A stretch of DNA of 64,000 bases from a bacterium (lineage in GTDB: Bacteria; Patescibacteriota; Minisyncoccia; Phycocordibacterales; Zambryskibacteraceae). Made by a program: the position numbers and the translations under genes. The notes beneath the pieces were generated by a model. The model was not told the origin of the DNA and did no database searches. It was given only the letters and a program-made list of their open reading frames with translations. Shown here piece after piece: positions 1 through 64,000 of this stretch; within the stretch, counting starts at the first letter, position 1; each line of letters starts with the position of its first letter. The stretch is taken from assembly GCA_030649135.1 (NCBI GenBank), contig JAUSGI010000008.1, positions 128,001 through 192,000 on the forward strand. The letters are read 5' to 3'.

Positions 1-562
1 CCTTCTCTCCGTAGATCAGGACGAGTTCGTCCGACACTTTCAGCAGGTCCTCTCTGAGATCGAGACCGACGATGTTGCGGTAGGTTTCTCTCATCACGGG
101 ACTGGCCTTAGTGTAGTAGGGATTTCTCACCACGCTCGTAAGATAGAAGTCTCTGGCAAGTACAATGAGTCTTTCCGGCAGGATGGCTTTGAGCCAACCG
201 ATCGAGACACTCTTTTTCTCGTACCGGCGAAGAATGGCTGGGGAGACGAGAAAGGTCTTGACTGTCTTGTTGCCCGAGACTGCCTTCCAGTGAAGCAAAA
301 TCGCTCCGCCGAAAGAGTATCCGAGCACGATGTCCGGTTTCTCCCTCTGTATAACCCGATCTAAATACCGGCTAAAATCAGAAAGAACCCATGGGTGTTC
401 TGGTTCTTTCTCCCCGCAGAATCCGGGAAGATTGAAGCGAACAACCTCAAAGTATGTCGAGAGTTCTTCCACGAAGCGTGAGCGATTGCTCCACGCATCC
501 GTGCATCCAGACGATGTATAGTTATCGTGATTCCAACCGTGGACAAGGAGAATCTTTTTCAT
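1..562 (-). CDS. alpha/beta-fold serine hydrolase (RBBP9/YdeN-like), partial; runs off the window edge
   Basis: Minus-strand reading from the ATG at 560-562 gives MKKILLVHGWNHDNYTSSGCTDAWSNRSRFVEEL...VLGYSFGGAI with a GxSxG nucleophile elbow. Not in the ORF track because no stop falls in the window. Confidence 0.5.
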   Translation of the reverse strand, partial: MKKILLVHGWNHDNYTSSGCTDAWSNRSRFVEELSTYFEVVRFNLPGFCGEKEPEHPWVLSDFSRYLDRVIQREKPDIVLGYSFGGAILLHWKAVSGNKTVKTFLVSPAILRRYEKKSVSIGWLKAILPERLIVLARDFYLTSVVRNPYYTKASPVMRETYRNIVGLDLREDLLKVSDELVLIYGEK

Positions 563-654
563 GTTTTCACCTTTCGTGGGTTTGTTGTTAAGGATCTGAT
601 GTCTGCAGTGGACACTACATTAAATAAATACATTCGTCAAGATAGTGTTCTTTT

Positions 655-1920
655 TTATTTCCTTATTTCAGAGAGTCCGTTCATATAGGGCACCAGTACC
701 TCGGGAATCCTGATGGAACCATCAGCCTGTTGAAAATTCTCAATCAGAGAAACCAGAATGCGCGGAGTGGGCGCAGCAGTGGCGTTGAGTGAGTGGGCGT
801 ATTTAATTTTGCCGTCATCATCTTTATATCGAGTGTTGAATCTTCTGGTTTGGAAGTCATGATAGTACGATGCGCTGGCAATCTCTCTGTACCTGCCTTC
901 TTTGGGCACCCAGAGTTCGGTATCATAAGATTTGACGTGAGCACCCTTGAGGTCGCCGGTACATATCGCTAGCTGTTGATACGGAATACCGAGTGACTCG
1001 ATAAACTCTTCCATATTTCTGTTTAGTTCTTCATGGAACTTCACGGACTCTTCGTGGCTTGCCTCACACAAAATAAGTTGTTCCAGTTTGAAAAACTCAT
1101 TGACCCGAATCAAACCTTTTACATCTTTTGAATAGCTGCCGGCTTCGCGGCGATAACACGGCGAAAACGCCAGATACCTCTTTGGCAACTCTGCCTTGTC
1201 GAGAATCTCTTCCGCATGATAGGCCATCATCGGCACTTCGGCCGTGCCGGCCAGATAATCACCGTCTTGAGTTTGATAAATGTCTTCGGCTCCTCCCGGC
1301 AAGTGACCGGTACCGTAGAAGAAATTTTTATGAACAATCGCTGGGGCAATGAATGGCGTAAAGTTTTTTCGCAGGAAGAAGTGTTGCGCATAATTCCAGA
1401 TTGCCCAAGAGAGCATGGCTCCAGCATTTTTCAAAAAGTAGCCCCGAAAGCCGTGCACCTTGACTCCCCTTTCAAAATCAACCATATCGAGTCCAATCAT
1501 GAGCTCGGTATGATCTTTAGGCTCAAAGTCGAACTTAGGCTTGTCACCCCAAGTTTTGATTACAACATTTTCTTCTTCGCTTGCGCCTTCGGGAACAGAA
1601 GCATCCGGCACGTTAGGGACAGAGAGCATCAGTCCCTGCCATTCATGCATCACTTCCTTTAATGCCTCTTCCTCTCGCCCAAGCTCTACCTTCAGCACTT
1701 TCATCTTTTCCAAAATATTGTCGCGTTCTTCGGAATTTGCCTTAACTATTGCGTTGTTAGCCACCTTCTGTTCAGCTCGCTTCTCTTCCACTTTGCCTAA
1801 GAGCTTTTTACGCTTGTCATCGACTGCGATAAGTCTATCGATATCGCATTCGATATGTTTCTTTTTAGCCGCGAGTTCGACTAGTTCTCTATTTTCCCTA
1901 ATAAACTTAATATCAAGCAT
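655..1920 (-). CDS. serS: seryl-tRNA synthetase
   Basis: N-terminal coiled-coil MLDIKFIRENRELV and a class II aaRS core. The ORF 655..1986 is trimmed to the Met that aligns with the SerRS N-terminus. Confidence 0.9.
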   Translation of the reverse strand: MLDIKFIRENRELVELAAKKKHIECDIDRLIAVDDKRKKLLGKVEEKRAEQKVANNAIVKANSEERDNILEKMKVLKVELGREEEALKEVMHEWQGLMLSVPNVPDASVPEGASEEENVVIKTWGDKPKFDFEPKDHTELMIGLDMVDFERGVKVHGFRGYFLKNAGAMLSWAIWNYAQHFFLRKNFTPFIAPAIVHKNFFYGTGHLPGGAEDIYQTQDGDYLAGTAEVPMMAYHAEEILDKAELPKRYLAFSPCYRREAGSYSKDVKGLIRVNEFFKLEQLILCEASHEESVKFHEELNRNMEEFIESLGIPYQQLAICTGDLKGAHVKSYDTELWVPKEGRYREIASASYYHDFQTRRFNTRYKDDDGKIKYAHSLNATAAPTPRILVSLIENFQQADGSIRIPEVLVPYMNGLSEIRK

Positions 1921-1943
1921 AATACGATACAATATTATCATAA

Positions 1944-2800
1944 TGATTCGTGAACTTCTCCCACCTGATTTCCCCGCACTTCTCAAAGAAATTCCTGACG
2001 CCCCGCAACGGCTTCGTTACGAAGGCATGTTACCGAAAGATGGCAATAAGCTTTTGGCTGTCGTCGGTTCAAGAAAGTACTCGAGCTATGGCAGAGAATC
2101 ATGCGAGTCTATTATCTCCGGACTGTCCGGTTCTCCCATCACAATCGTCTCCGGCTTGGCACTCGGTATCGATTCTATAGCCCACCGCGCCGCTCTGCGC
2201 GCTGGCCTCCAGACTATCGCCATCCCGGGCTCCGGTCTTGATAGGAAAGTCTTACACCCCCACTCACATGTTAATCTCGCGGAAGAAATTATCGAAAATG
2301 GTGGCGGACTCATTTCGGAATACGACGATACGATGCCAAGTGGCGCGTGGGCCTTCCCAAGAAGAAACAGAATCATGGCTGGGATGTGCCACGCCACTAT
2401 CGTCATCGAAGCGGAGAAGCGTTCTGGGACTCTCATAACTTCACGGCTCGCCACAGAATATAACCGTGAAGTTGGTTGCGTTCCCGGCCCAATTGATTCT
2501 CCCACTTCCGATGGGCCGCATATGCTTATCCGCCTCGGCGCCGCACTCATCCGAGATGCCAATGATGTACTGGAACTTCTAGGACTCCAGAGAAAGGACG
2601 AGAACCTAACACTCGTAGATATAGAAGAGCTAAGTGATGAAGAGAAAATTTTTATAAAAATCTTAGAGGAACCATGTTCACGCGATGAACTTATCCGTAA
2701 ATCACAACTCGATATCGGCAACGCTAGCGCTACTTTGTCACTTCTGGAGATTAAGGGTTTAATTAGCGAAGAACTGGGTGAAGTACGAAAGACGTTTTAA
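1944..2800 (+). CDS. dprA: DNA processing protein DprA/Smf
   Basis: Motif VVGSRKYSSYG and a Rossmann-like DprA core. The ORF upstream of 1944 is antisense to serS, so the start is set at MIRELLPP. Confidence 0.85.
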
Positions 2801-2872
2801 ATATTTCAATTCGCATATTTTCCTTGACATTATTGACACGATATGTTATGCTTCTCGCAGGAGGTGTGTTAT

Positions 2873-3098
2873 GGAGTCAATCATCACGGCCATCATGATT
2901 CTCCTTGTTGTGCTATGCACGATCCTCACATTCGACAGATGGCTGACTGCTATCCTGTCGGTCGGAGGACTCGCGCTCTACGTGGCCTCGTGGCCTGCCG
3001 AGAGCGTGTGGGGTAGCTGGCCAGCGATGCTGGTCTGGGCCGTCGGTATTCTAATGTGGTTCACAGCGGTCCGCATGTGCATGTCATCAACGGACTGA
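2873..3098 (+). CDS. small hydrophobic protein with two predicted TM helices
   Basis: AGGAGG at 2861-2866 precedes the ATG at 2873. The product is strongly hydrophobic. Confidence 0.4.
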
Positions 3099-3188
3099 GC
3101 AGATTCCACTGCTCCCCGCCTCGTCGCAAGATTTGGCGGGTTTTCGTTTTATAATTTGCAAATAAAAAGTTTCTGTAGTATTTGTTAG

Positions 3189-5396
3189 GTGATGCGTTTA
3201 CTTATAGTAGAGTCGCCGTCGAAAGCCAAGACTATCGAGAAATATCTTGGTAAAGATTTTCGCGTGGTCGCGTCCGTCGGGCATATTCGCGACCTTCCCA
3301 AATCAAATAAGGCGGCTATTGATGTACCGGGTGGCTTCATACCGCACTACGAAGTGGTGAAGGGAAAAGAAAGAGTGATTTCGGAAATTAAGTCATTGTC
3401 CAAAAAAGCCGACGAAGTCTTGCTCGCGACCGACCCAGACCGCGAAGGTGAGGCTATTGCTTGGCATGTCGAGCAGGCGGTTGGATTGAAGTCTCCGAAA
3501 CGTATTGTCTTCTATGAGATAACCAAAGAAGCCGTAGAAGAAGCGCTCGAACATCCCCGAGAAATTGACACCAACCTTCGGGAAGCACAGGAAGCAAGGA
3601 GGGTTTTGGACCGTTTGGTCGGCTATGACCTTTCCGGACTAATCTGGAAAAAGGTGCGTTACGGTCTGTCCGCCGGCAGAGTGCAATCCCCCGCTCTGCG
3701 CATCGTAATGGAGCGCGAGCGCGAAATACGCGCCTTTCTACCGGTCACTTTCTGGACTATTACTGCCAATCTCGAAGATAAATCTAAAAATAATCTGGTT
3801 TTCGTCTGTTCCCAAGAACCAAATAAAAAAGAGGATGTAGAAAATATCATTAATTCTGCCAAGGTCTCCCCTTGGCAAGTTACGGACATCAAGGAAACCA
3901 AAGTGGCGCGCGCTCCGCGCGCGCCCTTCATCACCTCGACCTTGCAACAGACAGCAAGTTCTCGCCTTGGCATGGCACCCTCTCGCTCTATGTACTTTGC
4001 CCAGAGACTTTACGAAGCCGGACACATTACTTATATGCGTACCGACTCCACCAATCTTGGTGGTGCGGCGCGCAAAGAAATAGAGGAGGTGGTGAAGAAA
4101 AAATACGGAGCGAATTATTTTGAATCGCACGTCTTTGCGAAAAAATCTAAAAACGCACAAGAAGCTCACGAAGCCATTCGGCCAACGCACATGAATGTAG
4201 AAACGGCTGGGGCGACAGATGGGGAGAAAAAACTTTACCAACTAATCTGGCAGAGAACCATCTCAAGCCAAATGAAACCGGCGGAAGTCATGCGGACCAA
4301 AGTCGTGGCCAACACAGAGGTTAAACCTCTGGGATTGGAGTCCGGAGGTTTAACCTCTGGGGAAATGCCGGACTTCTGGCTCAATGGCTCGCGCATTATC
4401 TTTGACGGCTGGCTTAAGGCCGACCCACGCTCGGCTAGTGAGGATATTATCTTGCCGAAAATCTTGACAGGCGACCCGCTCAAGCTCTTGAATATAAGCT
4501 CGGAAGAAAAGCTAACCGAACCGCCCGCTCGATATTCCGAAGCAGGATTAATTAAAGAACTTGAAAAACGCGGCATCGGCCGACCGTCGACCTATGCTTC
4601 CATTATCAAGACACTTGACGACCGTGGCTATGTGGAAAAAAGGGCTAAAGCCCTTTTCCCCACCGACACAGGTGAAGTGGTCAGCTCATTTCTCGAAGAG
4701 CATTTCCCTACCTATATCAGTGATTCCTTCACTGCGGAAATGGAGGACGAGCTGGACGACATCGCCAACGGTACGCGCACATATAAGAAAACTCTGGCTG
4801 ATTTTTATACGCCATTTTCAAAAGAAGTAAAAGAGCGAGATAAAGTCGCCAAAATCACTAACCTAGGCAAAGCGCCAGCGGACTTGAAGTGCCCCGTCTG
4901 CGGAGCTAACATGATTATCAAGCTCGGCAAGAGCGGTAAGTTCTTGTCCTGCGAGAAGTACCCGGAATGCCAAGGGGCACGCACCATGGAAGGCAAGGAG
5001 CTTGAAGGGCCTAAAGATACCGGAGAAATATGCCCTAAGTGCGGCAAGGGTAATCTGGTCACTCGGGAAGGCAAGTTCGGCATGTTCACGGCTTGTTCGC
5101 GTTTCCCCAAGTGCAAGTTTGTCAAAAAAGATGAGGAGCAAGAGAAAGCAAACTCCACCGGTGTAAAATGTCCCGTATGTAAAACTGGTTTTCTGTCGGA
5201 ACGGCGCGGCCGCTTCGGAATATTCTACAGCTGCTCAAACTATCCCGACTGTAAGTATGCCATCAATGCTAAGCCTACCGGTGAGACCTGCAAACTCTGT
5301 GGTAGTTTGATGATGGAAGGTACGAAAACTATTCCGGAGAGATGTTCAGATAAAAAATGTCCCAATCACAACCCACACAAAATCAATCAGACCTAG
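3189..5396 (+). CDS. topA: DNA topoisomerase I with C-terminal zinc-ribbon repeats
   Basis: Toprim and topoisomerase IA motifs (LLIVESPSKAKTI, APFITSTLQQ, YITYMRTDS) and four CxxC...CxxC zinc ribbons at the C-terminus. Confidence 0.93.
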   Translation: MMRLLIVESPSKAKTIEKYLGKDFRVVASVGHIRDLPKSNKAAIDVPGGFIPHYEVVKGKERVISEIKSLSKKADEVLLATDPDREGEAIAWHVEQAVGLKSPKRIVFYEITKEAVEEALEHPREIDTNLREAQEARRVLDRLVGYDLSGLIWKKVRYGLSAGRVQSPALRIVMEREREIRAFLPVTFWTITANLEDKSKNNLVFVCSQEPNKKEDVENIINSAKVSPWQVTDIKETKVARAPRAPFITSTLQQTASSRLGMAPSRSMYFAQRLYEAGHITYMRTDSTNLGGAARKEIEEVVKKKYGANYFESHVFAKKSKNAQEAHEAIRPTHMNVETAGATDGEKKLYQLIWQRTISSQMKPAEVMRTKVVANTEVKPLGLESGGLTSGEMPDFWLNGSRIIFDGWLKADPRSASEDIILPKILTGDPLKLLNISSEEKLTEPPARYSEAGLIKELEKRGIGRPSTYASIIKTLDDRGYVEKRAKALFPTDTGEVVSSFLEEHFPTYISDSFTAEMEDELDDIANGTRTYKKTLADFYTPFSKEVKERDKVAKITNLGKAPADLKCPVCGANMIIKLGKSGKFLSCEKYPECQGARTMEGKELEGPKDTGEICPKCGKGNLVTREGKFGMFTACSRFPKCKFVKKDEEQEKANSTGVKCPVCKTGFLSERRGRFGIFYSCSNYPDCKYAINAKPTGETCKLCGSLMMEGTKTIPERCSDKKCPNHNPHKINQT

Positions 5397-6901
5397 ACCC
5401 ACTCGCCAACATTATAAGGAGCATGGTCAACCCTTTGCCGGAAGACGTTGTCACCGTCAAGAAGGCCTTTACCTTCGCTCTCCGCGCTCACCAAGGGCAC
5501 GAGAGACTATCCGGGGAACCTTATTTAAAACATCTGTCCGAAACGGCACTGATACTGGCAGAGCTGGGCGCGGGAGGGCCAACGATTGCAGCTGGATTAC
5601 TTCACGATACGATAGAAGATGTTGGGGTTAAAAGAGAGGAAATTGTATCTGAATTTGGAGAAGAAGTCGCTTTCTTGGTTGACGGTGTTACCAAGCTCGG
5701 ACATCTTAAATATAAAGGTGTTAACCGACACAACGAGAGCTTGCGTAAATTATTCGTAGCCATGTCGGAAGATATCAGAGTGCTTCTCATCAAGCTCGCG
5801 GACCGCCTACATAATATGAGAACGCTCTCTCATGTGCCGAAAGAAAAACAAAAAAGGATAGCGGCGGAGACACTCGAAATCTACGCCCCCATCGCCTACC
5901 GACTGGGTATCAGAAAGATTAATCGCGAGCTTGAAGACTTATCCTTCCCTTACGTATATCCCAAGGAATACGAAGAGATGCGAAAAATGCTCAAAGAACG
6001 ACACTCGGATAGAGTAGAGAGTTTAGAAAAATTTTCACACTCTGTTCAGAAGGCGCTGGCCAAAGAAGGTTTAACCAAAGCCAAGACAGAGTATCGGGTA
6101 AAGGGACTCTATAGTCTATACAAAAAATATCTTAGATATGATAAAGACCTGGAAAAGATCTATGACGTGAGCGCCATGCGTATCCTAGTGGACTCTATAG
6201 CAGATTGTTATCGAGTGCTGGGAGTGATACATGGACGCTGGAGACCTTTACCGCGTCGTATCAAAGATTACATCGCTTTCCCCAAACCGAATGGCTATCA
6301 GGCCCTACATACAACTATCTTCATTGGAGACGGCAATATTGTGGAAGTCCAGATTAAAACTCACGAGATGTATCGGTATTCCGAATACGGTATCGCTTCC
6401 CACCTTTACTATAAAGAAAACGGTCGCAATAAAAATGTCTTGGCCTGGGTCTATGCCCTTTTGCCAAAATCTAAAAAAGCAAACGGCACAGGTACTGTTA
6501 AAAGTAAGGATGTGCCCAAATGGATATCGGAGTTGGCCACATATGAAGAGCCCTCCCAAAATCAACGGCTCTTCCGAGAAAGGCTCACAAGCGACTTTTT
6601 CAGCCAAAGAATATTTGTTTTCTCCCCGAAGGGCGACGTGGTGGACTTGCCTATTGACTCAACCCCCATCGACTTTGCCTATTCGATACATTCCGACATC
6701 GGAGACCGCATGACGGGCAGCAAAGTGAATGGCAAGTTGGTCTCACTTGACACCAAGCTTCACAATGGAGATATAGTTTTCATCATGACTAGCGAATCGG
6801 CTAAACCTAATCGCAAATGGCTTGAGATGACCAAAACCTCAATGGCTCGCCGCCATATCCGACATCAACTTGGGAAACTTAGGAAACCTGACCGCGCTTA
6901 G
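5357..6901 (+). CDS. bifunctional (p)ppGpp synthetase/hydrolase, RelA/SpoT family, without an ACT domain
   Basis: HD motif LLHDTIEDVG, a RelA_SpoT synthetase block (KDYIAFPKPNGYQALHTTI) and a TGS domain. It overlaps topA by 40 nt, and the start could instead be the ATG at 5423. Confidence 0.85.
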   Translation: MSQSQPTQNQSDLDPLANIIRSMVNPLPEDVVTVKKAFTFALRAHQGHERLSGEPYLKHLSETALILAELGAGGPTIAAGLLHDTIEDVGVKREEIVSEFGEEVAFLVDGVTKLGHLKYKGVNRHNESLRKLFVAMSEDIRVLLIKLADRLHNMRTLSHVPKEKQKRIAAETLEIYAPIAYRLGIRKINRELEDLSFPYVYPKEYEEMRKMLKERHSDRVESLEKFSHSVQKALAKEGLTKAKTEYRVKGLYSLYKKYLRYDKDLEKIYDVSAMRILVDSIADCYRVLGVIHGRWRPLPRRIKDYIAFPKPNGYQALHTTIFIGDGNIVEVQIKTHEMYRYSEYGIASHLYYKENGRNKNVLAWVYALLPKSKKANGTGTVKSKDVPKWISELATYEEPSQNQRLFRERLTSDFFSQRIFVFSPKGDVVDLPIDSTPIDFAYSIHSDIGDRMTGSKVNGKLVSLDTKLHNGDIVFIMTSESAKPNRKWLEMTKTSMARRHIRHQLGKLRKPDRA

Positions 6902-7860
6902 ATACTGAAATTGGCGACAGAATAGAGAGACTCGTCGTCTTCGGATTTTACTGGCTCGTCCTCTGCGAGAATTTTGTCCTCCTCTGTCAGAGCTGGAACG
7001 TCTGCTATAGACATGTTTACTTCATGTGAGTTTTTAAATTCTTTATCCACAATAATTCTTTCAAGTAGAGCTCGTAGGTCATCTTTATTGAAAAAGTCTA
7101 TCGTCACTCGCCCGCCTTCTTCCTTCTTTTCTATTCTCACTCGAGTACCCAATTTCTCTTTAAACAAGCCCTCGATATCTATAAGTTCTTGGTCGATCAA
7201 CTTGCGGGCACGCTCGACCGCAATGTGACGTGCGATACCTTCCGCCTCCCTGACGTTGAGTTTTTTGAAAATAATTTCTTTGAAAAGCGTTTCTTGCTCC
7301 TGTGGCCTGTCGGTAAGCATCATGAGTGGCCGGGTATGGCCCTCGCTAATCTTATTTTCCGATAGAGCGTTAATAATATATTCCGGCAAAGAAAGAATGC
7401 GCAGAGAGTTTGAGACAAACTCACGACTCTTCCCTACTTTCTTGCCGATCTCGTGATGCTTGAACTTAAATTCTTTCGACAGGCGGTCGAAAGCGCGGGC
7501 ACGGTCAACGGGACTAAGGTCCTCGCGCTGAATGTTTTCGATGATAGCGAGCTCAAGTTTCATTAGGTCAGTTTCCTCACCATCGCGAATGAGTACTGGT
7601 ACTTGCGCGAGGCCAGCTAGGCGAGCGGCGCGGAGGCGCCGCTCGCCGGCCACCAATTCATATTCCACACCAATCCCCCCCTCCTCCTTTTCCACTTCTT
7701 TACGCGTCACCACAAGAGCCTGAAGCACGCCATATTGGCGGATGGAATCCGCCAAACTCTTGAGCTGAACTTCATCGAAGTCACGGCGGGGCTGGTATGG
7801 GTTCGGCTTAATTTTATCCACCTCTATCCAGAAAATAGAGTCGTTATAGAATCGGGACAT
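6898..7860 (-). CDS. parB: ParB/Spo0J-family partition protein
   Basis: ParB box GERRLRAARLAGL plus a helix-turn-helix, with an acidic C-terminal tail. Confidence 0.85.
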   Translation of the reverse strand: MSRFYNDSIFWIEVDKIKPNPYQPRRDFDEVQLKSLADSIRQYGVLQALVVTRKEVEKEEGGIGVEYELVAGERRLRAARLAGLAQVPVLIRDGEETDLMKLELAIIENIQREDLSPVDRARAFDRLSKEFKFKHHEIGKKVGKSREFVSNSLRILSLPEYIINALSENKISEGHTRPLMMLTDRPQEQETLFKEIIFKKLNVREAEGIARHIAVERARKLIDQELIDIEGLFKEKLGTRVRIEKKEEGGRVTIDFFNKDDLRALLERIIVDKEFKNSHEVNMSIADVPALTEEDKILAEDEPVKSEDDESLYSVANFSI

Positions 7861-7903
7861 GCAAATATTATATCAAATGTTTTTATGCTATTCTATGGTA
7901 GAC

Positions 7904-7986
7904 GCTGGAGTGATGGAATGGCAGACATGCAGCACTCAAAATGCTGTGGGCGCAAGCCCGTGTGGGTTCAAGTCCCACCTCCAGCA
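7904..7986 (+). tRNA. tRNA-Leu (anticodon CAA)
   Basis: Hand-folded. Acceptor GCTGGAG/CTCCAGC, anticodon stem CAGCA/TGCTG, anticodon loop CTCAAAA, a long variable arm (TGGGCGCAAGCCCGT) and T-arm GTGGG-TTCAAGT-CCCAC. CCA is not encoded. Confidence 0.85.
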
Positions 7987-7987
7987 C

Positions 7988-8566
7988 ATGCTAAATCTTA
8001 CCGATAAAACTTTGGTGGCATATGTTATTGGTATCGCTCTTGGCGATGGAAATCTTTCTAATCCGAATGGACGTGCAGTTAGATTAAGAATAACCTGTGA
8101 CTCTAAATATCCCTTTTTGATTTCTAAGATTGAACAGTCATTAAAGAAATTGGCCCCTAAAAATAAAGTCTCTCGAATCAATAGAGGAGATAATGCCATA
8201 GATGTCAGCTGCTATTCAAATCAATGGGAGCAATTACTCGGTTGGAAGGCCTACGGTGGCTCAAAAATAAGACAATCGGTTCGCATACCTAGTTGGATAT
8301 TTAGAAATAAAAAACTTTGTCAGGCTTGTTTGTGCGGACTATGGGAGACCGATGGTTCGGTTTACAAAGACAGAAAATATATAACAGCAAATTTTGTGAC
8401 TCAGATTCCAAGCCTCGCACAAGGTGTGGCGAAGATGATTCTTAAAACCCGCTACAAGGCTTCTATACAAAAATTGGTCTTATCTGATAACAGAGAAAAA
8501 TTTACTTTCAGAATTCATAGAAATGCTTCTCAGTTTATTAAAGAAATGTCTATAGAGAAAAGGTGA
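7988..8566 (+). CDS. LAGLIDADG homing endonuclease (double-motif, monomeric type)
   Basis: Two LAGLIDADG motifs, VIGIALGDGNL and LCGLWETDGSV. The ATG at 7988 sits 1 nt after the tRNA-Leu discriminator. The upstream part of the track ORF (7859..7987) overlaps the tRNA and is rejected. Confidence 0.75.
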   Translation: MLNLTDKTLVAYVIGIALGDGNLSNPNGRAVRLRITCDSKYPFLISKIEQSLKKLAPKNKVSRINRGDNAIDVSCYSNQWEQLLGWKAYGGSKIRQSVRIPSWIFRNKKLCQACLCGLWETDGSVYKDRKYITANFVTQIPSLAQGVAKMILKTRYKASIQKLVLSDNREKFTFRIHRNASQFIKEMSIEKR

Positions 8567-8617
8567 TACAGCAAGCGTCCATCATAGAATGTGGATTCTC
8601 TCTCCCGGCACCCATAA

Positions 8618-8643
8618 TTGACTTCCTATCAGTGTGATATAAA
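8618..8643 (+). promoter_or_regulatory. promoter-like TTGACT ... TGaTATAAA (short spacer, extended -10)
   Basis: Read by eye. The spacer is only about 14 nt, so this is weak. Confidence 0.3.
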
Positions 8644-8704
8644 ATTCGTGTTAAACAGTACAAACGCGACTTATCAGATAGAACCAAGGGAGGAGGTGAA
8701 GGAC

Positions 8705-9094
8705 ATGACACCAGGCGATAAACTGCAGTTATGCCAGCAGGTTGGGGAGTGCCTCCGAAACTCTCCGGTAAAAGATTCTCTCACGAAGCGCTGGGAGAAT
8801 CAGCTCTTCGCGAGGCATCTAGAGTATCCGGAGCGAAGTCCCCAAATCTGCACGACGGTGCAGTTGGAAATCGGACCTACAACCGGCTGGTTTACACTTG
8901 AGCAGACGGGTGGTGGTTTCTTGGCGCACATCTGGGCGCCAGGCGCCCGAGAGTCCAAGGAGGTCGAGAAGGAGGCACGCGATCTCGGTGACCATCTGTT
9001 GTCGGTCCTTCCTGCCTCATGCGTTCGAGTCCGTTTTGCCAAACCGCACGAGTTCCTCTCTCGTAAAGGGTGGTCAATCCACAACGGCAACTAG
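8705..9094 (+). CDS. hypothetical protein (GC-rich, 129 aa)
   Basis: Strong RBS GGGAGGAGGTG at 8688-8698 before the ATG at 8705, in frame with track ORF 8618..9094. GC content is higher than in flanking genes. Confidence 0.5.
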   Translation: MTPGDKLQLCQQVGECLRNSPVKDSLTKRWENQLFARHLEYPERSPQICTTVQLEIGPTTGWFTLEQTGGGFLAHIWAPGARESKEVEKEARDLGDHLLSVLPASCVRVRFAKPHEFLSRKGWSIHNGN

Positions 9095-9115
9095 GTATAG
9101 ACGGGCAATCATCCC

Positions 9116-9158
9116 GGGCCTCTCCGACACCGCTGTCGGAGAGGCCCTCTTCTTTTTT
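9116..9158 (+). terminator. rho-independent terminator
   Basis: GGGCCTCTCCGACA-ccgc-TGTCGGAGAGGCCC followed by TCTTCTTTTTT. Confidence 0.75.
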
Positions 9159-9198
9159 AAATTTATTTTCATAAATGGTTAGTTTTTACTGCATGTGC

Positions 9199-9228
9199 TT
9201 GACTTTTAGCATATATCTATTGTATAAT
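9199..9228 (+). promoter_or_regulatory. sigma70-like promoter: TTGACT, 18 nt spacer, TATAAT
   Basis: Canonical hexamers by eye. The RBS AAGGAGGG lies at 9265-9272 before the ATG at 9274. Confidence 0.6.
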
Positions 9229-9273
9229 CTAAGCAGAAAATAAAACGATCTTAGCCCAGGGCCCAAGGAGGGC

Positions 9274-9729
9274 ATGATGCACAAGTCACTAGTTTTCGCA
9301 TGGATATGTGTGATCTGTTGGTCATTCCTTCCGAATATTTTGGAACGGAAGCTGGATGGTTTCCACCCTGCGTCGATCCTCGTCCTCGTCTACTCCGTGA
9401 TGCTCTCGCTCGCCTTTGTACGACTGGGACACGTAAAGTACATGGGAGAGCCGGTGCACTTCCCGACGGGCATCTTCCTTACCATCGCTGTCGGTACTGC
9501 CTTCCTCTGGTTTGTGGGTGACTACTCGTATACCAGCGCATTCTTGAGCCAGGGTAGCCTGGTCGCGATCATGACTATTTTGGCTTTATCACCCATCGGT
9601 GCAACCCTCGTGAAGATGGTTTGGGCAGGGGAGCTCCCGAACCGTTATCACATCGTGGCGTATGTGGCAGTCCTCATAGCAATCTACTTCACGGCGAAAG
9701 GTAATACCATCGCCAACTCAGTCCCCTGA
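9274..9729 (+). CDS. hypothetical integral membrane protein (4-5 predicted TM helices)
   Basis: Hydrophobic profile, with its own promoter and RBS. GC-rich. Confidence 0.55.
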   Translation: MMHKSLVFAWICVICWSFLPNILERKLDGFHPASILVLVYSVMLSLAFVRLGHVKYMGEPVHFPTGIFLTIAVGTAFLWFVGDYSYTSAFLSQGSLVAIMTILALSPIGATLVKMVWAGELPNRYHIVAYVAVLIAIYFTAKGNTIANSVP

Positions 9730-9841
9730 AATAGACATTGCGAGTTCAAGCCTCGCATGGGAAAGCTCAACACAGCTTACCGTGCGGGGCTTTCTTATTT
9801 TCATAACATACTCTGTATATTTGCAATGTATAATAAGATGA

Positions 9842-12553
9842 ATGGAAACCAAGTGGCATACACTAGAGCTTTCGGAAATATTTGAGATATTGAAGTCTAG
9901 TGAGCACGGACTCTCAAGCGTAGAGGCGGATCGGCGGCTTGACGAGAACGGACCGAATAAATTACCGGATTCGAAAGCAGATAGCATCGCGTTTATTTTC
10001 CTGCGCCAATTTCGAAGTCCCTTGATTTATATCCTCCTCGCGGCCGCCCTGACGGTTTTTGTCATGGGGGAAACAGTCAACAGTATCGTTATTATGGCGG
10101 TGCTTATTGTTAATGCAGTTATCGGCTCCATCCAGGAGGGACGGGCCCGCAGTACCATACTTGCCCTGAAGCAATTCGTGGAGACAAAAGCGGTTATTCT
10201 GCGAGACGGCAAAGAAGTGATTGCCCCCGATACGCAAGTAGTAGTCGGGGATATCATCTTACTCCAAGAGGGCGACAGAATAGCCGCCGATGCAAGGTTG
10301 ATAGTCGCCCGGAATCTAAAAATCGACGAATCCTCTTTGACCGGAGAGTCCGAGGCGGTGCACAAGACAAGTGACACTCTGGTCAAGCCAGACTTGGCGA
10401 TGATAGGGGAAAGCAATATGGTCTTCAAAGGCACCCACATTGTCCTGGGCAATGGCAAAGCAGTTGTGGTAAAAACCGGAGTGGAAACAGTCATCGGTAA
10501 AATTGCCAAAGAGGTTCTAACTATCGAGACAGAAATTCCACTTCAGACCAATATCCGTTATCTCTCCAGAATAATTATCGCAATTGCTATTGGCGTCAGC
10601 ACCGCCATCTTTATCCTTGGCAGCTTTTCCGGTCAATCTACACGAGAAATGTTTTCTCTTGTCGTTTCCATGCTCGTCTCCGTCATACCGGAAGACTTGC
10701 CTATTGCCATCACTATAATTTTAGCCGCCGGCGTCTGGAGAATGAGTAAGAGAAATGCTCTGGTCAAGCGCCTGCAGGCGGTCGAGGCGCTTGGAGAAGC
10801 CCGAGTCATCGCGGTAGATAAGACCGGCACTATTACCAAAAACGAGATGATGGTCCAGACTATCTATGTGGATGGTAAAACTTTCGAGGTCGGAGGCATC
10901 GGGTATGAACCTAAGGGAGATATCAAACTGGAAAATCGGATTATAGACCCGCCCAATCATCCGGAACTTTTGCTAGTCGGCAAAATGGCCGCTTTTTGCG
11001 CCAATGCTCGGGTCATGTTTCTGGAAAAGACCAAGGAGTGGAAAATCTCCGGCGATCCGACGGAAGCGGCCATGTTGGTAGTGGCAGAAAAACTTGGATT
11101 TAATAAAGATGATTTGGAACGTGAGTCCCCGCTCATATCGGAAATTCCTTTCGACTATAAATTGAAATATCACGTGACCGTTCACAAAGACAATAACCAA
11201 AACTTTACAACAATCGTGGGGGCGCCGGAAACTATCTTGGGAATCTCGAGCAAAGTCTGGCGTAACGGGCAGGCAGAGCAACTCTTACCGGAGGAGAAAG
11301 ATGAATTGGTATCCATTTTTTCCGGTATTTCGAAGAGGGGGCTTAGAGTTATCGCGCTTGCCTTAAGCCCACAGGTGTCAGAAAATGTTAATCAAACAGA
11401 TATTAAACATCTCACTTTTGTCGGGTTCTTGGGCCTAAAGGATGCCTTACGTCTGGAAGTTAAGGAAGCCACCAAACGCGCGATCTCGGCCGGCATCAGG
11501 GTGGTGATGATTACCGGTGACCACCAAAATACTGCGGAAACCATAGCGAAAGAAGCCGGTATCTACAGGACCGGTGATATCAGTTTGACGGGCGCAGAAA
11601 TTGATAATCTGTCGGATACCATGCTTAAAGAGCGCCTGACCAAAACTTCTGTCTTTGCCAGAGTAACGCCGGAGCACAAGCTCCGCATTATCAATGCCTA
11701 CAAATCGAGAGGAGAGATTGTCGCGATGACGGGTGACGGAGTAAACGACGCGCCGTCTCTAGTGGCGGCAGACCTCGGAGTGGCGATGGGCAGAGTCGGC
11801 ACCGAGGTGGCCAAAGAAGCTTCCGATATCATACTCTTGGACGATAACTTCGGCAGTATCATTTCCGCCATTGAGGAGGGCAGGAGTATTTATAAAACTA
11901 TTAAAAAAGTTGTTCTATATCTATTATCCACCAGTCTCGGAGAGATTTTTGTTATTGCCGGAGCCATCATCGTTGGGCTCCCCCTACCGCTTTTGCCAAC
12001 ACAAATTATCTGGCTGAACTTCGTCACTGACGGATTTTTCACCTTGGCGCTCGCCATGGAACCGAGGGAGGAGGGACTATTGCGCGGCAATTTTGAGAAG
12101 CCGAAAAAATATTTGGTTGATGCCCTCATGGGACGGCGGATGATTGTCATGGCGCTCCCGATGACGATAGCGACGCTCGTGCTGTTTCAAAATTACTTCA
12201 ATACTGACTTGGCAAAAGCCTGGACAATTTCCCTCACCCTCCTGGCAGTATTCCAATGGTTCAATGCTTGGAATTGCCGCTCCGAGAGCGAGTCTATCTT
12301 CCAGACTAACCCCTTTGAAAATAAGTTCATGGTATTTGCCACCTTGGCGGCCTTTTCCTTCCAGTTGCTGGCTGTTTATAATCCCCTGTTCCAAAAATTC
12401 TTACATACTGCGCCGCTTGCGCTTTCCGACTGGTTGGTTATCATTGCCCTTGCTACTTCTATTGTCTTGGTGGAAGAAGTTAGAAAATTTTTATGGCGCA
12501 ACAAAAAGTCCTCGTTATCCTTGGCCCTACCGCTTCAGGCAAGTCAGATTTAG
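9842..12553 (+). CDS. cation-transporting P-type ATPase (P2, Ca2+/Mg2+-type)
   Basis: Phosphorylation motif DKTGTITKNEM, TGDGVNDAPSL, TGES and ten TM segments. Confidence 0.93.
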   Translation: METKWHTLELSEIFEILKSSEHGLSSVEADRRLDENGPNKLPDSKADSIAFIFLRQFRSPLIYILLAAALTVFVMGETVNSIVIMAVLIVNAVIGSIQEGRARSTILALKQFVETKAVILRDGKEVIAPDTQVVVGDIILLQEGDRIAADARLIVARNLKIDESSLTGESEAVHKTSDTLVKPDLAMIGESNMVFKGTHIVLGNGKAVVVKTGVETVIGKIAKEVLTIETEIPLQTNIRYLSRIIIAIAIGVSTAIFILGSFSGQSTREMFSLVVSMLVSVIPEDLPIAITIILAAGVWRMSKRNALVKRLQAVEALGEARVIAVDKTGTITKNEMMVQTIYVDGKTFEVGGIGYEPKGDIKLENRIIDPPNHPELLLVGKMAAFCANARVMFLEKTKEWKISGDPTEAAMLVVAEKLGFNKDDLERESPLISEIPFDYKLKYHVTVHKDNNQNFTTIVGAPETILGISSKVWRNGQAEQLLPEEKDELVSIFSGISKRGLRVIALALSPQVSENVNQTDIKHLTFVGFLGLKDALRLEVKEATKRAISAGIRVVMITGDHQNTAETIAKEAGIYRTGDISLTGAEIDNLSDTMLKERLTKTSVFARVTPEHKLRIINAYKSRGEIVAMTGDGVNDAPSLVAADLGVAMGRVGTEVAKEASDIILLDDNFGSIISAIEEGRSIYKTIKKVVLYLLSTSLGEIFVIAGAIIVGLPLPLLPTQIIWLNFVTDGFFTLALAMEPREEGLLRGNFEKPKKYLVDALMGRRMIVMALPMTIATLVLFQNYFNTDLAKAWTISLTLLAVFQWFNAWNCRSESESIFQTNPFENKFMVFATLAAFSFQLLAVYNPLFQKFLHTAPLALSDWLVIIALATSIVLVEEVRKFLWRNKKSSLSLALPLQASQI

Positions 12554-13383
12554 CCGTTCGATTAGCCAAGAGATTCGGGGGAGAAATAATCTCTGCCGAT
12601 TCGCGACAAGTATATAAGGGTCTTGATATCGGCACCGGCAAGATTACCAAGCAGGAAATGCGGGGAGTCCCCCATCATCTGCTGGATGTGGTAAATCCTC
12701 GAAAACAATTCTCGGCATCGAAATACAAAAAACTAGCTGATGAAAAAGTACGATATATCGCACAAAAGCATAAGTTACCCATTGTGGTAGGAGGGACGGG
12801 GTTTTATATTGATGCCTTGACAGGCAGAGCTAATTTTCCGGAGGTGGGACCCAATCTTCTATTACGCAAGAAGCTGGAGAAAAAAACTGCGTCTGAACTT
12901 TTCCGAATGTTAAATAAAAAGGACCCCCGGAGAGCTGGAGCAATTGATTTGAGAAATAAAGTACGTGTGATACGGGCATTGGAAATTGTCGAGGCTCTGG
13001 GCAAGGTGCCCCAAGCTAGCCCCAAGCCCCTAGAACCTAGCCCCTTTATCTACATCGGCCTCAAACCGGATAATCTTGACGGGAGAATTCATAAGAGACT
13101 AATAGAGAGGCTTGATGGGATGATTCGCGAGGGCAAAAAACTCCACACTCAAGGACTCACCTACAAGCGCATGCACCAGCTCGGGCTGGAATATAGATAT
13201 GTTGGTATGTACCTACAAGGCAAGCTCTCACGGGAAGAAATGGTTGATAAGTTATATATTGAAATAAAACGTTACGCCAAGCGCCAAATGACTTGGTTCA
13301 AACGCAATAAAAAGATTAGGTGGTTTAAACCGGAGGAATACAAAAAGATAGAAAGATTAGTAAATGTTCAGCTAAACACCTAA
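12493..13383 (+). CDS. miaA: tRNA dimethylallyltransferase
   Basis: P-loop GPTASGKS at the N-terminus and an IPP-transferase fold. Overlaps the ATPase 3' end by 61 nt. Confidence 0.9.
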   Translation: MAQQKVLVILGPTASGKSDLAVRLAKRFGGEIISADSRQVYKGLDIGTGKITKQEMRGVPHHLLDVVNPRKQFSASKYKKLADEKVRYIAQKHKLPIVVGGTGFYIDALTGRANFPEVGPNLLLRKKLEKKTASELFRMLNKKDPRRAGAIDLRNKVRVIRALEIVEALGKVPQASPKPLEPSPFIYIGLKPDNLDGRIHKRLIERLDGMIREGKKLHTQGLTYKRMHQLGLEYRYVGMYLQGKLSREEMVDKLYIEIKRYAKRQMTWFKRNKKIRWFKPEEYKKIERLVNVQLNT

Positions 13384-13776
13384 AAACTTTCGAATTTCAG
13401 CTATGGCTAGCATGTCATGGTCAATCATCTGGAGATTTCCTAAATCATCAAACTTCCGCCAACTCTTGCCTTGACCCTCATGCTGTATAAGCGGCTGTGA
13501 AGAATCGTATTCCTCAACAAAAACGTACTTGATATTTTCATCTTCCTTCCAATTAAATTTCTGAACTAACACCCGAACTGGCTTAGATACTTTATATTCT
13601 AGTTCTTCAAAAATTTCTCGCTCTAAAGCCGCCTCTGGAGTTTCCCCTTTCTCTATCCCTCCCCCAAAGAAACCCCAGTAGTTAGGAAGTCTTTTCGCAT
13701 CCTCGTCTCTATGTTGAAGAAGGATTTCCTTATCCTTATTGTATAAGGCCAATACTGAAATATTTCTTACTGCCAT
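13372..13776 (-). CDS. Nudix hydrolase
   Basis: Nudix box GGGIEKGETPEAALEREIFEELEY. Confidence 0.8.
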   Translation of the reverse strand: MAVRNISVLALYNKDKEILLQHRDEDAKRLPNYWGFFGGGIEKGETPEAALEREIFEELEYKVSKPVRVLVQKFNWKEDENIKYVFVEEYDSSQPLIQHEGQGKSWRKFDDLGNLQMIDHDMLAIAEIRKFLGV

Positions 13777-13779
13777 ATG

Positions 13780-13850
13780 CGGGCGATCGAGGAATCGAAC
13801 CTCGGATAGCAGATTTGGAGGCCGCAGTTATACCACTTAACTAATCGCCC
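13780..13850 (-). tRNA. tRNA-Trp (anticodon CCA)
   Basis: Hand-folded on the minus strand: GGGCGAT-TA-GTTA-AGTGGTA-TAAC-T-GCGGC-CTCCAAA-TCTGC-TATC-CGAGG-TTCGATT-CCTCG-ATCGCCC-G. There is one mismatch at 31:39. Confidence 0.8.
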
Positions 13851-13873
13851 TTCGAGGGCTATATTAGCACAGA

Positions 13874-14047
13874 CTAAGCTTTCTTCTCCTTATAAACCGT
13901 GTGTTTGCGGACGATGGGGTTATATTTTTTAAACTCGAGTTTACGCTCTACGGATTTGCGATTTTTGCGAGAATAATAGGTGTGGCCTTTGCCGGCACCC
14001 TTTTCGTCCCCTACCGAGACTAGCTTGATGAGATGATTCTGCGACAT
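13874..14047 (-). CDS. rpmG: 50S ribosomal protein L33
   Basis: 57 aa product MSQNHLIKLVSVGDEKGAGKGHTYYSRKNRKSVERKLEFKKYNPIVRKHTVYKEKKA. Below the 60 aa track cutoff, found by hand. Confidence 0.8.
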   Translation of the reverse strand: MSQNHLIKLVSVGDEKGAGKGHTYYSRKNRKSVERKLEFKKYNPIVRKHTVYKEKKA

Positions 14048-14230
14048 ACTAGACGGCTATTCGGCAATATAAACCTCTGACCCTTCTTTGGCTGGTTGAC
14101 AGCCACAGAAAGCTTGTCGTACCAGTGCATCACCTTGCCAATCGGATTGTCTTTTGACATGACAATATATGTTACACCATTTATTAGATTTTGCAACTGT
14201 CTATAGTGACGATTATGGTATACTTGTAGA

Positions 14231-14515
14231 ATGCTTACTCCTCAATATTTTGTTCGTGGTTTGACACTGGGTATCGGACTAATCTATCTGATCATTGGGA
14301 TAGCGAGTTTGCCGTTTACTCTTATGGCAGTAGATCCCTCGCCGGATGGTTGGCCGGCTTTTCGTCCGTCAGTTCATCCAATAATACTAGTGCTATTCAC
14401 ATTGTCATTTATTTCAGCTTCAATAATCTTAATCAGACCGAGTTCCCCATCTAGACTTCGTCGGATATCTTTCTATCTCCCGTTAATAATTACTATCCTG
14501 ATGTTATGGAAATAA
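14231..14515 (+). CDS. hypothetical small membrane protein
   Basis: Track ORF with a hydrophobic product. No RBS seen. Confidence 0.3.
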   Translation: MLTPQYFVRGLTLGIGLIYLIIGIASLPFTLMAVDPSPDGWPAFRPSVHPIILVLFTLSFISASIILIRPSSPSRLRRISFYLPLIITILMLWK

Positions 14516-14684
14516 CTTTGGACCAGCTAGCTTGCCTTAGGCAGATTTTTTAATTAACTTAAAAACAAAAGACGCCCACCCCGCCTCCAGCACGATGCTG
14601 AGGGGAAATGAACGAAATCAATATAAAAGTAATTAGTGTGCCTGGCCGGGGTCTCTCGCGACTCTTCCAGATTCGTCCCTTTAA

Positions 14685-15104
14685 CTATGCCTCCGGAGTC
14701 TTGATTGGTACTGGTAAGCCAAACTTTCTGTGATAGTCGAGGTCTTCAGCTTCGTAATCGAAAGTTAACTCTTCTCCTTCCGGAATATCATGGGCGGCAA
14801 TATCAGAATAAATTCCATTTTCTAGAGAACCATTTGTAATGTTTGGTTCTTTCGAGTGATTGACAAATCGAGCATCATCAAAACATAGAATGTAAATGTC
14901 TGGCTTTTCTTTATCAATATAAGAATAGTTTAGAATTTGCTCGCGACTATATTCAGAGAGGGCAACTAGATCTTCTTTCTTCAACTCTAAATCAAGGCCT
15001 GGAGTAAACTTCCAAGTAGGCGTGCCCTTTTTGACGAACTCCGCAGCAAATAATCCAATACCGTTAATTTTACTTGGACCAATTCTTGTTTTAACGAGTA
15101 GCAT
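14685..15104 (-). CDS. SET-domain protein (lysine methyltransferase-like)
   Basis: SET motifs GLFAAEFVKKGT, ARFVNHSKEPN and EELTFDY. The start is moved to MLLVK because the track ORF N-terminus (15105..15209) overlaps tRNA-Tyr. Confidence 0.75.
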   Translation of the reverse strand: MLLVKTRIGPSKINGIGLFAAEFVKKGTPTWKFTPGLDLELKKEDLVALSEYSREQILNYSYIDKEKPDIYILCFDDARFVNHSKEPNITNGSLENGIYSDIAAHDIPEGEELTFDYEAEDLDYHRKFGLPVPIKTPEA

Positions 15105-15120
15105 ATAACATATTTTATAC

Positions 15121-15207
15121 TGGTGCGCCGGGCAGGATTCGAACCTGCGTAGACCAAAGGTCGAGGGATTTACAGTCCCTTGCGATTGACCGCTCCGCCA
15201 CCGACGC
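15121..15207 (-). tRNA. tRNA-Tyr (anticodon GTA), long variable arm, CCA encoded
   Basis: Hand-folded. Acceptor GCGTCGG/CCGGCGC, anticodon stem AGGGA/TCCCT, anticodon loop CTGTAAA, variable hairpin GACCTTTGGTC, T-arm GCAGG-TTCGAAT-CCTGC, then A-CCA. Confidence 0.85.
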
Positions 15208-15215
15208 AATAACCA

Positions 15216-15455
15216 TCAATTTATCAGTTTTTTCAAACCATTGCCACCTTTGTAAGATTTGATCTTCTTTTCTCTCTCAAAAGCTTCTTGTTGTCCCTCG
15301 AACAATTCCAAATGGACTATTTCCCACGGACAGCCAAGTTTTGTAGATAAATTTTGACCTTTATTATGTTCCTTCAGCCTCCTTTTATAATTATTTGAGC
15401 ACCCTATATAATATTTTCTATTCTTTTTGCTCTGAAGAATATATACATGCCACAT
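15216..15455 (-). CDS. GIY-YIG nuclease-superfamily protein (UPF0213-like, 79 aa)
   Basis: MWHVYILQSKKNRKYYIGCSNNYKRRLKEHN, the classic GIY...YIG module. Confidence 0.8.
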   Translation of the reverse strand: MWHVYILQSKKNRKYYIGCSNNYKRRLKEHNKGQNLSTKLGCPWEIVHLELFEGQQEAFEREKKIKSYKGGNGLKKLIN

Positions 15456-15467
15456 GTCCGTGCGATT

Positions 15468-15527
15468 GATTCCGCCCCGCCTCGGCGGGGCAAGCTCCGC
15501 CTTTACCCCGCTGTGGCGGGGACCGAC
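15468..15527. repeat. two GC-rich hairpins of the CCCCGCC-N3-GGCGGGG family
   Basis: CCGCCCCGCCtcgGCGGGGCAAGC and ACCCCGCtgtgGCGGGG. A related copy, CACCCCGCCatgGCGGGG...GGGGCAAGC, lies at 22350-22392. Confidence 0.5.
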
Positions 15528-15575
15528 ACGATGGGGCTATTCTAATCGAAATCTGACGGACTTGCAAAAATACTT

Positions 15576-18251
15576 CTATTTCAGCGCAGGTTCTCTGCTT
15601 GATACAACTGTACTCACATGACCCGAGCGTTTGCTCCTCTTAATATCGAAAGTAAATTGGCCATCTTTCACATCAACCGAAACCGTACCACCGGAAAGCA
15701 CTTTATTGGATATCATCATGGAAGCCACCGGGTTCAGAATTTTTTCCTGAATCAGACGCTTCAGGGGTCTTGCTCCGTACTGTGGATTATAACCTTCTGC
15801 GGCCAAGAGTTCCGACACCGACTCCATGACCGAAAGGTTGATTTCCTTTTCTGCGAGACGCTTCTTAATGATATCGATTTGGATATTAACAATTTCTTTG
15901 ATTGCCTCCTTGGAGAGTATGTCGAAGATAATAATATCGTCAAGACGGTTGAGAAATTCCGGTCGGAAATGCTCTTTGAGGGTCGAGAGCACTTTCTCTT
16001 TAACACCCTCGTAAGTTTCCTTCTCGCCACTGTTGAAGCCGATGGATTGCATCTTGTCTATGTATTGGGCACCAATGTTTGAGGTCATGATGATGACCGT
16101 GTTTTTGAAATTAATAACCCTACCCTTGGCATCGGTCAGACGACCATTATCGAGGATTTGCAATAAAATGTTAAACACCTCCGGATGCGCCTTCTCAATC
16201 TCATCGAAAAGGATGACCGAATATGGCCTGTGTCGCACAGACTCGGCAAAACTGGAACCTTCTTCGAAGCCGACGTATCCCGGTGGCGCGCCAATCAGTT
16301 TGGAGACGGAATGCTTTTCCATAAACTCCGACATATCTACGCGGATGAGTGCCCGTTCATCGTCAAACATAAATTCCGCCAAGGCCTTAGTCAGCTCGGT
16401 CTTACCCACCCCAGTCGGACCAAGAAAGATGAAAGAACCGATAGGACGATTGGGGTCGGAGATACCGGCGCGCGAACGCTTGACGGTGTCAGCAATCTTT
16501 TTGACTGCCTCGCCTTGACCGACAATACGCTTCTTGAGGAATTCTTCCATTCGGGAAAGTTTGGCCGCTTCTTCTTCAAGCATTCTGGAAACCGGGATAC
16601 CGGTCCACCGACTGACTACCAGCGCGATATCGGGTGCGGTAATTTCTTCTTTCAGAATGCTCCTGGAACTTTGAAGTTTTTTCAGACGCTTGGCTTTGGC
16701 TTCTAATTCTTTCTCCAGACCCGGTATCTGGCCGTATCGAAGTTCCGCCGCGCGGGAAAGGTCGGCGCGTGCCTCCGCCGCTTCGGCCTCAAGTCGCAGA
16801 GTTCCCAGAGTTTTTTTAATCTCCTTGATTTCCCCTACCGTTTCTTTCTCATTTTTCCACTTCAACTCTATCTCCGAAGTCTTCTCGCGCAAATCGGCAA
16901 TATCTTTGTCAATAACTTTCAGTCGTGCTTTCACTTTAGGGTTCCCGGACTCTTTCTTAAGTGCTTCCTTCTCGATATCTAACTTCATAATCTTGGAGTG
17001 GGCATCCTGAAGCACCGGCGGCATATTCTCGAGAGAAATTTTGAGAAACGAAGATGCCTCGTCTATAAGGTCTACCGCTTTATCCGGCAAAAACCTGTCA
17101 GTGATATAACGCGAAGAGAGATTAACGGCTGCTTGGATAGAATCATCGGTAATACGCACCCCATGATAGAGTTCGTACCTTTCTTTCAATCCACGCAAGA
17201 TGGTCACGGCATCATCGATAGAAGGTTCCTGAACATAAACGGGCTGGAAACGGCGGGTCAAAGCCGGGTCTTTCTCGATATGTTTCTGATATTCACGCAG
17301 AGTTGTGGCACCAATAGCCCGTAGTTCCCCTCGAGCGAGTGAAGGTTTGAGCATATTGGAGGCATCCATAGCCCCTTCCGCGGCACCGGCGCCGACGATG
17401 GTATGAATTTCATCTATAAACAGAACAATTTTGCCTTCCGATTTTTCGATTTCTTTAATGATATTTTTGAGCCGCTCTTCAAATTCGCCGCGGTACTTGG
17501 TGCCGGCAATCAAGAGTCCGATATCGAGAGACACCAATTCCTTATCCCGCAGAGATTCCGGGACGTTGCCGCTTGCCATGCGTAGTGCCAGTCCTTCGGC
17601 AATGGCAGTCTTACCGACGCCCGCTTCACCGATGAGAATCGGATTATTTTTGGTACGGCGGGAAAGAATTTGGATAATGCGCGAGATTTCATCATCGCGA
17701 CCAATAACCGGGTCGAGTTTATTTGCCTTGGCAAGCATGGTTAGGGAACGGGTGTATTTGGAAAGAGATTTATATTTCTTCGATTCTTTCGGCTCGGTGG
17801 GGCTGGTCTTTTTCAGTTCCTCAAGCACCTTTAGAATTGTTTGTCTGTCGATTTTAAATTTTAAAAGAAGTTCACGCGCTTCTCCCGGAACATCGAGTAC
17901 CGCGATAAATAGATGCTCGGTGGAAACAAATTCATCTCCCAGAGATTGGGCCACCTTGTTACTCGACTCGATAGTATGAGCCAGTTCCGGGGTGAGATAA
18001 ATCTGGTAGGAGGGCGAGATGGTCTGACTAGTCTCGGAATTTTCTATGGTATCGAGCACCGAATCGGTCAGGAGAATGGTATCGACATCCATCTTGTCCA
18101 AAATAGAAATGGCCATGCTCTCCTCCTGTAGCAAAAGAGCAGCCAAAAGATGCATGGGGTTGACGTGATTCTGGCCACGCTCAATAGCCAGCTCATGGGC
18201 CTTCCTTATAACCTCTTTTGCCTTAGTGGTGAAGTGGGCAAATGGCTGCAT
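15576..18251 (-). CDS. clpB: ATP-dependent chaperone ClpB
   Basis: N-terminal domain, two AAA+ modules ([16 protein letters not shown]) and a middle coiled-coil domain, 891 aa. Confidence 0.93.
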
Positions 18252-18256
18252 TGGCG

Positions 18257-19228
18257 CTATTTTACCACGGACGTGGCAATTCTACAAAATATTTTGGCGG
18301 CTCGCCTCACATCACTTGCGGTTGTGAAGCGGCCGAAAGAGAAACGCACCGGAGTATCGGGTGGTTCGGGCTTGTAAGAGTTACAGGCGGGACCGGCGGA
18401 GACCATGACACCCTGCCGATCGAGGGCAAGCACCAGATATTCAGGGAGAATGCCCGGCACGAAAACATGCACGATATTGGGCAGGCTCCGAGTGACAAGC
18501 GCCTGAGGCAGGGAACGCTCAATAGCTTCCACAAATCCGGCACTTAATGATTCCAGACGTATGCGCTCCGCTTCTCTATCGCGTACGGCAATCTCAAGCG
18601 CCTTAGCGAAACCTGCAATCAGCGGCACAGGAAGCGTTCCTTGAGGTGGTATAGCGAGTTTTACTCCTTTCCTTACGACCAAGGCGCCGATGCCTTTGGG
18701 CCCATAAAGCTTGGCTGAATCAAGCGTGAGGATATCACAGGCAAGAACTTCAAGCCCGACGGGGAAATAATTCGCAGTCTGCGAGGCATCAACATGAAGA
18801 AGCGGATATTCGGAATTGTTCTTTTTCCTTTCTTCGCGAATCGCGCGACCCCGTTTATTATCAGTCGTAATACTTGAGACAAGAGTAATCTCCGGACCGC
18901 CAATATCTTTTGCTGCTTCAAAGACAGACGGATGGCTCTCGGCATCAATGACAATCTGTCCCGGCTTTACACCACGAATTGCCAAGACATTGGACTCCGT
19001 CCCACCGGAGGTGAAGATGACCGACTCTTTTCCAACCCCCAGTATCTTCGCGATATTGGCGCGACAATATTCAACTGCTTCTTTGACTCTCTCGCCTTCT
19101 TCGTATATCGCCGAAGAATTGTAGAAATCTTTAGACCAATATTGCTCCATCACACGTCTCACTTCCGGCAAGACCGGGGTAGCGGAAGCATAGTCAAGAA
19201 AAATCCTTTTTGGTTTAAACCAATTCAT
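18257..19228 (-). CDS. cysteine desulfurase / class V aminotransferase (short form)
   Basis: PLP-lysine context LDSAKLYGPKGIGAL and an active-site Cys in AGPACNS. Confidence 0.8.
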   Translation of the reverse strand: MNWFKPKRIFLDYASATPVLPEVRRVMEQYWSKDFYNSSAIYEEGERVKEAVEYCRANIAKILGVGKESVIFTSGGTESNVLAIRGVKPGQIVIDAESHPSVFEAAKDIGGPEITLVSSITTDNKRGRAIREERKKNNSEYPLLHVDASQTANYFPVGLEVLACDILTLDSAKLYGPKGIGALVVRKGVKLAIPPQGTLPVPLIAGFAKALEIAVRDREAERIRLESLSAGFVEAIERSLPQALVTRSLPNIVHVFVPGILPEYLVLALDRQGVMVSAGPACNSYKPEPPDTPVRFSFGRFTTASDVRRAAKIFCRIATSVVK

Positions 19229-19291
19229 CCCGCCATTCTATAGATACAAAGTGTTTTTGCAACATATTTGTGATAAGGTTATAACCTAATT

Positions 19292-20800
19292 ATGGCTAAA
19301 CTAGAACCCAAAAAAGATAAAGACTCTCGCCCACCGGTGGTGGCCATTTTGGGGCACATCGACCACGGCAAGTCGACTCTTATTGACTACATCAGAAAAA
19401 CTAACGTGACAGGCTCGGAAGCGGGAGGCATCACTCAACACACAAGTGCTTATGAGGTTACCCACACTTCAAAAGACGGCCGAAGCAGGCGTATTACTTT
19501 TCTTGACACTCCCGGACACGAAGCTTTCTCGAGCATTCGCACCCGTTGCGCCAATGTAGCCGACATCGCTGCGCTCATCGTAAGCGCGGAAGACGGAGTT
19601 AAACCCCAAACTCTGGAAGTGTTCAAACATATCAAGGAGTGCGCCTTGCCTTACATGGTGGTTATTACCAAGATTGATAAGCCTTCAGCCAATGTCTTGC
19701 GCACCAAACAAAATCTGGCGGAAAACGAAATTTATGTTGAAGGCTATGGTGGCGACACACCGGTAGTGGAACTGTCTGCGACAACAGGTCAAGGGGTGGA
19801 CGAATTCTTGGACATGATTGGTTTGATGACAGAACTCGAAGAAAAAACGGCCGACCGAGACGCGCTCGGCTCCGGGGTGATTATCGAGAGCCGGTGCGAC
19901 GCCAAAAGAGGCATTACCGCGGTGGGTATTATCAAGGATGGCACGGTGCGCCCGGGTCTATTTGCCGCTACTTTAGGAACCATTGCCCCGATACGCTTCC
20001 TCCTCGATGCGGAAGAAAATGCGGTGGATGAACTCTCCTTCTCAAGTCCGGTACAAATTGTTGGTTGGGACAAAATGCCAACCATCGGAGAAGAGTTCAA
20101 AACATTTCTAAAGAAAGAAGACGCACTCGCCTATGCCGAAAAAAGAAAAAGTGAATCGGTTGAAAGCAAATCGGAACCAAAAGTGATGGAGGGCATGTCT
20201 ATCTTGCCTCTAATCATCAAGGCGGATACTGCCGGAAGTCTCGAAGTTATCAAGAGCGAACTTGGCAAACTCACCCGAGAAAGAATAACACCGAAAGTCG
20301 TTCTATCAAGCGTGGGAAGTGTGAACGAAAATGACGTCAAATCGGCGCTGGCCACAGCCGGTGCCGTGATTATCGGCTTCAATGCCAAAGTAGATTCGCA
20401 GGCTATGGCTCTGGCGGAACGTTCCGGTATTACAATACTCGGCTTCAACATTATTTATGAATTGACAGATAAAGTGAAGGAACTACTTACTGAAAAAGAA
20501 CCGAGAATAGAAGTGGAAGAAATAATGGGTACCGTCAAAGTGTTAAAATTGTTCGGTATCACCAAAGGTAAGCAGGTTATCGGCGGGCGAGTGCTCTCTG
20601 GTCAACTTAAACGCGGTGCCATTGTGAAAATCATCAGGCGTGAAGCGGAAATAGGTACCGGCAGGGTGAAGGAGCTCCAACAGTCTAAGATTACGACCGA
20701 TACCGTGAGCGAAGGCACTGAATTCGGCGCCATGATTGAATCCAAGATAGAAGTGGCACCCGGCGACGTACTTAATGCGGTAGTTATGGTTACCAAATGA
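19292..20800 (+). CDS. infB: translation initiation factor IF-2 (short form lacking the long N-terminal region)
   Basis: G domain [17 protein letters not shown] and beta-barrel domains. 502 aa. Confidence 0.9.
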
Positions 20801-21117
20801 GAGAAATCAAAAAGGAAAAGATAGGAGCAATGATTCACCGTCTGGCGGCGGAATTTGTGCGAGACGAAGCAAGTGGCGCATCGCTTCTGACTATTACCCG
20901 CGTTGAGCTTTCCCCAACCGGCAAAGAAGCAAAAATATTTTTTACCACCCTTCCCGAAAGCGAGGAGGATACGGCTTTGAAATTTTTAATAAGAAAAACT
21001 CCGGAGTTTAAAAGATACGTGAGAGACGAATCCCGCATTGGTTTAATACCCCATATCGATTTCAAAATAGACTACGGCGAACGCAACCGCCAGAGACTGG
21101 ACGAGTTAAGTAAGTAG
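20797..21117 (+). CDS. rbfA: ribosome-binding factor A
   Basis: RbfA KH-like fold. The start overlaps the infB stop by 4 nt. Confidence 0.85.
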   Translation: MREIKKEKIGAMIHRLAAEFVRDEASGASLLTITRVELSPTGKEAKIFFTTLPESEEDTALKFLIRKTPEFKRYVRDESRIGLIPHIDFKIDYGERNRQRLDELSK

Positions 21118-22008
21118 ATATTTCAACAGAGCCATTCTGATTGTCACTCCATATTTGGCTTGTTTGAAGTAAACTGCCTTGGGAGACTTATCAACCTCAA
21201 GGAGAATCTCGTCTACTCTTGGCAGTGGGTGCATAATAATCGACTTGGCTTTCATTCGAGCCACTAATTCAGCATCTATTCGGTAACACCCTTTGAATTT
21301 TTTATAATCCTTTTCACTCTTAAATCGCTCCTTTTGAATCCGCGTCTGGTACAGAACATCAACTTTGGGGATAATTGATTCCCAATCTTCAATTTCTTGA
21401 TATGGAATACCGTGTTTATTTAAATAAGCTTTAATATCTTCTCCCACTCGAAGAGCTTTGGGCGATACGAAAAATATTGTGATATTTTGGAACTTTCCCA
21501 ATAGATACGCCAGCGAGCGAATAGTCCGGCCATGCTTTAGGTCTCCGACCATGGCTATGCTAATGCCGTCAATTCTGCCGAGCTCTTTTTTAATCGTGTA
21601 AAGGTCCAGAAGTGCCTGCGTTGGATGTTGTCCAGTCCCATCACCCGCGTTAATTATAGGAACACGGGAAACTCGGGCGGCGCGTTCCGAAGCTCCATTT
21701 TCGTAATGACGAAGCACTATAACATCAGCATAATTACTGATGACTCTGACGGAGTCCTCGAGAGTCTCACCTTTCACGGCCGAAGAAAATTTATCGGCGT
21801 TGTCGGTGGTAATGACGCTGCCGCCCAGTCGCAACATGGCTGATTCAAAAGAAAACCGAGTTCTGGTACTTGGTTCGTAAAAGAGCGAGGCCATGATCTT
21901 GCCTCGTAAGGAATTCTCGGTTTTCTTTTCTAACCCATCCGCAATCGAGAAAATTTTATTAATGAACCTTTTATCAAACTGTTGAGATTTGACGATATGA
22001 TTCATCAA
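21106..22008 (-). CDS. pyrB: aspartate carbamoyltransferase catalytic subunit
   Basis: STRTR, HPTQ and HPLP motifs. 300 aa. Confidence 0.85.
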   Translation of the reverse strand: MMNHIVKSQQFDKRFINKIFSIADGLEKKTENSLRGKIMASLFYEPSTRTRFSFESAMLRLGGSVITTDNADKFSSAVKGETLEDSVRVISNYADVIVLRHYENGASERAARVSRVPIINAGDGTGQHPTQALLDLYTIKKELGRIDGISIAMVGDLKHGRTIRSLAYLLGKFQNITIFFVSPKALRVGEDIKAYLNKHGIPYQEIEDWESIIPKVDVLYQTRIQKERFKSEKDYKKFKGCYRIDAELVARMKAKSIIMHPLPRVDEILLEVDKSPKAVYFKQAKYGVTIRMALLKYLLT

Positions 22009-22041
22009 TAGGCTATTATAACCTACCCATAGTTAATATAG

Positions 22042-22112
22042 TGCGAGATGCGAGAATCGAACTCGCGCCCGATGCTTGGGAAGCACCAGTTCTGCCACTA
22101 AACTAATCTCGC
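22042..22112 (-). tRNA. tRNA-Gly (anticodon CCC)
   Basis: Hand-folded. Acceptor GCGAGAT/ATCTCGC, anticodon loop TTCCCAA and T-arm GCGAG-TTCGATT-CTCGC. Confidence 0.8.
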
Positions 22113-22113
22113 A

Positions 22114-22200
22114 TGGTGCCCGGGGTGGGCATCGAACCCACACGACCTTGCGGTCACGAAATTTTAAGTCTCGCGCGTATACCAATTCCGCCACCCGGGC
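22114..22200 (-). tRNA. tRNA-Leu (anticodon TAA), long variable arm, CCA encoded
   Basis: Hand-folded. Acceptor GCCCGGG/CCCGGGC, anticodon loop CTTAAAA, variable arm TGACCGCAAGGTCGTG and T-arm GTGGG-TTCGATG-CCCAC. Confidence 0.85.
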
Positions 22201-22275
22201 TGGAGGCGTAGGCGGGAATCGAACCCGCGCATATCGGTTTTGCAGACCGCCGCGTTTCCACTTCGCCACTACGCC
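22201..22275 (-). tRNA. tRNA-Cys (anticodon GCA)
   Basis: Hand-folded. Acceptor GGCGTAG/CTACGCC, anticodon stem CGGT/ACCG, anticodon loop CTGCAAA and T-arm GCGGG-TTCGATT-CCCGC. The 3' end abuts the tRNA-Leu 5' end with no spacer. Confidence 0.75.
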
Positions 22276-22392
22276 ATTGTCCAGCTAACTAACTTTTATA
22301 CATTATCATAATTGATAAATCATTGCTTTTTTGAAATACTGTACTCTTATACCCCGCTTCACCCCGCCATGGCGGGGCGAGACGGGGCAAGC

Positions 22393-22465
22393 GCGCCTAT
22401 AGCTCAGCTGGTAGAGCAGATCCCTCTTAAGGATAAGGTCGCAGGTTCGATCCCTGCTGGGCGCA
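22393..22465 (+). tRNA. tRNA-Lys (anticodon CTT)
   Basis: Hand-folded. Acceptor GCGCCTA/TGGGCGC, D-arm GCTC-AGCTGGTA-GAGC, anticodon loop CTCTTAA and T-arm GCAGG-TTCGATC-CCTGC. Confidence 0.8.
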
Positions 22466-22467
22466 CT

Positions 22468-22548
22468 GGGCGGGTGGTGAAATGGTAGACACGCCAGTTT
22501 TAGGAACTGGTGCCGCAAGGCATGGAGGTTCAAGTCCTCTCCCGCCCA
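22468..22548 (+). tRNA. tRNA-Leu (anticodon TAG), long variable arm
   Basis: Hand-folded. Acceptor GGGCGGG/CCCGCCC, anticodon stem CCAGT/ACTGG, anticodon loop TTTAGGA, variable arm TGCCGCAAGGCATG and T-arm GGAGG-TTCAAGT-CCTCT. Confidence 0.85.
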
Positions 22549-22616
22549 CAACAACATCTTTCCTTTTCTTCGATTTTTTGCTAAAATCAGCGATATAGTT
22601 AATCTAACAAAATAAT

Positions 22617-23555
22617 ATGAATCACCAAAAAGGGTTTATCAATATAGTGTATACGGTAGTAGTAGTTGCTCTGCTTATTGGAGCGGGAGCATACCTTACC
22701 ATCCGACAAATCAATAAACCGTATATTTCCCCTACCGCCACCACTACTCCTCCAGGCGCCACCACTACTCCTCCTACTCCACCGCCACCACCCGCACCAG
22801 GAGTTTGTACTGCCGATGTCAAACAATGTCCTAACGGCACTTACGTAAGCCGAAGTGGTCCTAATTGCACCTTCGCCGCTTGTCCATCTTCTTTGCCACA
22901 ACCACAATTCCAGCTCATCTCTATGCGTGAAGGAGAACGGGAAAGTTCGTTCCTGCTGGAAAGAATTTATACAGACCGCGTGACTGGTCTTAATTTCGGA
23001 GAATATCCGGTAGCGATGGAACAGGGCAATCCAGTCACTTTGCGTCTCGGTGAAGTCGTAAGCAACGGTTGTACTGTCACACTCACGCTTACCAAAATTG
23101 AAGGAAATGTCGCTACGTTTAGCAAGAAAACAGATTCCAGTCAGATTTGCCCGATTTGTCTTGCTCGCAATACGTTAATCGATACTCCTTCTGGTACAAT
23201 TCCCGTACAAGATTTGGAAAAAGGCATGGCTATTTGGACTCTAAACCGATTAGGCGAGCGTATCTCCGCTATTGTCGTAGAAACTACGAGAACTCCTGTA
23301 CCCCCGACCCATCAAGTGATTCATCTTGTTCTTAATGATGGCCGAGAAGTATTCGTATCCGGAGGACACCCAGTTACCAATGGGCAAAAAGTACAAGACC
23401 TCTTGGTCGGTGAAGTTTATGACGGCTCTTATGTATCGAGTGTAGAATCTATCCCCTACCGCGAGCAGGCTACATATGATGTCTTACCATCAGGCGAGAC
23501 CGGGTTCTATTGGGCTAACGGCATCTTACTTGACAGCACACTGAATCATAAGTGA
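22617..23555 (+). CDS. membrane-anchored Thr/Pro-rich, Cys-rich protein with a C-terminal Hint (bacterial intein-like) domain
   Basis: N-terminal TM helix, a TTTPPGATTTPPTPPPPP linker and a Cys-rich module. Hint blocks are present: CLARNTLIDTPSGTIPVQDL, SGGHPVTNG and TYDVLPSGETGFYWANGILLDS. Confidence 0.7.
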   Translation: MNHQKGFINIVYTVVVVALLIGAGAYLTIRQINKPYISPTATTTPPGATTTPPTPPPPPAPGVCTADVKQCPNGTYVSRSGPNCTFAACPSSLPQPQFQLISMREGERESSFLLERIYTDRVTGLNFGEYPVAMEQGNPVTLRLGEVVSNGCTVTLTLTKIEGNVATFSKKTDSSQICPICLARNTLIDTPSGTIPVQDLEKGMAIWTLNRLGERISAIVVETTRTPVPPTHQVIHLVLNDGREVFVSGGHPVTNGQKVQDLLVGEVYDGSYVSSVESIPYREQATYDVLPSGETGFYWANGILLDSTLNHK

Positions 23556-25474
23556 AGCAAGAAGAAAATAATATACTTGAAGGGATTGTACGCGTCACAG
23601 GTTCGGGTGTCGGCTATTTCCCTGTGCCAAATGCCGAAAATGACTTGGAAATCCAGCCGGAGAATCTAAGCGGCGCTCTGAATAGAGACAGGGTCAAAGT
23701 CGAGTCACTTCACACGGAAATCCTTGGCAGAATGCAGGCCAAAGTGGTGGATATCATAGAGCGCCATAAAACAGCCTTTGTGGGCACTCTGGAGAAGGCC
23801 GACGAGGGATTTTTCCTCGTGCCGGACGACAAGCGTATGTATCGGGATATTTTCGTACCAGAAGATAAAGTGCTGAAGGCCAAAGAGGGGGACAAAGTCC
23901 AAGTCAGATTGACCTTGTGGCCCGATACATCAAAGAGTCCGAAGGGAGAAGTGATTCGGGTGATAGGCCGAGCCGGTGAACACAATGCCGAAATGCTCGG
24001 TATTGTTTATGAGAGCGGGTTTGAAGTTGACTTCCCTGCCGAAGTGGAGCAAGAAGCCCAAGCATGGAAAGAAAAATACAAACAAGAAGATATGCTCAAA
24101 GACCGTAAGGACTTCCGGGAAACCACTACCTTTACCATTGACCCCGCAGATGCCAAGGACTTCGACGATGCTCTATCTTTTAAAATACTGCCAAACGGTG
24201 GCTGCGAGATTGGTATTCACATTGCGGATGTTTCTCATTTCGTAGTGGAAAAGACCGAACTCGATCGCGAGGCGCGCAACCGAGGCACTTCCATTTATCT
24301 CGTAGACCGTACTATCCCAATGCTTCCGGAAATACTTTCCAATGACCTCTGCTCCCTTAATGCCAATGAACCCAAATATGCTTTCTCGGCCGTCTTTGTG
24401 ATAGATAAAGAAGCCAAAGTCAAAGAACGCTGGTTCGGTAAAACACTCATCAAATCCGATAAGCGCTTCACCTACGAAGAAGCCCAAGAAATTATGGACC
24501 AGGATAAGGGAATATTTGCCGAAGAGCTTAAAACTTTGAATGCGCTCGCCAAAAAACTTCGTGAAGAGAGATTTAGAAATGGCGCCATTGATTTTGAAAC
24601 CGATGAAGTGAAGTTTGAACTTGACGATTTGGGCAAACCCATCCGAGTGTACAAGAAGGCGCGTAAAGATACCCAAAAACTCATAGAAGAATTCATGCTG
24701 TTGGCTAATCGCGAGGTAGCCACCCATATGCATACCGCTAATGATAAGAACAGCCGTGCCGCCTTCGTCTACCGCATTCACGATGCGCCGGACAGAGAAA
24801 AAATTGTGAACCTTGCCACTTTTGTCAAAGCTCTTGGCTTCGAGCTCAAGAATAAAGATGGAGAAACTACCGGTAGCGACATCGCCCGGATGTTAAGTTC
24901 GGTGGGTGGCACTCCCGCGGAAATGCTTATAAAAACTGCCGCTATCAGGTCAATGTCGAAAGCCATATATTCCACTTCCAACATCGGCCATTTTGGACTC
25001 GCTTTCGAATACTACACTCACTTCACCTCGCCTATCCGCCGTTACCCCGACTTAATGGTTCACCGCCTGCTCCTACGCTTCTTATTGAATGGTAAAATCG
25101 AGCAAGACGAAATTATCAAATATCAAAGACTCTGTGATGACTCAAGCGAGCGCGAGCTCGAGGCGGCAGAAGCGGAACGAGCTTCTATCAAATACAAACA
25201 GGTTGAATATATGCAGGAACATATCGGTGAAGAGTTTGACGCTATAGTCTCCGGCGTTTCGGAATGGGGCATTTATGTCGAAGAGATTAATACCAAGGCG
25301 GAAGGTATGGTCAAACTACGCGACATGAAAGATGATTTCTATGAGCTGAATGAGAAACTTTATGCCATCGTGGGCAAAAAAACCGGCAAGAAATATTCCC
25401 TAGGCGATAAAATCCGAGTCAAACTCGTCGCCTCCGACCCAGAAAGAAAGACTTTAGACTTCCAGTTTGTTTAA
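23552..25474 (+). CDS. rnr: ribonuclease R (RNB family 3'-5' exoribonuclease with C-terminal S1 domain)
   Basis: RNB signature HFGLAFEYYTHFTSPIRRYPDLMVHR, cold-shock-like N-terminal domains and a C-terminal S1 domain. Confidence 0.9.
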   Translation: MKQEENNILEGIVRVTGSGVGYFPVPNAENDLEIQPENLSGALNRDRVKVESLHTEILGRMQAKVVDIIERHKTAFVGTLEKADEGFFLVPDDKRMYRDIFVPEDKVLKAKEGDKVQVRLTLWPDTSKSPKGEVIRVIGRAGEHNAEMLGIVYESGFEVDFPAEVEQEAQAWKEKYKQEDMLKDRKDFRETTTFTIDPADAKDFDDALSFKILPNGGCEIGIHIADVSHFVVEKTELDREARNRGTSIYLVDRTIPMLPEILSNDLCSLNANEPKYAFSAVFVIDKEAKVKERWFGKTLIKSDKRFTYEEAQEIMDQDKGIFAEELKTLNALAKKLREERFRNGAIDFETDEVKFELDDLGKPIRVYKKARKDTQKLIEEFMLLANREVATHMHTANDKNSRAAFVYRIHDAPDREKIVNLATFVKALGFELKNKDGETTGSDIARMLSSVGGTPAEMLIKTAAIRSMSKAIYSTSNIGHFGLAFEYYTHFTSPIRRYPDLMVHRLLLRFLLNGKIEQDEIIKYQRLCDDSSERELEAAEAERASIKYKQVEYMQEHIGEEFDAIVSGVSEWGIYVEEINTKAEGMVKLRDMKDDFYELNEKLYAIVGKKTGKKYSLGDKIRVKLVASDPERKTLDFQFV

Positions 25475-25477
25475 ATA

Positions 25478-27598
25478 CTATTTCGCAACCTCGACGGCTT
25501 CGCCAAACGAGATGGAAAGCAGTTTGGAAATGCCGTTTGAGCCCATGGTCACGCCGTAAATCACTCCGGCGCGGCTCATAGTCTCGCGGTTGTGGGTTAT
25601 TAAAATAAGTTGGGAATGCTTTGAGAGTATCGCGACCAAATCTCCATATTTTTTAGAATTAGATTCATCAAGTGCTGCGTCCGTCTCATCAAGAATAATA
25701 AATGGCGGCGGGTTAACTTGAGAAATCGCAAAAATAAGAGCGATAGAAGTAAGCGCCCGCTCCCCGCCGGAGAGCATCATGAGACCCCGAATTTTTTTCT
25801 TAGGCAGACTGACCTTGATATCCAAACCCCCCTCCCTTGCCACGCCGGAGCCTTCGGCGGAGGCGGGTTCTAATAGATCTTCATCATTTGTTGGAGCTAA
25901 TTTATTTTCTTTAACTAAAACCAAACTAGCCTCTCCCCCACCAAACATAGAAACAAAGAGCTTGCCAAATTCTTTATTAATACTCTCAAGGCCAGAGCTA
26001 AATTCAACCGCCAAGCGCGTCTCCAACTCCTTTATGAGCTCGGCAAGAGTATCGGCTGACTTCTCGAGGTCAAGCAACTCGCGGGCCAAGAAAGCGTCAC
26101 GCTCAGAGGTATCTTTATACTCTTTATGCATTTCTTCCATGCCGGAAATATTTGAATCTTCAAGCCGGATTTTAAGCTTCTCGATAACACGTTTACGTTC
26201 TTCTTGTCTTTGCCTGTCTTCTTCTACCACCAACTTCTCCGTTCCGGTATTTATATCCTTGAAACGAATAGCCTCGGTCCCCACCAGATGCCCCACCTCT
26301 TCAAGTTCGCGGGCAAACTCCTCCGCCTCCAAATTGAGTCTGTCCTCACGCGCTTTCAAGGAATTCAATTTTGAAACCAATTCATTCTCCTCCGACATGA
26401 TGCGGAAAACCGCTTTCTCCGCATTAGAAATTTCTTGCTCTTTTTCTTTCGCGGTCGTGAGAGATTTTTCCAGTTCCGCTTGGCGTTTTTTCAATTCATC
26501 TATCTTCGATTGTGCTTCCGCTACCAACCTTGAGTCTGTGCTATGTTTCCTGTCCTTAATAAACCCCTTAAGCTTGCCGAGAATTTCCGCAATACTGGAG
26601 AGCAGGCTGACCTCTTGATATAAATGCTCCACATCCTTAAGCCGTACAGTCTTAAATTCATCAGAGGCTGAAAGTTTTTTTTCATTTTCTATCACTCTTT
26701 CTTCAGCTATGACAAGCCCCTCGACCTTGCCGAGCTCTCTCGTCAAGTCATCCCTCTGCTTCCGAACCACACTTAATCCCGACTCAAATTCCAGTACCTT
26801 TTTCGCACTCTGTGATTCCTTGGAAAGTTTTTCCAGAGCTTCGTTTAAGGGTTTCCGCTCGGCCAGAAGCGATGCCCGGGAGAAAGCGATATGAATGTCT
26901 TCCCGTTTGAAGTATTCTCCGGCAAGCGAGATTAATTCCTCACGCATACCTTCCGCCCTCTTGAACTTCTCGACTTCCCTGCCGAGAAATTTCAGATGCG
27001 GGGCGATTTCCTTGCGTAAAGCCTGGGTCTGCGCAATATTTTCGAATGTTTTCTCAAGTTTGCGTTCACTCTCCAGACGTTTGTATTGATAGAGCTTGAG
27101 CCCCAGTGCATCTTCCACCATGCTCTTCCGGTCCTTGGGGCTGGCAGAGAGAATTTTATCGGCTTCGCCCTGGGAAATGATGTGATGGCCGGAAGCGCCA
27201 ATGTGAGCCCGCGCCAGAAGCTCGAGAATATCCTTGAGCCGTACCGTACTGCCATTGATTAAATACTCGTTTAAACCATCACGATGAACCGTTCGTTCGA
27301 TAGTCACCTCCGGAAAATCTATATCAAAAATCTTTTTTGTATTGTCAAAAACCACCTTGACAGATGCTCGGTTGGCGCGTGGCTCGGAAGTAGCACCGTT
27401 CCAAATCAAGTCCTCGCCCCGCTTGCCACGCATGCTCTTGATGGATTGCTCCCCGAGCACAAAGCGGAAGGCTTCGGCGACATTCGACTTGCCCGAGCCA
27501 TTGGGCCCGACAATGGCCGAAACGGGCGAATCAAATTCAAAAATATTCTTCTTGGCAAAAGACTTAAACCCCGAAAGTTCTATCGACTTCAAGTACAT
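25478..27598 (-). CDS. smc: SMC-family chromosome segregation ATPase, short form (706 aa) with no recognisable hinge domain
   Basis: N-terminal MYLKSIELSGFKSF...GPNGSGKSN, a C-terminal ABC signature LSGGERALTSIAL plus Walker B ILDETDAALD, and a coiled-coil middle. The start is trimmed to the Met matching the SMC N-terminus, 1 nt downstream of the rnc stop. Confidence 0.8.
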   Translation of the reverse strand: MYLKSIELSGFKSFAKKNIFEFDSPVSAIVGPNGSGKSNVAEAFRFVLGEQSIKSMRGKRGEDLIWNGATSEPRANRASVKVVFDNTKKIFDIDFPEVTIERTVHRDGLNEYLINGSTVRLKDILELLARAHIGASGHHIISQGEADKILSASPKDRKSMVEDALGLKLYQYKRLESERKLEKTFENIAQTQALRKEIAPHLKFLGREVEKFKRAEGMREELISLAGEYFKREDIHIAFSRASLLAERKPLNEALEKLSKESQSAKKVLEFESGLSVVRKQRDDLTRELGKVEGLVIAEERVIENEKKLSASDEFKTVRLKDVEHLYQEVSLLSSIAEILGKLKGFIKDRKHSTDSRLVAEAQSKIDELKKRQAELEKSLTTAKEKEQEISNAEKAVFRIMSEENELVSKLNSLKAREDRLNLEAEEFARELEEVGHLVGTEAIRFKDINTGTEKLVVEEDRQRQEERKRVIEKLKIRLEDSNISGMEEMHKEYKDTSERDAFLARELLDLEKSADTLAELIKELETRLAVEFSSGLESINKEFGKLFVSMFGGGEASLVLVKENKLAPTNDEDLLEPASAEGSGVAREGGLDIKVSLPKKKIRGLMMLSGGERALTSIALIFAISQVNPPPFIILDETDAALDESNSKKYGDLVAILSKHSQLILITHNRETMSRAGVIYGVTMGSNGISKLLSISFGEAVEVAK

Positions 27599-27599
27599 A

Positions 27600-28289
27600 C
27601 TACTTCCAGCCTTTAGACTCAAGCGCGGTCCGGGCGGCCTCTTGCTCCGCATCCTGTTTGGATTGGCCTTCTCCTTGACCATACAAATCGGCGCCCACGG
27701 AAACACTGACAACGAAACGTCTGTCATGGTCCGGACCGGATTCACGCACTGTTTTATACGTGGGGGTTAGCCCCGTATATTCTTGGGCTTTCTCTTGGAA
27801 AAGACTTTTGGCATCTATCCAAGCGCCATTTTTAAGAATCTCTTCTGTCAGTGGCGCCACGTGAGCCAGAATAAATTTTTTCGCAATCTCATAGCCTTGG
27901 TCAATATAAATGGCGCCGATGATGGCCTCCAGAGTGTTGGCAAGGATATATTGACGCGCTCGGCCGATGTCTTTCGTTTCCCCCTTAGAAAGAAGCAGAA
28001 AATCGTTGGCGCCCAGGGTTTGCGCCACGCGGCTACAAGTATCGGCATTGACCAAAGCCGAGCGTAGCGAGGTTAATTCTCCCTCGGTGGAATCTTTCAG
28101 ACGCCCATAGAGATAATCGGTGATAACCAATTCCAACACGGCATCACCCAGAAATTCCAAACGCTCGTTATGCTCCAGAGCGGAGCCCCGATTCTCGTTT
28201 ATGTACGAACGGTGAGTGAAGGCTTGCTTGAGCAAACCCTTGTCCTTAAATATCACTCCCGCTCTTTCTTCAAATTTCGAGAAATCCAT
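27600..28289 (-). CDS. rnc: ribonuclease III
   Basis: RNase III signature ERLEFLGDAVLEL and a C-terminal dsRBD. Confidence 0.92.
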   Translation of the reverse strand: MDFSKFEERAGVIFKDKGLLKQAFTHRSYINENRGSALEHNERLEFLGDAVLELVITDYLYGRLKDSTEGELTSLRSALVNADTCSRVAQTLGANDFLLLSKGETKDIGRARQYILANTLEAIIGAIYIDQGYEIAKKFILAHVAPLTEEILKNGAWIDAKSLFQEKAQEYTGLTPTYKTVRESGPDHDRRFVVSVSVGADLYGQGEGQSKQDAEQEAARTALESKGWK

Positions 28290-28293
28290 ATAA

Positions 28294-29214
28294 TTATTTA
28301 GACTCCGCTAATTTTTTGATAGCTTTAGTCACGATAGGCAGGATATCATCATAAAAGTTTAGAGCCAAGATGTCGGCGAGTTTGAACCATCGCACATCAT
28401 CCAACCCTCCTTGCACCTCTTTTTTTTCGAGAGTCAGTTCTTGGTATGATGCCTCCGCTAAAAAGTAACTGACGTGCTTCAATATTTTGCCTTTCTCCGG
28501 ATGATAGGTGGAATATGAATTTTCTCCCAATCGTTCGATAATGTTGACTGGTATGCCGAGTTCCTCTTGCACTTCTCGGCGAAGACCCTCCTCCTCGCTC
28601 TCCGTACCCTCCAATTTACCCTTAGCCAGAGTCCAATGCCCGAAGACATCATGAACCAAAGCCAGATAAATGTCTCCCCCATGGCGAGCATAGACCATGG
28701 CCCCGGCCAAACGTTCGACCGGCAATTTATCCAGAGGCACATTACCATATTTTTTCTTGGCTTTCGGCGCATCAAATTTACCCGGCTCCCCCATCTCCTT
28801 ATAAACAGCGCCCAACACTCCATTAATAAACCTTCCGGAAGTATCCCCGCCGAAAGTCTTGGCAAGCTCAATGGCCTCATTAATAGCCACCTTGGGCGGT
28901 ACCTCATTACGGTCCGCGAATAAAAGCTCGGCTAGTCCGATACGCAGAATATTACGGTCAACGACGGAAATTTTATCAATGGGCCAGTCTGGTGCCGCCT
29001 TTTCTATCAGAGTGTCCAGATCTCTTTTTTTCTCAAGCACCTGCCTTAAGAGCTTGTCCATAAACGGGCGGTCGTTTGTACCCGGCGCAAATTCAGCGAG
29101 AGTACGTTCAAAGATTTGGAATATCTCACCGGGCTTAGCGCCTTCGAAGTCCCAGGCAAAGAGCGTCTGGAGAATGATGGACCTCGATAGATGTCGGTTG
29201 GACATAAAGAACAA
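28294..29214 (-). CDS. nusB: NusB antitermination factor fused to a C-terminal Nudix hydrolase domain
   Basis: N-terminal half is NusB-like (SRSIILQTLFAWDF...INGVLGAVYKE). C-terminal half carries the Nudix box GKLEGTESEEEGLRREVQEELGI. The start is TTG in the track, or the ATG 9 nt downstream. Confidence 0.8.
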   Translation of the reverse strand: MFFMSNRHLSRSIILQTLFAWDFEGAKPGEIFQIFERTLAEFAPGTNDRPFMDKLLRQVLEKKRDLDTLIEKAAPDWPIDKISVVDRNILRIGLAELLFADRNEVPPKVAINEAIELAKTFGGDTSGRFINGVLGAVYKEMGEPGKFDAPKAKKKYGNVPLDKLPVERLAGAMVYARHGGDIYLALVHDVFGHWTLAKGKLEGTESEEEGLRREVQEELGIPVNIIERLGENSYSTYHPEKGKILKHVSYFLAEASYQELTLEKKEVQGGLDDVRWFKLADILALNFYDDILPIVTKAIKKLAESK

Positions 29215-29219
29215 AGAAA

Positions 29220-29423
29220 CTATTTGGTTTTTTTCGCCTTTTTCTCGAGTTTAGCTCTTAGATCGATAATTTTTCTGCCACGGTAAGTACCACTCACTTT
29301 GGAAAGTCTGTGCCGTAAATGAAAATTACCTGACTCATCTTTTGAGAGAGCGGGCTTGGCGAGCGCGTGGTGAGAGCGCCTGTTTTTGGTATGAGACCTC
29401 GTATGTCTCATTCGTACTGTCAT
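29220..29423 (-). CDS. rpmF: 50S ribosomal protein L32 (no zinc-binding cysteines)
   Basis: MRHTRSHTKNRRSHHALAKPALS...HLRHRLSKVSGTYRGRKII matches the L32 family. Confidence 0.75.
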   Translation of the reverse strand: MTVRMRHTRSHTKNRRSHHALAKPALSKDESGNFHLRHRLSKVSGTYRGRKIIDLRAKLEKKAKKTK

Positions 29424-29447
29424 GAAGCTACTTTATCATATAAATTG

Positions 29448-29499
29448 GCGAACGAAAAGCCCCGTGAGACGCCATGCTTGCGCAGGCTATCTCACGGGG
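29448..29499 (-). terminator. possible intrinsic terminator: 10 bp perfect stem CCCCGTGAGA / TCTCACGGGG with a 20 nt loop
   Basis: Sits at the 3' end of the minus-strand Nudix gene and is followed by CTTTTCGTT on the minus strand. Coordinates are approximate. Confidence 0.35.
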
Positions 29500-29983
29500 A
29501 GTGGTTGGGGTCCGATGCGGGTTCGATGCCGAGCTCGCGGCAGGCCTCCATATAATGTGGCAGATGTTTGGGAAAAAGAATGTGCCCAAGAACTTCCGCC
29601 CTGACCCAGTAAGGGGCGGACAACAGATCTCCATCGTCGTCGATCATCTCTTCTTGTCTCATATCGCCGAGGCAATCATCTATGTCGACCAGAAAGCCGT
29701 ACTGGGTATGGGTGGAGGTTACTTCAACGCTCCACTCTTTTTTCCAATGGTAGACGCAAAGCGATGTCTCCTCAAATACTTCTCTGGCCATAGTCTGACC
29801 CGGATACTCGTGATGGTACTTCAGACCGCCGCCAGGAAACTTAATCTGAATCTCGCCCAACTTACCAGTCTTGGGGTGGACGGACTGGTAATTGATTACC
29901 AGAAACTCGACACTCCCGCCCGTTGTCTCCTGGGGAGAACGGACATTGCGGCAAGGCACGGCGCAAGAAAAGTACTTAGTCAT
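29492..29983 (-). CDS. Nudix hydrolase (GC-rich)
   Basis: Nudix box GGGLKYHHEYPGQTMAREVFEETSL. Confidence 0.75.
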   Translation of the reverse strand: MTKYFSCAVPCRNVRSPQETTGGSVEFLVINYQSVHPKTGKLGEIQIKFPGGGLKYHHEYPGQTMAREVFEETSLCVYHWKKEWSVEVTSTHTQYGFLVDIDDCLGDMRQEEMIDDDGDLLSAPYWVRAEVLGHILFPKHLPHYMEACRELGIEPASDPNHSP

Positions 29984-30019
29984 TCCGTCCTCCTTCCTAC
30001 TTCCTGCAATTTTCTACTC

Positions 30020-30646
30020 CTAATTATAATACATATACTTGCCTTTTGTCAAACGAGTTAGGAAACTCCGACGGTGGATAACGGTTGGGCCAAACTTTCG
30101 GATCGCTTTCCGATGCTGACTGGTGCCATAGCCCTTGTGTATATGAAAATTGAATTCTGGAAATTTTTTAGAGAGTCTGACCATTCTCTTGTCTCGTATT
30201 ACTTTTGCCATGATGCTCGCAAGCGAAATAATCGGAATCTTTTCATCCCCTTTTATAACCGTCAGTTGATGTCTAAACCGGTCCGGCGCTTTTATACCTC
30301 CGTCCAAAAATACTTGAGCATCCTCCGGTACGGAAAGAGAGGCGAGGCTTCTCTTAATACCGAGTCTGATGGCGTAGGTGATGCCCTTGCGGTCAATAAT
30401 CTTTTCCGACACAAGCGAAACCGCAAAGTCGAGCACACCCTTTTTACGAGCCTCGAGAGCCAAAGCAAACCACAGTTCCCTATCACCCGCGGAGAGTTTT
30501 TTGGAATCTTTGATGCTCTTGAAAAAGTTTTTACTTGCCCTACGAAGCTTAAGCGAAGTGGGGTTGGGAATCGCCACTGCTCCTACCGCCACCGGACCGG
30601 CCAAAGGCCCTCTACCCGCTTCATCAATACCTACGACATAACTCAT
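30020..30646 (-). CDS. rnhB: ribonuclease HII
   Basis: N-terminal MSYVVGIDEAGRGPLAGPV with the DEAGRG catalytic motif. Confidence 0.9.
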   Translation of the reverse strand: MSYVVGIDEAGRGPLAGPVAVGAVAIPNPTSLKLRRASKNFFKSIKDSKKLSAGDRELWFALALEARKKGVLDFAVSLVSEKIIDRKGITYAIRLGIKRSLASLSVPEDAQVFLDGGIKAPDRFRHQLTVIKGDEKIPIISLASIMAKVIRDKRMVRLSKKFPEFNFHIHKGYGTSQHRKAIRKFGPTVIHRRSFLTRLTKGKYMYYN

Positions 30647-30682
30647 GCGTTACCGAAGATTATACCTTATAATGACCTTCTG

Positions 30683-33600
30683 ATGAATAAGTTTGTCCAC
30701 CTACATACCCATTCGCATTACTCTCTACTCGAAGCTCTGCCAAAAGTCCCGGACCTCGTCAAGAAAGCCCGTCTCTCCGGTATGAACTCGCTTGCCTTGA
30801 CGGATTCCGGCAATTTGTACGGCGCTATAGAATTTTATAAAGAATGTAAGAAACAGGACATTAAACCGATAATCGGAGTCGACTTCTACGTCGCTTTGCG
30901 CACCAGAAACGATAAAGAAGCGCGTATAGACAACGAGCATGGCCGCCTGGTACTCCTTGCCGAGAATAATCTGGGATACCGAAACCTCCTCAAACTGGTG
31001 ACCGATTCCTTCTTGGAAGGCTTCTACTACAAACCACGCATCGACAAGGAGTTGATTGAGAAATACCGCGAGGGTCTCATCGCTATTCTACCGACATCCA
31101 CTTCGGCAGATGTAGAGGAGAAAGCAAAATATTATAAAAGTATCTTCGGCCCGGACAACTTTTTTCTGGAACTTACCAGCCATCCGGAGGTGAGAGGCCA
31201 CCAAGAAAAGATGCGAGAAAGAATCGCCTTCGCCCAAAAGGCGGGGATCTCTCTGGTTGCCGCCCATGATGTCTACTACCTGGAACCGGACGATAAGTCG
31301 GCGCGAGACACCTTGCTCTCCATCCAAGGTCATCTTAATCTAAGCGGAGATAGCGGAGTCTTCGGCAAGGATGTCGAGAATCTTTCTTTCATTAGTAGCG
31401 AGGAAGCCAGAGAATACTTCAAAGAAACACCGGATGCCATAGAGAACACGCAAAAAATCGCCAGGAGATGCAATATTGAACTTGAACTCGGCAAATGGGT
31501 CTTCCCCAATTATGTGGTCGAGAGTGGCAAGTCGTATGACGAAGAGCTACATGATGTGGTTTATGCCGGATTTAAAAAGAGGAACCTGCCCCAGAATGCC
31601 GAAACATTGGAGCGAGTAGCATATGAATTAAAAATTATTTGCGGTAAGGGTTATTCTCCATACTTCCTGGTTGCCGCCGACCTGCTGCGCTATGCGCATG
31701 AGCATGGCATTTTGACCAATACCCGTGGTTCGGCCGCGGGCTCTATGGTTACCTACCTTTCGGGCATCACCACCGTTGACCCTCTCAAATATGCCCTGCC
31801 CTTTGAACGCTTCCTTAACCCGGACCGCCCCTCACCGCCGGACATTGACCTTGATATCGCGGATGACAGACGGGATGAGGTCATAGAATATGCCCGTACA
31901 AAATATGGCAAAGACCATGTAGCCCAGATCGGCACCTTCGGCACCATGATGGCCCGCGGGGCGGTACGCGACGTCACCCGAGCACTCGACTTCTCGTATA
32001 CCTTGGGCGACAAAATAGCCAAACTGATTCCGCTCGGCGCTCAAGGATTCCCCATGACCCTCAACCGAGCTATGGCGGAAAATCCGGAACTTAAAAAACT
32101 CTATGAAGAAGACGGGGAAGTAAAACGAATTATCGACATGGCTCAAAAAATAGAGGGTAATGCGCGGCATATTAGTGTTCATGCCGCCGGTGTAGTAATC
32201 TCGCCGGAACCACTCGTCGACTACACTCCCCTTCAGTACGATACCAAGGGAGAAAAGAAAATTATTACCCAGTACGACATGTACTCCATCGAGGAAACCG
32301 GGCTCTTGAAGTTTGACTTCCTGGGTATCAGAAACCTCTCCATTATTGCCGAGACTCTCGTCCGTATCGAAAAGATTGAAGGTAAATCAATAAAGATAGC
32401 GGACATACCCATAGACAATCGTAAGACATTTGAAATGCTGACTCGTGGCGAAACGGAAGGCACATTCCAACTAAACGGCGACGGTATGACGCGAGCCCTG
32501 ATGGAACTGAAACCTAACTCTATTCACGATATTAACGTTATGGTTGCCCTCTATCGTCCGGGACCGATGGACAACATCAAGGAATATATCGCAAGAAAAC
32601 ACGGACAGAAACCGACGAGCTATATCCACCCCAAAATGAAGAATTTCCTGGACACTACTTATGGGGTACTGGTTTACCAAGACGACCTCATCATGACAGC
32701 CATTGAAGTGGCCGGCTATTCCTGGGGCGAAGTCGATAAATTCCGTAAAGCGGTAGGCAAGAAAATTCCGGAAGAGATGAGAAAACAACATATTATCTTC
32801 GTCGAGGGCTGCCAAAAGAATGGCGGCATGAATAAGGAGAAGGCTGAGACGCTTTGGAAACTTTTTGAACCATTTCAGGGTTACGGCTTCAATAAAGCTC
32901 ATGCGGCCAGTTATGGTCACATCGCCTACGTCACGGCTTATTTGAAAGCAAATTTTCCCGCTATCTATATGTCCGCCGTACTTACGGCAGAATCCGGTGA
33001 TGTGGAAAAAATAGGAGTTATGATAAAAGAGTGCAAGCGCATGGGTATAGAGGTTCTGCCCCCTTCTATAAACGAGAGCTTTTCCCAATTTACTGTTGTT
33101 AAAGACAATGTTCCCCTAGGAAAGACCTCGGGGTACCCCGAGGTCTTTCCTAGGGGATACAAAATCCGTTTTGGGTTGACTACAATCAAAAATTTCGGAG
33201 AAGGCATATCCAGTTCCATTACAGCTGAAAGAAAAGTGCATGGTAAGTTCAGAGATTTAGAGGATTTCCTTGACTGCATCCGGGATAAAAATTTGAATAA
33301 AAAATCTCTTGAATCACTGATAAAATGCGGTGCTCTTGATGACATCCCCTCGACAAGCTCGGGACAAGTCGGCGAACGAGGCGTACTACTCGCCAATATG
33401 GATAACTTACTTGAATATCATCGGGAAAGAATAAATGCGCCTCAAAACCAGGACTCGCTTTTCGGTCTCATGTCCGACACATCCACTCTGCCTGGTTTAC
33501 GCCTCGCGAATGCTCCCGCCGCTACGCAAAAGGAGAAACTGCTGTGGGAAAAAGAACTGCTCGGTCTCTATATCTCCGGACATCCGCTGGAAGCATACAA

Positions 33601-33901
33601 AGATAAGCTTCTGGCTCTCCAAGTCAATATCGAGAAGCTCCCAGGCCTACACGAAGGTGATACGGCGGTCATTGCCGGACTGGTCGAGGAAATCCGCGAC
33701 GTTCTTACCAAAGGAAATGAGCGTATGGTCTTCATGCGCTTGGCAGATTTGTCCGGCATTATCGAGGTGGCTATCTTTCCGAGTATACTCAACGAATTTC
33801 GTTCTTTCATCCAGCCGGAAGCATGTATAGCTATCAAGGGCAAAGTCTCGAAACGGAAAGGTGAGACCTCATTCATTGCCGAAAAGATTAAGGCCTTGTA
33901 G
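30683..33901 (+). CDS. dnaE: DNA polymerase III alpha subunit
   Basis: PHP domain HLHTHSHYSLLEA, palm and fingers, HhH (GLTTIKNFGEG) and an OB fold. The start is set at MNKFVHL because the track ORF 5' extension is antisense to rnhB. Confidence 0.93.
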   Translation: MNKFVHLHTHSHYSLLEALPKVPDLVKKARLSGMNSLALTDSGNLYGAIEFYKECKKQDIKPIIGVDFYVALRTRNDKEARIDNEHGRLVLLAENNLGYRNLLKLVTDSFLEGFYYKPRIDKELIEKYREGLIAILPTSTSADVEEKAKYYKSIFGPDNFFLELTSHPEVRGHQEKMRERIAFAQKAGISLVAAHDVYYLEPDDKSARDTLLSIQGHLNLSGDSGVFGKDVENLSFISSEEAREYFKETPDAIENTQKIARRCNIELELGKWVFPNYVVESGKSYDEELHDVVYAGFKKRNLPQNAETLERVAYELKIICGKGYSPYFLVAADLLRYAHEHGILTNTRGSAAGSMVTYLSGITTVDPLKYALPFERFLNPDRPSPPDIDLDIADDRRDEVIEYARTKYGKDHVAQIGTFGTMMARGAVRDVTRALDFSYTLGDKIAKLIPLGAQGFPMTLNRAMAENPELKKLYEEDGEVKRIIDMAQKIEGNARHISVHAAGVVISPEPLVDYTPLQYDTKGEKKIITQYDMYSIEETGLLKFDFLGIRNLSIIAETLVRIEKIEGKSIKIADIPIDNRKTFEMLTRGETEGTFQLNGDGMTRALMELKPNSIHDINVMVALYRPGPMDNIKEYIARKHGQKPTSYIHPKMKNFLDTTYGVLVYQDDLIMTAIEVAGYSWGEVDKFRKAVGKKIPEEMRKQHIIFVEGCQKNGGMNKEKAETLWKLFEPFQGYGFNKAHAASYGHIAYVTAYLKANFPAIYMSAVLTAESGDVEKIGVMIKECKRMGIEVLPPSINESFSQFTVVKDNVPLGKTSGYPEVFPRGYKIRFGLTTIKNFGEGISSSITAERKVHGKFRDLEDFLDCIRDKNLNKKSLESLIKCGALDDIPSTSSGQVGERGVLLANMDNLLEYHRERINAPQNQDSLFGLMSDTSTLPGLRLANAPAATQKEKLLWEKELLGLYISGHPLEAYKDKLLALQVNIEKLPGLHEGDTAVIAGLVEEIRDVLTKGNERMVFMRLADLSGIIEVAIFPSILNEFRSFIQPEACIAIKGKVSKRKGETSFIAEKIKAL
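33113..33156. repeat. 44 bp perfect palindrome inside the dnaE coding sequence
   Basis: CCCCTAGGAAAGACCTCGGGGT|ACCCCGAGGTCTTTCCTAGGGG, where the right arm is the exact reverse complement of the left. It encodes PLGKTSGYPEVFPRG. Confidence 0.9.
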
Positions 33902-33911
33902 GATGTAGCGT

Positions 33912-35132
33912 ATGAGCGAACTGGGAAATAACGACCATCGGCGTATTGGACAAGAACTCGACTTGTTCGTGTTTTCTGATTTGGTAGGAAGCGGACTGCC
34001 GATGTGGACTCCTCGAGGCACTATTATTCGCCAGGAGCTAGACAATTTCGTCTGGGAGTTACGCTCCCAGTATGACTATTCGAGAGTAACAATTCCCCAC
34101 ATTACTAAGCGCGACCTTTACGAAACTTCCGGCCATTGGGAGAAATTCGGTGATGATCTTTTTAGAATAGTTTCTCGCGAGGGCAAGGACTTTGCACTCA
34201 AGCCTATGAATTGCCCTCACCATACTCAAATCTTCGCTCGAAAGCCGCATTCCTATCGTGAAATGCCCCAGCGCTATGCTGAGACAACCATGGTCTATCG
34301 TGATGAGCAGTCTGGAGAACTCGGTGGCCTCACCCGGGTTCTTTCTATTACTCAAGACGACTCTCACGTCTTCTGTCGCGCTTCTCAAATCAAGGAAGAG
34401 TTTCTTAAAATTTGGGATATGGTGGATAAATTTTACAGTACTTTCGGTTTCAGTCTTAGAGTACGTCTGTCTTTTCGTGACCCAGCTACTCCGGAAAAAT
34501 ATCTTGGCACACCGGAAATTTGGAACCGAGCCGAAGATGAGCTTCGTGAAATTGCAACAGAACGTGGGGCAGATTTCTTCGAAGGCCTGGGGGAGGCCGC
34601 CCTTTACGGACCGAAGCTTGATTTCGTTGCCAAGAATGCCGCGGGTCGCGAATGGCAAGTAGCGACTATTCAACTTGATATGAACCTACCCGAAAGATTT
34701 GACTTGTCATGCATTAATGAGAAAGGAGAGAAGGAGCGTATTGTGATGATCCACTCTGCTATTACCGGGTCGATTGAACGCTGCGTGGCAATCATTCTTG
34801 AACATTTAGAAGGCACTCTCCCTCTCTGGCTCTCGCCTGTCCAAGTCAAGATACTGCCCATCGGTGAAGCACATTTTGAATACGCAAAAAATGTTTTTGA
34901 GAAATTAAAAGCAGAAAATATTAGGGTAGAATTGGACGATTCAAATGAAAGCCTGGGCAAGAAAATCAGAAATGCCAAAACCGAGAAGATTCCTTATATG
35001 TTGGTAATTGGAGACAAAGAGGTTTCAGAAAGTAAAGTGACACTTGAGAGTCGTAACGATGAAAAGTTAGGTCAGATTGGAATTGAAGAGCTAGTTTCTA
35101 AACTCAAACAAGAAATAAAAGGGCGAGTTTAG
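33912..35132 (+). CDS. thrS: threonyl-tRNA synthetase, catalytic core plus anticodon-binding domain only (no N-terminal TGS or editing domains)
   Basis: HRRIGQELDLF, MNCPHHTQIF and class II motifs. 406 aa. Confidence 0.85.
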   Translation: MSELGNNDHRRIGQELDLFVFSDLVGSGLPMWTPRGTIIRQELDNFVWELRSQYDYSRVTIPHITKRDLYETSGHWEKFGDDLFRIVSREGKDFALKPMNCPHHTQIFARKPHSYREMPQRYAETTMVYRDEQSGELGGLTRVLSITQDDSHVFCRASQIKEEFLKIWDMVDKFYSTFGFSLRVRLSFRDPATPEKYLGTPEIWNRAEDELREIATERGADFFEGLGEAALYGPKLDFVAKNAAGREWQVATIQLDMNLPERFDLSCINEKGEKERIVMIHSAITGSIERCVAIILEHLEGTLPLWLSPVQVKILPIGEAHFEYAKNVFEKLKAENIRVELDDSNESLGKKIRNAKTEKIPYMLVIGDKEVSESKVTLESRNDEKLGQIGIEELVSKLKQEIKGRV

Positions 35133-36598
35133 TTCTTCGGTTTCAGGGTTGGGAAGAGGATGACTTCTTTGATGTTTTTGACACCAGTCAAGAGCATCGC
35201 TAGGCGGTCAATGCCGATGCCGACTCCACCAGCAGGAGGAATACCGTATTCCATCGCTTCAATGAAATCTTCATCAAGCAGTTGCGCTTCTTTGTCCCCC
35301 TCTTTTTTATTTTTCTCCTGCACTTCGAAGCGCTCGCGCTGGTCAACAGGGTCGTTTAATTCAGAAAAAGCTTTTACCAATTCGATTCCGCCAGCGTATA
35401 GCTGGAACGCATCCACAAGCTTCGGATTATCTTCTTTCTTCTTGGTAAGAGGCAGCATATCAAGAGGATAATCTACCAGGAAAGTGGGCTGAATAATTGC
35501 TGGTCTGATTTTTTTAAATATTGCATCTAATACCTTCATGGAGCTATGCCTGTCTTCTACATTTGACCCAAGGCGGTCGGCTTCTTTTACTAATTCAGAC
35601 AACGACGCCTCTAGAGGATTACCTAGTTCGGTGTGTTCTCTAATGAAATCTCCATACTTCGTAACCTCAAAAGGTTTATTGAAATCAATCTCACGACTAT
35701 CGAAAACAATCTTACCCTGGGAATTACTTAGGAAAACTAGTCTCCTTATCATATCTTCCACAAAAATCCGCTGCTCCGTAGCATTCGAATACGCTTCATA
35801 GAACTCCAGCATTGTGAACTCTGGATTGTGAGTAATATCTATTCCTTCATTTCTGAAATCTCTAGCAATCTCATAAACTTTCGGAAAACCAGCGGCCAAA
35901 AGTCTCTTTAAATAAAGTTCATCAGAAATTCTGAGGTAGAGATCGGTGTCTAGAGCTTTGTGATGAGTCACAAATGGCTCAGCGGAAGCACCGCCATAGA
36001 GTGGTTGTAGTACCGGAGTCTCCACTTCCAGATATCCTGCCCCATCGAGAATCTTCCTGATTTCTGTAACTACTTTGGTCCTGAAAATAAACCTCTCCTT
36101 AACTTCTAAATTTGAGAGTAGATCCAAATAACGCTTGCGGAAGCGTTCTTCCACATCAGTAAGACCATGCCATTTTTCCGGCAGAGGACGAAGGGATTTG
36201 GCGAGCATTCTGATTTCTTCTACCAGAATAGTCTTCTCGTCTCTTTTGGTCAGAAAAAAAGTGCCCTTAACTTCCACAAAATCTCCAATATCAAAAGCCT
36301 TCTCAAAAAGCTCGTATAACTCCTCTTTCAGCGGCTCTCCCTTCTTAAGAAAGGCCTGAAAGCGACCTGTACCATCGTAGAAGTCAAAAAAGGTAATTTT
36401 ACCCTGCGCGCGTAACGACATAATACGACCAACCATGTAAAGACTCTTGCCACTTTTGGTGAGCTCGTCAAAACGAGCGATACTTTCCTCGCAGGTAATA
36501 TCCCGATGGACGGTAGCAGGGTACGGGTTAATCCCCTGCTCGGTGAGAAAATTCAGTTTGGCTAAACGTGCGGAACGTATTTCTTCTATGGAGGTCAT
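35129..36598 (-). CDS. lysS: lysyl-tRNA synthetase (class II)
   Basis: N-terminal OB anticodon-binding domain followed by a class II core (FRNEGIDITHNPEFTMLEFY, GGVGIGIDRL). Confidence 0.9.
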   Translation of the reverse strand: MTSIEEIRSARLAKLNFLTEQGINPYPATVHRDITCEESIARFDELTKSGKSLYMVGRIMSLRAQGKITFFDFYDGTGRFQAFLKKGEPLKEELYELFEKAFDIGDFVEVKGTFFLTKRDEKTILVEEIRMLAKSLRPLPEKWHGLTDVEERFRKRYLDLLSNLEVKERFIFRTKVVTEIRKILDGAGYLEVETPVLQPLYGGASAEPFVTHHKALDTDLYLRISDELYLKRLLAAGFPKVYEIARDFRNEGIDITHNPEFTMLEFYEAYSNATEQRIFVEDMIRRLVFLSNSQGKIVFDSREIDFNKPFEVTKYGDFIREHTELGNPLEASLSELVKEADRLGSNVEDRHSSMKVLDAIFKKIRPAIIQPTFLVDYPLDMLPLTKKKEDNPKLVDAFQLYAGGIELVKAFSELNDPVDQRERFEVQEKNKKEGDKEAQLLDEDFIEAMEYGIPPAGGVGIGIDRLAMLLTGVKNIKEVILFPTLKPKN

Positions 36599-37065
36599 TA
36601 CTTAATGTCGATAATCTTATACGACATTATACCATTGGGGGTCTCGAAAGAGAAAGATTCACCTTTTGATTTGCCGATGGCGGCGAGACCTAAGGGAGAA
36701 TGCATGGAAATTTTGCCGAGATTGGCATCGGCTTCTTCAGAACCAACCATGGTGTAAGATTTACGAGATTTGTCGGATTCTTTTTCCACACTTATGACTG
36801 AACCAACTGTCACCAAATGCGTGCTTTGGGTCGAAACAATTTTAGCTGATTTTAAAATAACCTCGAGGCGATTAATGCGGTCTTCCAAGATGGCCTGACT
36901 ATCACGCGCCTCCTGATATTCCTGATTTTCGGATAAATCTCCGAGAGACTTGGCGTATTCCAAAGCGTCAGCAACCTCTTTGCGTTTTACCGTCTTTAGA
37001 GATTCCAATTCCGTTTCCAGCTCCTTGAACTTCTCTTGGGTCAGGTATTCTTGCTTGATGTTCAT
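36598..37065 (-). CDS. greA: transcription elongation factor GreA
   Basis: N-terminal coiled-coil and a C-terminal FKBP-like domain. 155 aa. Confidence 0.9.
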   Translation of the reverse strand: MNIKQEYLTQEKFKELETELESLKTVKRKEVADALEYAKSLGDLSENQEYQEARDSQAILEDRINRLEVILKSAKIVSTQSTHLVTVGSVISVEKESDKSRKSYTMVGSEEADANLGKISMHSPLGLAAIGKSKGESFSFETPNGIMSYKIIDIK

Positions 37066-37142
37066 GGAGTCAAATTTTAAATTAATTATTGGCAGACATC
37101 ATATCCCACTATCCACCAAAAAACAACCCTCTAGCAAACAGG

Positions 37143-38864
37143 TTATTCGAAATACTCCGGAGCATTGACCGCCATCCAGTCAAAAAGTTGGCGAACTACG
37201 GAAGTGGCCCCGAGGGTGTTTGTGCTCGGTCCCTTCTCCATCACAACCGCCCAGGCATATTTAGGATTCTCAAACGGAAAAAAACCAATAGACCAAGAAT
37301 TGACATAGAGGTTAAGAGAACCCACTTCCGCCGTGCCTGTTTTGGCAGCCACTTGCACAAATGGTACGTTGAGACCAACCGAGGTCCCGTAAGTGACACT
37401 ATCGCTCATGCCGGCGCGTACGACTTTCCAATCTTCGTCACTAAATTGAATGACACGCGCTGCGGACTCTAGGTTGCCACCGAGTACCAATGAGGGCGTT
37501 AGGACGTTACCGCCATTAGCGATTGCGGCCGTGAATCTTGCCGCATTGATAGGAGTGATTTGCGTGCCATATTGGCCGATGGCAGTAATATAGGTATCGC
37601 CTAGACGCCAGATTTCACCGTTAAATTTGTTCTTCTTCCACTCCGGAGTAGGAATAACGCCCTCTACTTCTCCCAGAAGTTCAATCCCCGTCCTCTCGGT
37701 CAAAGCAAAGAGTTGAAAGTATCTATCCAGGGCGGTTATACCCAATCCTTTTTGGTCACCGAAGCCGCCACCGATAGAATAAAAGTAAGTATCCGAAGAA
37801 ACAGCAAGGGCCTCTTTCATATCGGTCCAACCGTGGGCCTTCCAGTCTTTAAAGACAGAGGGTTGGGACGGATTGTATGGATTGGGCACCGTAATCGAGC
37901 CGGTGCTTAAAATTTGTTTGCCCGGAGAAATTAATTTCTCGTTGAGGGCCGCCAAAGCAACCATGGGCTTTAAAATAGACCCCGGGGTGTAGAGTCCACC
38001 GATGGCGCGGTTGAGAAATGGCTTGGATGGATTGTTAATAAAAAAATTAATAGCCCTTTGGTCTTTTCCCGATGTAAGCATGTTCTGGTCATATTCGGGA
38101 AAGCTCGTCATCGCGATAATCTCGCCAGAACGGACATCCATTAGTACGGCCGCCCCGCCTACAAAACCCTTATCCTTGGACAAAGACTCCATGGCCGAAT
38201 AAAGCCTGCCGGTCAAACGAGAGTCGATGGAGAGCACGATAGGATGACCATCTTCCGGCTTTTGGACTATTGACTCCGAAGTAGCCTCGCCAAAAACATT
38301 TGTCTCTTTTAACTTGAGACCATTGACTCCACTAAGCACATTATCGTAGGCGCGCTCGACTCCATCACGGCCACGATAATGTTCTTCGTAGTAGACACCC
38401 GCTCGGTCAAAGAGGGGATACTTAAGATAGCCGACCACGTGTGCGAGCCCCTTGATAGGCAGGTAAAGCCTGCCGGCAAAATCACTGTCACCTTCCTTGA
38501 CGGCATTCGTGGCCAATTCACGCATATTTCTGTCATAGATTACCCCTCTGTTCGCAAATATGAGAGTTTGCTCCAAACGGTTATGTTCCGAAATTTGCGC
38601 ATAGATAGCGCCTTGTTTGATTCCCAAGACCCAAAGCTTCGCAAAGAGAGTAAGTATCAAGAGAGCTAAAACAATCTTCACCACCAAAAAAGTTTGCTCA
38701 CCCATCGGCTTCTCTATCCTGCCTTCCAGACGATACTCCTCAAACCCCGGCAAGTTCGTGGAGTCCATAAAAATGTCCTCGGGGTTAATATCGCGATATT
38801 TTTTTCCTGTCTGCCGAAACAGGTTTAAACTTTTTTTTGTTTTGCGAAGCAGTTGTCTAAACAT
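37143..38864 (-). CDS. mrdA: penicillin-binding protein 2 (elongasome transpeptidase)
   Basis: SxxK (GSILKP), SSD and KTGTAE motifs. It lies in the mreBCD operon. The start is trimmed to MFRQLL, which overlaps the mreD stop. Confidence 0.8.
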   Translation of the reverse strand: MFRQLLRKTKKSLNLFRQTGKKYRDINPEDIFMDSTNLPGFEEYRLEGRIEKPMGEQTFLVVKIVLALLILTLFAKLWVLGIKQGAIYAQISEHNRLEQTLIFANRGVIYDRNMRELATNAVKEGDSDFAGRLYLPIKGLAHVVGYLKYPLFDRAGVYYEEHYRGRDGVERAYDNVLSGVNGLKLKETNVFGEATSESIVQKPEDGHPIVLSIDSRLTGRLYSAMESLSKDKGFVGGAAVLMDVRSGEIIAMTSFPEYDQNMLTSGKDQRAINFFINNPSKPFLNRAIGGLYTPGSILKPMVALAALNEKLISPGKQILSTGSITVPNPYNPSQPSVFKDWKAHGWTDMKEALAVSSDTYFYSIGGGFGDQKGLGITALDRYFQLFALTERTGIELLGEVEGVIPTPEWKKNKFNGEIWRLGDTYITAIGQYGTQITPINAARFTAAIANGGNVLTPSLVLGGNLESAARVIQFSDEDWKVVRAGMSDSVTYGTSVGLNVPFVQVAAKTGTAEVGSLNLYVNSWSIGFFPFENPKYAWAVVMEKGPSTNTLGATSVVRQLFDWMAVNAPEYFE

Positions 38865-39120
38865 AAGCTCTAAGATTCTCCCGAATAGGTAACAGCACAA
38901 TAAGCGCGACCAACGCCGTAAGTGCCAGCGGAGACGCAAGTGAAAACGGCACTTCCATCCCACTACCGTGAATCACGTCAATCAAAAACGCCAGCAAGAT
39001 TCCTTCCCAAAAAAACGGGGTAATAATAATGGCGATAAATAAAACCGGTATATAAACCCAGTACGGGAAGACTAGGATAGAAACCAGTACCACTACCAAA
39101 CTAAGGACGTGACGGGTCAT
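38857..39120 (-). CDS. mreD: rod shape-determining protein MreD-like small membrane protein
   Basis: 87 aa hydrophobic protein positioned between mreC and PBP2. Confidence 0.55.
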   Translation of the reverse strand: MTRHVLSLVVVLVSILVFPYWVYIPVLFIAIIITPFFWEGILLAFLIDVIHGSGMEVPFSLASPLALTALVALIVLLPIRENLRAYV

Positions 39121-39893
39121 GGCGTGACAAACACAAACCGAAGATGAAAGATGTTGGTCGGACTCTTGGCCAGTACTTCTTTAAATGAATCCGTGGGTTG
39201 TACGCCAATCTCTTCCACCACGGCCAAGAGTCGTGAGGTGATGTCAGCGACGAGAATCCTGTCACCCTTTTCAATTGCCACATCACGCGGGAAAGTCATT
39301 CTGAAATTACCCCCACCGGCACCGACAAGCATTATAGGCACTTCATTCCTTTCCAAAACCGCGCTTGTTTCTTCACCACTGGAGGAGAAGAGCTTTACTT
39401 TTGCCGAGCGAGAAAAAACCTCGGAGACTATCCCCAAAGCGGGGCCCTCCGGTAGAGACACCCTGGAACCTACCGTAATAGATTCATTTGAACCCGCATC
39501 AATAATGATGACATCGTAGGGCGTCTGGGGCGGTCGGGTCAGCACCGCTGCCACTACCATATTGAATTCCCCTCTACGACCTACCAACTCCAGAAGTGTA
39601 TTTTCTTGAATTCTCTCTTGGGACATGGAAAGAATGTCGAGCTCAAGGGAAGACAACCTTTCTTTAAGCCTGGTATTTTCTTCCACCAGTGCTTGTTGTA
39701 AACTGACAAAAGCGACTCCATTCCGCAAATTCCTGACAATGACATTCTCTGCCTTCCAGACAGGAGACACCATCGAGACTAAAGCCCCATCGAGAAAAGG
39801 GAAGATAATCGCTCCGGATAGGAAAATTGCCACGAGAACGAGTATCCGTTTAAAGTAAGGACGCTTTAATCTATTTTTTGGGAGGTAATTCAC
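39117..39893 (-). CDS. mreC: rod shape-determining protein MreC
   Basis: N-terminal TM helix and coiled-coil, then a beta-rich domain. Sits directly downstream of mreB. Confidence 0.8.
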   Translation of the reverse strand: MNYLPKNRLKRPYFKRILVLVAIFLSGAIIFPFLDGALVSMVSPVWKAENVIVRNLRNGVAFVSLQQALVEENTRLKERLSSLELDILSMSQERIQENTLLELVGRRGEFNMVVAAVLTRPPQTPYDVIIIDAGSNESITVGSRVSLPEGPALGIVSEVFSRSAKVKLFSSSGEETSAVLERNEVPIMLVGAGGGNFRMTFPRDVAIEKGDRILVADITSRLLAVVEEIGVQPTDSFKEVLAKSPTNIFHLRFVFVTP

Positions 39894-40935
39894 CTTCGTT
39901 TTCTACAAGTAAATCTCGGAAACTTTCCAAATCTTCAAGAATAATGCCGGTACCACGTGCCACAGCGGTGAGAGGGTCGGCGGCTACATGCACCGGTATA
40001 TGAATCTCACTTTCGATAAGTTCGGCGAGTCCCTTGACCAAGGCTCCTCCGCCGGAGAGATAAACTCCTCTATGCATGATGTCACTCAAAATATCGGGCG
40101 GGGTAGACTCCAATACTTCCTTAATCGTCTCTATGAGACTTTCCATTGATTGAGAAAGGGCGTCGCGGATATCCATGTCGGTAAGAATAATTTCTCTGGG
40201 AAGACCGGAGACCAGGTCGCGCCCTTTGACCGGCATTTCAAGCGGGGCGTGGGTGGGCAAAACCGAGCCAATGGAAATCTTGACCATCTCGGCAGTCTTT
40301 TCCCCCAAGAGCACTTTGAATTGATTACGAACATGAGCAATGATGTCCGAGTTAAACTTATCTCCGGCGATGCGCAAATTTCTGGACTTAACCACTCCGC
40401 CAAGCGAGATAATGGCGATATCGGAAGTGCCACCGCCTATGTCTATGACCATATTGCCGACAGGGTCATGAATGGGCAGGCGCATGCCAATAGCGGCCGC
40501 CATCGGTTCCTCAATAATATGCACCTCTCCGGCGCCGGCGTTCCTGGTGGCGTCACGCACGGCGCGAATTTCCACATCTGTGATGCCTGACGGTACACCA
40601 ACCACCACTCTTGGGCTAAAAACTTTATTCGAACCTACCGTAGCTCTACTTAAAAGATAGCTAATCATCTCTTCGGTAATCTCGAAGTCAGAAATCACGC
40701 CGTCTACCAAGGGCTTGATAGCCAAGATATGCCCTGGAGTACGCCCAAGCATTGCCCTGGCCTCTGTACCGATGGCCACAATCTGTCCGGTCTTTTGATT
40801 GACCGCCACCACCGACGGCTCGTTAATTACAATCCCCTTGCCGCGCAGATAGACTAAGGTATTGGCTGTACCAAGATCGATACCGACATCGTGGGAAAAA
40901 AGTCTGCGGAAGTTTTTTATACCGGGAAATTTCAT
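39871..40935 (-). CDS. mreB: rod shape-determining protein MreB
   Basis: Actin-like ATPase motifs GIDLGTANTLVY and DIGGGTSD. Confidence 0.93.
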   Translation of the reverse strand: MKFPGIKNFRRLFSHDVGIDLGTANTLVYLRGKGIVINEPSVVAVNQKTGQIVAIGTEARAMLGRTPGHILAIKPLVDGVISDFEITEEMISYLLSRATVGSNKVFSPRVVVGVPSGITDVEIRAVRDATRNAGAGEVHIIEEPMAAAIGMRLPIHDPVGNMVIDIGGGTSDIAIISLGGVVKSRNLRIAGDKFNSDIIAHVRNQFKVLLGEKTAEMVKISIGSVLPTHAPLEMPVKGRDLVSGLPREIILTDMDIRDALSQSMESLIETIKEVLESTPPDILSDIMHRGVYLSGGGALVKGLAELIESEIHIPVHVAADPLTAVARGTGIILEDLESFRDLLVENEGELPPKK

Positions 40936-42152
40936 TACCGTTTAAGTTTGTTAATGATATCCTCAACCTTAAGTTCTTCGGTCTTGCCGGTAGCCCGCTC
41001 TTTAACCTCTAACATTTTTGATACAAGAGCTTTTGTGCCAATTATCACCTGCATGGGAATACCGATGAGGTCAGCATCAGCGAACTTCTCTCCGGCGCGC
41101 ATGTCACGGTCATCGTAGAGCACTTCGATACCATGTGAGATAAGCGTCTGGTACGCCTCGTCCGCTAATTTCTTCGCTTCCTCTGTCAGAGAAAGCAGGT
41201 GAACTTGGAAAGGCGCGACCTCCCTTGGCCAGACAATACCTTTTTCGTCGGAGAGCACTTCCACTACCGTGCCCATAAGCCGTCCGAGACCAATACCATA
41301 AGCACCCATAAATATTGATTTCTTCTCCCCCTTTTCATCTTGGAACTGAAGTCCGAAAGCGTCTGGGTATTTTGAACCATAAGGAAAGATGTTGCCTACT
41401 TCTATTGATTTTCTACCTTCTCCGCCCCTATCTTCGACTTCCTTATTTACCGCCATTTTCTTGCTCTCATCTGTTATATAAATGATGTCTTCACCCGCTT
41501 CAGATAGGGTTTGGAACTCGTCGGTCAAATTTGTGGTAAATGACCCTCCAGCAGCAACCGTACGATAAGTTTTTTCACCCAGACCAACTCGGGCAAATAT
41601 CTTTAGATAAGCCCCGGCGCACTTTTCGTAAAATTCTTTGAATTCATCTTCAGTCCGATTGAAAGAATACATATCTTTCATCAGAAACTCCCGCACACGC
41701 ATGATACCACTCTTGGCGCGCAGTTCATTCCTGAATTTAGTCTGGAATTGGTAAGTATATAGAGGTAAATCTTTGTAAGAACTCACAAACTCTGTGAGCA
41801 TTGCTGTCATCGGTTCCTCATGAGTGTTAGCGATACCTAGATCGTTGCCATTCGCAAGTTTGGTCTTGAACCAATTGTCTACTACTTTATCGTCCCACCT
41901 GTTCGTCTTCTTCCATATTTCTGGGTCCTGAAGAGTGGTCATGAGAACCTCTTGACCACCTATAGCATTCATCTCCTCGCGGATGATATTTTCGATATTC
42001 TTCACTACTCGCAGACCTAAAGGTAGATACGAATAGACCCCAGCTAACTCCTTATGAATGAAGCCCGCGCGAGTGAGGAGAATGGCATTCTTAGAGACTT
42101 CGTCCTTGGGCGCTTCCTTGCGCGTCTTGGTAAATAGTTCGCTCTGTCGCAT
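40935..42152 (-). CDS. proS: prolyl-tRNA synthetase, bacterial type without the editing insertion
   Basis: N-terminal LLTRAGFIHKELAGVYSYLPLGLRV plus class II motifs. 405 aa. Confidence 0.85.
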   Translation of the reverse strand: MRQSELFTKTRKEAPKDEVSKNAILLTRAGFIHKELAGVYSYLPLGLRVVKNIENIIREEMNAIGGQEVLMTTLQDPEIWKKTNRWDDKVVDNWFKTKLANGNDLGIANTHEEPMTAMLTEFVSSYKDLPLYTYQFQTKFRNELRAKSGIMRVREFLMKDMYSFNRTEDEFKEFYEKCAGAYLKIFARVGLGEKTYRTVAAGGSFTTNLTDEFQTLSEAGEDIIYITDESKKMAVNKEVEDRGGEGRKSIEVGNIFPYGSKYPDAFGLQFQDEKGEKKSIFMGAYGIGLGRLMGTVVEVLSDEKGIVWPREVAPFQVHLLSLTEEAKKLADEAYQTLISHGIEVLYDDRDMRAGEKFADADLIGIPMQVIIGTKALVSKMLEVKERATGKTEELKVEDIINKLKR

Positions 42153-42193
42153 CGCACTATTCTACAGAAAAATCAACGTAAAACAAAGTCCGG

Positions 42194-43270
42194 TTAGAAC
42201 AGATGACGAACGTCTTGGACGGTTATAACAAGCATCAGGATAATGAGTAGGACAAAACCGACAGTATTCAACATATTAAAAATTCTTGGCGGAATAGACC
42301 GACGGCTCATTGCTTCAATTCCGACAACCAATAGTCGCCCACCGTCAAGCGCAGGAAGGGGCAAAAGATTAATAACGGTAAGATTAATAGAAAGTAGGGC
42401 GGTAAAAGTCAAAAGGTAAGCCAGTCCCAGTTCCCGTGCATCCCCAACCATACCTACAATGCCCACCGGTCCCGTCACACTGGATAAGTCGGCCCTGCCA
42501 CCCATAGCCTCTAAGATAAAGGTACCAATCGCCTGGCCAGTCAATAAAGTTAGTTCAGAAGTAGTTTTGAGTCCATACCAGATGGCTTTATGCGGGGGCA
42601 ATTTCACTATACCTATGACATCCATAGAGATACCCACGGCGGGTCTGTCTGGAACGATCCCCTCCTTCGGTACTACAGTCTTTTTAGAGATTTGCCCACT
42701 TCTCTCTACCTCGAAAATAAGTGGTTCCATCGACTGAGCGATAAAAGCGGACACCTCCTCCGGTAAAAGTGAAGCACTAACCCCATTTCTGGAAAGCGAG
42801 ACCACCGTATCTCCGGATTTAATACCGACAGAAGCTGCCGGAGAAGCGGGTAAGACAACAGTGATAACGGTATGGGCATTTTCAAGTGGCAAAGAGAGAC
42901 TCTCTGGGGCAGGCAAACCGGTAATAAATCCGAGTGAGATTAATAACCACGCAAACATAAAATTTCCCACTACCCCAGCCACCAACACAGACGCTTGGAT
43001 GCCGCGGCGCTTGGACTGAAAATTATCTGGAGACAGAATTTCGGTTTTTTCCGCAGGATTTTCTCCGAAGATTTTTACAAAACCGCCAAACGGCAACCAA
43101 TTGAGAGTAAAGGGGGTATCTTTCCAAATAAAAAGTCTTTTAGCGCGGGGTGGGAAACCCAGACCGAATTCGTCTACCCGAATCCCGAATCTTTTCGCAA
43201 CCAGAAAATGCCCAAGCTCGTGGACAATAATAAGCGCGCTTAAAATAATGATGAAGATAATAACGGACAT
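42194..43270 (-). CDS. rseP: RIP zinc metalloprotease RseP (site-2 protease, M50) with a PDZ domain
   Basis: HELGHFLVAKRFG and LDGG motifs in a polytopic membrane protein. Confidence 0.85.
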   Translation of the reverse strand: MSVIIFIIILSALIIVHELGHFLVAKRFGIRVDEFGLGFPPRAKRLFIWKDTPFTLNWLPFGGFVKIFGENPAEKTEILSPDNFQSKRRGIQASVLVAGVVGNFMFAWLLISLGFITGLPAPESLSLPLENAHTVITVVLPASPAASVGIKSGDTVVSLSRNGVSASLLPEEVSAFIAQSMEPLIFEVERSGQISKKTVVPKEGIVPDRPAVGISMDVIGIVKLPPHKAIWYGLKTTSELTLLTGQAIGTFILEAMGGRADLSSVTGPVGIVGMVGDARELGLAYLLTFTALLSINLTVINLLPLPALDGGRLLVVGIEAMSRRSIPPRIFNMLNTVGFVLLIILMLVITVQDVRHLF

Positions 43271-43279
43271 ATAGTCTGA

Positions 43280-43831
43280 TTACTCCAAAATCTCCCTTTC
43301 TTTCTTCAGGGCCAACTCCTCAAGCTTCTGGTTGGCAGTATCAACCACCTTTTGTAACTCTTGCTTGAACCTAAATTTATCATCTTCGCTGACACTTCCA
43401 TCTTTTTCCTTGCGGTCGATGGTCTCCAAACTCTTCTCGCGTTCCGTACGTATTTTAATACGCGCTTCTTCCAGTTTTTCTTTCGCCACTTTTGAAAGCA
43501 TAGCACGCCGTTCACCAGTCAATTCTGGGAAAGAGACTCGTAGACCCGCCGCATCTATAGCCACGGAAAGTCCCAAATTTGACTCTCTGATGGCTTTATC
43601 AATATCCTTGGTAACATCTTTATCCCACGCTGTTATGCGCAAGGTCTTGGGGTCTTCGATAGCGACGGTGGCCAGTTGATTGATAGTCATAGGCGAGCCG
43701 TAAGCGTTTACCGATACCCCGTCGAGGATACTCGGCGTAGCCCGACCGGTACTAAGACCGGCGTATTCCTTCTTGAGCCAGCCGAGTGCCGACTCACCCG
43801 CTTGCCTAAATTCGGCGAAATCGTATGCCAT
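43280..43831 (-). CDS. frr: ribosome recycling factor
   Basis: RRF fold. 183 aa. Confidence 0.9.
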   Translation of the reverse strand: MAYDFAEFRQAGESALGWLKKEYAGLSTGRATPSILDGVSVNAYGSPMTINQLATVAIEDPKTLRITAWDKDVTKDIDKAIRESNLGLSVAIDAAGLRVSFPELTGERRAMLSKVAKEKLEEARIKIRTEREKSLETIDRKEKDGSVSEDDKFRFKQELQKVVDTANQKLEELALKKEREILE

Positions 43832-43838
43832 AAAATTA

Positions 43839-44447
43839 TTATAGCACCAGGGACAGATGCTCGATGGTTAAACGCGGAGCAAGGACAGGATCACGCACCA
43901 GACGCCTGATACGATAAACACTCTCGACCGGCCCATTTTTTCCTACCCGCTGTCTTAACAACAACAAGAGATTATCGAGAAAAATCGGCAAACTTTTTTC
44001 CTCATCGGCAAAGGTCTTGGCAAATAAGAGGCGGTCTTTGACAGAGGATGCGAGAAACACTTCCGCATCCTTAGACCCAAGAATTTTATGGCCAGAGATG
44101 CGGACAATTTGCATGCGGGAAAGTAAAGTCGGCACAATTAAACTCTCTTCTCTGGTAACAAGAAAGAAGTAGGTATCGGGAAATGGCTCTTCAAATGTCT
44201 TGAGCAGAGCATTTTGCGCTTCAAGCGTTATGCGCGTTGGGACAATGAGGAAAATCTTTCTGTTGGTTAACGCCTTGCGTGCGGACAATAACTTCAACTC
44301 TCGCGCCTCGTCAATACCGAAAGTCTCTTTTTTAAAAACAAAGAAATCAGGGTTATTGGCAAGTTCAATACCTAGACTGGCATAGAGCGAGCGTACGTAT
44401 AATTCCCCCTCTTCCGCCCCACCGATGAGCAGACTAGCGTGGTGCAA
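43839..44447 (-). CDS. holB: DNA polymerase III delta-prime-like clamp-loader subunit (truncated AAA+ domain, no Walker A)
   Basis: [10 protein letters not shown] motif and sensor LSRMQIV. Confidence 0.6.
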
Positions 44448-44904
44448 GTTTATCGATGTTTAAGAGTTCTACTTCAAAGATAAGGGTCGAATTGGGAGGA
44501 ATAGTTCCTACCCCGAGCGGACCGTAGCCGTAGTCTGGGGCGACGGTGAGACGGCGCTTGCCTCCCACACGCATACCGGAGAGTCCGTCATCCCAACCGC
44601 GAATAACTTCTCCTGTTCCAAGGGTAAAACTAAACGGTATGTTTCTATCAAGAGAACTATCGAAAACCCTTCCATCCGAAAGAGTGCCCACGTAATGTAC
44701 AGTAAGAGTATCCCCCGATTCTGCCACGAGACCCTCTCCCACTACCACTTCTTCCGTCACTATACCCGTCTCTAACGTTCGTGCGTTTAAGTTATCAAGA
44801 GGAGGGTTAAAGAGATTCATGATGGGACTGGCAAACAAAAGATATGCTAATAAACCCAAACTTGCGGATACGGCAACCCATTGATTTTTGTTAAGATGTC
44901 TCAT
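44434..44904 (-). CDS. FKBP-type peptidyl-prolyl cis-trans isomerase
   Basis: FKBP signature DGRVFDSS...[19 protein letters not shown] with an N-terminal signal anchor. Confidence 0.85.
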
Positions 44905-44954
44905 ATTTTTCTTTATACTTTATAGGCGTACTGTCTATATGATATGATAGCGCC

Positions 44955-45692
44955 ATGAAAGAATCAACTGGGAAAGCGCCCGTCAAAAATATCCTGACTT
45001 TAAGCCGAGAAGAAATGCACATCCTCGCCCGAGAGAGAGTCTCGGAAATCTCGAAAGAATTTACGGAAGGATTCGAATTTCTTGAAGATTACCCCAAATC
45101 CGTCACTTTCTTCGGCGCTAACCAGTCCCAGGAGGATAATCCTTATTACATAAGCGCCCGTGCCCTTGCCTCGCGAGTGGTCAAAGAGCTTGGCTACTCG
45201 GTGCTCTCCGGCGGCGGTCCCGGTATCATGGAAGCGGCTAATCGAGGCGCCTTTGAAGCCGGAGGGAACTCGCTTGGGCTTCTGATTAAACTCCCGGAGG
45301 GACAGGTGATAAATAAATATATCACCAAGTCATTCGCTTCCTATTATTTCTTTGTACGCAAGGTTTGCCTTTCTTTCTCCGCCGAGGCGTTCATCTTTTA
45401 TCCCGGCGGCTTTGGCACCCTCGACGAATTTTTTGAAATTTTGACTCTTATCCAAACAAGAAAAATCGCCAACGTGCCATTAATTTGCGTCGGTTCCGAA
45501 TTCTGGAGTAAACTCAAAGATTTTATGAAAAAGGAACAACTTGGCCGTAAAGCCATCATGCCAGAGGACCTCAATCTCTTTCACATCGTCGATGACCACG
45601 ATAAAATTATAGAAATCATCAAGAAAGTACCGGTGCGCATCGGTGTGCCACTAACTAAAGCAAACGCCAAGATAACAGATAGATACGAATAG
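44955..45692 (+). CDS. LOG-family protein (TIGR00730 Rossmann-fold nucleotide-binding, cytokinin riboside 5'-monophosphate phosphoribohydrolase-like)
   Basis: GGGPGIMEA and PGGFGTLDE motifs. Confidence 0.85.
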   Translation: MKESTGKAPVKNILTLSREEMHILARERVSEISKEFTEGFEFLEDYPKSVTFFGANQSQEDNPYYISARALASRVVKELGYSVLSGGGPGIMEAANRGAFEAGGNSLGLLIKLPEGQVINKYITKSFASYYFFVRKVCLSFSAEAFIFYPGGFGTLDEFFEILTLIQTRKIANVPLICVGSEFWSKLKDFMKKEQLGRKAIMPEDLNLFHIVDDHDKIIEIIKKVPVRIGVPLTKANAKITDRYE

Positions 45693-45700
45693 GTAAACAT

Positions 45701-45739
45701 AAAAAAACCGGCGGGACACCCAGAGTGGGTGTCCGCCGG
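45701..45739 (-). terminator. rho-independent terminator for the minus-strand gene
   Basis: Plus strand shows AAAAAAA then CCGGCGGGACACCC-agag-TGGGTGTCCGCCGG. On the minus strand this is a 13-14 bp GC stem followed by TTTTTTT. Confidence 0.7.
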
Positions 45740-45753
45740 CGCGGCGGTTGCCG

Positions 45754-46230
45754 CTAGCGTTTCGAGTGGAGATAATGCTGATGAGGTAGGCGCTGGCGCG
45801 AGCGACGCTTCCTGCGGTGCGGGGAAGGACCATTTCCCCACGGGTACTCGTGGCCGTTCTGGCGGAACTCGCGAGAGAACATCGTCGCGATCTGTTGCGC
45901 CGCGCCTTTCACATGTGACGGGAAGGTCACGCACTTCCTGCCGACGGCAACACACGAACCGGTGGAAAGCCTCCGCACCCAGTCAGGCATCCCATCGGCC
46001 GTGTTTGTAGGACGAGGGCTCCACCTGTTGACACCGAACTCGACGTCACAGAGCGCCACCACTACATTCCCACGCACCTTGGCTTCAGCCTCGATCACGG
46101 ACTTCACGACCACCGTTGTACATCCGTGCTCCTTGAGCGCCTCGATCACGAGGGCACTCCTGGGGTTGTGATGCTTGTCGGCCGGTTCGTGAATGGTAAA
46201 GAAGACCAGACCGCCGCTCTGTTCACCCAT
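45754..46230 (-). CDS. hypothetical protein (about 62 % GC) with a basic C-terminal tail
   Basis: RBS GGGAGAGGTG precedes the ATG at 46230, and a terminator follows at 45701-45739. No recognisable family. Confidence 0.5.
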   Translation of the reverse strand: MGEQSGGLVFFTIHEPADKHHNPRSALVIEALKEHGCTTVVVKSVIEAEAKVRGNVVVALCDVEFGVNRWSPRPTNTADGMPDWVRRLSTGSCVAVGRKCVTFPSHVKGAAQQIATMFSREFRQNGHEYPWGNGPSPHRRKRRSRQRLPHQHYLHSKR

Positions 46231-46327
46231 CTATCACCTCTCCCAAAGAATTGGACAAAGGGGATAACTGTCCTCTGACAGTCTAGCCCTAGAGCTTTGA
46301 GGGTGTCAAGGCAGAACTAAAACCATT

Positions 46328-46714
46328 TTAAAGTGATACCGGCCAAGGGGTCGGAATGGCGAGAAGCATCAAGACCGCGCCGAGAATGGCTAAGTTTTTC
46401 ATAAACTGAATCTGGTCCATCATGCGCGCTTGGCCCTCTTCTTTCCAGAAAGTGTGCATGGTAAATGTCACCGGTATAAAGAAAAGTGCCACAGCAATGA
46501 TGCCAGCTGTTACCCGCACTCCGGTGATGATAGTGTAGCCACCAAATAGCAACAGAAGTCCGGAAACAATTACTGCGACCTTCGCCATTGGCACTTTTTT
46601 GGATTCGGTATAGGCAATTAAATCTTTAGTCTTGAACAAATGATTATAGGCGTTGTAAAGCAAGAAACTTCCGAGCAAAAGTCGGCCGATAAAAAATAAA
46701 ATGTCCGTATTCAT
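46328..46714 (-). CDS. DoxX-family membrane protein
   Basis: Four TM helices. N-terminal FFIGRLLLGSFLLYNAYNHL is typical of DoxX. Confidence 0.7.
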   Translation of the reverse strand: MNTDILFFIGRLLLGSFLLYNAYNHLFKTKDLIAYTESKKVPMAKVAVIVSGLLLLFGGYTIITGVRVTAGIIAVALFFIPVTFTMHTFWKEEGQARMMDQIQFMKNLAILGAVLMLLAIPTPWPVSL

Positions 46715-46873
46715 GTGGTTTAAATAAACTTATAAGTCCTCATATCATAACATTTATAGAGATCAATCGGTTCCACTTGCATTTTATAAACACTTGTTGT
46801 ATAATTAAGGCAGACAGCAGATAACCTTAGTAAACTTTCCCGCTCAACGTAGCGTAACCACAGGAGAAGAGTA

Positions 46874-48004
46874 ATGACAAATGTGTACGTGGCACTCGGT
46901 TTCCTCGTTCTATGGACAATCATCTTCGCCTACGCCTCAATTGTCTTGGTGAAGACCGGGTCGATTGCGGTCGTGTTTCGATTCAGGGCGTTCAAACGCG
47001 TCCTTGAACCCAGGACATTCCCCCACTTCATCATCCCAATCATTGACACCATCGAGAGGTATTCGACCCAGACTCATCAGGAGGAACTCCCGGCCGAAGC
47101 TGACAATATCGATCGGGTAAACGACATCCCCAGTCCCGGGAAAAAACTCCCTTTCCGTGTCCTCATGAAAGGAAAGGGGGAAGCCATCTTCTACGTGAAG
47201 AAGGCCGAGAGCGACGCTACCATCATCCGTACCGACCCACTCACAGCATGGAATCAGGTCCATTTCCAAGACCTTAATGAGCCAAGAAGAAAAGCTCTGG
47301 AGGAGGACTCGCTTCACGCCCCACTCACAGGAGAGATCGCGGTGGTCGTCGAGTGGTATTTGAAGGGCGACGACGAATATTCCATCAAAGACTTCGTCCA
47401 GAACGTCATCCCAGAGGGTGGGCGTAATCGAGAAGAAGAGATCAGGAAGCGTATCGAGGACATGGCATCCAGGACGCTTCAGGAACTCCTTGGACCCGTT
47501 ACTCTCGGTCATGCCCAAGAGATGATGTCTCTCTTCAGCCTACTCATAAAGGAAAGGACAGAGATTCTGGTCGGGGAAAAGGGTGAAGGGAGCAGACCCT
47601 GGGGCATCCACATTCGTGATGCCTACATCAAGAGCATCCACCCGGGCCGGAGAGTGAACGAGGCCAGAGCGGATGCCGCAGCCGCAGTCAGCCAGAAGCA
47701 AGGAACAATCCGTATTGCCGAAGGTGTGGCAGTGGCAACCGAGCTGCAGGCCGAGGCTGACAAGACGAGGGAGATCAAGAAGGGCGAAGGAGAAGCCGCC
47801 CGGATCAACGCGATGGCTGCTGCGATGAAAGATCCTGACGCGCGCTTCATCGCCCAGCTCGACGTGCTGGAAACGGCCCTGCCGGCTGCCAACACCGTGT
47901 ACGTGGTGCCAAGTGACGGAGGACTCTTCGGCAACCTGCTCGCTCTCGGCAAAGAGGTCGTGAAAAATACGAAAAAGGAGGACAAACCAGAAGACAAGAA
48001 ATAG
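46874..48004 (+). CDS. SPFH/Band-7 domain membrane protein (stomatin/HflK-like)
   Basis: N-terminal TM helix, then SIAVVFRFRAF... in a band-7 fold, then an Ala/Glu-rich coiled-coil. RBS AGGAGAAG upstream. Confidence 0.75.
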   Translation: MTNVYVALGFLVLWTIIFAYASIVLVKTGSIAVVFRFRAFKRVLEPRTFPHFIIPIIDTIERYSTQTHQEELPAEADNIDRVNDIPSPGKKLPFRVLMKGKGEAIFYVKKAESDATIIRTDPLTAWNQVHFQDLNEPRRKALEEDSLHAPLTGEIAVVVEWYLKGDDEYSIKDFVQNVIPEGGRNREEEIRKRIEDMASRTLQELLGPVTLGHAQEMMSLFSLLIKERTEILVGEKGEGSRPWGIHIRDAYIKSIHPGRRVNEARADAAAAVSQKQGTIRIAEGVAVATELQAEADKTREIKKGEGEAARINAMAAAMKDPDARFIAQLDVLETALPAANTVYVVPSDGGLFGNLLALGKEVVKNTKKEDKPEDKK

Positions 48005-48152
48005 ACAGGAAGTGTTCGTGTGCCGTCGCCAGCTTTCAGCTGGCGGCGGCACTTTTATTTATAAAATTCTATCACATCTATTGACATAATTGAATCAAAG
48101 GTGTATAATTCTAGTAGATGCTCTCCACAAACTAACAGAAAGGACAGGCGAA

Positions 48153-48662
48153 ATGACGCTACTGGTAATTATCGCCATCGGAATTTTAGGGACGATACTG
48201 GCTGGCTACACAGCATACCGCCTTCGCGACACGTCGGTCAGGCGCCAGCGGCAGACCAGACGACGTGTACGAACAGAAGATACTGCTGTAGCGGCTCCGC
48301 AACCGACACCGACACCACGTCGTCGCTCCTCACCAGGAGGAAACGGATGTCTGGTGTGGCTAGTCTTAATCGTCGTGATTGTCTTAGGAATCAGTGCCTA
48401 CTCGTACTGGTCTTCCAAGGCAACAACGCCGGCGGTGCCTATCGCATCAGACGAGATAACCACCGTGGTGGCCCGGCCGGGACAACCGGCCGAGGTTGTC
48501 GTCCGAAGAGGGTGGCAACTCCAGGTTTGGGATAGGGACCACTCCAAGTTCTCTAGCCGTATGATACGGCGGGGGGAAGACCGGGTGTGGGTCTTCATCA
48601 CCAAGAAGGGAGTGGAGTCCGCGGAAATCAAAGTCCGCGTGTACTATGCCCCGCGGAGGTAG
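48153..48662 (+). CDS. hypothetical membrane protein, possibly an NfeD-like partner of the SPFH protein
   Basis: Two TM helices and a C-terminal beta-rich segment. The track ORF is 48090..48662 and the internal start at MTLLV is preferred. The NfeD assignment is speculative. Confidence 0.4.
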   Translation: MTLLVIIAIGILGTILAGYTAYRLRDTSVRRQRQTRRRVRTEDTAVAAPQPTPTPRRRSSPGGNGCLVWLVLIVVIVLGISAYSYWSSKATTPAVPIASDEITTVVARPGQPAEVVVRRGWQLQVWDRDHSKFSSRMIRRGEDRVWVFITKKGVESAEIKVRVYYAPRR

Positions 48663-48689
48663 GGGGGGGAGAACAGCGCAATACCAAAG

Positions 48690-48726
48690 GCGCCACGACC
48701 TCGGAGGTCGTGGCGCTCTTTTCTTT
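48690..48726 (+). terminator. rho-independent terminator
   Basis: GCGCCACGACCT-cgg-AGGTCGTGGCGC followed by TCTTTTCTTT. Confidence 0.8.
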
Positions 48727-48753
48727 AGCCTGAGCTTGTCGAAGGGCCAATTT

Positions 48754-49017
48754 TCAGTTAACCGGATAACGGGCAGGAATACCAAACGTACCAAGAATTA
48801 AGTGGATCAAACCATAAGCAGAAATCATAATGAACATCCCAAAAAGCCCCCAGAAGATTTTCCTCTTCCCCTCGTCACGATTAGTATCGGTAGTCTGGGA
48901 TGCAATGAATTGAAAGACACCCCAAAAGAACACCAGAAAAGCGATAGCAAACGCCAAGAGAATCAGAGGGTTCAGTATGAACTGATTAATCTTACCGAGA
49001 AAAACAGAAATATCCAT
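48754..49017 (-). CDS. small two-helix membrane protein, paralog A of a pilin-like (VirB2/TrbC-like architecture) family
   Basis: FLVFFWGVFQFIASQTTD...EGKRKIFWGLFGMFIMISAYG shares its hairpin motif with the five upstream paralogs. Confidence 0.55.
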   Translation of the reverse strand: MDISVFLGKINQFILNPLILLAFAIAFLVFFWGVFQFIASQTTDTNRDEGKRKIFWGLFGMFIMISAYGLIHLILGTFGIPARYPVN

Positions 49018-49024
49018 CCACTAA

Positions 49025-49369
49025 CTATAGGCCAATAATCCCCGGAGGTTGGATGTTTGAATTATCAGTAATACCCAAGTTAGTACCGATGAACCTGACA
49101 AGACCCCAGACGGAAACCATGACGAATAGGGCAATGAGGCCCCAGAGCATAATTTTCTTGGCTTCCGTCTTGGACGCCTCATCTCCTTGAGCAAAGATGA
49201 ATTTGACCAAACCCCAGAAAAATGCCAGAAGGGCAAGACCCACGACAATTGGCAACGCGAGAGCTACCAAACCTTTAATACTATTAAAGAGTATCGTTAT
49301 GTTGCCAAGCGTCTGGGCGAAGGCAAATGCCGGAACAAGCGCCAGAGTCACAAGAATGACTTTTTTCAT
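49025..49369 (-). CDS. pilin-like paralog B (Sec signal peptide plus two-helix hairpin)
   Basis: MKKVILVTLALVPAFAFAQ signal, then LLAFFWGLVKFIFAQGDEASKTEAKKIMLWGLIALFVMVSVWG. Confidence 0.6.
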   Translation of the reverse strand: MKKVILVTLALVPAFAFAQTLGNITILFNSIKGLVALALPIVVGLALLAFFWGLVKFIFAQGDEASKTEAKKIMLWGLIALFVMVSVWGLVRFIGTNLGITDNSNIQPPGIIGL

Positions 49370-49465
49370 TTATTTAACTATCTAATATTACTTTTAATAT
49401 ACCTAAACGGTATGCCTATATGGTACAACAAGGCGCATAAAAGGCAATATGGTTATCCCCCGCAC

Positions 49466-49816
49466 CTATATCACAACAGGCGGGGGTGGAGGAGTTGTAC
49501 TTTTAATCTCTAGCTGCACCTGCATGAATTTGATTATCCCCCAGACAGAGACCATGACAAAAAGGGCAATAAGACCCCATTTCATAATCCTCTTGCCCTC
49601 TTCTATTGCTTTCTCGTCTCCACTTACATGGAAGATAAACTTTACCAGACCCCAAAAGAATACCAAGAGGGATAGCCCGGCTAATACTATAATTGATGTC
49701 TTCGTGAGAGCCCCGATTGCTTCTATGAGAGCCTTGAGACCAGTAAGAGGCGCGGCAAACACAAAACCCGGCAAGAGGAGGGCTACAAGCGCGAATATAT
49801 TTGAATATTTTTTCAT
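49466..49816 (-). CDS. pilin-like paralog C (signal peptide plus hairpin, poly-Pro C-terminus)
   Basis: LLVFFWGLVKFIFHVSGDEKAIEEGKRIMKWGLIALFVMVSVWG. Confidence 0.6.
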   Translation of the reverse strand: MKKYSNIFALVALLLPGFVFAAPLTGLKALIEAIGALTKTSIIVLAGLSLLVFFWGLVKFIFHVSGDEKAIEEGKRIMKWGLIALFVMVSVWGIIKFMQVQLEIKSTTPPPPPVVI

Positions 49817-49829
49817 CTTAAATTAATAA

Positions 49830-50123
49830 CTACTTATACGGTGGTAAAAGTGGTAAACCGAACGGTCGACTGAAGCCTATGTCTCTATATGCGAAGGCGA
49901 GAATCGCCATAAGAGATGATAGCACAAAAAGCGCTATTAGTCCCCACTTCATTAAATTCTTGCCTTCCTCAACAGCCTTCTCGTCCCCGCCGACACGGAA
50001 GATAAACTTGACCAGGCCCCAGAGGAACACCAATAAAGCAAGACTCGCGATTACAGGCAAGGCCGTGCGTATCAAGTCGATAAAGATATCCACCAGACCC
50101 TTGAAATCGCTTGGAGGGTTCAT
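49830..50123 (-). CDS. pilin-like paralog D
   Basis: LLVFLWGLVKFIFRVGGDEKAVEEGKNLMKWGLIALFVLSSL. Confidence 0.6.
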   Translation of the reverse strand: MNPPSDFKGLVDIFIDLIRTALPVIASLALLVFLWGLVKFIFRVGGDEKAVEEGKNLMKWGLIALFVLSSLMAILAFAYRDIGFSRPFGLPLLPPYK

Positions 50124-50473
50124 CTTAGTTTATTAATAGTAGTCTCAATCACTTGCGCAAGCACCCAAGAACCGAGTAAGACCGCAGTACCCACAGACGT
50201 GTAGAGTAACGCCTTGTGGGCGGTCTTAAGATTCGTCTCATTGCCTTGTGCTGTGACATAAAGAAAGCCGGAATAGATGAAAGAGAGTACCGCAAGTACC
50301 CCGCCGATGGGTAGAATAATCTTGTCGATAATTATCCTAAGGAGGGTAAAGAGCGTGCAGTCCGAGCCACAGTTAATCGGGTTCTTTAGGGTTAAACCAT
50401 AAACCGAGACCGTGCCTAGGACAAAAAATATGGAGAATGATATTAGGGCGACGGATAATTTTTTCATGCTCAT
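50120..50473 (-). CDS. pilin-like paralog E (divergent)
   Basis: Signal or TM segment, then FIYSGFLYVTAQGNETNLKTAHKALLYTSVGTAVLLG. Confidence 0.5.
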   Translation of the reverse strand: MSMKKLSVALISFSIFFVLGTVSVYGLTLKNPINCGSDCTLFTLLRIIIDKIILPIGGVLAVLSFIYSGFLYVTAQGNETNLKTAHKALLYTSVGTAVLLGSWVLAQVIETTINKLR

Positions 50474-50476
50474 GAT

Positions 50477-50785
50477 TTAAGGCGCACCCAAGAGAGAGTA
50501 GCCAGTATTAAGCAAGACACTCGTTATAGTATAAATCAGAAGCCAAGCTCCGAGTATCCACAGGTAGCCGACAAGTACTTTCCGGAAAATCTCTTTTGCC
50601 TTCGTCTTGGCCGACTCGTTACCGCCCGATGTCAGTAGGATAAAGCCAGCGTAGGCAAAAGCGGCGGTAGCAAGAAAAGTGGAGATGACTATCAGATTAT
50701 TTATAAGGTTTTGAGCAAGCAAAATCAGACTGGAGAAGGTACATAGTTTTTCCACACCATCACAGACTATAAGTGTCTTCCACAT
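50477..50785 (-). CDS. pilin-like paralog F (divergent)
   Basis: AFAYAGFILLTSGGNESAKTKAKEIFRKVLVGYLWILGAWLL. Confidence 0.5.
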   Translation of the reverse strand: MWKTLIVCDGVEKLCTFSSLILLAQNLINNLIVISTFLATAAFAYAGFILLTSGGNESAKTKAKEIFRKVLVGYLWILGAWLLIYTITSVLLNTGYSLLGAP

Positions 50786-50787
50786 AA

Positions 50788-52071
50788 TTATGGTTTTATT
50801 AGCGCTTCAATCTCATTATGGGCATGGTAGACTGCCTCGAGAGTGCGGGCACGGCCACTGGTTACGGATTCTATTGCGTTATGAAAGATTGTTTTGGTCA
50901 TCACGGTATCAGGGTCCAGCCAGCCCTTAGACTGAAGCGCCGCATCGTAAAAGACAGACAATGCCGTGTCAGCCGGTCTTACAGATAGGAGGTCGCGCCG
51001 TGCCGGTGGTAGAGAAAGAATCTCGGATAAAGCCCGCGCCACATCTTTTGACACCAATTTGGTGGCGAGGGCAAGTGCGGCGCCGGGATTTAGAGAACCG
51101 CGGGATATGGCCACCCCTCGCAGTCGCCCGAAGGTAACAGTCTTACCGGTGACTCTCGACTGGGGTACGGATGAGACGGCAAAGTTGAGAATGGGGTTTT
51201 TGTTCCTAAGCACGCGAAGTTCTGATGCAAAGCCCAGATAATAAGCGGAATCGCCACTTGTGAAGTGGGTCTGGGCATCAATGAGCGAACGATTCCAACT
51301 ATAGTAGACCCTCGTCGGGTTTGAGAATTGGGTGTAAAAACTTAGGGCCGCCTCACCCGGCGAAATTGTCAAACCAAAAGTTTCGGCGATTTGTGAGCGC
51401 AATTCTATTCCGGCCAAACTGGTAATAGGCGTGCCGGCCTGAAGTAGCAGTAGAGCGAGAATGTCTTTGGCATGAGGAATATTTCGCGCCTCCCCCAGAG
51501 CCATGACCGAAGAAATGAGATTACCCGCGGCATCCTTTTTAGATAGATTGGTAGCGGCCGGATATATTTCATCCCAATACACAATAGGTCTGGCTTGCCC
51601 CGCTGCCGTAAGCAAATCTCTATTATAGTAAAGCACCAAGGGGTCTAGAGAGAGAGGAAGAGCGTAGATACCACCCGGGTCAAGGAAGAGTTCCCCTTCT
51701 TCAATGAATACGCTCTTGAAATCTCGCTCATTCACATTGCTGTAAGAAATGAGCGCGAGCTTGGGCTTATTTTTCCAAAGTTTGTCTTGAGTGAGAATAA
51801 TCAGGTCAGGGCCAGTTCCCCGCGCCAACGCTTCGGTAAATTCCGCCTCTATTGTGTCAGCTGACTTTTCTTCATAACTTACGGAGAATGCCCGGTCTTC
51901 ACCAAGAAGGGATGGGGTAAGTAAAAGATTAAAGTCCTGTGAGGTAATATCTCCCCAGACGGTTAAGGCAACATTCTGGCCACCAGAACCGCGATACAAA
52001 GAGAAGGCCGCCACGCCGGCGACAATAGCAACCGCGAAAATCGCTAAGAGAATAATCTGAAACTTTGACAT
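50788..52071 (-). CDS. membrane-anchored extracellular solute-binding-protein-like protein (orphan)
   Basis: N-terminal TM anchor followed by a periplasmic-binding-protein-like fold. No permease or ATPase gene is adjacent. Confidence 0.5.
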   Translation of the reverse strand: MSKFQIILLAIFAVAIVAGVAAFSLYRGSGGQNVALTVWGDITSQDFNLLLTPSLLGEDRAFSVSYEEKSADTIEAEFTEALARGTGPDLIILTQDKLWKNKPKLALISYSNVNERDFKSVFIEEGELFLDPGGIYALPLSLDPLVLYYNRDLLTAAGQARPIVYWDEIYPAATNLSKKDAAGNLISSVMALGEARNIPHAKDILALLLLQAGTPITSLAGIELRSQIAETFGLTISPGEAALSFYTQFSNPTRVYYSWNRSLIDAQTHFTSGDSAYYLGFASELRVLRNKNPILNFAVSSVPQSRVTGKTVTFGRLRGVAISRGSLNPGAALALATKLVSKDVARALSEILSLPPARRDLLSVRPADTALSVFYDAALQSKGWLDPDTVMTKTIFHNAIESVTSGRARTLEAVYHAHNEIEALIKP

Positions 52072-52114
52072 ATGTTAATCCTACACTAAAACTAAAAGAA
52101 CTAATCCCCATTGC

Positions 52115-52135
52115 TGTCAAAGACCGTCTTTGACA
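52115..52135 (+). repeat. REP-A copy 1 (TGTCAAAGACCGTCTTTGACA)
   Basis: Exact palindrome located 10 nt upstream of the RAYT start. Confidence 0.85.
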
Positions 52136-52145
52136 TAATAGGTTC

Positions 52146-52793
52146 ATGGGTAATAGAGACTATAAAAAATTTGCCACTGGAACTATCTTTCATATATACA
52201 ATAGAGGCAATAACCGAGAAAAAATTTTCCATGATGAGCAGGACTATAAAGCGCTAATATTTAGAATTGGTCTGGCACTAGGATTCGAAGAAAAAGAACT
52301 GTCACATCAATTATGTCACCAACCATATTCAAGAATCAGGATTACAGGCACACATAAAGGAAAATTCAAGCTACACGCTTTTTGTCTTATGCCAAATCAT
52401 TTTCACTTACTTATCGAACAGTGTGAAGATGTGCCTATATCGAAAATTATCTCGAAAATATGTGCAAGTTATGCTAAATATGTAAATAAAAAATACAAAA
52501 GAGTCGGGCATGTATTTCAGGATAAATTTAAAGCAGTACTTATGGAATCAAATGAACAACTTATGTGGATTTGCACATATATACACATGAATGCAGTGAA
52601 GGACAGTATGGTCAAACATCCAGATGAATATGTATGGAGTAGCTACAATGACTATACAACTGACAGAAATCTGCCAATCATAAATACTGACTTTTTGATC
52701 TCACTATTTGGTGATAAAAATAGTTTCAAAAAAGAGACCCTCCGCCCTTACTCAGATAGCCTGTCAAAGACCGTCTTTGACATTAAGAGTTGA
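52146..52793 (+). CDS. REP-associated tyrosine transposase (RAYT; IS200/IS605 Y1 HUH family)
   Basis: HUH motif MPNHFHLLIE and catalytic Tyr region YVWSSY. The last 10 codons are encoded by REP-A copy 2. Confidence 0.85.
   Translation: MGNRDYKKFATGTIFHIYNRGNNREKIFHDEQDYKALIFRIGLALGFEEKELSHQLCHQPYSRIRITGTHKGKFKLHAFCLMPNHFHLLIEQCEDVPISKIISKICASYAKYVNKKYKRVGHVFQDKFKAVLMESNEQLMWICTYIHMNAVKDSMVKHPDEYVWSSYNDYTTDRNLPIINTDFLISLFGDKNSFKKETLRPYSDSLSKTVFDIKS
52762..52782 (+). repeat. REP-A copy 2
   Basis: Identical 21-mer, overlapping the RAYT 3' end. Confidence 0.85.
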
Positions 52794-52813
52794 AACATAT
52801 CGGTCTGGATTAT

Positions 52814-53590
52814 TTATTTCAAAACCACCATCAGGTGATCTGAGAAATCGATATAGCCACCCTTTTGATATTCTTTGATTTTCTTAAGGAACTCTTCAGC
52901 CTCTGTATCATTCGGAAAAGAATCAGTATTATGAATAAATCTATAGAAAATCTTGAGGTCAAAACGGCTATTAGTCGTAAGGATATCTCCAACAAACATT
53001 CTCATCCTTAATCTCTTAACCTCGACCTTAAACCCGAGTTTCTTATAGAAATCAGCGATGTATTCTGCATAATTAAATTCTGGGTAAACCTGTTGCAACA
53101 TTATCTTATAGTGATCGCTATCTTCAGGAAGAGTGAGAATAAGCAATTTGCCATCATTATTTAATAAGTCAGGAAGTTTAGAGAGTTGTGCATTATAATC
53201 TTTTTCATTGAGACCCCAGTAATAGTTTGTGTGGGATGTAAAGACAATATCGTATTTTTTATCAGTTTTAAAAGTAGCAAGACTCCCTGGAAAACATTCC
53301 CCAATGTTATTTTCCAGAGTTAAAAATGCTTTGGCTGATGATAAGGCATTTTGATTAGGTTCAAGTAAGTCACAAATGTAGTCTCCTTCAACACGGTCAA
53401 GAATCTGCTTTGTAGTGTGGCCTTCGCCGCAACCAATATCAAGAACGAGTTTATTGGGGGAATTTTGAGTATTTATCTCTTTTACAATTTCAGCTACAAT
53501 CCCAAACCAATCCTCAGCAAAACTACGAATGTAGATATTTTCGTATACATCTGAAAATTCTTTTTCTCCCCAGAAATGCCACTTTGCCAT
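52814..53590 (-). CDS. class I SAM-dependent methyltransferase
   Basis: Motif I VLDIGCGEGHTT. Lies between REP-A copies 2 and 3. Confidence 0.8.
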   Translation of the reverse strand: MAKWHFWGEKEFSDVYENIYIRSFAEDWFGIVAEIVKEINTQNSPNKLVLDIGCGEGHTTKQILDRVEGDYICDLLEPNQNALSSAKAFLTLENNIGECFPGSLATFKTDKKYDIVFTSHTNYYWGLNEKDYNAQLSKLPDLLNNDGKLLILTLPEDSDHYKIMLQQVYPEFNYAEYIADFYKKLGFKVEVKRLRMRMFVGDILTTNSRFDLKIFYRFIHNTDSFPNDTEAEEFLKKIKEYQKGGYIDFSDHLMVVLK

Positions 53591-53611
53591 AATATTTTTT
53601 ATTTCAGGATA

Positions 53612-53632
53612 ATGTCAAAGACGGTCTTTGAC
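53612..53632 (-). repeat. REP-A copy 3 (inverted orientation, TGTCAAAGACGGTCTTTGACA)
   Basis: Reverse complement of copies 1 and 2. Confidence 0.85.
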
Positions 53633-53678
53633 ATACACATACATTTGAGAATGGAGATTTTTTCACAAGCATAAATAA

Positions 53679-56123
53679 TCAAAAACAAATTAAGGAAGCT
53701 ATGCTATCCCCCTCTCTTAATTTCATAATCCTTACTCCCTGAGTCTGGCGACCCAACTCCGGAATCTCTTTGAGCCCAACCCGGACTACCTGACTCTTTT
53801 TGGAAATAGCTATGACTTCGTCTTCTTGGTCGGTCACCACTTGCGAGGCGATAACCTGACCAGTTTTCGGTGTCACTTTAGAAGTGAGAATACCGGAACC
53901 ACCCCTGCCTTGTACTTTGTATTCGGATAGTTCCGTGCGCTTACCGTAGCCATTGGCAGAAATGACCAAGAGATGACCCGCTTTCTCTTCTGATTTGATA
54001 TGGTGCGCGCCCACGACCAGGTCCCCTTTGCCGAGCTTAATCCCCCTCACTCCTCCCGCGCCACGGCCCATCTCACGAATGGCCGATTCCTTAAACCGGA
54101 TGGACTGGCCTTTTTTCGTCACAATGGACATGTCATCGTTCTTCTCGACCAATTCAACCGATATCAATCTGTCTCCCGGAGAAAGTTTGATGGCAATGAT
54201 GCCGGAAGCGCGCACGTCATGAAAACTTTTAGCCGAGACTTTCTTGGCGGTACCGTTTTCCGTAATCATAAATAGCGAACCACCGATATCCTTCTTGCCC
54301 TTGCCCATCGCCAGAATGGAAGTCACCTTCTCGTCATCAGAAAGTGAAATGAAATTCATCACCGACTTGCCGCGCGTAGCGCGCTTACCCTCCGGAATGT
54401 CATACATCTTGATTTGATAAGCCTTACCCTTGTCGGTAAAGAACAAGAGGTCGGCATGGGTGCTGGCAGTCAAAAAATTGGTGACAAAGTCCTCTTCTTT
54501 GGTATCCAGGTCTACCACTCCTACCCCGCCACGTTTCTGGCGTCTGTATTCATCCGGATTGGTGCGCTTGATGTATCCACCTGATGTTAGAACTAGCGTA
54601 TTCTCTTCCTCTGGCACCAAATCTTCGACAGAAAGAATTTTGACTCCCCCTTTGATTACTTTGGTGCGACGCTCGTCACCATACTTATCTTTAATATCTT
54701 GTAGTTCAGTCTTGACTACTTTTAAAATTTTAGCGTTCGAGGCCAATAATTCTTTCAGCTCTTTGATAAAAGCTTGGACTTCTTTAAGTTCATCCTCCAC
54801 TTTCTGGCGTTCCAGACCGGCCAGTTTCTGGAGCTTCATTTCGAGAATGGCATTGGCCTGCAATTCGGAAAGTTTAAATTCTTTTATCAAACCGGCTCGG
54901 GCGTCGTCAACGCTTGATGAGGCTCGAATGAGTTTGATAACTCGGTCAATGTTGTCGAGAGCAATCGTAAGACCGAGCAGAATGTGTTCGCGTTCCTCGG
55001 CTTTGGCCAAATCAAATGCTGTACGACGCTTGACCACTACCTCTCGATGTTTGAGAAACTCAATGAGCATGCTCTTGAGTGATAGAGTCTGAGGTACGCC
55101 ATCGACCAATGCCACGAGATTGAAGTGGAAAGTTTCCTCGAGTTGGGTATGTTTGTAGAGAGCATTTAAGATTTTCTGCGGTTGACTGCCATTTTTAAGA
55201 TCAATAACCACCCGAACGTCTTTAGTCGACTCATCACGCAAACCCTTCACCCCTTCAATCTTCTTCTCTCGCACTAAGTCCGCAATTTTAGGTATTAACC
55301 CCTCCGCTTTATTTACTCGGTATGGAATCGCGGTGATGATAATCTGATTACCGCCGCCCTTACCTTCCACAATCTCAGCCACACCACGGACCACCACTGG
55401 CCCTCGACCGGTAGCATAAGCATGGTGAATATCTTTTTCATTAAAAATAATACCGCCAGTGGGAAAGTCTGGGCCCTTTATAAACCCGAGTAAATCTTCC
55501 GTAGTCGCATCACGATTATCAGCTAGGTGGACCGTAGCATCAATAACTTCCGAAAGATTATGAGGTGGAATATTGGTAGCCATGCCCACGGCGATACCCA
55601 AAGTACCGTTGAGTAAAAGGTTAGGCGTTGCCGCCGGTAAAACTACCGGCTCTGACCTTGTACCATCGTAATTGGGTCTGAAGTCTACCGTATCTTTATC
55701 AATATCTTTAAGCATTTCACCTGCCAGACGTGACATCTTCGCCTCGGTGTAACGATAAGCAGCGGCACTATCTCCGTCTATTGAACCGAAATTTCCTTGT
55801 CCGATAACCAAGGGATAACGCATCGAGAAATCCTGTGTCATTTTGACCATGGCTTCGTAGACAGAGGAGTCGCCATGCGGGTGATATTTGCCGAGCACGT
55901 CTCCAACGATGGTGGCGGACTTCTTGGTCTTAGCGCCCGCGTTAAGACCAATCTCATTCATGGCATAGAGAATACGGCGGTGCACCGGCTTGAGGCCATC
56001 ACGCACATCAGGCAATGCGCGGTCGGTGATGACCGACATGGCATAGTCGATAAACGACTCCTTCATCTCGCTCGTAATCGGGCGAGAGATAACTCTGTCT
56101 CCGTCCTTATTCGCCATATACAT
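53679..56123 (-). CDS. gyrA: DNA gyrase subunit A
   Basis: [28 protein letters not shown] with the catalytic Tyr region and a C-terminal beta-pinwheel. Confidence 0.93.
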
Positions 56124-56460
56124 CTAAAGCGCCATCTCTCATCTCTTTGTATTCAGCTTCCAAGTCTACCGCTTTTAAACCGGACTTGAGCGCTCCGAAA
56201 TTCTCCCGAAAGGCTTCGAGACTGGTGCTCAAGTTCATGCGCAATGATTCAAACGGACTTACTTCCGTCTCCGGTTGAGCAGACGCTTCTTGAGAACTGC
56301 CACTTTCGGCGACAATCTTTGTGTTGGTACTATTAATACCGAAAGTGGCGAGAGACCAAACTCCGAAAATAAAAAGGGTGATAGAGCTTGAAGCCAGAAA
56401 GGCAAATTGCTTCTTATGGCGTTCGGGTTTGGTGTGAAGTGTTGAAAGATATCTACGCAT
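56107..56460 (-). CDS. hypothetical membrane-anchored protein
   Basis: Track ORF with one TM helix. Overlaps the gyrA start by 17 nt. Confidence 0.35.
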
Positions 56461-56472
56461 ATTCGTTATTTA

Positions 56473-57147
56473 TTATTCTTCTTTAATTACCACAATCTCG
56501 CCTTCTTTGCCTTCCAAGTCTTTCTTCTTAACCACCAATTTATCGAGTGATTCCATTCTAGCTTGGCCACCTTCTTTTATAAACTGTTCCAAAGTCTCTT
56601 TAGTATAGTACATCGGTATGATAATAGACGGCTCGAGAGAAACGGCAAGTTTATAAGCGGATGCCGCACCCAACATACCTTGTCCGCCGATAGGCACAAA
56701 CAGTATATCGATATCTTCTATCGCTTCGAGAGTCTCATCCGAGAGAGTTGGATTGGCGAGCGCGCCGAGGAAACATAGATTCATCCCTTCGAAGAAGACG
56801 AGATAAATTGTATTTATTTTCTTGGCGGGCTTGCCCGCCGACCCGGTGGCGGGTCCTTCCGAAAGAAAACCCTTTACGAAAACGTCTTTGATTTCATACT
56901 CGCCCGGACCGTCTATGACGAAAGACTCTTTATCGCCCCCGCCTGCAATGCCTGCGGATGCATGGCGGGCAGGTCGAGAAGTCTGGTCACGCCCGTTAAA
57001 GTCGGGCAGATTCGTAGTAATGAGAGTGACATCAGCGCCAAATCTCGCTGGTTTTAATTTAGAATCTTTCGATATCGGATTGAACGCCAGGGTAATATCT
57101 CCTTGGGAGATTTTGAAGCATTCCGCGCCGTGATAAGTGATTACCAT
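56473..57147 (-). CDS. MBL-fold metal-dependent hydrolase (UPF0173-like)
   Basis: MVITYHGAECFKI N-terminus and a beta-lactamase-like fold. Confidence 0.7.
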   Translation of the reverse strand: MVITYHGAECFKISQGDITLAFNPISKDSKLKPARFGADVTLITTNLPDFNGRDQTSRPARHASAGIAGGGDKESFVIDGPGEYEIKDVFVKGFLSEGPATGSAGKPAKKINTIYLVFFEGMNLCFLGALANPTLSDETLEAIEDIDILFVPIGGQGMLGAASAYKLAVSLEPSIIIPMYYTKETLEQFIKEGGQARMESLDKLVVKKKDLEGKEGEIVVIKEE

Positions 57148-57322
57148 TGCTCCATTTTAGCATAAAACAGTGCTATTTGCCAGCGTTTTCCGCCTTGAAT
57201 TCCCTTCCCTTTCTTCTTGACAAAGAGTGTTATATATGATAGGATTCTAGAGGACCTTGGGAGCACCTGCCATACCGGCATGGTGCGCTCGTTAACCCAG
57301 TTCATTCACAAGGAGACAAGAG

Positions 57323-58459
57323 ATGACACGACGCATTGCTTTGTTCACGCTGGTCGCAATCCTCTGGATTGCTCAGACCAGCCTCGCGCAGGCACCCTAT
57401 CAGGTGAAGGAGGGAGACACCCTCTACGCCCTGAAGGGGATCTACTCGGCTAACCAACCCGAGTGGAAAGCGCTCACGATCGTGAACCCGCAGCTCGCGG
57501 AACCCGGCCGAGCCTTCACCGATACGCAGAAACGATTTATCGTCATCCTGCGCCTGGGTGAACGGCTCAAGGGCCTCGAAATGCTCGGCATAACCGCCCA
57601 GCCGATACTCGTTACCGGGTTCGTAGCGCCAGCGCCGACCACGAAAAACGTCGTCACAGACATCACTGCCAGTGCCGATAGCCACAACAGGTGGCTCATC
57701 GCGCTCATGGCAACAGTGTTGGCGCTCATCATTCCCTACCTGATCTTCCGGTATCTGCCGGAATCGCGTAGGCCGAACCTTCCGTTCCTCGGGAGGTATA
57801 ACCCGGCACTCACCACGAACCCTGTCACGGCGGCTCCCCCGATGGTCGCCGGAGGCATCGCCTCTGACAATCATGACGCTATCAGGCGCCAGTTCCGGGA
57901 ACAGGCGGCGCGGACGTACGCGTCGACGCACGGCGGTGTTATACCCCAGATGAGTGACATCCGCATCGTCGGCAACATCATCCATGGTACGCTACACGAC
58001 GTCTGGGAAACCTCAGACGCCAATGGCCGCTGGATTCCCCGCCGCTACAACGGCGAGCCAGGGTTCCAGGCGATGGTCTCGGTCAACAACGCCGAACCAG
58101 CGCTCCAGACATGGTCACAACCATGTGGCAACGATCTGCGTATCGGGCGACGCTACCGTGGCGGGCGCTTCATATCCCGCCCTGCGGCCGGGACGATTCC
58201 GGCTCAGGCTCCAGCCACTCCAGTGGCTCCGCTTCGTCCGCACATCGCGGTGGCGCAGGAGCCGGACGGGCAGGTGGTCACCATCACGGTCGGCGGTATG
58301 CGTTACACCACTCATGGCAATGACATCCACGTCAACGTGGATCAGGGGGGCGCTGTGACGGATGTCACAGCGAACGGCCAGATCCGCGTGGCGAAGGTGC
58401 CGAAGCGGACGAAACCACGTGTGGTACGACCGGCGGCGACAGGTACACGCGACAAGTAG
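57323..58459 (+). CDS. secreted and membrane-anchored LysM-domain protein (about 62 % GC)
   Basis: Signal peptide, LysM motif (YQVKEGDTLYALKGIY), one TM helix and a Pro/Ala-rich region. RBS AAGGAGA upstream. Confidence 0.6.
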   Translation: MTRRIALFTLVAILWIAQTSLAQAPYQVKEGDTLYALKGIYSANQPEWKALTIVNPQLAEPGRAFTDTQKRFIVILRLGERLKGLEMLGITAQPILVTGFVAPAPTTKNVVTDITASADSHNRWLIALMATVLALIIPYLIFRYLPESRRPNLPFLGRYNPALTTNPVTAAPPMVAGGIASDNHDAIRRQFREQAARTYASTHGGVIPQMSDIRIVGNIIHGTLHDVWETSDANGRWIPRRYNGEPGFQAMVSVNNAEPALQTWSQPCGNDLRIGRRYRGGRFISRPAAGTIPAQAPATPVAPLRPHIAVAQEPDGQVVTITVGGMRYTTHGNDIHVNVDQGGAVTDVTANGQIRVAKVPKRTKPRVVRPAATGTRDK

Positions 58460-58514
58460 TACAAACGCGGCCAGACGTTAATCTGGCAAAGTCCGGGGAG
58501 ACTTAACTCCCCAC

Positions 58515-58542
58515 GGGCAGGTCATCGTGACCTGCCCTTTTT
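58515..58542 (+). terminator. rho-independent terminator, preceded by a second hairpin GGGGAG-actta-ACTCCCC
   Basis: GGGCAGGTCA-tcg-TGACCTGCCC followed by TTTTT. Confidence 0.75.
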
Positions 58543-58552
58543 CGTTACAAGT

Positions 58553-58870
58553 TTATACGCGAGGGCGGGCTAAAAAGGCGAACCACATGAAATAGCGTTC
58601 AACATCCGGCAGGAAGCTGTGATATTCCTTTCCCCCCAGAACCGCATCGGCGAAGACTTCTCTCGCTCGGTCAATTTCTGACCTGCGTTTTTTCCACCTC
58701 TTGTCCATTTGCGTCAGCTCGAAAAGTTCCATGGCTCGTCCCACCGCTCCCCAGAAAGATTTCTCGTCTTTACCTTGCCACTTGGCGGCACGTCCGACTT
58801 CACTACCAATATTACCGAGTTGTTCGGCCAGAGTCAGAGTAAACCACCTTTCTTTCGAGACCGTTGCCAT
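58553..58870 (-). CDS. hypothetical protein
   Basis: Track ORF with a helical prediction. A four-helix-bundle (23S rRNA IVS protein) resemblance was considered and is too weak to call. Confidence 0.3.
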   Translation of the reverse strand: MATVSKERWFTLTLAEQLGNIGSEVGRAAKWQGKDEKSFWGAVGRAMELFELTQMDKRWKKRRSEIDRAREVFADAVLGGKEYHSFLPDVERYFMWFAFLARPRV

Positions 58871-58871
58871 G

Positions 58872-59222
58872 TTACTTAACTATCTTAGTTACGATTTCTA
58901 CAATTTTATTTTGGATTCCAATATCCCCAACACCTCGAGTCTTATTGCCAAGGACTGGCTTAAGATTAATCATTGAATCGAATTCAATAAAATCTTCCCC
59001 AGATTTTTCTAGATATAAGTTGATGCCCCAAGTATCCTCCCCGCGCGAATTTTCTTTTTCAATAAGTTGCGACTGTATATCGACATGGAGTTCCCCACCA
59101 ACTCCCAAGATACCTTGCCCGACATCTACTACCGCCTTTATGATATCGCCATAAAGTTCGCGAGCGAGTTCCCTTAGCTCTTCTCTGGAAATTGAATCCT
59201 TGACTATTCTTGTTTCAACCAT
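58872..59222 (-). CDS. hypothetical protein
   Basis: Track ORF, stop-start adjacent to the previous hypothetical. Confidence 0.35.
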   Translation of the reverse strand: MVETRIVKDSISREELRELARELYGDIIKAVVDVGQGILGVGGELHVDIQSQLIEKENSRGEDTWGINLYLEKSGEDFIEFDSMINLKPVLGNKTRGVGDIGIQNKIVEIVTKIVK

Positions 59223-59257
59223 GGGGATATAATAGCATCAACTTTTGACCTTTTTGT

Positions 59258-60436
59258 TTGATTTTGATATTATGGACCCCGTTCCTTATTAACCCCCGCT
59301 TTCGTTACCCCCCGCGCTTCGGCAAACACTCTATAAAGCGCGAGGACCGGAAACGGCCCATCAATTTGACTACTAATACTGCAGAAGTTGACGCATTTCT
59401 AACAAGCATCCCCAATCCCCCTTCCATCGATGACCTCGTGGAAGGTCCTGTCATCAGTATTGATAAAGGCGCGGTCTATGTCGACCTGCCGCCTTTCGGC
59501 ACCGGTATCATCTACGGTCGCGAGTTTATAAACGCCCGAGACATTATCAAAAAGATTAACGTCTCCGACATTGTCGCCGGCAAAGTGGTCGGCATCGGTG
59601 GTAAAGAAGGTTATATCGAAATTTCCCTGAAGGAGGCGCGTCAGGCCCTAATCTGGAGCGAGGCTGAGGAAGCTATTCGCGAGAAACGCATATACGAGCT
59701 TCCTATCACAGATGCCAACAAGGGTGGTCTCATTATTAACTGGCAAGGCCTCTCCGGTTTCCTGCCTGCTTCCCAACTTAAACCGGAACATTACCCGCGC
59801 ATCTCCGACGGAGACAAAGACAAAATTCTTGATGAATTGAAGAAACTGGTTGGGGAAAAACTCTCGGTCACCATTATTGGCGCCAGTCCCAAAGAAGGCA
59901 AACTTATTTTCTCGGAGAAAAGTCCCGAGACCAAAGATAAAGAAAATATTGTGGCCCGTTACACTTTGGGCGACGAAATTGTGGGCGAAGTCACCGGTCT
60001 CGTCGACTTCGGTATTTTCATTAAACTGGAAGAAGGGCTGGAAGGGCTGGTGCACATCTCGGAAATTGATTGGGGTCTTGTAGAAAATCCCAAAACCATG
60101 TTCAGGATAGGTGAAAAAGTACGTGTGAAGGTTATCGAGATTAAGGATGACAAAATTTCTCTCTCTATTAAAGCCTTGAAAGAAAACCCTTGGCGAGAAG
60201 CGGAAAAGAAATACAAGAAAGACGCCATTGTAGACGGTATCATTATTAAATTCAACAAGTACGGAGCGCTTGCTTCAATTGAGGAGGGTGTGGCGGGCCT
60301 GGTGCATATCTCCGAATTTGGTTCGGAAGAAAAACTGCGCGAGAAACTCGAAATGGGCAAGGTCTACACTTTCAAAATCACCCTCTTCGACCCCAAAGAG
60401 CAAAAGATGGCACTCTCGTTCATCGACAAGAAATAA
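59258..60436 (+). CDS. rpsA: 30S ribosomal protein S1 (four S1 repeats)
   Basis: Repeated S1 motifs (GKVVGIGGKEGYIEIS, GLVHISEIDW, GLVHISEFG). The true start is uncertain and may be a non-ATG codon downstream. Confidence 0.8.
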   Translation: MILILWTPFLINPRFRYPPRFGKHSIKREDRKRPINLTTNTAEVDAFLTSIPNPPSIDDLVEGPVISIDKGAVYVDLPPFGTGIIYGREFINARDIIKKINVSDIVAGKVVGIGGKEGYIEISLKEARQALIWSEAEEAIREKRIYELPITDANKGGLIINWQGLSGFLPASQLKPEHYPRISDGDKDKILDELKKLVGEKLSVTIIGASPKEGKLIFSEKSPETKDKENIVARYTLGDEIVGEVTGLVDFGIFIKLEEGLEGLVHISEIDWGLVENPKTMFRIGEKVRVKVIEIKDDKISLSIKALKENPWREAEKKYKKDAIVDGIIIKFNKYGALASIEEGVAGLVHISEFGSEEKLREKLEMGKVYTFKITLFDPKEQKMALSFIDKK

Positions 60437-60446
60437 TCCATCCCTT

Positions 60447-61163
60447 TGTCAAACACTGGGTGTTAGACAACTATAGGATCTTCAAATAATCTAGCTCTTC
60501 TTCTAGAAGTTTTGCTGGACTTGTCCTAGTAAACTCTTGGTATTTGTCTGGGCCTTTGAATTGACCTAGAACGATTTCTGATAAAAGCAGACTTCCCCAT
60601 CGATTTTCTTTTATAAAATCTTGATAGCTTGACCAAGGATATTGGTCTTCTTTCTTAAACCACTTCCCAATCTCTCTCGGGTTTCTATGAATATAGCTAG
60701 ACAGATATAAAAGCTGATGATCACCTTCTATATGAACCGCACGATAAGGCCCTTGAAAAACATGTCCAGATTTATCATATCTGGTATTGTAATATTTGGC
60801 ATAAGCATTAAGCACTCTCTGCATATAAGCTGCTATGCCTTCTTCTTCAACTTCTTTGACCAATAAGTGGAAATGGTTTGGCATGATACGGAAAGAAACA
60901 AGCTCAACTGTACGCTTTTTAACAATCTCCTCTGTATTATCTAACACCCGGTGTTTGACGAAATCCTTTACTGACCTACCAACCTGTGGAAAAGTTACTT
61001 CTGATTGGAAGTAAAGAATGAGGAAAAGAAATCTGTTGTAGTCTCCTGTATCATGAAAAATAACTTGTTTGTGTACACCCCTATTACACAAATGATAATA
61101 CTCGTTTGGAGACAACCGTGTTCTTCTCATATATTCATTATGTCAAATACCCGGTGTTTGACA
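60447..61163. mobile_element. second REP–RAYT module (REP-B, RAYT, REP-B)
   Basis: Imperfect palindromes TGTCAAACACTGGGTGTTAGACA (60447-60469) and TGTCAAATACCCGGTGTTTGACA (61141-61163) abut the stop and start of the transposase gene. Confidence 0.7.
60471..61130 (-). CDS. REP-associated tyrosine transposase (RAYT; IS200/IS605 Y1 HUH family), second copy
   Basis: HUH motif MPNHFHLLVKE and YPWSSY. A partial REP-B (AACACCCGGTGTTTGAC) lies inside the gene at about 60943-60959. Confidence 0.85.
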   Translation of the reverse strand: MRRTRLSPNEYYHLCNRGVHKQVIFHDTGDYNRFLFLILYFQSEVTFPQVGRSVKDFVKHRVLDNTEEIVKKRTVELVSFRIMPNHFHLLVKEVEEEGIAAYMQRVLNAYAKYYNTRYDKSGHVFQGPYRAVHIEGDHQLLYLSSYIHRNPREIGKWFKKEDQYPWSSYQDFIKENRWGSLLLSEIVLGQFKGPDKYQEFTRTSPAKLLEEELDYLKIL

Positions 61164-61182
61164 AACTTATATATCCTTAATA

Positions 61183-61737
61183 TTACTTGACCGGATGGTC
61201 AAGTTGATAAATCTGGGTATCGTAGCCTCTGGTTTCTTCGTCATTTCTGGAAAGTCCCAGAGATTCAAGTTCTTTGAATAATTCTTCCCTGACTTCCTCT
61301 GCGTCGATGTCTTCTTCAGTCAGCTTTTCAAGCTCGATAAATGTCCCAAGTTTTTCCACTTCATCCAGACAAATCTCATACGGTCCGAGTTTGCCCTTCC
61401 GACGCATTTTCTTTACCTCGACTACCGGATACCACCCCAGTAGCTCAAGCATATGGTGGACTTGTTTCGGATCTGCCACTTCTGTCTCGCACTCAATATT
61501 GTCGCTCTCGTTGGAACGCTGCTGTTTGAGGGTAAGCTCAGCAGAATCCTTCAAGTAGCGGATGCGAATAACAATATCTCCCTCCTGTGCCGATTGGAAT
61601 TCATTCCTCGAACCCTTGAGAGAATAGACAACATCATGCTGGCTTATCGGTTCTGAAAGAACGCAGCCTTTCTCTTTGAGCTTTTGCTCAATTTCTTCCA
61701 GATTCTTCGCTTTCAGCTTTACTTCTATTTCTCTCAT
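61183..61737 (-). CDS. CYTH-domain protein (class IV adenylate cyclase / triphosphate-tunnel metalloenzyme-like)
   Basis: N-terminal EIEVKLKAK plus conserved acidic tunnel residues. Confidence 0.75.
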   Translation of the reverse strand: MREIEVKLKAKNLEEIEQKLKEKGCVLSEPISQHDVVYSLKGSRNEFQSAQEGDIVIRIRYLKDSAELTLKQQRSNESDNIECETEVADPKQVHHMLELLGWYPVVEVKKMRRKGKLGPYEICLDEVEKLGTFIELEKLTEEDIDAEEVREELFKELESLGLSRNDEETRGYDTQIYQLDHPVK

Positions 61738-61741
61738 GCAG

Positions 61742-62269
61742 TTATTTATTAAATTCCGTCATGGCGCGAGTGAGGCCGTGTTCGACGATAGCTTCAACCG
61801 CTCCTTGTGCGCGTTTGAACACTTTTTTCAAAATCTCTGTTTCAGATTTTTTAAATTCTCCCAAAATATGCTTTTCTACTGCTGCCTCCCCTTTCGGCTT
61901 TTTGATTTTGCCGGAAGGAGTAACCGGTGAAATGCCAATGCGAATACGAATAAACCCTTCAGTCTTGAGAGCGCGGATAACTGACTCTAATCCCCTGTGC
62001 CCGCCCGAAGAACGATTATAAGAAACTTTCAGCGTACCTATGGGTAAATCCAAATCATCATAAATCACGATTAATTTCTCCGCCGCCTTTTTGTTTTTGA
62101 CTACCTTGGCGACACCACTTCCCGATTTATTCATAAAGGTATCAAGATGTACCAACTTTATTCCCGTTAATTCTTTTTTTGTCAAATACTCCAGTGTCAA
62201 GCGACCGGTGTTGTGCCGGGTGCGCGCATACTGGTCGCCGGGATTACCTAAACCCACGATGATATACAT
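61742..62269 (-). CDS. pth: peptidyl-tRNA hydrolase
   Basis: MYIIVGLGNPGDQYARTRHNTG. Confidence 0.9.
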   Translation of the reverse strand: MYIIVGLGNPGDQYARTRHNTGRLTLEYLTKKELTGIKLVHLDTFMNKSGSGVAKVVKNKKAAEKLIVIYDDLDLPIGTLKVSYNRSSGGHRGLESVIRALKTEGFIRIRIGISPVTPSGKIKKPKGEAAVEKHILGEFKKSETEILKKVFKRAQGAVEAIVEHGLTRAMTEFNK

Positions 62270-62316
62270 ACCGCTATTGTGTCAAATCAAGTTAAAGAAT
62301 ACAATCTTAGCAAATT

Positions 62317-62850
62317 ATGAATTCTAATTTCTGGAAAGAGCTCATCAAACTTGTTCTCATATCCCTCCTAATAGTAGTGCCGTTCCGTGTCTATATTGCT
62401 CAACCCTTCTTGGTGGATGGCGCGTCTATGGACCCGACATTCGAGACGGGAGACTATCTCATAGTCGATGAGCTTACCTACCATTTCAAGCAACCGGAGC
62501 GCGGTTCTGTCGTTATCTTCAAATATCCCAAGGACCCCAGAAAATCTTTCATTAAACGTATCATCGGCCTGCCTAACGAAACAGTGACCCTCTCCGACGG
62601 ACAGGTCACTATTGTAAACACCGCATATCCGGACGGTTTGGTGCTTGATGAACCGTATGTGGTGTTGAGGAAGTCCGACAATTTGAGTTACACGCTTGGC
62701 CCGGGCGAATATTTCGTCATGGGGGACAACCGCTTGGCGAGTGCCGACTCGCGTATCTGGGGCTCGGTACCGGAGGAAAACATTATCGGCCGACCTGTTA
62801 TACGCCTGCTCCCTCCGGCGCTTTTCCCCGGTGATAACTCCAATGATTGA
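62317..62850 (+). CDS. lepB: signal peptidase I
   Basis: Catalytic Ser box GASMDPT and GDNRLASADSRIWG. Confidence 0.88.
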   Translation: MNSNFWKELIKLVLISLLIVVPFRVYIAQPFLVDGASMDPTFETGDYLIVDELTYHFKQPERGSVVIFKYPKDPRKSFIKRIIGLPNETVTLSDGQVTIVNTAYPDGLVLDEPYVVLRKSDNLSYTLGPGEYFVMGDNRLASADSRIWGSVPEENIIGRPVIRLLPPALFPGDNSND

Positions 62851-63961
62851 ATTCGATAGAGCTCTTGTCACCGCCGCTTACTTCGGTTTCCGCCCCATCA
62901 TCGCTCCGAAAATTACCCGGCATGATATTGAATTGACTAGAATTTGCGGAGAGTATCCGCATTATGACGCCATAGAGAAAGCCGCTGTGATACGAACGTA
63001 TCTGGAACAGGACTTCGCTTCCTTACCGCATCCTATTGCTTTGGTTTACGAAAAACCGGCTGCAAAAAAAAGACTGGGCGGCTACGCCCTCCACTTCATC
63101 GGCTCGTCTTCGGGTATAGCGGAGGCAACCTTGATCCAAACCGCGCTGGCTATGCTCTCGGAAGAAGGACATAAAAATTTGAAGGTAGACATCAACTGTA
63201 TCGGCGACCGAGATTCCATAAATACTTACGAGCGGGAACTCGTAAGCTACGTACGTAAGTTCGGCGCCCATTTGTCGGACGAATTAAAACAGAGTATGAA
63301 ATCAGACATCTTCAACCTCTTTAGACTGGAGGCGCCGGAAGCTCTCCTTCTACGTGAAACGGCGCCGTCTTCCATAACCTTCCTGTCTGCGCAAAGTCGA
63401 ATCTATTTCAAAGAAGTACTGGAATATATTGAAGCTTTGGGCATAGAGTTCCGTCTGACACCAGAACTCGTGGGCGAACGAAATCACGCTTCTCACACTA
63501 TTTTTGCCATTAAAAACACGGTGGGCGAACATAAAGATATTTTAGCCGTGGGCTATCGTTACTCTCGCATGGCACGTCTCTTCGGGCTAAGGAAAGAAAT
63601 TCCCATGGCCGGAGTAAATATTTTTGCCGCATCTTCCGGCAGTACTGGCAAGCGAGTTTACAAAGAATTACCAAAACCGAAATTCTGTTTGGTCCAATTG
63701 GGTCGTGAGGCCAAGATTAAAACTCTCTCGCTCATAGAACTCTTGCGTTTACACCGTATACCACTACATCACCTGCTCGGTAAAGATAAAATAGCTACCC
63801 AACTCTTGAGTGCCGAAAATTTGCGGGTGCCCTACCTCATCATCATTGGACAGAAAGAGGCACTCGACAATACCGCCACCATCAGAAATGTAGCCACACG
63901 CGCCCAAGATACGGTAAGTATCGCCAACCTGCCACACTTCCTCAAAAATATTACACTCTAG
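62843..63961 (+). CDS. hisS: class II aaRS-like protein of the HisS/HisZ family with a divergent catalytic core
   Basis: C-terminal anticodon-binding domain (PYLIIIGQKEALDNTATIRNV) and a motif-3-like GYRYSRMARLFG. Catalytic motifs 1 and 2 are poorly conserved. The start is set at MIEFD, which overlaps the lepB stop. Confidence 0.55.
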   Translation: MIEFDRALVTAAYFGFRPIIAPKITRHDIELTRICGEYPHYDAIEKAAVIRTYLEQDFASLPHPIALVYEKPAAKKRLGGYALHFIGSSSGIAEATLIQTALAMLSEEGHKNLKVDINCIGDRDSINTYERELVSYVRKFGAHLSDELKQSMKSDIFNLFRLEAPEALLLRETAPSSITFLSAQSRIYFKEVLEYIEALGIEFRLTPELVGERNHASHTIFAIKNTVGEHKDILAVGYRYSRMARLFGLRKEIPMAGVNIFAASSGSTGKRVYKELPKPKFCLVQLGREAKIKTLSLIELLRLHRIPLHHLLGKDKIATQLLSAENLRVPYLIIIGQKEALDNTATIRNVATRAQDTVSIANLPHFLKNITL

Positions 63962-64000
63962 CTTTGAGATACTCGAGCATGGTCTTCTGGTCGGAAACTT

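What the first reader, a model, noticed from the sequence alone, without database searches (positions are those of the whole stretch)
7859..9729. Free-standing LAGLIDADG homing-endonuclease gene 1 nt downstream of an intact tRNA-Leu(CAA), followed by GC-rich cargo with its own promoter and terminator
An intact, intron-less tRNA-Leu(CAA) is followed immediately by a double-motif LAGLIDADG endonuclease gene. LAGLIDADG genes normally sit inside group I introns or inteins, so an intergenic, tRNA-abutting copy is unusual. Downstream lie a 129 aa hypothetical with a very strong RBS (GGGAGGAGGTG), a textbook terminator, a canonical TTGACT/TATAAT promoter and a membrane protein, at visibly higher GC (about 52-55 %) than the flanking 45 % genome. 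This looks like a small element that used the tRNA 3' end as its target, or a remnant of a degenerated intron.
Basis: partly seen in the sequence, partly recalled or inferred. Interest (0 to 1): 0.6.

Follow-up and report, generated by a model that had tools for sequence, protein, structure and literature searches.

The report
Homing endonuclease cassette targeting tRNA-Leu(CAA)
A selfish DNA-cutting enzyme gene has inserted into the tRNA-Leu(CAA) gene of this candidate-phyla-radiation (CPR) bacterium, bringing its own replacement tRNA and leaving an 18-19 base stub of the old one; the same arrangement recurs across these bacteria and I found no paper describing it.

Summary
An intact tRNA-Leu(CAA) lies at 7904-7987. 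Its discriminator base is followed after one base by the ATG of a 192-aa double-motif LAGLIDADG gene (7988-8566).

This is not a one-off and not a decayed intron. Of 75 homologue loci with enough upstream sequence, 71 lie beside a tRNA-Leu(CAA) gene or its remnant. In 62 analysable loci the start codon sits a median 4.5 nt after the tRNA, and none has a Shine-Dalgarno (SD) sequence.

The gene is absent from most syntenic sites. In a sample anchored on the neighbouring parB gene, 39 of 46 evaluable parB/tRNA-Leu sites were empty, including the closest relatives.

Carriers share their own spacer-plus-tRNA haplotype. Endonuclease and host phylogenies disagree.

Window 8594-8611(12) is a perfect copy of the 3' end of the endonuclease-less tRNA allele, starting in the T-loop.

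My reading: this is a free-standing homing endonuclease cassette of the fungal-mitochondrial 'mobile ORF' type. It probably cuts the tRNA gene near the T-loop and spreads by gene conversion.

The 'GC-rich cargo' lies outside the cassette. A second, distantly related LAGLIDADG family occupies the same site in other genomes.

Verdict: a new variant of a known kind.

The parts
7861..7903 (+). parB-tRNA spacer in the endonuclease-linked haplotype. It is co-converted with the cassette and presumably carries the tRNA/endonuclease promoter.
   Evidence: The spacer ends ...TATTCTATGGTAGAC in the window, L001/L092, L002, L084 and L085. Endonuclease-less relatives of equal or closer ParB identity (L081, L082, L083, L088, L089, L093, L094, L098) share a different spacer (...TAGATTTTAACA...GTTGTATA...). 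No promoter passed the consensus scan here, so the promoter role is inferred.
7904..7987 (+). Intact tRNA-Leu(CAA), the endonuclease-linked allele. This is the functional copy brought in with the cassette.
   Evidence: ARAGORN and Rfam at 55.5 bits. The allele is nearly identical in L084, L085 and L092 but clearly different from the alleles of endonuclease-less close relatives; blastn homology to those stops at the parB start.
7988..8566 (+). Free-standing double-motif LAGLIDADG homing endonuclease gene (192 aa). The ATG lies 1 nt after the discriminator base and there is no SD sequence.
   Evidence: Pfam. More than 700 homologues at 49-85% identity. D20 and D122 are invariant at the ends of the two LAGLIDADG helices. 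The fold matches I-DmoI and I-Tsp061I. dN/dS is 0.05-0.09. GC is 36.8%.
8567..8593 (+). 27-nt tail of the cassette between the stop codon and the scar.
   Evidence: Aligns with L085 and L084, the endonuclease-carrying relatives. It is absent from L161 and from the empty sites.
8594..8612 (+). Scar: the 3'-terminal 18-19 nt (T-loop G57 to discriminator plus C) of the displaced native tRNA-Leu(CAA) allele.
   Evidence: GATTCTCTCTCCCGGCAC(C) matches 19/19 the 3' end of the endonuclease-less tRNA alleles of L089, L090 and L131, and 18/18 those of L083, L086, L088 and L093. It is unique in the window, with 0.03 matches expected at up to 3 mismatches. It lines up with the tRNA 3' end of L161, L088 and L089. 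The same scar is in L085 and a decayed one in L084, after which the three genomes diverge.

Best explanation
The segment 7861-8612 is a free-standing LAGLIDADG homing endonuclease cassette specific for the tRNA-Leu(CAA) gene of Patescibacteria (CPR).

Mechanism, with shown and inferred steps marked:
1. Inferred: the enzyme makes a double-strand break in an endonuclease-less tRNA-Leu(CAA) gene, most likely in or near the T-loop. The T-arm is a natural pseudo-palindrome.
2. Shown by comparative anatomy: repair copies the donor's complete tRNA allele and the endonuclease gene into the broken site. Co-conversion reaches leftwards through the spacer to the parB start.
3. Shown: the recipient's own tRNA 3' end, from T-loop position about 57 onwards, is pushed downstream and left as a non-functional scar (8594-8612) that decays with time.
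4. Inferred: the linked tRNA allele differs from the native one and is presumably resistant to cutting.
5. Inferred from spacing: the endonuclease has no promoter or SD sequence of its own. It is transcribed with the tRNA and translated from a start codon 1-20 nt behind the tRNA, probably as a leaderless or near-leaderless mRNA released by tRNA 3' processing.

The element is maintained by recurrent homing and horizontal spread among CPR lineages, not by a host function. orf129 and the EamA-like gene downstream are not part of it.
For: Linkage:
- In 80 genome loci found through the protein, 65 have tRNA-Leu(CAA) on the same strand directly upstream.
- L074 has a degenerate tRNA-Leu copy directly upstream plus an intact one 201 nt away. 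L032 has a degenerate tRNA.
- L015, L047, L052 and L048 have the endonuclease next to the tRNA in other orientations.
- Only L037, L061, L070 and L072 lack any tRNA. That makes 71 of 75 loci with enough upstream sequence.

Presence/absence:
- Of 46 parB-anchored metagenome loci with the divergent tRNA-Leu(CAA) and at least 650 nt downstream, 5 carry this family, 2 carry a second LAGLIDADG family and 39 are empty.
- Empty sites include relatives with ParB 79-86% identical (L083, L088, L089 among the 46) and the closest relative L081 (90%, too short to be counted). Carriers L084 and L085 have ParB 85% identical.

Co-conversion:
- Carriers share a spacer-plus-tRNA haplotype distinct from that of non-carriers of equal relatedness.

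Scar:
- Window 8594-8612 matches the native allele's 3' end 19/19.
- Nine of 76 endonuclease-carrying loci score above the 99th percentile of controls for such a scar within about 75 nt of the stop codon. One of the nine (L035) is probably a separate downstream tRNA, so about eight are true scars, all within about 50 nt.
- In 7 loci the scar begins at T-loop positions 54-58.

Horizontal movement:
- Pairwise endonuclease identity is uncorrelated with ParB identity (Spearman 0.05 over 1891 pairs).
- Examples: L015/L028 have ParB 43% and endonuclease 72%; L084/L002 have ParB 88% and endonuclease 68%.
- dN values regroup L002 with L092 for the endonuclease but with the window for ParB.

Active enzyme:
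- Both catalytic Asp residues are invariant. The LAGLIDADG fold is predicted with high confidence. dN/dS is 0.05-0.09.

Foreign composition:
- The endonuclease gene has 32% third-position GC against 49-60% in neighbouring host genes.

Expression:
- The start codon lies a median 4.5 nt after the discriminator; it is within 6 nt in 40 of 62 loci and within 20 nt in 59 of 62.
- None of the 62 has an SD-like 4-mer. The one locus with a long spacer (L027, 49 nt) contains TTGCTT...TATAAT.

Precedent for the anatomy:
- Mobile endonuclease ORFs in fungal mitochondria carry a foreign 3' end of the host gene and leave the native 3' end downstream (PMC3630166).
Against: - No cleavage assay exists. The target and the cut position are inferred only from where scars begin.
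- The functional tRNA of carriers also has a normal T-arm. In L045 its 3' half nearly equals the scar, so what confers resistance is unknown.
- The D-stem (A-T/T-A against G-C/C-G) and T-stem (CTCTC in 8% against 50%) differences between carrier and non-carrier alleles are confounded by phylogeny and are not absolute.
- Only about 10% of carrier loci still show a scar.
- Nearly all copies are intact and under strong purifying selection, which a purely selfish element achieves only with frequent homing. The search patterns also favoured intact copies.
- Synonymous sites are saturated (dS above 1), so the dN/dS values are rough.
- Co-transcription and leaderless translation are untested.
Confidence: 0.8

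Rival explanations
1. Domesticated LAGLIDADG protein with a host function, for example a WhiA-like DNA-binding regulator near parB/oriC or a tRNA-Leu-specific RNA-binding factor. It would be vertically inherited and co-transcribed with the tRNA.
For: - Strong purifying selection: dN/dS 0.05-0.09, similar to ParB.
- 79 of 80 copies are intact.
- The position behind the tRNA is fixed and there is no separate promoter.
- JGI names many members WhiA.
- A WhiA structure appears among the fold matches, at rank 50.
Against: - Present in only 5 of 46 syntenic sites and absent from the nearest relatives.
- Endonuclease and host identities are uncorrelated.
- Tied to a distinct tRNA/spacer haplotype and followed by a scar of the native tRNA.
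- AT-rich, foreign composition.
- Both catalytic Asp residues are kept and there is no HTH domain. The Pfam WhiA LAGLIDADG-like domain scores 17.1 bits against a cut-off of 23.2.
Confidence: 0.08
2. One composite tRNA-targeting island. The endonuclease plus orf129 plus the EamA-like gene (7988-9729) would have arrived together as cargo at the tRNA 3' end.
For: - All three genes lie between the tRNA and the ATPase gene, which directly follows the tRNA in L088 and L089.
- orf129 and the EamA-like gene have somewhat higher GC.
- orf129 is a rare gene with only 5 homologues.
Against: - Homology with the endonuclease-carrying relatives L084 and L085 ends at the scar (8612), and each genome has different genes beyond it.
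- L161 has the native tRNA 3' end, the same promoter and orf129, then the ATPase, without the EamA-like gene.
- The EamA-like gene is bounded by its own 12-bp direct repeat.
- There is no integrase in the interval.
Confidence: 0.04
3. Remnant of a group I intron (or other intron) that once interrupted the tRNA or a longer RNA gene, with the endonuclease as its surviving ORF.
For: - LAGLIDADG genes are typically intron-borne.
- CPR genomes are rich in group I introns in rRNA and tRNA genes (PMC13011429, PMC11270868).
Against: - No intron family match at E<=10 in 7000-10500.
- The tRNA upstream is complete and self-consistent.
- Known CPR tRNA introns sit in the anticodon loop, and the ones that carry endonuclease genes carry HNH genes, not LAGLIDADG.
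- The ORF fills the whole interval, leaving only 27 nt before the scar.
Confidence: 0.02

Closest known systems
Mobile endonuclease ORFs ('mORFs') of fungal mitochondria: Allomyces macrogynus atp6, and Glomus atp6/atp9/cox2/nad3 (PMC3630166)
   Same: - A free-standing LAGLIDADG (or GIY-YIG) ORF is inserted in the 3' part of a host gene.
- It arrives together with a foreign replacement of that 3' part.
- The native 3' end is left downstream as an unexpressed remnant that still matches close relatives.
- The endonuclease is co-transcribed with the host gene.
- Distribution is patchy and horizontal.
   Different: - The host here is a bacterial chromosome, not an organelle.
- The target is a tRNA gene rather than a protein-coding gene.
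- Conversion here replaced the whole tRNA and the upstream spacer, not only the 3' end.
- The protein is only 17-20% identical to any solved LAGLIDADG enzyme.
Intronless homing by free-standing phage endonucleases: T4 SegB in the tRNA gene region, SegF/SegG, MobE (PMC2790892, PMC2988022; SegB also PMC13096335, from listed abstracts and my own knowledge)
   Same: - The endonuclease gene lies next to its target rather than inside an intron.
- It cuts genomes that lack it.
- It spreads with co-conversion of flanking markers.
- SegB acts in a tRNA gene cluster.
   Different: - Those enzymes are GIY-YIG or HNH and phage-borne.
- No relative of this protein was found in 2.9 million viral contigs.
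- Here a single defined tRNA gene is the site and a target-gene scar is left.
Intron-encoded monomeric LAGLIDADG enzymes I-DmoI and I-Tsp061I (archaeal rRNA introns) and the rRNA-intron LAGLIDADG enzymes of CPR bacteria (PMC11270868)
   Same: - Same fold, a size of about 190 aa, and two motifs with catalytic acidic residues.
- Same host phylum for the CPR rRNA enzymes.
- A highly conserved structural RNA gene is the target.
   Different: - This gene is not inside an intron.
- No sequence-level hit to any PDB LAGLIDADG chain below E=0.02.
- The CPR rRNA study reports mostly single-domain LAGLIDADG_1/_2 proteins, finds LAGLIDADG_3 only in 16S insertions, and its text never mentions tRNA.
WhiA (the name given by some source annotations)
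   Same: Distant LAGLIDADG-type fold (rank 50).
   Different: - No C-terminal HTH domain.
- Catalytic Asp residues are retained.
- The Pfam WhiA domain scores below its threshold.
- Patchy, mobile distribution.

Membership tests
LAGLIDADG homing endonuclease, monomeric double-motif | Two LAGLIDADG helices, each ending in a conserved acidic residue | tested here: met
   D20 (GDGNL) and D122 (ETDGS) are invariant in 35 sequences. They lie at the ends of helices 7-20 and 108-122 of the model.
LAGLIDADG homing endonuclease, monomeric double-motif | Alpha-beta-beta-alpha-beta-beta-alpha fold repeated twice; profile match | tested here: met
   pLDDT 95.5 with the expected element order. Foldseek matches I-Tsp061I and I-DmoI at E about 8e-9, TM 0.63-0.68. 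Pfam LAGLIDADG_3 scores 33 bits against a cut-off of 22.5.
LAGLIDADG homing endonuclease, monomeric double-motif | Site-specific double-strand cleavage of a long (about 20 bp) target with 4-nt 3' overhangs | not testable with these tools
   Needs a biochemical assay. The T-loop target is inferred only from scar junctions.
Free-standing homing endonuclease gene of the mobile-ORF / intronless-homing type | Not embedded in an intron or intein | tested here: met
   No intron family match. The ORF has its own start and stop between a tRNA and a scar.
Free-standing homing endonuclease gene of the mobile-ORF / intronless-homing type | Presence/absence polymorphism at one homologous site among close relatives | tested here: met
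   5 sites with this family, 2 with the second family and 39 empty among 46 syntenic sites. Empty sites occur at ParB 79-86% identity among the 46, plus the uncounted short locus L081 at 90%.
Free-standing homing endonuclease gene of the mobile-ORF / intronless-homing type | Co-conversion of flanking target sequence with the endonuclease gene | tested here: met
   A carrier-specific spacer and tRNA haplotype.
Free-standing homing endonuclease gene of the mobile-ORF / intronless-homing type | Displaced native 3' end of the target gene downstream of the ORF | tested here: met
   Window 8594-8612 matches relatives' alleles 19/19. Nine of 76 loci score above the 99% control level, of which about eight are true scars. 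Also seen in the second family.
Free-standing homing endonuclease gene of the mobile-ORF / intronless-homing type | Element phylogeny discordant with host phylogeny | tested here: met
   Spearman 0.05 over 1891 pairs, with discordant pairs in both directions. dN values regroup the loci. Saturation of the protein comparison is a caveat.
Free-standing homing endonuclease gene of the mobile-ORF / intronless-homing type | The endonuclease-less allele is cut and the linked allele is resistant | not testable with these tools
   Allele differences exist, but none is absolute.
Group I intron-encoded endonuclease | Ribozyme core flanking the ORF and interrupting a host gene | tested here: not met
   Rfam at E<=10 finds only the tRNA, and the tRNA is uninterrupted.
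WhiA | C-terminal HTH domain and a degenerate (inactive) LAGLIDADG core | tested here: not met
   The 192-aa protein has no HTH match. The WhiA LAGLIDADG-like domain scores 17.1 bits against 23.2. The catalytic Asp residues are invariant.
Integrase-mediated tRNA-targeting genomic island | Tyrosine or serine integrase gene within the island | tested here: not met
   No such ORF between 7861 and 9841.

The most novel reading that the evidence does not exclude
Two deep-branching LAGLIDADG families form a CPR-wide gene-drive system on a single tRNA gene. Family 1 has at least 700 cluster representatives at 90% identity and family 2 at least 1,600. The enzymes would cut the T-arm of tRNA-Leu(CAA) genes and overwrite the resident tRNA allele and its promoter with their own. 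They would be expressed without a promoter or SD sequence, as leaderless mRNAs released when the tRNA 3' end is processed. If so, tRNA-Leu(CAA) evolution and the variable gene content next to it in these reduced genomes would be shaped by the element. The families would also offer new compact nucleases with tRNA-gene specificity.
Probability: 0.45. Interest if true: 0.72.

Novelty: new variant of a known kind. Interest (0 to 1): 0.62.

Why it matters
Free-standing LAGLIDADG endonucleases that carry a replacement end of their target gene are known from fungal mitochondria. Intronless homing is known from T-even phages. Here the same strategy operates on a bacterial chromosomal tRNA gene.

The scale is large. 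There are hundreds to thousands of family members across Patescibacteria, and two distantly related families share the site.

- It explains a recurrent mis-annotation: 'WhiA' names, 'hypothetical' names, and N-terminally extended ORFs that read through the tRNA.
- It gives a testable target, the T-arm of tRNA-Leu(CAA), for an uncharacterised branch of LAGLIDADG enzymes.
- It points to tRNA-coupled, SD-less expression.
- It identifies the parB/tRNA-Leu junction as a hotspot of horizontal exchange in genomes otherwise noted for reduction.

I found no description of it in the searched literature. That search covers open-access papers and bioRxiv only.

Tried and rejected
- Group I intron or other structured RNA in 7000-10500: only the tRNA was found.
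- Exact look-up of the window's ParB protein: not on record.
- Relatives in viral contigs: none, so a phage vector is not supported.
- Sequence search of the PDB with the family profile: no LAGLIDADG hit below E=0.02, and the top hits (BamA) are spurious.
- NCBIfam: nothing for the endonuclease, orf129 or the second-family protein.
- Fixed tRNA positions separating carrier from non-carrier alleles: only D-stem pairs 10:25 and 11:24 and the T-stem type differ in frequency. Neither difference is absolute and both are confounded by sampling, so I do not claim an immunity determinant.
- The four loci without any tRNA (L037, L061, L070, L072): no RNA gene at E<=0.5, context unresolved. Three of them come from GC-rich genome bins labelled as non-CPR.
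- L161 as a clean empty site: its contig starts inside the tRNA, so a long scar behind an unseen endonuclease cannot be excluded. It is used only to show that orf129 lies outside the cassette.
- dN/dS: synonymous sites are saturated, so only rough values are given.


Full report
**1. What is in the window**

ARAGORN and Rfam agree on an intact tRNA-Leu(CAA) at 7904-7987 on the + strand. The next base but one after its discriminator A is the A of an ATG (7988). This opens a 192-codon ORF ending at 8566.

The ORF listed from 7859 is the same frame, which happens to stay open through the tRNA. The protein has two LAGLIDADG motifs and passes the Pfam LAGLIDADG_3 threshold. An AlphaFold2 model built on 35 homologues has pLDDT 95.5 and shows the alpha-beta-beta-alpha-beta-beta-alpha unit twice. 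Its closest solved folds are the monomeric archaeal intron enzymes I-Tsp061I and I-DmoI and the endonuclease domain of PI-SceI, at 17-20% identity. No solved structure is found by sequence.

The acidic residues that end each LAGLIDADG helix (D20, D122) are invariant in the family.

No intron or other RNA family is detectable between 7000 and 10500 at E<=10.

- the strong ribosome-binding site and 129-aa ORF;
- the hairpin terminator at 9116-9147;
- the TTGACT/TATAAT promoter at 9199-9228;
- the EamA-like ORF.

The composition contrast is smaller than stated. The window mean is 47% GC. The two 'cargo' genes are 53-56%, with third-position GC only slightly above the neighbours. The true outlier is the endonuclease gene, at 36.8% GC and 32% third-position GC.

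**2. The arrangement is a widespread module**

The protein has more than 700 relatives of about 190 aa at 49-85% identity, and every named source is a Patescibacteria/CPR bin. A scan of one genome per species returned 168 confirmed loci, of which 80 were fetched.

- In 65 of the 80, a tRNA-Leu(CAA) lies directly upstream on the same strand.
- Five loci are cut too short to tell.
- L074 has a degenerate tRNA-Leu copy directly before the endonuclease and an intact one 201 nt away.
- L032 has a degenerate tRNA.
- L047 and L052 have the endonuclease 2-5 nt upstream of the tRNA.
- L015 is convergent with the tRNA 3' end, and L048 is divergent from its 5' end.
- Only four loci (L037, L061, L070, L072) have no tRNA.

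So 71 of 75 informative loci are physically tied to this one tRNA gene, in every possible orientation. That points to a DNA-level relationship with the gene rather than to a transcriptional one only.

In the canonical orientation, the start codon lies a median 4.5 nt after the discriminator. It is within 6 nt in 40 of 62 loci and within 20 nt in 59 of 62. None of the 62 has an SD-like 4-mer.

**3. It is present or absent at a conserved site**

In most loci the tRNA sits in a conserved neighbourhood: relA, then parB on the opposite strand, then tRNA-Leu(CAA). I therefore sampled metagenome contigs through ParB, independently of the endonuclease.

Of 80 loci, 58 have the divergent tRNA-Leu(CAA), and 46 of those have at least 650 nt downstream. 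Among the 46:
- 5 carry this endonuclease;
- 2 carry a different LAGLIDADG gene in the same place;
- 39 carry neither.

The closest relatives of the window are split. L083, L088 and L089 (ParB 86, 82 and 79% identical) are empty, as is the closest relative L081 (90%), whose locus is too short to be among the 46. L084 and L085 (ParB 85%) carry an endonuclease 84-85% identical to the window's.

In L088 and L089 the tRNA is followed within about 25-36 nt by the P-type ATPase gene, which in the window starts at 9842. In L081, L083 and L093 it is followed by miaA.

**4. The endonuclease travels with its own tRNA allele and spacer**

blastn homology between the window and the empty relatives stops at the parB start codon. 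Homology with L084 and L085 runs unbroken from parB through the spacer, tRNA and endonuclease to 8611.

The tRNA of the window, L084, L085 and L092 is one allele. The empty relatives carry clearly different alleles. The 43-nt parB-tRNA spacer likewise comes in two haplotypes that follow endonuclease status, not ParB relatedness.

**5. A scar of the displaced tRNA fixes the right end and the insertion point**

Searching the region behind the endonuclease with all collected tRNA-Leu sequences found a perfect 19-nt match at 8594-8612. The match is to the 3' end of the alleles carried by the empty relatives L089, L090, L131 and others. The 18-mer is unique in the window.

Aligned with L161, L088 and L089, the window sequence joins the native tRNA at T-loop position 57 and then runs colinear with L161 into the orf129 promoter. 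L085 has the same scar and L084 a decayed one. Beyond the scar the three genomes have unrelated sequence.

A position-weight scan found such scars above the 99th percentile of control windows in 9 of 76 endonuclease-carrying loci, within about 75 nt of the stop codon. One of the nine (L035) is probably a separate downstream tRNA, leaving about eight true scars within about 50 nt. In seven loci the scar starts at T-loop positions 54-58. In L030 and L045 the stop codon itself abuts the T-loop remnant.

L066 keeps a longer remnant. The variants L074, L047 and L052 fit a model in which the endonuclease is flanked by two tRNA copies and either one can decay.

**6. Horizontal spread and selection**

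Over 1891 locus pairs, endonuclease identity is essentially uncorrelated with ParB identity (Spearman 0.05). Discordance runs both ways: L015/L028 have ParB 43% and endonuclease 72%, while L084/L002 have ParB 88% and endonuclease 68%.

For ParB, L002 groups with the window (dN 0.10). For the endonuclease, it groups with L092 (dN 0.13, against 0.25 to the window).

dN/dS is 0.05-0.09, like ParB, though synonymous sites are saturated. No relative occurs in the viral contig collection.

**7. Interpretation**

The anatomy is: foreign complete target gene, then endonuclease ORF, then native 3' end left behind and still identical to relatives. This is the anatomy described for mobile endonuclease ORFs in fungal mitochondrial atp6, atp9, cox2 and nad3 (PMC3630166). 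The co-conversion behaviour is that of intronless homing by free-standing phage endonucleases (PMC2790892; T4 SegB from my own knowledge).

I conclude that 7861-8612 is such a cassette. The position where scars begin suggests that the break is made in or next to the T-loop. The T-arm is an inverted repeat and so a natural pseudo-palindromic LAGLIDADG site. This step is inferred, not shown.

Expression by read-through from the tRNA promoter, and translation of a leaderless or very short-leader mRNA after tRNA 3' processing, is inferred from the spacing and the lack of an SD sequence.

What protects the linked tRNA allele is unknown. Carrier alleles are depleted in the GAGAG/CTCTC T-stem (8% against 50%) and in G10-C25/C11-G24 D-stems. 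Neither difference is absolute, and the two samples differ in breadth.

**8. The 'cargo'**

orf129 has only five homologues. In L161 it follows the native tRNA 3' end with the same promoter and precedes the ATPase directly. It therefore lies outside the cassette and is resident in this small clade. L161 starts inside the tRNA, so it cannot be called endonuclease-free with certainty.

The EamA-like gene, with its promoter, is a further 632-bp insertion relative to L161. It is bounded by the direct repeat TTATTTTCATAA at 9163-9174 and 9795-9806.

The interval between the tRNA and the ATPase is thus a variable spot with at least three independent events, not one island.

**9. A second family at the same site**

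L082 and L153 carry a 239-aa LAGLIDADG protein right after the tRNA. It is only distantly related to the first family (hhalign probability 94.6%, 28% identity over 107 columns) and has at least 1620 relatives.

All five further members whose context I fetched (L163-L167) start 3-6 nt after a tRNA-Leu(CAA). They include a Microgenomates genome with unrelated neighbours. Three of them (L164, L165, L166) are followed by tRNA 3' scars.

**10. Literature**

Searches found studies of group I introns in CPR tRNA genes (PMC13011429) and of LAGLIDADG genes in CPR rRNA insertions (PMC11270868). Neither mentions an endonuclease behind tRNA-Leu(CAA). The library covers open-access papers and bioRxiv only.

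**11. Verdict**

- It is a new variant of a known kind of selfish element.
- It has moderate to high interest because of its scale, its single-tRNA specificity and its unusual expression context.

Noticed in passing
L082:4116-4835(-), L153, L163-L167 (ORF at 2001 in each): A second, distantly related LAGLIDADG family (about 235-240 aa, at least 1620 cluster representatives) occupies the same position, 3-6 nt (36 nt in L082) after tRNA-Leu(CAA). One case is a Microgenomates genome with different neighbours. Three of these loci (L164, L165, L166) are also followed by tRNA 3' scars.
   Followed up: partly
window 9163-9806: The EamA-like gene (9274-9729) and its TTGACT/TATAAT promoter form a 632-bp insertion relative to L161. 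It is flanked by the 12-bp direct repeat TTATTTTCATAA (9163-9174 and 9795-9806; 0.02 matches expected by chance). Each junction also has a terminator-like hairpin.
   Followed up: partly
window 8618-9094; L161:1-508: orf129 is a rare gene (5 homologues, no family match, 56% GC) with its own promoter-like site at 8618-8645. In L161 it sits between the native tRNA-Leu 3' end and the ATPase. It is absent from L088 and L089, where the tRNA abuts the ATPase. Its function is unknown.
   Followed up: partly
window 7859-8566; database proteins P0003, P0004, P0006, P0009, P0010 and others: Many database gene calls for this family are 214-235 aa because the caller extended the ORF upstream through the tRNA gene. 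P0079 starts with MRVRVPPLAP, which looks like a translated tRNA 3' end. Several are named 'WhiA' by JGI. Both are annotation artefacts.
   Followed up: partly
L074:3717-4000; L047 and L052 around 4570-4660; L015:4555-4675; L048:1073-1215: Variant architectures occur. L074 has an intact tRNA plus a degenerate second tRNA-Leu copy before the endonuclease. L047 and L052 have the endonuclease immediately upstream of the tRNA. L015 is convergent and L048 divergent. These fit an endonuclease flanked by two tRNA copies, either of which can decay.
   Followed up: partly
L037, L061, L070, L072: Four homologues have no tRNA or other RNA gene nearby. Three come from GC-rich bins labelled proteobacterium or Terriglobales. 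Their target and context are unknown; bin contamination or a shift of target are both possible.
   Followed up: partly
window 5357-7987 and most loci L001-L160: The gene order relA, parB (opposite strand), tRNA-Leu(CAA) is conserved across many Parcubacteria-type genomes. What follows the tRNA (miaA, ATPase or small accessory genes) varies even among close relatives.
   Followed up: partly
tRNA-Leu(CAA) 3' ends in all loci (e.g. window 7983-7987): The base after the discriminator is C in nearly all alleles (GGCA|C), with or without the endonuclease, although a full CCA is encoded in only some. This may bear on 3' processing.
   Followed up: no

Follow-up and report, generated by a model that had tools for sequence, protein, structure and literature searches.

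Background

The Hint domain is familiar from inteins, from BIL domains and from the processing domain of Hedgehog proteins. In Hog, the Hint module is by definition followed by a sterol- or adduct-recognition region (SRR or ARR; PMC2362128). BIL-B domains are described as cleaving rather than splicing, as acting at both flanks and as lacking similarity to intein block G (PMC4031507). A further group, associated with Burglin 2008 and with Dassa and Pietrokovski, includes Myxococcus MXAN_6253, Photorhabdus plu1731 and proteins of Serratia, Yersinia and Reinekea; its members have signal peptides, two conserved upstream cysteines and a terminal Hint-like domain, and have been classed as neither inteins, Hog nor BIL domains (PMC2362128). 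The same paper explicitly raises the question of where the eukaryotic terminal Hint forms, Hog and Vint, originated.

Here we describe a bacterial gene whose product is anchored at its N-terminus and ends in a Hint domain. It belongs to a large, hitherto undescribed family of ultra-small bacteria and several archaea, and our literature search found no paper tying Hint domains to CPR, Patescibacteria or Thaumarchaeota.

Results and discussion

Layout of the gene and its product

The gene is a real ORF with an ATG start and a TGA stop, encoding 312 amino acids (Table 1), and an identical protein is already present in NCBI as the MAG hypothetical protein P0001. When the six-frame translation of the window (the whole 64,000-nucleotide stretch of DNA analysed) was scanned with hmmsearch, this ORF alone was recovered as a family copy. 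tRNAs lie upstream of it and a putative RNase R ORF lies downstream.

Table 1. Features of the gene and of the encoded protein
Feature	Coordinates in the window	Strand	Basis
Whole ORF: anchor, linker, Cys-rich module, beta-sandwich cargo, terminal Hint	22617..23555	+	ORF list and sequence
N-terminal signal-anchor, residues 1-32, MNHQKGF followed by INIVYTVVVVALLIGAGAYL	22617..22712	+	AF2 helix 5-32
Thr/Pro-rich disordered linker, residues ~36-62	22722..22802	+	Read from sequence
Four-Cys module, residues 64-90 (C64, C71, C84, C89)	22806..22886	+	Family consensus, AF2
Conserved beta-sandwich cargo domain, 85 aa, residues 96-180	22902..23156	+	AF2, pLDDT >90 over most of its length
Junction Cys178-Pro179-Ile180 / Cys181	23148..23159	+	Family conservation, stops of Hint-less homologues
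Hint (Hedgehog/intein) domain, residues 181-312, protein-terminal	23157..23552	+	Sequence and fold
Block B, Ser248-Gly-Gly-His251, counterpart of intein T-x-x-H	23358..23369	+	Aligns with S-E-E-H of the gp41-1 intein
Blocks F/G, residues 286-309, TYDVLPSGETGFYWANGILLDSTL	23472..23543	+	Alignment to CatC and gp41-1 inteins

The first-pass annotation had recognised a hydrophobic anchor, a Thr/Pro-rich linker and a small Cys-rich module, and all three are borne out, the anchor by a helix in the AF2 model. The anchor opens with a conserved M-x(0-8)-[KR]-G-F; among the 120 best homologues, 59 share its [KR]GF part. A prepilin-type signal gained no support: the N-methylation model TIGR02532 gave no match at E<=10 and there is no Glu at +5. 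We infer the topology of the protein; the charges to either side of the TM helix do not decide it. The linker varies in length and sequence among relatives, and residues 31-60 have pLDDT values of 46-60. The four-Cys module, which has no Pfam match in a scan of the protein, reads C-x6-C-P-x-G-x(8)-G-x2-C-x-F-x2-C-P here and CxxxxxxCPDGxxxxxxGxxCxF in the family consensus; it is modelled with short strands at 68-70 and 76-80 (pLDDT 84-90). Relatives carry zero to four copies of it, with even cysteine counts throughout. The cargo domain that follows, overlooked by the first-pass annotation, is the true conserved partner of the Hint domain; it holds the invariant Cys152 and ends in Cys178-Pro179-Ile180. 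The predicted scissile bond lies between the codons at 23154-23156 (Ile) and 23157-23159 (Cys).

The terminal 132 residues are a Hint domain, on the evidence of both sequence and fold. A C-terminal Hint domain had already been proposed, with its length given as 125 amino acids. Hint_2 (PF13403), which we take to be equivalent to BIL-B, is the sole Pfam family to reach threshold in this protein, yet its score of 28.4 bits (E=2.4e-6) is no higher than the gathering cutoff, itself 28.4, and the alignment covers only positions 1-81 of the 147 in the profile. The Hint HMM search suggested in the first-pass annotation is thus borderline for the single sequence, whereas 108 of 109 relatives match the model (E<=0.01). 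Our assignment draws its weight from the family evidence and from the fold. A family profile matches the PDB consensus intein over blocks B-G (E=1.4e-7), and the C-terminal half, with its block F/G-like features, is closer to true inteins than to Hint_2. Structure prediction, likewise suggested beforehand, returned a Hint fold (pLDDT 87.6), fold comparison identified the beta-fold of the HINT superfamily, and the block A nucleophile and block B T/S-x-x-H of that superfamily are represented by Cys181, Ser248 and His251. The domain opens with CLARNTLIDTPSG at residue 181, carries SGGHP at 248 and TYDVLPSGETGFYWANGILLDS at 286-307, and ends in ...LDSTLNHK, three residues beyond the last conserved Hint position; the block motifs and the chain end quoted by the first-pass annotation are all present. 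The last strand of the AF2 model covers residues 303-306.

Residues kept and residues lost

We counted residue conservation over 229 distinct family sequences from bacteria and archaea. Cys181, Leu182, Ser248, His251 and Asp288 each occur in 229 of 229, and the residues of the N-terminal acyl shift (Cys181, Ser248-x-x-His251, Asp288) are therefore all kept. Aligned with the inteins CatC and gp41-1, the domain has its block-F Asp in Asp288, and places Gly296 (228/229), Asp306 and Ser307 at the intein His, His and Asn positions and Thr308 (223/229) at +1; Leu309 follows in 217 of the sequences. Position 306 is Gly in 133 sequences, Asp in 41, Lys in 24 and Ala in 12. The residues of C-terminal cleavage have thus been swapped out (Gly296, Gly/Asp306, Ser307), and the missing terminal His-Asn, already remarked on from this sequence alone, is a family trait, with Ser in place of the terminal Asn in 224 of 229 relatives. 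The nucleophile, numbered Cys187 in the first-pass annotation, is in fact Cys181. That the complete N-S acyl shift set is retained and the residues of the other splicing steps are lost argues for a selected activity rather than decay.

We consider it probable that the protein is an anchored ectodomain whose terminal Hint domain cuts itself off in cis, a single time. It would be a type-II-like anchored extracytoplasmic protein, with a disulfide-bonded ectodomain (Cys-rich module and cargo) followed directly by Hint. Cys181, the only unpaired cysteine, would attack the Ile180 carbonyl in an N-S acyl shift aided by Ser248, His251 and Asp288, and the resulting thioester would then react with water or a small nucleophile, presumably being hydrolysed. 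The free Hint domain (181-312, about 14.5 kDa) would be released and the anchored cargo left ending in ...Cys178-Pro179-Ile180-COOH. C-terminal cleavage and splicing would be absent, as block-F His, penultimate His and terminal Asn are replaced and nothing lies downstream. Cleavage is what we infer from conservation alone.

The same counts bear on whether the Hint fold might be catalytically silent, serving as a structural or binding module in a protein that stays intact. A single-sequence Pfam score that only just reaches threshold, over half of the model, would suit such a module, but the invariance of every N-S acyl shift residue in 229 sequences, and the truncated homologues that end precisely at the scissile bond (see below), make it very improbable.

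Absence of a C-extein

None of the 120 best homologues has a C-extein. After the conserved Ser-Thr-Leu the chain continues for 0-17 residues, usually 1-4 and most often one; a single exception among these 120, P0029, apparently terminates ahead of Ser-Thr-Leu. Tails this short rule out a C-extein and, with it, splicing. Inteins are insertions in a host protein and are followed by a C-extein that starts with Cys, Ser or Thr; here Thr308 stands at +1, but the tail is short. No homing endonuclease is present. The next ORF in the window looks complete (640 amino acids; putatively RNase R, as read from the ORF itself), and the genes 3' of family members differ between genomes. These short tails and differing downstream genes exclude a frameshift followed by a real extein, which the first-pass annotation had named as grounds for refuting its reading.

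Could the domain nevertheless be a canonical or degenerate intein, or a BIL type A domain, capable of splicing or of cutting both of its flanks, its C-extein having been frameshifted off or placed in the next ORF? The C-terminal half is indeed more intein-like than Hint_2-like, and Thr308 occupies the +1 position. Against this, the terminal position does not hold Asn, Gln or Asp (it is Ser in 224 of 229), no C-extein occurs among the 120 best homologues, downstream genes are unrelated and variable, there is no homing endonuclease, and homologues without the Hint domain lack the TLx tail described in the next section. We give this explanation practically no credence.

Homologues that stop at the predicted scissile bond

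The predicted self-removal of the Hint domain can be set beside relatives that never encode one. Our sample comprised 258 family proteins, drawn from 120 sequence-search hits and 140 representatives of clusters at 50% identity. About 49 of the 258 terminate straight after Cys-Pro-x; by a stricter tally, 44 of 237 complete cargo domains end at Cys-Pro-x or within one residue of it, and three of these ~44 carry one extra Thr (CPIT). The Hint-less ends read ...CPx, without the TLx that splicing would leave (...CPI-TLx). In a neighbour-joining tree, Hint-less forms are scattered among Hint-bearing relatives, and the nearest relative of a Hint-less form often bears the domain; the Fitch minimum on this tree is 32 changes among three end states (Hint, CPx-stop and short tail).

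Since many homologues end exactly at ...CPI, we considered an in-frame TGA standing in place of Cys1. Selenocysteine at the nucleophile was dropped: at three independent loci (L004, L006/L007 and L008) the DNA confirmed that the stops are TAA, with unrelated DNA beyond and no Hint sequence in any frame. Contig truncation was also dismissed, as the ends are exact and recurrent (~44), with other genes or a terminator-like hairpin beyond them.

The existence of Hint-less homologues that stop at Cys-Pro-x argues that the mature product, too, would end at Ile180, the predicted scissile bond. Together with the invariant Cys181, Ser248, His251 and Asp288, these ends support the earlier suggestion of N-terminal autoprocessing over splicing.

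Cysteine pairing and location

Among 141 complete proteins, the N-terminal fragment has an even number of cysteines in 134 and the Hint domain exactly one in all 141. The Hint-less forms follow the same rule (39 of the 44 are even) and keep both Cys178 and its putative partner Cys152. This parity points to an extracellular cargo held by disulfides, with Cys181 as the one free cysteine. In subfamily B, corresponding insertions lie beside both Cys152 and Cys178, which lends weak support to the proximity of the two residues. A Cys152-Cys178 disulfide probably exists and would hold the junction in place. The N-terminal anchor, the cysteine parity of the N-terminal fragment and the partner domains found in relatives, which are of extracellular types (TIG, PKD, PG_binding_1, dockerin and Kazal), support a surface location, as the first-pass annotation had supposed.

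Cys178 and Pro179 each occur in 227 of 229 sequences. The pairing of Cys178 matters for a different scheme, in which a Cys178-Cys181 disulfide within C-P-x-C would block the acyl shift until conditions become reducing. A disulfide between Cys(-3) and Cys1 does control inteins, both in an engineered 'redox trap' and in the native Pab MoaA intein (review PMC3922620). The C-P-x-C spacing, found in those 227 sequences whichever cargo domain precedes it, and the extracytoplasmic location of the protein, where disulfides form, would accommodate such a gate. The parity counts, however, fit a Cys178 paired within the cargo and a free Cys181, the Hint-less forms retain Cys178 along with Cys152, and the subfamily B insertions weakly favour the proximity of these two. 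Redox-gated autoprocessing thus seems quite unlikely; on cysteine parity we judge a Cys178-Cys181 trap unlikely as the resting state, and transient disulfide exchange may occur.

Family range and comparison with known Hint systems

Family members occur in CPR bacteria, Thaumarchaeota, DPANN, Methanoperedens, Chloroflexi and Acidimicrobiia. One of the thaumarchaeal members, a 434-aa protein, lies on the complete chromosome of the cultivated Ca. Nitrosotalea devanaterra (LN890280.1, about 1,246,677-1,247,981), and Hint domains of CPR bacteria and Thaumarchaeota are 45-60% identical. We found no conserved neighbourhood or operon partner at the loci compared (the neighbours at L001-L003, L004 and L009 are unrelated). 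A mobile-element origin was dropped, there being no relatives in plasmid, phage and IMG/VR collections and no GC anomaly. The CPI|CL...STL module also trails at least four other types of cargo and, to judge from these sequences, behaves as a portable terminal cassette.

Among described systems, Hedgehog shares with our protein the overall plan of a secreted chain that ends in a Hint module. In contrast to Hog, no SRR or ARR follows the Hint domain, neither this protein nor its relatives match PF01079, sequence identity is only 15%, the cargo bears no relation to that of Hedgehog and the host is a prokaryote. The family shares with BIL-B (Hint_2) the lack of His-Asn, the expectation of cleavage over splicing and an occurrence in secreted or surface proteins, but differs in its F/G-like C-terminal half (E=1.4e-7) and in having no C-flank. 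The group associated with Burglin and with Dassa and Pietrokovski, compared by description only, has the same layout (anchor or signal, terminal Hint, two upstream cysteines, here Cys152 and Cys178); its members come from Proteobacteria and Myxobacteria, and motifs A and B alone were recognised in them, whereas F/G is clear in the present family, and none of our named sequence-search matches came from the genera of that group. Class 1 mini-inteins (gp41-1, NpuDnaB and the consensus 'Cat') have a terminal Asn (or Gln/Asp) after His, a C-extein and an insertion site in a host protein; our family has none of these, and carries Gly, Asp or Lys at 306 followed by Ser307. Unlike Vint, the vWA-Hint of protists, the protein has no vWA domain upstream, and its match to that model is below the gathering threshold. 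BIL type A and PT-HINT combine a C-terminal His-Asn with a downstream domain, often a toxin, and both are absent here: no toxin domain follows, the PT-HINT match is below the gathering threshold, and just two of 109 relatives match that model, weakly. The family is therefore a variant of the known Hint mechanism, not new in kind, and its mechanism is expected rather than surprising.

The likeness to Hedgehog raises the question of whether the thioester is passed to a specific acceptor, in the manner of a 'self-sortase'. A specific nucleophile would take the Ile180 thioester, attaching the cargo by its C-terminus as Hint leaves; candidates are the head group of a lipid, an amine of the cell wall or S-layer or, these organisms often being episymbiotic, a group on the surface of the host cell. 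The very strong conservation of Hint across bacteria and archaea suggests a task beyond self-removal, CPR and DPANN lineages that live attached to surfaces are over-represented in the family, and Asp241, aligned by eye, presumably corresponds to the Asp in the 'HTDGG' turn of Hedgehog. Yet the chain ends 0-17 residues past the Hint fold, leaving no adduct-recognition (SRR/ARR-like) region, and no conserved neighbour gene points to an acceptor or partner. In addition, ~44 homologues without Hint have a plain ...CPx carboxyl terminus, so an adduct is not essential for cargo function. The first-pass annotation had allowed for transfer of the N-terminal part; we found no specific evidence in its favour and think it unlikely.

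Self-removal remains our preferred reading. The Hint domain is under strong purifying selection, perhaps stronger than a domain that simply falls off would call for, which hints at an additional role, be it in ligation, regulation, folding or export.

Conclusions

This large and sharply defined prokaryotic family has a Hedgehog-type arrangement, a secreted cargo followed by a terminal Hint domain. It keeps the catalytic set for N-terminal cleavage only, together with a fixed Cys-Pro-Ile|Cys-Leu junction, and its Hint-less members provide natural controls. As a speculative and rather improbable extension, the CPI|CL...STL cassette would be a prokaryotic, enzyme-free counterpart of Hedgehog processing and of sortase, using its thioester to ligate diverse surface cargos of CPR, DPANN and ammonia-oxidising archaea to a nucleophile of the envelope or the host cell. 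If this were true, the nearly invariant Ser307-Thr308-Leu309, along with the Cys-Pro-Ile junction and its disulfide staple, would tune the choice of acceptor, and the Hint-less ...CPI forms would be soluble or unattached versions. The 217-amino-acid core, with its single free cysteine, is a small and testable system for the role of prokaryotic terminal Hint domains, and the family could supply compact N-cleaving tags.

A Hint domain supported by its family

The first-pass annotation had described the 312-residue protein studied here (the Hint protein) as ending in a Hint-like domain. All the sequence strings it quoted are present in the protein, and the block-A cysteine it placed at residue 187 is actually Cys181. 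Taken singly, the protein gives borderline profile evidence: the Pfam Hint_2 model (PF13403) matches with an E-value of 2.4e-6 and 28.4 bits, a score that only equals the gathering cutoff, over profile positions 1-81 of 147, and both Vint (E = 0.021) and TIGR01445 intein_Nterm (E = 0.049) fall below threshold. Evidence at the family level removes the doubt over this assignment. When 5.8 billion clustered proteins were searched, 765 homologues were returned; Hint_2 matches 108 of 109 aligned family members and Vint matches 34. The family profile also matches the C-terminal half of the consensus intein 6dsl_B (PDB; E = 1.4e-7) and the whole gp41-1 intein (E = 0.04), so that both halves of the domain are supported. 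An AlphaFold2 model based on the family alignment has a mean pLDDT of 87.6, with values above 90 across nearly all of residues 100-310. The Hint call itself is not new, since NCBI already labels some members 'Hint domain-containing protein'.

Catalytic residues and terminal position

We evaluated conservation over 229 distinct Hint-bearing sequences from the protein searches and 80 genome loci. Cys181, Leu182, Ser248, His251, Asp288 and Tyr298 are invariant. In alignments with gp41-1 and CatC, Ser248-x-x-His251 falls on intein block B (S/T-x-x-H) and Asp288 on the block-F Asp in 'Y-D-L', where block names follow established intein nomenclature. The absence of a terminal His-Asn reported earlier is borne out by the same alignments: the penultimate-His position (306) holds Gly, Asp, Lys or Ala and the terminal-Asn position holds Ser307 (224/229), followed by Thr308 at +1 (223/229) and Leu309 (217/229). 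Gly296 (228/229) stands at what we take, from our own block-F alignment, to be the place of the block-F His. As aligned, the positions serving intein C-terminal cleavage are all replaced in the family. An inactive Hint fold is, in our estimate, very improbable.

Among the best 120 of the 765 homologues, the chain ends 0-17 residues after Ser-Thr-Leu, most commonly after one; one homologue, P0029, appears to end ahead of this motif. A frameshift followed by a genuine extein, which would have changed the interpretation, was not found. Given the conserved catalytic set, the replaced C-terminal residues and the short tails, we read the domain as always terminal, with the N-S acyl-shift machinery present and that for asparagine cyclisation absent. 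These sequence features exclude an intein or a BIL-A domain and leave no room for a Hedgehog-type sterol or adduct-recognition region. That the Hint domain is so strongly conserved would suit transfer of the cargo to an acceptor in the manner of Hedgehog, but such a transfer is made unlikely by the lack of an adduct-recognition region and by homologues that have no Hint domain.

A conserved cargo and its Hint-less homologues

In the family, the conserved unit extends beyond the Hint domain and takes in residues ~96-312; the first-pass annotation had overlooked both the beta-sandwich cargo domain and its junction. The cargo ends with Cys178-Pro179-Ile180, directly before Cys181; Cys178 and Pro179 are each found in 227/229 sequences and Cys152 is invariant. 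With a cargo-only profile, we retrieved 210 proteins from 1.84 billion representative proteins. In most of them a Hint domain follows the cargo; about 49 have their stop immediately behind Cys-Pro-x (a stricter tally counts 44 whose end lies there or no more than one residue away, three of them as CPIT), and about 20 lack Hint and run on for only 4-18 residues as 'CPIC-W-x-Q...'. The three CPIT proteins (P0163, P0169, P0190) are related, and end one residue past the usual stop with Thr replacing Cys1. Proteins of the CPIC+tail type (P0129 as well as P0127, P0128, P0130, P0141, P0143, P0150, P0155, P0171 and others) bear 'NVTEDSRCPSDVxCIWxGQ' in their N-terminal modules.

Three of the homologues ending in CPI (P0134, P0193 and P0140; see table) share their anchor, Cys-rich module and beta-sandwich cargo with the Hint protein, and stop where Cys1 of the Hint domain would be. 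In these three independent loci, the stop is followed by an unrelated gene, non-coding DNA or a terminator-like hairpin, and no Hint sequence occurs downstream in any frame. The exact ...CPI ends had prompted us to consider a TGA recoded as selenocysteine at the nucleophile; this was rejected, as the stops in the three loci are TAA with no Hint downstream.

Forms that stop at Cys-Pro-x are present in both cargo sequence subfamilies and their nearest relatives are often Hint-bearing; on a neighbor-joining tree that is admittedly weak, parsimony needs a minimum of 32 changes between the three end states. By their sequences, these homologues amount to natural 'pre-cleaved' versions. Hint has been lost repeatedly, and exactly at the predicted scissile bond; of the evidence available, this points most strongly to a mature product of the full-length proteins that ends at residue -1, and also to a plain carboxyl terminus being functional. 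Hint-less ends do not carry the ...CPI-TLx that splicing would leave, which argues against splicing; a true intein, already at odds with the missing His-Asn and C-extein, is extremely improbable. The N-terminal autoprocessing predicted earlier in preference to splicing thus agrees with the invariant acyl-shift residues, the replaced C-terminal residues and the ...CPx ends.

Cysteine parity and a probable extracytoplasmic location

That this is a membrane-anchored surface protein, as first proposed, is supported by three features. The model shows an N-terminal hydrophobic helix of 20 residues, then a disordered Thr/Pro-rich linker. Relatives swap or extend this part with TIG, PKD, PG_binding_1, dockerin, Kazal or more Cys-rich modules, all extracellular-type. 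Finally, the number of cysteines ahead of Cys1 is even in 134 of 141 complete Hint-bearing proteins, while Cys1 is the only cysteine of the Hint domain in all 141. Counts are also even in 39/44 proteins stopping at Cys-Pro-x and odd in 19/21 CPIC+tail proteins, so the extra cysteine of the latter may be free. Read most simply, these counts point to a cargo that is oxidised and extracytoplasmic, with Cys178 disulfide-bonded inside it and Cys181 as the lone free thiol. The partner of Cys178 is most likely the invariant Cys152, whose neighbourhood fits, since insertions in subfamily B adjoin both residues. A C-P-x-C motif could alternatively gate the reaction by redox state, and such a 'redox trap' is known in an engineered DnaE intein and the native Pab MoaA intein (PMC3922620). 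Cysteine parity makes a resting Cys178-Cys181 bond less likely, and we hold redox gating to be quite unlikely.

The N terminus (MNHQKGF) resembles a prepilin-type (class III) G/F cleavage site without Glu+5, and has no TIGR02532 match. Its motif followed by a hydrophobic helix occurs in 59 of the best 120 homologues and in 1/166 ORFs of the window, the Hint protein; it may be a processing site instead of a plain anchor. The four-Cys module is present in 0-4 copies per family member, with or without Hint (in tandem in P0193, L087 and others), and has no match in the Pfam copy searched. Newer Pfam accessions, PF27023 and PF27854, are listed for some relatives.

Features of the window and of relatives' loci (a slash in a junction marks the predicted scissile bond)
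Feature	Location	Strand	Remarks
tRNA cluster, five genes	22041-22549	both	5' of Hint protein ORF; two divergent groups; minus: Gly-CCC, Leu-TAA, Cys-GCA; plus: Lys-CTT, Leu-TAG
Hint protein ORF	22617-23555	+	ATG start, 312 aa
N-terminal MNHQKGF	22617-22640		M-x(0-8)-[KR]-G-F, then hydrophobic helix
Four-Cys module	22806-22886		C-x6-CPDG-x(6-8)-G-x2-C-x-F-x2-CP
Putative RNase R ORF	23552-25474		3' of Hint protein ORF; 640 aa; possible GTG start at 23552
P0134, CPI-stop homologue	L004 3001-3519		TAA stop
P0193, CPI-stop homologue	L006 563-1171		TAA stop
P0140, CPI-stop homologue	L008 134-1003		TAA stop
P0129, CPIC+tail protein	L009 4001-5110
Ca. Nitrosotalea devanaterra protein	L040 2344-3648		LN890280.1, complete chromosome; 434 aa, secreted, cargo+Hint core
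Polytopic membrane protein with Hint cassette	L084 1528-3585		~680 aa, Woesebacteria MAG; junction GRKP/CL

Genomic context and distribution

The tRNA cluster ends 67 nt upstream of the Hint protein ORF. In the gap separating the ATG from the last tRNA, we found no sigma-70-like promoter; read-through from the tRNA transcript may therefore be how the ORF is transcribed. Downstream, the GTG of an ORF that we take to encode RNase R overlaps the TGA stop (GTGA, 23552-23555), which suggests co-transcription or translational coupling; this pairing is not kept in other genomes, and the relatives' loci have no conserved gene neighbourhood. The GC content of the ORF is that of its surroundings. Rfam detected only tRNAs in the window and the family HMM no second copy. 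NCBI holds an identical protein (P0001), a hypothetical protein from a bacterial MAG.

When one genome was scanned for each GTDB species, 166 relatives were found. Many are CPR/Patescibacteria (Staskawicz-, Wildermuth-, Buchanan-, Zambryski-, Terry-, Levy-, Curtiss-, Woese-, Morani-, Peregrini- and Peribacteria); others are archaeal (Nitrosopumilaceae, Nitrosarchaeum, Ca. Nitrosotalea devanaterra, Methanoperedens, Methanosarcinales, Woesearchaeota, Micrarchaeota) or belong to Ilumatobacteraceae/Acidimicrobiales and Chloroflexi. Plasmid, phage and IMG/VR collections yielded none. Core identity of the CPR query is 40-51% with archaeal proteins (46% over residues 96-312 for that of Ca. Nitrosotalea devanaterra) versus 56-60% with its closest CPR relatives. 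A single genome can carry two paralogues (L016 and L026; L042 and L077).

A different cargo precedes the same Hint cassette in 25 of 80 retained loci, among them a second recurrent cargo that is Cys-rich (~20 Cys), ending 'CQLKGYxRxCPI/CL' (L053, L060, L062, L064, L066, L067, L072, L074, L075, L078, L082), an alpha/beta cargo 'TELKYQL...FCDPDYYP...' in Chloroflexi, Methanoperedens and CPR (L071, L077, L080, L085), a TIG-containing protein and a polytopic membrane protein. The Cys-Pro-Ile/Cys-Leu junction is kept in 78/80 loci; the polytopic protein, without Cys at -3, is one of the two exceptions.

Predicted processing and relation to known Hint families

The protein is probably exported, anchored and freed of its Hint domain by Cys181, leaving a ...Cys-Pro-Ile carboxyl end. 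The analysis itself shows the motifs and fold, the terminal position of the domain, the truncated homologues and the cysteine parity; the cleavage, what triggers it and what becomes of the thioester are inferred. In this course of events, the exported protein would be held by its N-terminal helix while the cargo folds and oxidises. Cys181 would then attack the Ile180 carbonyl, aided by Ser248, His251 and Asp288, and the thioester would be hydrolysed or thiolysed; the Hint domain would depart and the cargo stay.

Judged by its architecture, this predicted autoprocessing domain would function as the Hog domain of Hedgehog does, or as a BIL domain that only cleaves. It lacks defining features of each named Hint subfamily: the His-Asn and C-extein of inteins and BIL-A, the SRR/ARR of Hog domains, the downstream toxin domain of PT-HINT and the vWA domain of Vint. 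Of the Hint_2/BIL-B model, only the N-terminal half is matched, and the C-terminal half of the domain resembles intein blocks F/G. Among published descriptions, the nearest is a short passage by Burglin (2008), citing Dassa and Pietrokovski, on secreted bacterial proteins that end in a Hint-like domain preceded by two conserved cysteines and come from Myxococcus, Photorhabdus, Serratia, Yersinia and Reinekea (PMC2362128). In the literature searched, neither the signature of the family nor its cargo domain was described, and the same holds for the exactly truncated variants and the combined CPR and archaeal distribution.

The first-pass observation is therefore confirmed and its interpretation supported, with one residue number corrected and a cargo domain added. 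We consider the finding of moderate interest; Ca. Nitrosotalea devanaterra, a cultivated ammonia-oxidising archaeon, would be tractable for testing processing.

Follow-up and report, generated by a model that had tools for sequence, protein, structure and literature searches.

Fusion of NusB with an ApnA-type Nudix domain in a conserved gene block of Patescibacteria

The gene and its neighborhood

The window analyzed here, a stretch of 64,000 nucleotides in its full length, carries a gene, designated nusB::nudix, whose single product joins a NusB domain to a Nudix domain. It lies in a compact block of genes on the minus strand, the elements of which are listed below in the direction of transcription.

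30023..30052, minus strand: sigma-70 consensus promoter-like site TTGACA-18-TATAAT (consensus scan, 12 of 12 matches, a pattern match only)
29492..29983, minus strand: nudix2, a divergent Nudix gene with the box GLKYHHEYPGQTMAREVFEETS (Pfam NUDIX 22.3 bits, cutoff 21.1; loose box match)
29220..29423, minus strand: rpmF, ribosomal protein L32 (Pfam Ribosomal_L32p, TIGR01031)
29214, minus strand: in-frame TTG upstream of the nusB::nudix ATG, adding 3 aa to give 306 aa (ORF 28294-29214)
28294..29205, minus strand: nusB::nudix CDS, 303 aa from the ATG at 29205, stop codon at 28294-28296
27600..28289, minus strand: rnc, RNase III (Pfam Ribonuclease_3 and dsrm)
25478..27598, minus strand: SMC-family ATPase, about 706 aa from the Met at 27598 (Pfam SMC_N at both protein ends)

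According to the ORF list, the ORF 28294-29214 on the minus strand runs without interruption. The length of 306 aa given for it in the preliminary description holds when it is read from the TTG at 29214, but the ATG at 29205 is most likely the true start, because the 303-aa product read from there is 100% identical to a deposited NCBI protein and the homologs of the fusion begin at the same Met.

The gene rpmF lies 14 nt upstream of nusB::nudix, and rnc begins 4 nt past the nusB::nudix stop codon. The named records have the order rnhB-rpmF-nusB::nudix-rnc-smc, of which the part from rpmF to smc is conserved in the 160 related loci: rpmF adjoins the fusion in nearly all of them, rnc lies downstream of it in almost all of those reaching far enough, and the SMC-family ATPase, for which the Pfam matches include no hinge domain, is the final gene of the block and follows rnc in the relatives as well. 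The same synteny is seen around a very divergent member of the fusion family on a 657-kb contig. The flanking genes named earlier as an rpmF–nusB–rnc–smc block were all recovered with Pfam. The nudix2 gene upstream of rpmF is less constant, being found in 16 of the 96 related loci that have rnhB, rpmF and a scored fusion. The predicted promoter at 30023-30052 is placed so that it could drive nudix2-rpmF-nusB::nudix-rnc-smc, and this consensus site together with the tight spacing suggests that the fusion is co-transcribed with rnc. In E. coli, Nus factors are genetically linked to RNase III (PMC4807359).

Neither the window nor the 162 fetched loci were found to contain a 16S or 23S rRNA gene, and the window shows no enrichment of BoxA-like 9-mers (4 against 4.97 expected). 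Besides the fusion and nudix2 there is one more Nudix gene.

13375-13827: MutT-like Nudix gene

The window was originally thought to contain four Nudix genes, which has to be reduced to three (13375-13827, the fusion and 29492-29983), since no fourth one was detected by a regular expression for the box, by phmmer with approximate MutT and RppH queries or by Pfam on ten candidate ORFs. The CYTH-domain gene at 61186-61758 may have been counted as the fourth by mistake.

The fusion in related genomes

A survey of NusB architectures was performed on two sets of loci. Species-level genomes were scanned with an alignment of eight close Nudix sequences as the query, yielding at least 590 genomes with this Nudix subtype, the best 80 of which were judged; metagenome contigs (80 loci) were scanned with P0130, an apparent stand-alone representative of the same subtype. 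The NusB and Nudix domains share a single ORF in 79 of the 80 genomes and in 75 of the 80 metagenome loci, that is, in 154 of 160 independent loci. Five of the remaining six loci (four metagenomic and one genomic) are interrupted by contig ends, and the sixth, L144, is split by a frameshift, so the subtype is fused in each judgeable genome of the best 80. Both domains are also present in all of the best 120 homologs, which come from independent assemblies. The close Nudix relatives that seemed to be unfused turned out in the metagenome scan to be contig-end or gene-calling artefacts, and they were rejected as candidates for a split-gene ancestor since 75 of the 80 loci are fused, four end with the contig and one is frameshifted.

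These counts also bear on the trivial explanation that two separate genes were joined by a frameshift or an assembly error. The two halves are indeed in different frames in two related contigs, L144 and L099, the latter being a frameshifted copy of the intact L100. Against this, the ORF is continuous in 154 of the 160 loci, which are independent of one another, and likewise in the best 120 protein clusters, drawn from several sources; in addition, the linker itself contains a near-invariant motif. An artefact is therefore ruled out by the homologs, the genome loci and the metagenome loci alike, and the probability left for it is practically negligible. The NusB–Nudix fusion reported in the preliminary description is genuine, given the single ORF in these loci and the identical deposited protein, and the sequencing error considered there is excluded.

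Every named record with the fusion belongs to the ultra-small Patescibacteria, and current database records label the fusion proteins simply as "NusB". Judging from its distribution, the fusion is old and near-universal for this Nudix subtype. No literature on a NusB–Nudix architecture, in Patescibacteria or elsewhere, was found in a search in which subscription journals were thinly covered.

The NusB domain and the linker

The encoded protein is divided as follows.

28795..29205, minus strand: NusB domain, aa 1-137, all-helical (Pfam, TIGR01951, AF2)
28705..28794, minus strand: inter-domain linker, aa 138-167 (AF2 and the alignment of 142 fusions)
28297..28704, minus strand: Nudix domain, aa 168-303, ApnA-hydrolase type (Pfam, profile, Foldseek)
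28552..28620, minus strand: Nudix box GKLEGTESEEEGLRREVQEELGI, aa 196-218, canonical in this genome (regular expression, six-frame translation)

Few bacterial transcription factors are as conserved or as well studied as NusB. In the Nus complex, which modifies RNA polymerase on rRNA operons, it is the subunit that binds BoxA RNA and S10. The N-terminal half of the fusion is a recognizable NusB domain, as had been proposed: Pfam NusB (PF01029) matches residues 10-139 with an E-value of 2e-34 and 119 bits (cutoff 23), covering model positions 3-133 of 133, and NCBIfam TIGR01951 (nusB) gives 129.1 bits against a cutoff of 88.35, so that a failure of this half against NusB HMMs is excluded. RsmB models match it more weakly (48 bits or less versus 129 for NusB), and its top sequence match in the PDB is Aquifex NusB (1.4e-20). 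In the AF2 model, helices extend over residues 5-137 with pLDDT mostly 80-95, and the NusB half superimposes on NusB in the Aquifex NusB-NusE-BoxA complex 3r2c with a TM-score of 0.88 and an rmsd of 1.9 Å (Foldseek). In a manual alignment with an approximate E. coli sequence, F16 presumably occupies the position of the S10-interface aromatic residue (Aquifex Y16, E. coli Y18). Residue F126 aligns with Aquifex F122, the Phe stacking on BoxA U8, and D83 aligns with Aquifex E81, the acidic residue reading U8, which is a conservative change; both are at least 90% conserved in 116 fusions, and F122 and E81 are described as BoxA-contacting residues (PMC3177189). The residues expected to hold BoxA are kept in the NusB half. 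The gene probably encodes the organism's NusB, with S10 and BoxA binding predicted from the family.

At the start of the linker there is a near-invariant motif, G-E-P-G-K (aa 139-143), after which the sequence is Lys-rich and variable. It is 15-40 aa long in the 142 fusions (median 29), and E137, G139, E140, P141, G142 and K143 are 93-100% conserved among them. The AF2 model of the protein shows a NusB fold and a Nudix fold, each well folded, with a disordered linker between them; pLDDT falls below 50 at residues 140-149, pTM is 0.51 and there is no confident inter-domain contact. This arrangement in the model fits a tethered Nudix module.

The Nudix domain

The second half was described as a complete Nudix domain with a canonical box, and this is well founded: Pfam NUDIX (PF00293) matches residues 171-288 with an E-value of 1.2e-13 and 51.6 bits (cutoff 21.1), GKLEGTESEEEGLRREVQEELGI is an exact match to GX5EX7REUXEEXGU, and the AF2 secondary structure agrees with the alpha/beta/alpha sandwich of the Nudix fold. 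The family profile matches the Ap4A/Ap6A enzymes Aquifex aq_158 (7.7e-17), Ndx1 (1.8e-13) and CT771 (1.1e-12) as well as the eukaryotic Ap4A hydrolases of C. elegans (1.5e-10) and human (8e-10). Foldseek places ApnA hydrolases at the head of its list, with a TM-score of 0.87 to 3i7u and of 0.82-0.87 to Nudix enzymes. The ligand-side residues are retained, namely the HDxFGxWTLxKG strand, Tyr231, Lys243, Tyr247, Trp273 and Tyr285. Y231 is at least 90% conserved and aligns with the Tyr of the Aquifex, Thermus and Chlamydia enzymes, while the alignment with the C. elegans enzyme is displaced by five residues in the loop around it; ApnA hydrolases use a conserved Tyr located after the box to contact the base of the substrate (PMC5389931). 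A BLASTP alignment with an approximate human NUDT2 sequence reaches only as far as the Nudix box and was left out of the mapping of this Tyr. By sequence, profile and fold, the Nudix half belongs to the ApnA-hydrolase group, with the activity predicted.

Two other assignments were rejected. MutT-type (8-oxo-GTP) enzymes, MutT and MTH1, match the box region only, with E-values of about 1e-3 to 1e-4, versus full-length matches of 1e-10 to 1e-17 for ApnA hydrolases. Membership in the RppH family is contradicted by the NCBIfam RppH models (20.7 bits, cutoff 118), and the similarity in the PDB sequence search is marginal (BdRppH, E 0.0015; BsRppH, E 0.0097). Dcp2 is the next-best PDB group of the family profile behind the ApnA hydrolases, at 8.6e-8. 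In more distant relatives the Nudix domain occurs in other fusions, e.g. with shikimate kinase or DnaA-C.

Loss of catalytic residues and selection

All six box residues (G196, E202, R210, E211, E214 and E215) are kept in 74 of 142 distinct fusions (52%), and the box is degenerate in the other 68, whereas it is intact in 11 of 12 stand-alone relatives. The glutamate of the "RE" pair, E211, is present in only 92 of the 142 fusions and was lost or regained about 30 times according to parsimony on a quick NJ tree. The conservation of E215, R210 and E202 across the fusions is at least 94% and that of G196 at least 93%. The dN/dS values of the Nudix half, calculated from few unsaturated pairs (33 and 13), are 0.17 between canonical and 0.07 between degenerate members, close to those of NusB. 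By these estimates the Nudix domain is under purifying selection as strong as that on NusB, even where catalytic residues are gone.

Because the catalytic glutamates were repeatedly lost while the domain stayed under purifying selection, its conserved contribution is probably binding rather than hydrolysis as such. Hydrolysis is probably kept in the protein of this genome. The members with a degenerate box may have residual metal binding or slow catalysis, which is conceivable because E215, R210, E202 and G196 stay at least 93% conserved. Taken as a two-domain NusB with an ApnA-type Nudix domain, the protein is very probably genuine, functional and under selection.

Comparison with known systems

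The N-terminal 137 residues correspond to a full NusB of E. coli, Aquifex aeolicus or Thermotoga maritima by HMM, sequence and predicted fold. The known proteins have about 130-160 aa and stand alone, whereas the fusion adds GEPGK, the linker and a 136-aa C-terminal Nudix domain. The earlier statement that NusB is normally a stand-alone factor is correct as regards this form, with the qualification that a NusB-like domain is also found at the N-terminus of RsmB. To our knowledge there is no enzymatic or ligand-binding appendage on NusB except for the RsmB case. The 16S rRNA m5C967 methyltransferase RsmB/Sun is similar to the fusion in that a NusB-fold RNA-binding domain is joined to a catalytic domain acting on rRNA, but the N-terminal half of the fusion is NusB proper and its partner is a Nudix domain instead of a methyltransferase.

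With the ApnA hydrolases (Aquifex aq_158 for Ap4A, Thermus Ndx1 for Ap6A, Chlamydia CT771 and eukaryotic NUDT2), which match best by profile and fold, the fusion has in common the HxxGxW(T)xPKG strand ahead of the box and the Tyr beyond it. These enzymes stand alone with the box kept, in contrast to the fusions, about half of which are eroded, and the identity is only about 25%. RppH and Dcp2 resemble the fusion by functional analogy only, as Nudix enzymes acting on RNA 5′-end polyphosphate, the fusion being known from sequence; it also lies outside the RppH family (E 0.0015 to 0.01).

SuhB of the E. coli rRNA antitermination complex is likewise an enzyme-fold protein recruited to a NusB-containing complex, although it has an unrelated inositol monophosphatase fold and is a separate, dimeric polypeptide. 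The growth phenotype of SuhB is not tied to its catalysis (PMC4807359), and the structure of the complex has been reported (PMC6614801). The regulators NrtR and AraR, which are among the fold and profile matches of the fusion, carry a catalysis-impaired Nudix receptor on a nucleic-acid-binding domain; however, this partner is a winged-helix DNA-binding domain with the Nudix domain coming first, and the domain attached in the fusion is of an RNA-binding type. The degenerate box of the NrtR/AraR type is found in 68 of the 142 fusions but not in the protein of this genome, the box of which is intact.

Possible role of the Nudix domain

As a whole, the protein is best explained as a NusB with a Nudix accessory module acting at the Nus complex, an explanation we favor only tentatively, at somewhat less than an even chance. 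In this view the Nudix domain would assist the Nus/rRNA transcription complex as an accessory module, with the binding of a nucleoside-polyphosphate group as its conserved task. The most plausible ligand would be the 5′ terminus (triphosphate or Np(n) cap) of the nascent leader, which carries BoxA and is held nearby by NusB; both ligand and substrate are suggested by family resemblance only. The bound group would also be hydrolyzed (ppp or Np4 to p) by the protein of this genome and in roughly half of the lineages, making the leader ready for processing and turnover alongside the co-transcribed RNase III, and in the remaining lineages binding without hydrolysis would be enough. Leader cleavage by RNase III is independent of the 5′ phosphorylation state, so the need for 5′-end hydrolysis in rRNA maturation is not obvious. 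This specific mechanism, 5′-end or polyphosphate binding with or without hydrolysis at the Nus complex, is possible but somewhat more doubtful than the general explanation. The coupling of NusB to a nucleotide or RNA-cap-like substrate suggested in the preliminary description is plausible by analogy, because the Nudix half falls into the ApnA-hydrolase group, whose members include RNA 5′-end enzymes: NUDT2 converts ppp-RNA to p-RNA (PMC8616924), and the NpnN caps found on bacterial RNA are removed by RppH and ApaH (PMC7044304). A further reading, in which the Nudix domain is a reader of a nucleotide alarmone or of the 5′ end of the nascent rRNA leader (triphosphate or Np4 cap), with catalysis in some lineages and binding only in others, is fairly unlikely as it stands.

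The same erosion of the box can be read as the sign of a ligand-sensing regulator, in which a mostly non-catalytic Nudix receptor for Ap4A, ADP-ribose, an NAD derivative or ppGpp would alter the binding of NusB to BoxA or S10. The recurrent loss of catalytic glutamates under strong purifying selection with conserved ligand-side residues agrees with it, as do the structural and profile matches to the Nudix regulators NrtR and AraR, and the near-invariant GEPGK at the domain junction could relay a signal; non-enzymatic Nudix domains are a recognized class (PMC5389931). But true ApnA hydrolases are matched more strongly than NrtR and AraR, a pure sensor would not usually have the fully canonical box seen here and in about half of the lineages, and allosteric coupling has no structural support in an AF2 model with a disordered linker, a pTM of 0.51 and no confident inter-domain contact. 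Such a sensor is a serious candidate, if on balance an unlikely one; if true, rRNA antitermination would be responsive to the nutritional or stress state. If the Nudix fold served instead as a structural scaffold, a protein-interaction module that keeps the Nus complex of Patescibacteria assembled by contacting e.g. NusA, NusG, S4 or RNA polymerase in a SuhB-like role, the dispensability of the catalytic residues in a domain that is still selected would be accounted for, as would the conservation of the GEPGK junction motif and of several surface-type residues, and with SuhB there is already one example of an enzyme fold that serves the Nus complex independently of catalysis (PMC4807359, PMC6614801). 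A scaffold is nevertheless quite improbable, as the best-conserved residues are on the nucleotide-binding side of ApnA enzymes (the W-T-x-x-K-G strand and the Tyr) and the conservation of E215, R210 and E202 (at least 94%) suggests that a ligand or metal site has been kept.

Still less probable is an ordinary house-cleaning hydrolase of Ap4A or NTP, fused for co-expression and with no mechanistic tie to transcription. Genome reduction favors gene fusion, the box is canonical in this genome and Nudix domains are present in many unrelated fusions, such as those with shikimate kinase and DnaA-C among the distant relatives, all of which would suit such an enzyme. Among close relatives, however, this subtype is essentially never unfused, about 30 changes of the catalytic glutamate under purifying selection are not expected of a housekeeping enzyme when unfused relatives keep the box in 11 cases out of 12, and a MutT-like Nudix gene is already present in the window at 13375-13827.

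Significance

In a large lineage of Patescibacteria, judging from the sequences compared here, NusB is permanently extended by a flexible linker of about 30 residues and an ApnA-type Nudix domain. Throughout a major lineage NusB carries an additional domain that is under selection and has a nucleotide-polyphosphate-binding fold, and the annotation of the corresponding "NusB" records can be corrected cheaply. The box variants represent a natural series of "mutants" with which binding could be separated from hydrolysis. The architecture suggests that the rRNA transcription complex is physically connected with an RNA 5′ end or a nucleotide signal. If the Nudix domain is indeed a reader, the Nus antitermination/chaperone complex of Patescibacteria would sense the cell's nucleotide status or the state of the RNA 5′ end, and there would be a previously undescribed control point of rRNA synthesis within NusB itself, in organisms without much of the usual regulatory machinery. 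The fusion may help to explain how ribosome synthesis is organized in very reduced genomes.

The NusB–Nudix fusion gene and its neighbourhood

The minus-strand stretch 28294–29214 is a single open reading frame without interruption. Read from the ATG at 29205, which is the likely start since the homologs of the fusion begin at the same methionine (as MSNRH or MANRH), it codes for a 303-aa product with 100% identity to a protein deposited at NCBI from a 216,895-bp contig. Pfam places a NusB domain at residues 10–139 (E 2e-34) and a NUDIX domain at residues 171–288 (E 1.2e-13), both far over the gathering score. TIGR01951, the NCBI equivalog model for NusB, gives 129 bits (cutoff 88), with RsmB models scoring much lower, and the Nudix box, GKLEGTESEEEGLRREVQEELGI, is an exact fit to GX5EX7REUXEEXGU. 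With one ORF, both Pfam domains and TIGR01951 over its cutoff, the fusion claimed in the preliminary description is confirmed, and its neighbours rpmF, rnc and the SMC gene are as described there, by coordinates and domain matches. Instead of the four Nudix genes counted previously, just three could be detected across the window (13375–13827, the fusion and 29492–29983).

The rpmF gene lies 14 nt upstream of the fusion and rnc 4 nt downstream, followed after 1 nt by the gene for the SMC-family ATPase. The gene order rnhB-(nudix2)-rpmF-nusB::nudix-rnc-smc, where nudix2 is the second Nudix gene listed below, is conserved throughout the related loci, as well as around a very divergent fusion member on a 657-kb contig. 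Features at the upstream end of the block are:

30052–30023, minus strand: sigma-70 promoter-like site, TTGACA-18-TATAAT, a perfect consensus match (pattern only)
29492–29983, minus strand: nudix2, coding for a very divergent Nudix protein (box REVFEETS), a short way downstream of the promoter-like site and flanked by rnhB and rpmF

No relative of nudix2 was found in the PDB. Of 96 related loci, only 16 have a nudix2-like ORF, and the fused Nudix box is canonical, i.e. keeps all six key residues, in 15 of these 16 versus 33 of the 80 loci without it, an association which may be explained by shared ancestry.

The "smc" neighbour (25478–27598, minus strand) codes for only about 706 aa (722 aa in the homolog from related locus L161), with Pfam SMC_N matches at both ends and no hinge-domain match, and looks like a shortened SMC-family ATPase; a canonical bacterial SMC has about 1,180 aa. 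RNA and transcription genes are dense around the fusion, including, by Pfam, RNase III (27600–28289), RNase HII (30020–30646) and GreA (36601–37098), all on the minus strand. A 640-aa ORF convergent with smc (23552–25474, plus strand) is presumably RNase R-like by the look of its sequence.

Conservation of the fusion

The best 120 protein clusters (75–100% identity; NCBI, JGI, ENA and Logan) all contain both Pfam domains and are about 303 aa long, the named ones coming from Patescibacteria, Zambryskibacteria or Parcubacteria. Such proteins are already in public databases, labelled only NusB, and no description of a NusB–Nudix protein was found in the literature searched. With the Nudix half alone as the query, a search across GTDB, taking a single genome for each species, found this Nudix subtype in at least 590 species. 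Taxon-named records among the best 80 loci are all Patescibacteria (Zambryski-, Kaiser-, Adler-, Taylor- and Nomurabacteria, Paceibacterota and similar), and 79 of the 80 carry NusB and Nudix in one ORF, the exception being cut by a contig end.

Some cluster representatives appeared as stand-alone copies of the fused Nudix subtype. When metagenome contigs were scanned with one of them, 75 of 80 loci were fused, four were cut at contig ends and one was split by a frameshift; therefore the subtype is essentially never unfused among close relatives, and the apparent stand-alone copies were rejected. On two metagenome contigs, L144 (1–1203) and L099 (2520–3429), the halves lie in different reading frames, the split in L099 being a sequencing error rather than natural because this contig otherwise copies the intact L100. 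A frameshift or assembly artefact was rejected as the origin of the fusion, which is a conserved gene across genomes and metagenomes.

The two domains and their linker

The closest solved structures to the NusB half are the NusB proteins of Aquifex, Thermotoga, Mycobacterium and E. coli, and the AlphaFold model (pLDDT 83) matches NusB of the Aquifex NusB–NusE–BoxA complex with a TM of 0.88 and an rmsd of 1.9 Å. In that crystal structure, U8 of BoxA is stacked on by F122 and read by E81 (PMC3177189). These residues align with F126 and D83 of the fusion, both at least 90% conserved among 116 fusions. By everything that can be tested, the N-terminal half is a NusB family member. To our knowledge, RsmB is the one well-known case of a NusB-fold domain with a covalent partner, which there is a methyltransferase; the fusion joins NusB to Nudix.

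The linker has 15–40 residues (median 29). Right after the last NusB helix, E137-x-G139-E140-P141-G142-K143 is 93–100% conserved among 142 fusions, and its G-E-P-G-K part, at 93–99%, surpasses the Nudix catalytic glutamates in conservation:

28777–28791, minus strand: G-E-P-G-K motif (aa 139–143) at the NusB/linker junction

Despite its conservation the motif is predicted to be disordered; it may act as a hinge, or as a short motif to which RNA or a partner protein binds. The AlphaFold model shows two confident domains with no confident fixed packing between them, as the stretch 140–149 is disordered and pTM is 0.51.

The Nudix half is nearest to ApnA hydrolases by single sequence, family profile and fold. 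Profile matches include Aquifex aq_158 (7.7e-17; fold match with a TM of 0.87), Thermus Ndx1 (1.8e-13), Chlamydia CT771 (1.1e-12) and the C. elegans (1.5e-10) and human (8.2e-10) enzymes, the next group being Dcp2 decapping enzymes. The specificity motif of ApnA hydrolases is a tyrosine downstream of the Nudix box (PMC5389931); in the fusion it is Y231, aligned with the tyrosine of the three bacterial ApnA enzymes just named. The C-terminal half belongs, on sequence and fold, to the ApnA-hydrolase subgroup of the Nudix superfamily. A MutT-like identity was rejected, ApnA hydrolases being the closest group, and an RppH identity was rejected on sequence.

Loss of catalytic residues under selection

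All six key residues (G196, E202, R210, E211, E214, E215) are kept in 74 of 142 (52%) non-identical full-length fusions. E211, the "RE" glutamate, is retained in 92 of them and E214 in 114, the other four in 132–137 each. Among 65 close homologs (at least 75% identity), E211 is replaced by K, G or S in 16 and E214 by L in nine, and the box is canonical in 5/36 more divergent 50%-identity cluster representatives. Loss of E211 is recurrent, since its state requires about 30 parsimony changes on a neighbour-joining tree with the box columns left out. Of 12 more distant relatives that belong to the subtype and truly stand alone, 11 retain the strict box.

On average, pairwise identity comes to 0.57 in the Nudix half and 0.65 in the NusB half. 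Nei–Gojobori dN/dS values, calculated from few unsaturated pairs (33 canonical-box, 13 degenerate-box), are 0.17 and 0.07, respectively, for the Nudix half and a comparable 0.15 and 0.09 for the NusB half. Residues at least 90% conserved are D186, F188, G189, W191, T192, L193, K195, G196 and E215 and, further on, Y231, P236, G239, K243, Y247, W273, F274, Y285 and D287; they represent the strand before the box, the specificity tyrosine and adjoining positions, not the full catalytic set. Judged by sequence, the Nudix domain of the fusions is free of decay despite its eroding catalytic box. In mutagenesis of MutT and the C. elegans Ap4A hydrolase, loss of the "RE" glutamate lowers kcat about 10^3 to 10^4-fold, so the E211-substituted members are probably slow or inactive enzymes. 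Purifying selection on a domain with optional catalytic residues is an unusual evolutionary signature.

Other genes of the window

13375–13827, minus strand: MutT-like stand-alone Nudix hydrolase (Pfam 68 bits; best PDB matches MutT proteins, BdRppH 6e-7)
58875–59237, minus strand: DUF5674 protein (E 4e-26)
61186–61758, minus strand: CYTH-domain (triphosphate tunnel metalloenzyme) protein (E 9e-24)

The first of these probably serves the cell as its housekeeping Nudix enzyme. The CYTH gene shares 17 nt with the end of ORF 61742–62281, the N-terminus of which we take to resemble peptidyl-tRNA hydrolase. ORFs 52134–52793 (plus strand) and 60471–61142 (minus strand), about 220 aa each, resemble one another in an N-terminal signature (…FHIYNRG / …YHLCNRG), perhaps as paralogues within a family that is transposase-like or REP-associated. 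Five tRNA genes lie within about 500 bp (22042–22548); the minus strand carries three of them and the plus strand two.

Possible role of the fusion

The protein is a genuine NusB with intact BoxA-contact residues, to which an ApnA-type Nudix domain under selection is covalently tethered. Its gene is closely packed with rpmF and rnc in a block that follows a promoter-like site matching the sigma-70 consensus perfectly. The NusB half would clamp BoxA in the nascent rRNA 5′ leader. ApnA-type Nudix enzymes recognise a nucleoside with its polyphosphate chain and are able to act at the 5′ end of RNA: ppp-RNA is trimmed by NUDT2 (PMC8616924), and bacterial NpnN caps are removed by RppH and ApaH (PMC7044304). 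Since NusB would hold the leader and ApnA-type enzymes can work at RNA 5′ ends, it is most economical to suppose that the Nudix domain, being tethered, binds the polyphosphate or cap at the 5′ end of the NusB-held RNA and, in the window's genome, probably also hydrolyses it; in lineages without E211 or E214, binding by itself would be enough. We propose this specific mechanism tentatively, as a real possibility short of an even chance. The link of the RNase III gene to the role of the fusion is suggestive, as rnc mutations suppress Nus-factor defects in E. coli (PMC4807359). No rRNA was found in the window or the related loci examined.

The domain may instead be a ligand-sensing regulatory one of the NrtR/AraR type, which we consider rather unlikely. 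A purely structural module is improbable, with a precedent in SuhB, an enzyme-fold protein whose work in the E. coli Nus complex does not depend on catalysis (PMC4807359, PMC6614801). That a housekeeping hydrolase was joined to NusB for convenience is very improbable, as this agrees poorly both with the repeated loss of catalytic residues under selection and with the presence of another, MutT-like gene at 13375–13827. The suggested coupling of antitermination to a nucleotide or RNA-cap-like substrate is partly supported: the fusion is real and the link to a nucleotide or RNA end plausible, but the sequences of the family as a whole speak against hydrolysis as what is conserved in the fused domain.

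Through the fusion, a universal transcription factor carries an accessory domain throughout a lineage. NusB–Nudix, the mechanism of which we infer, is a testable, undescribed architecture in a poorly understood phylum.
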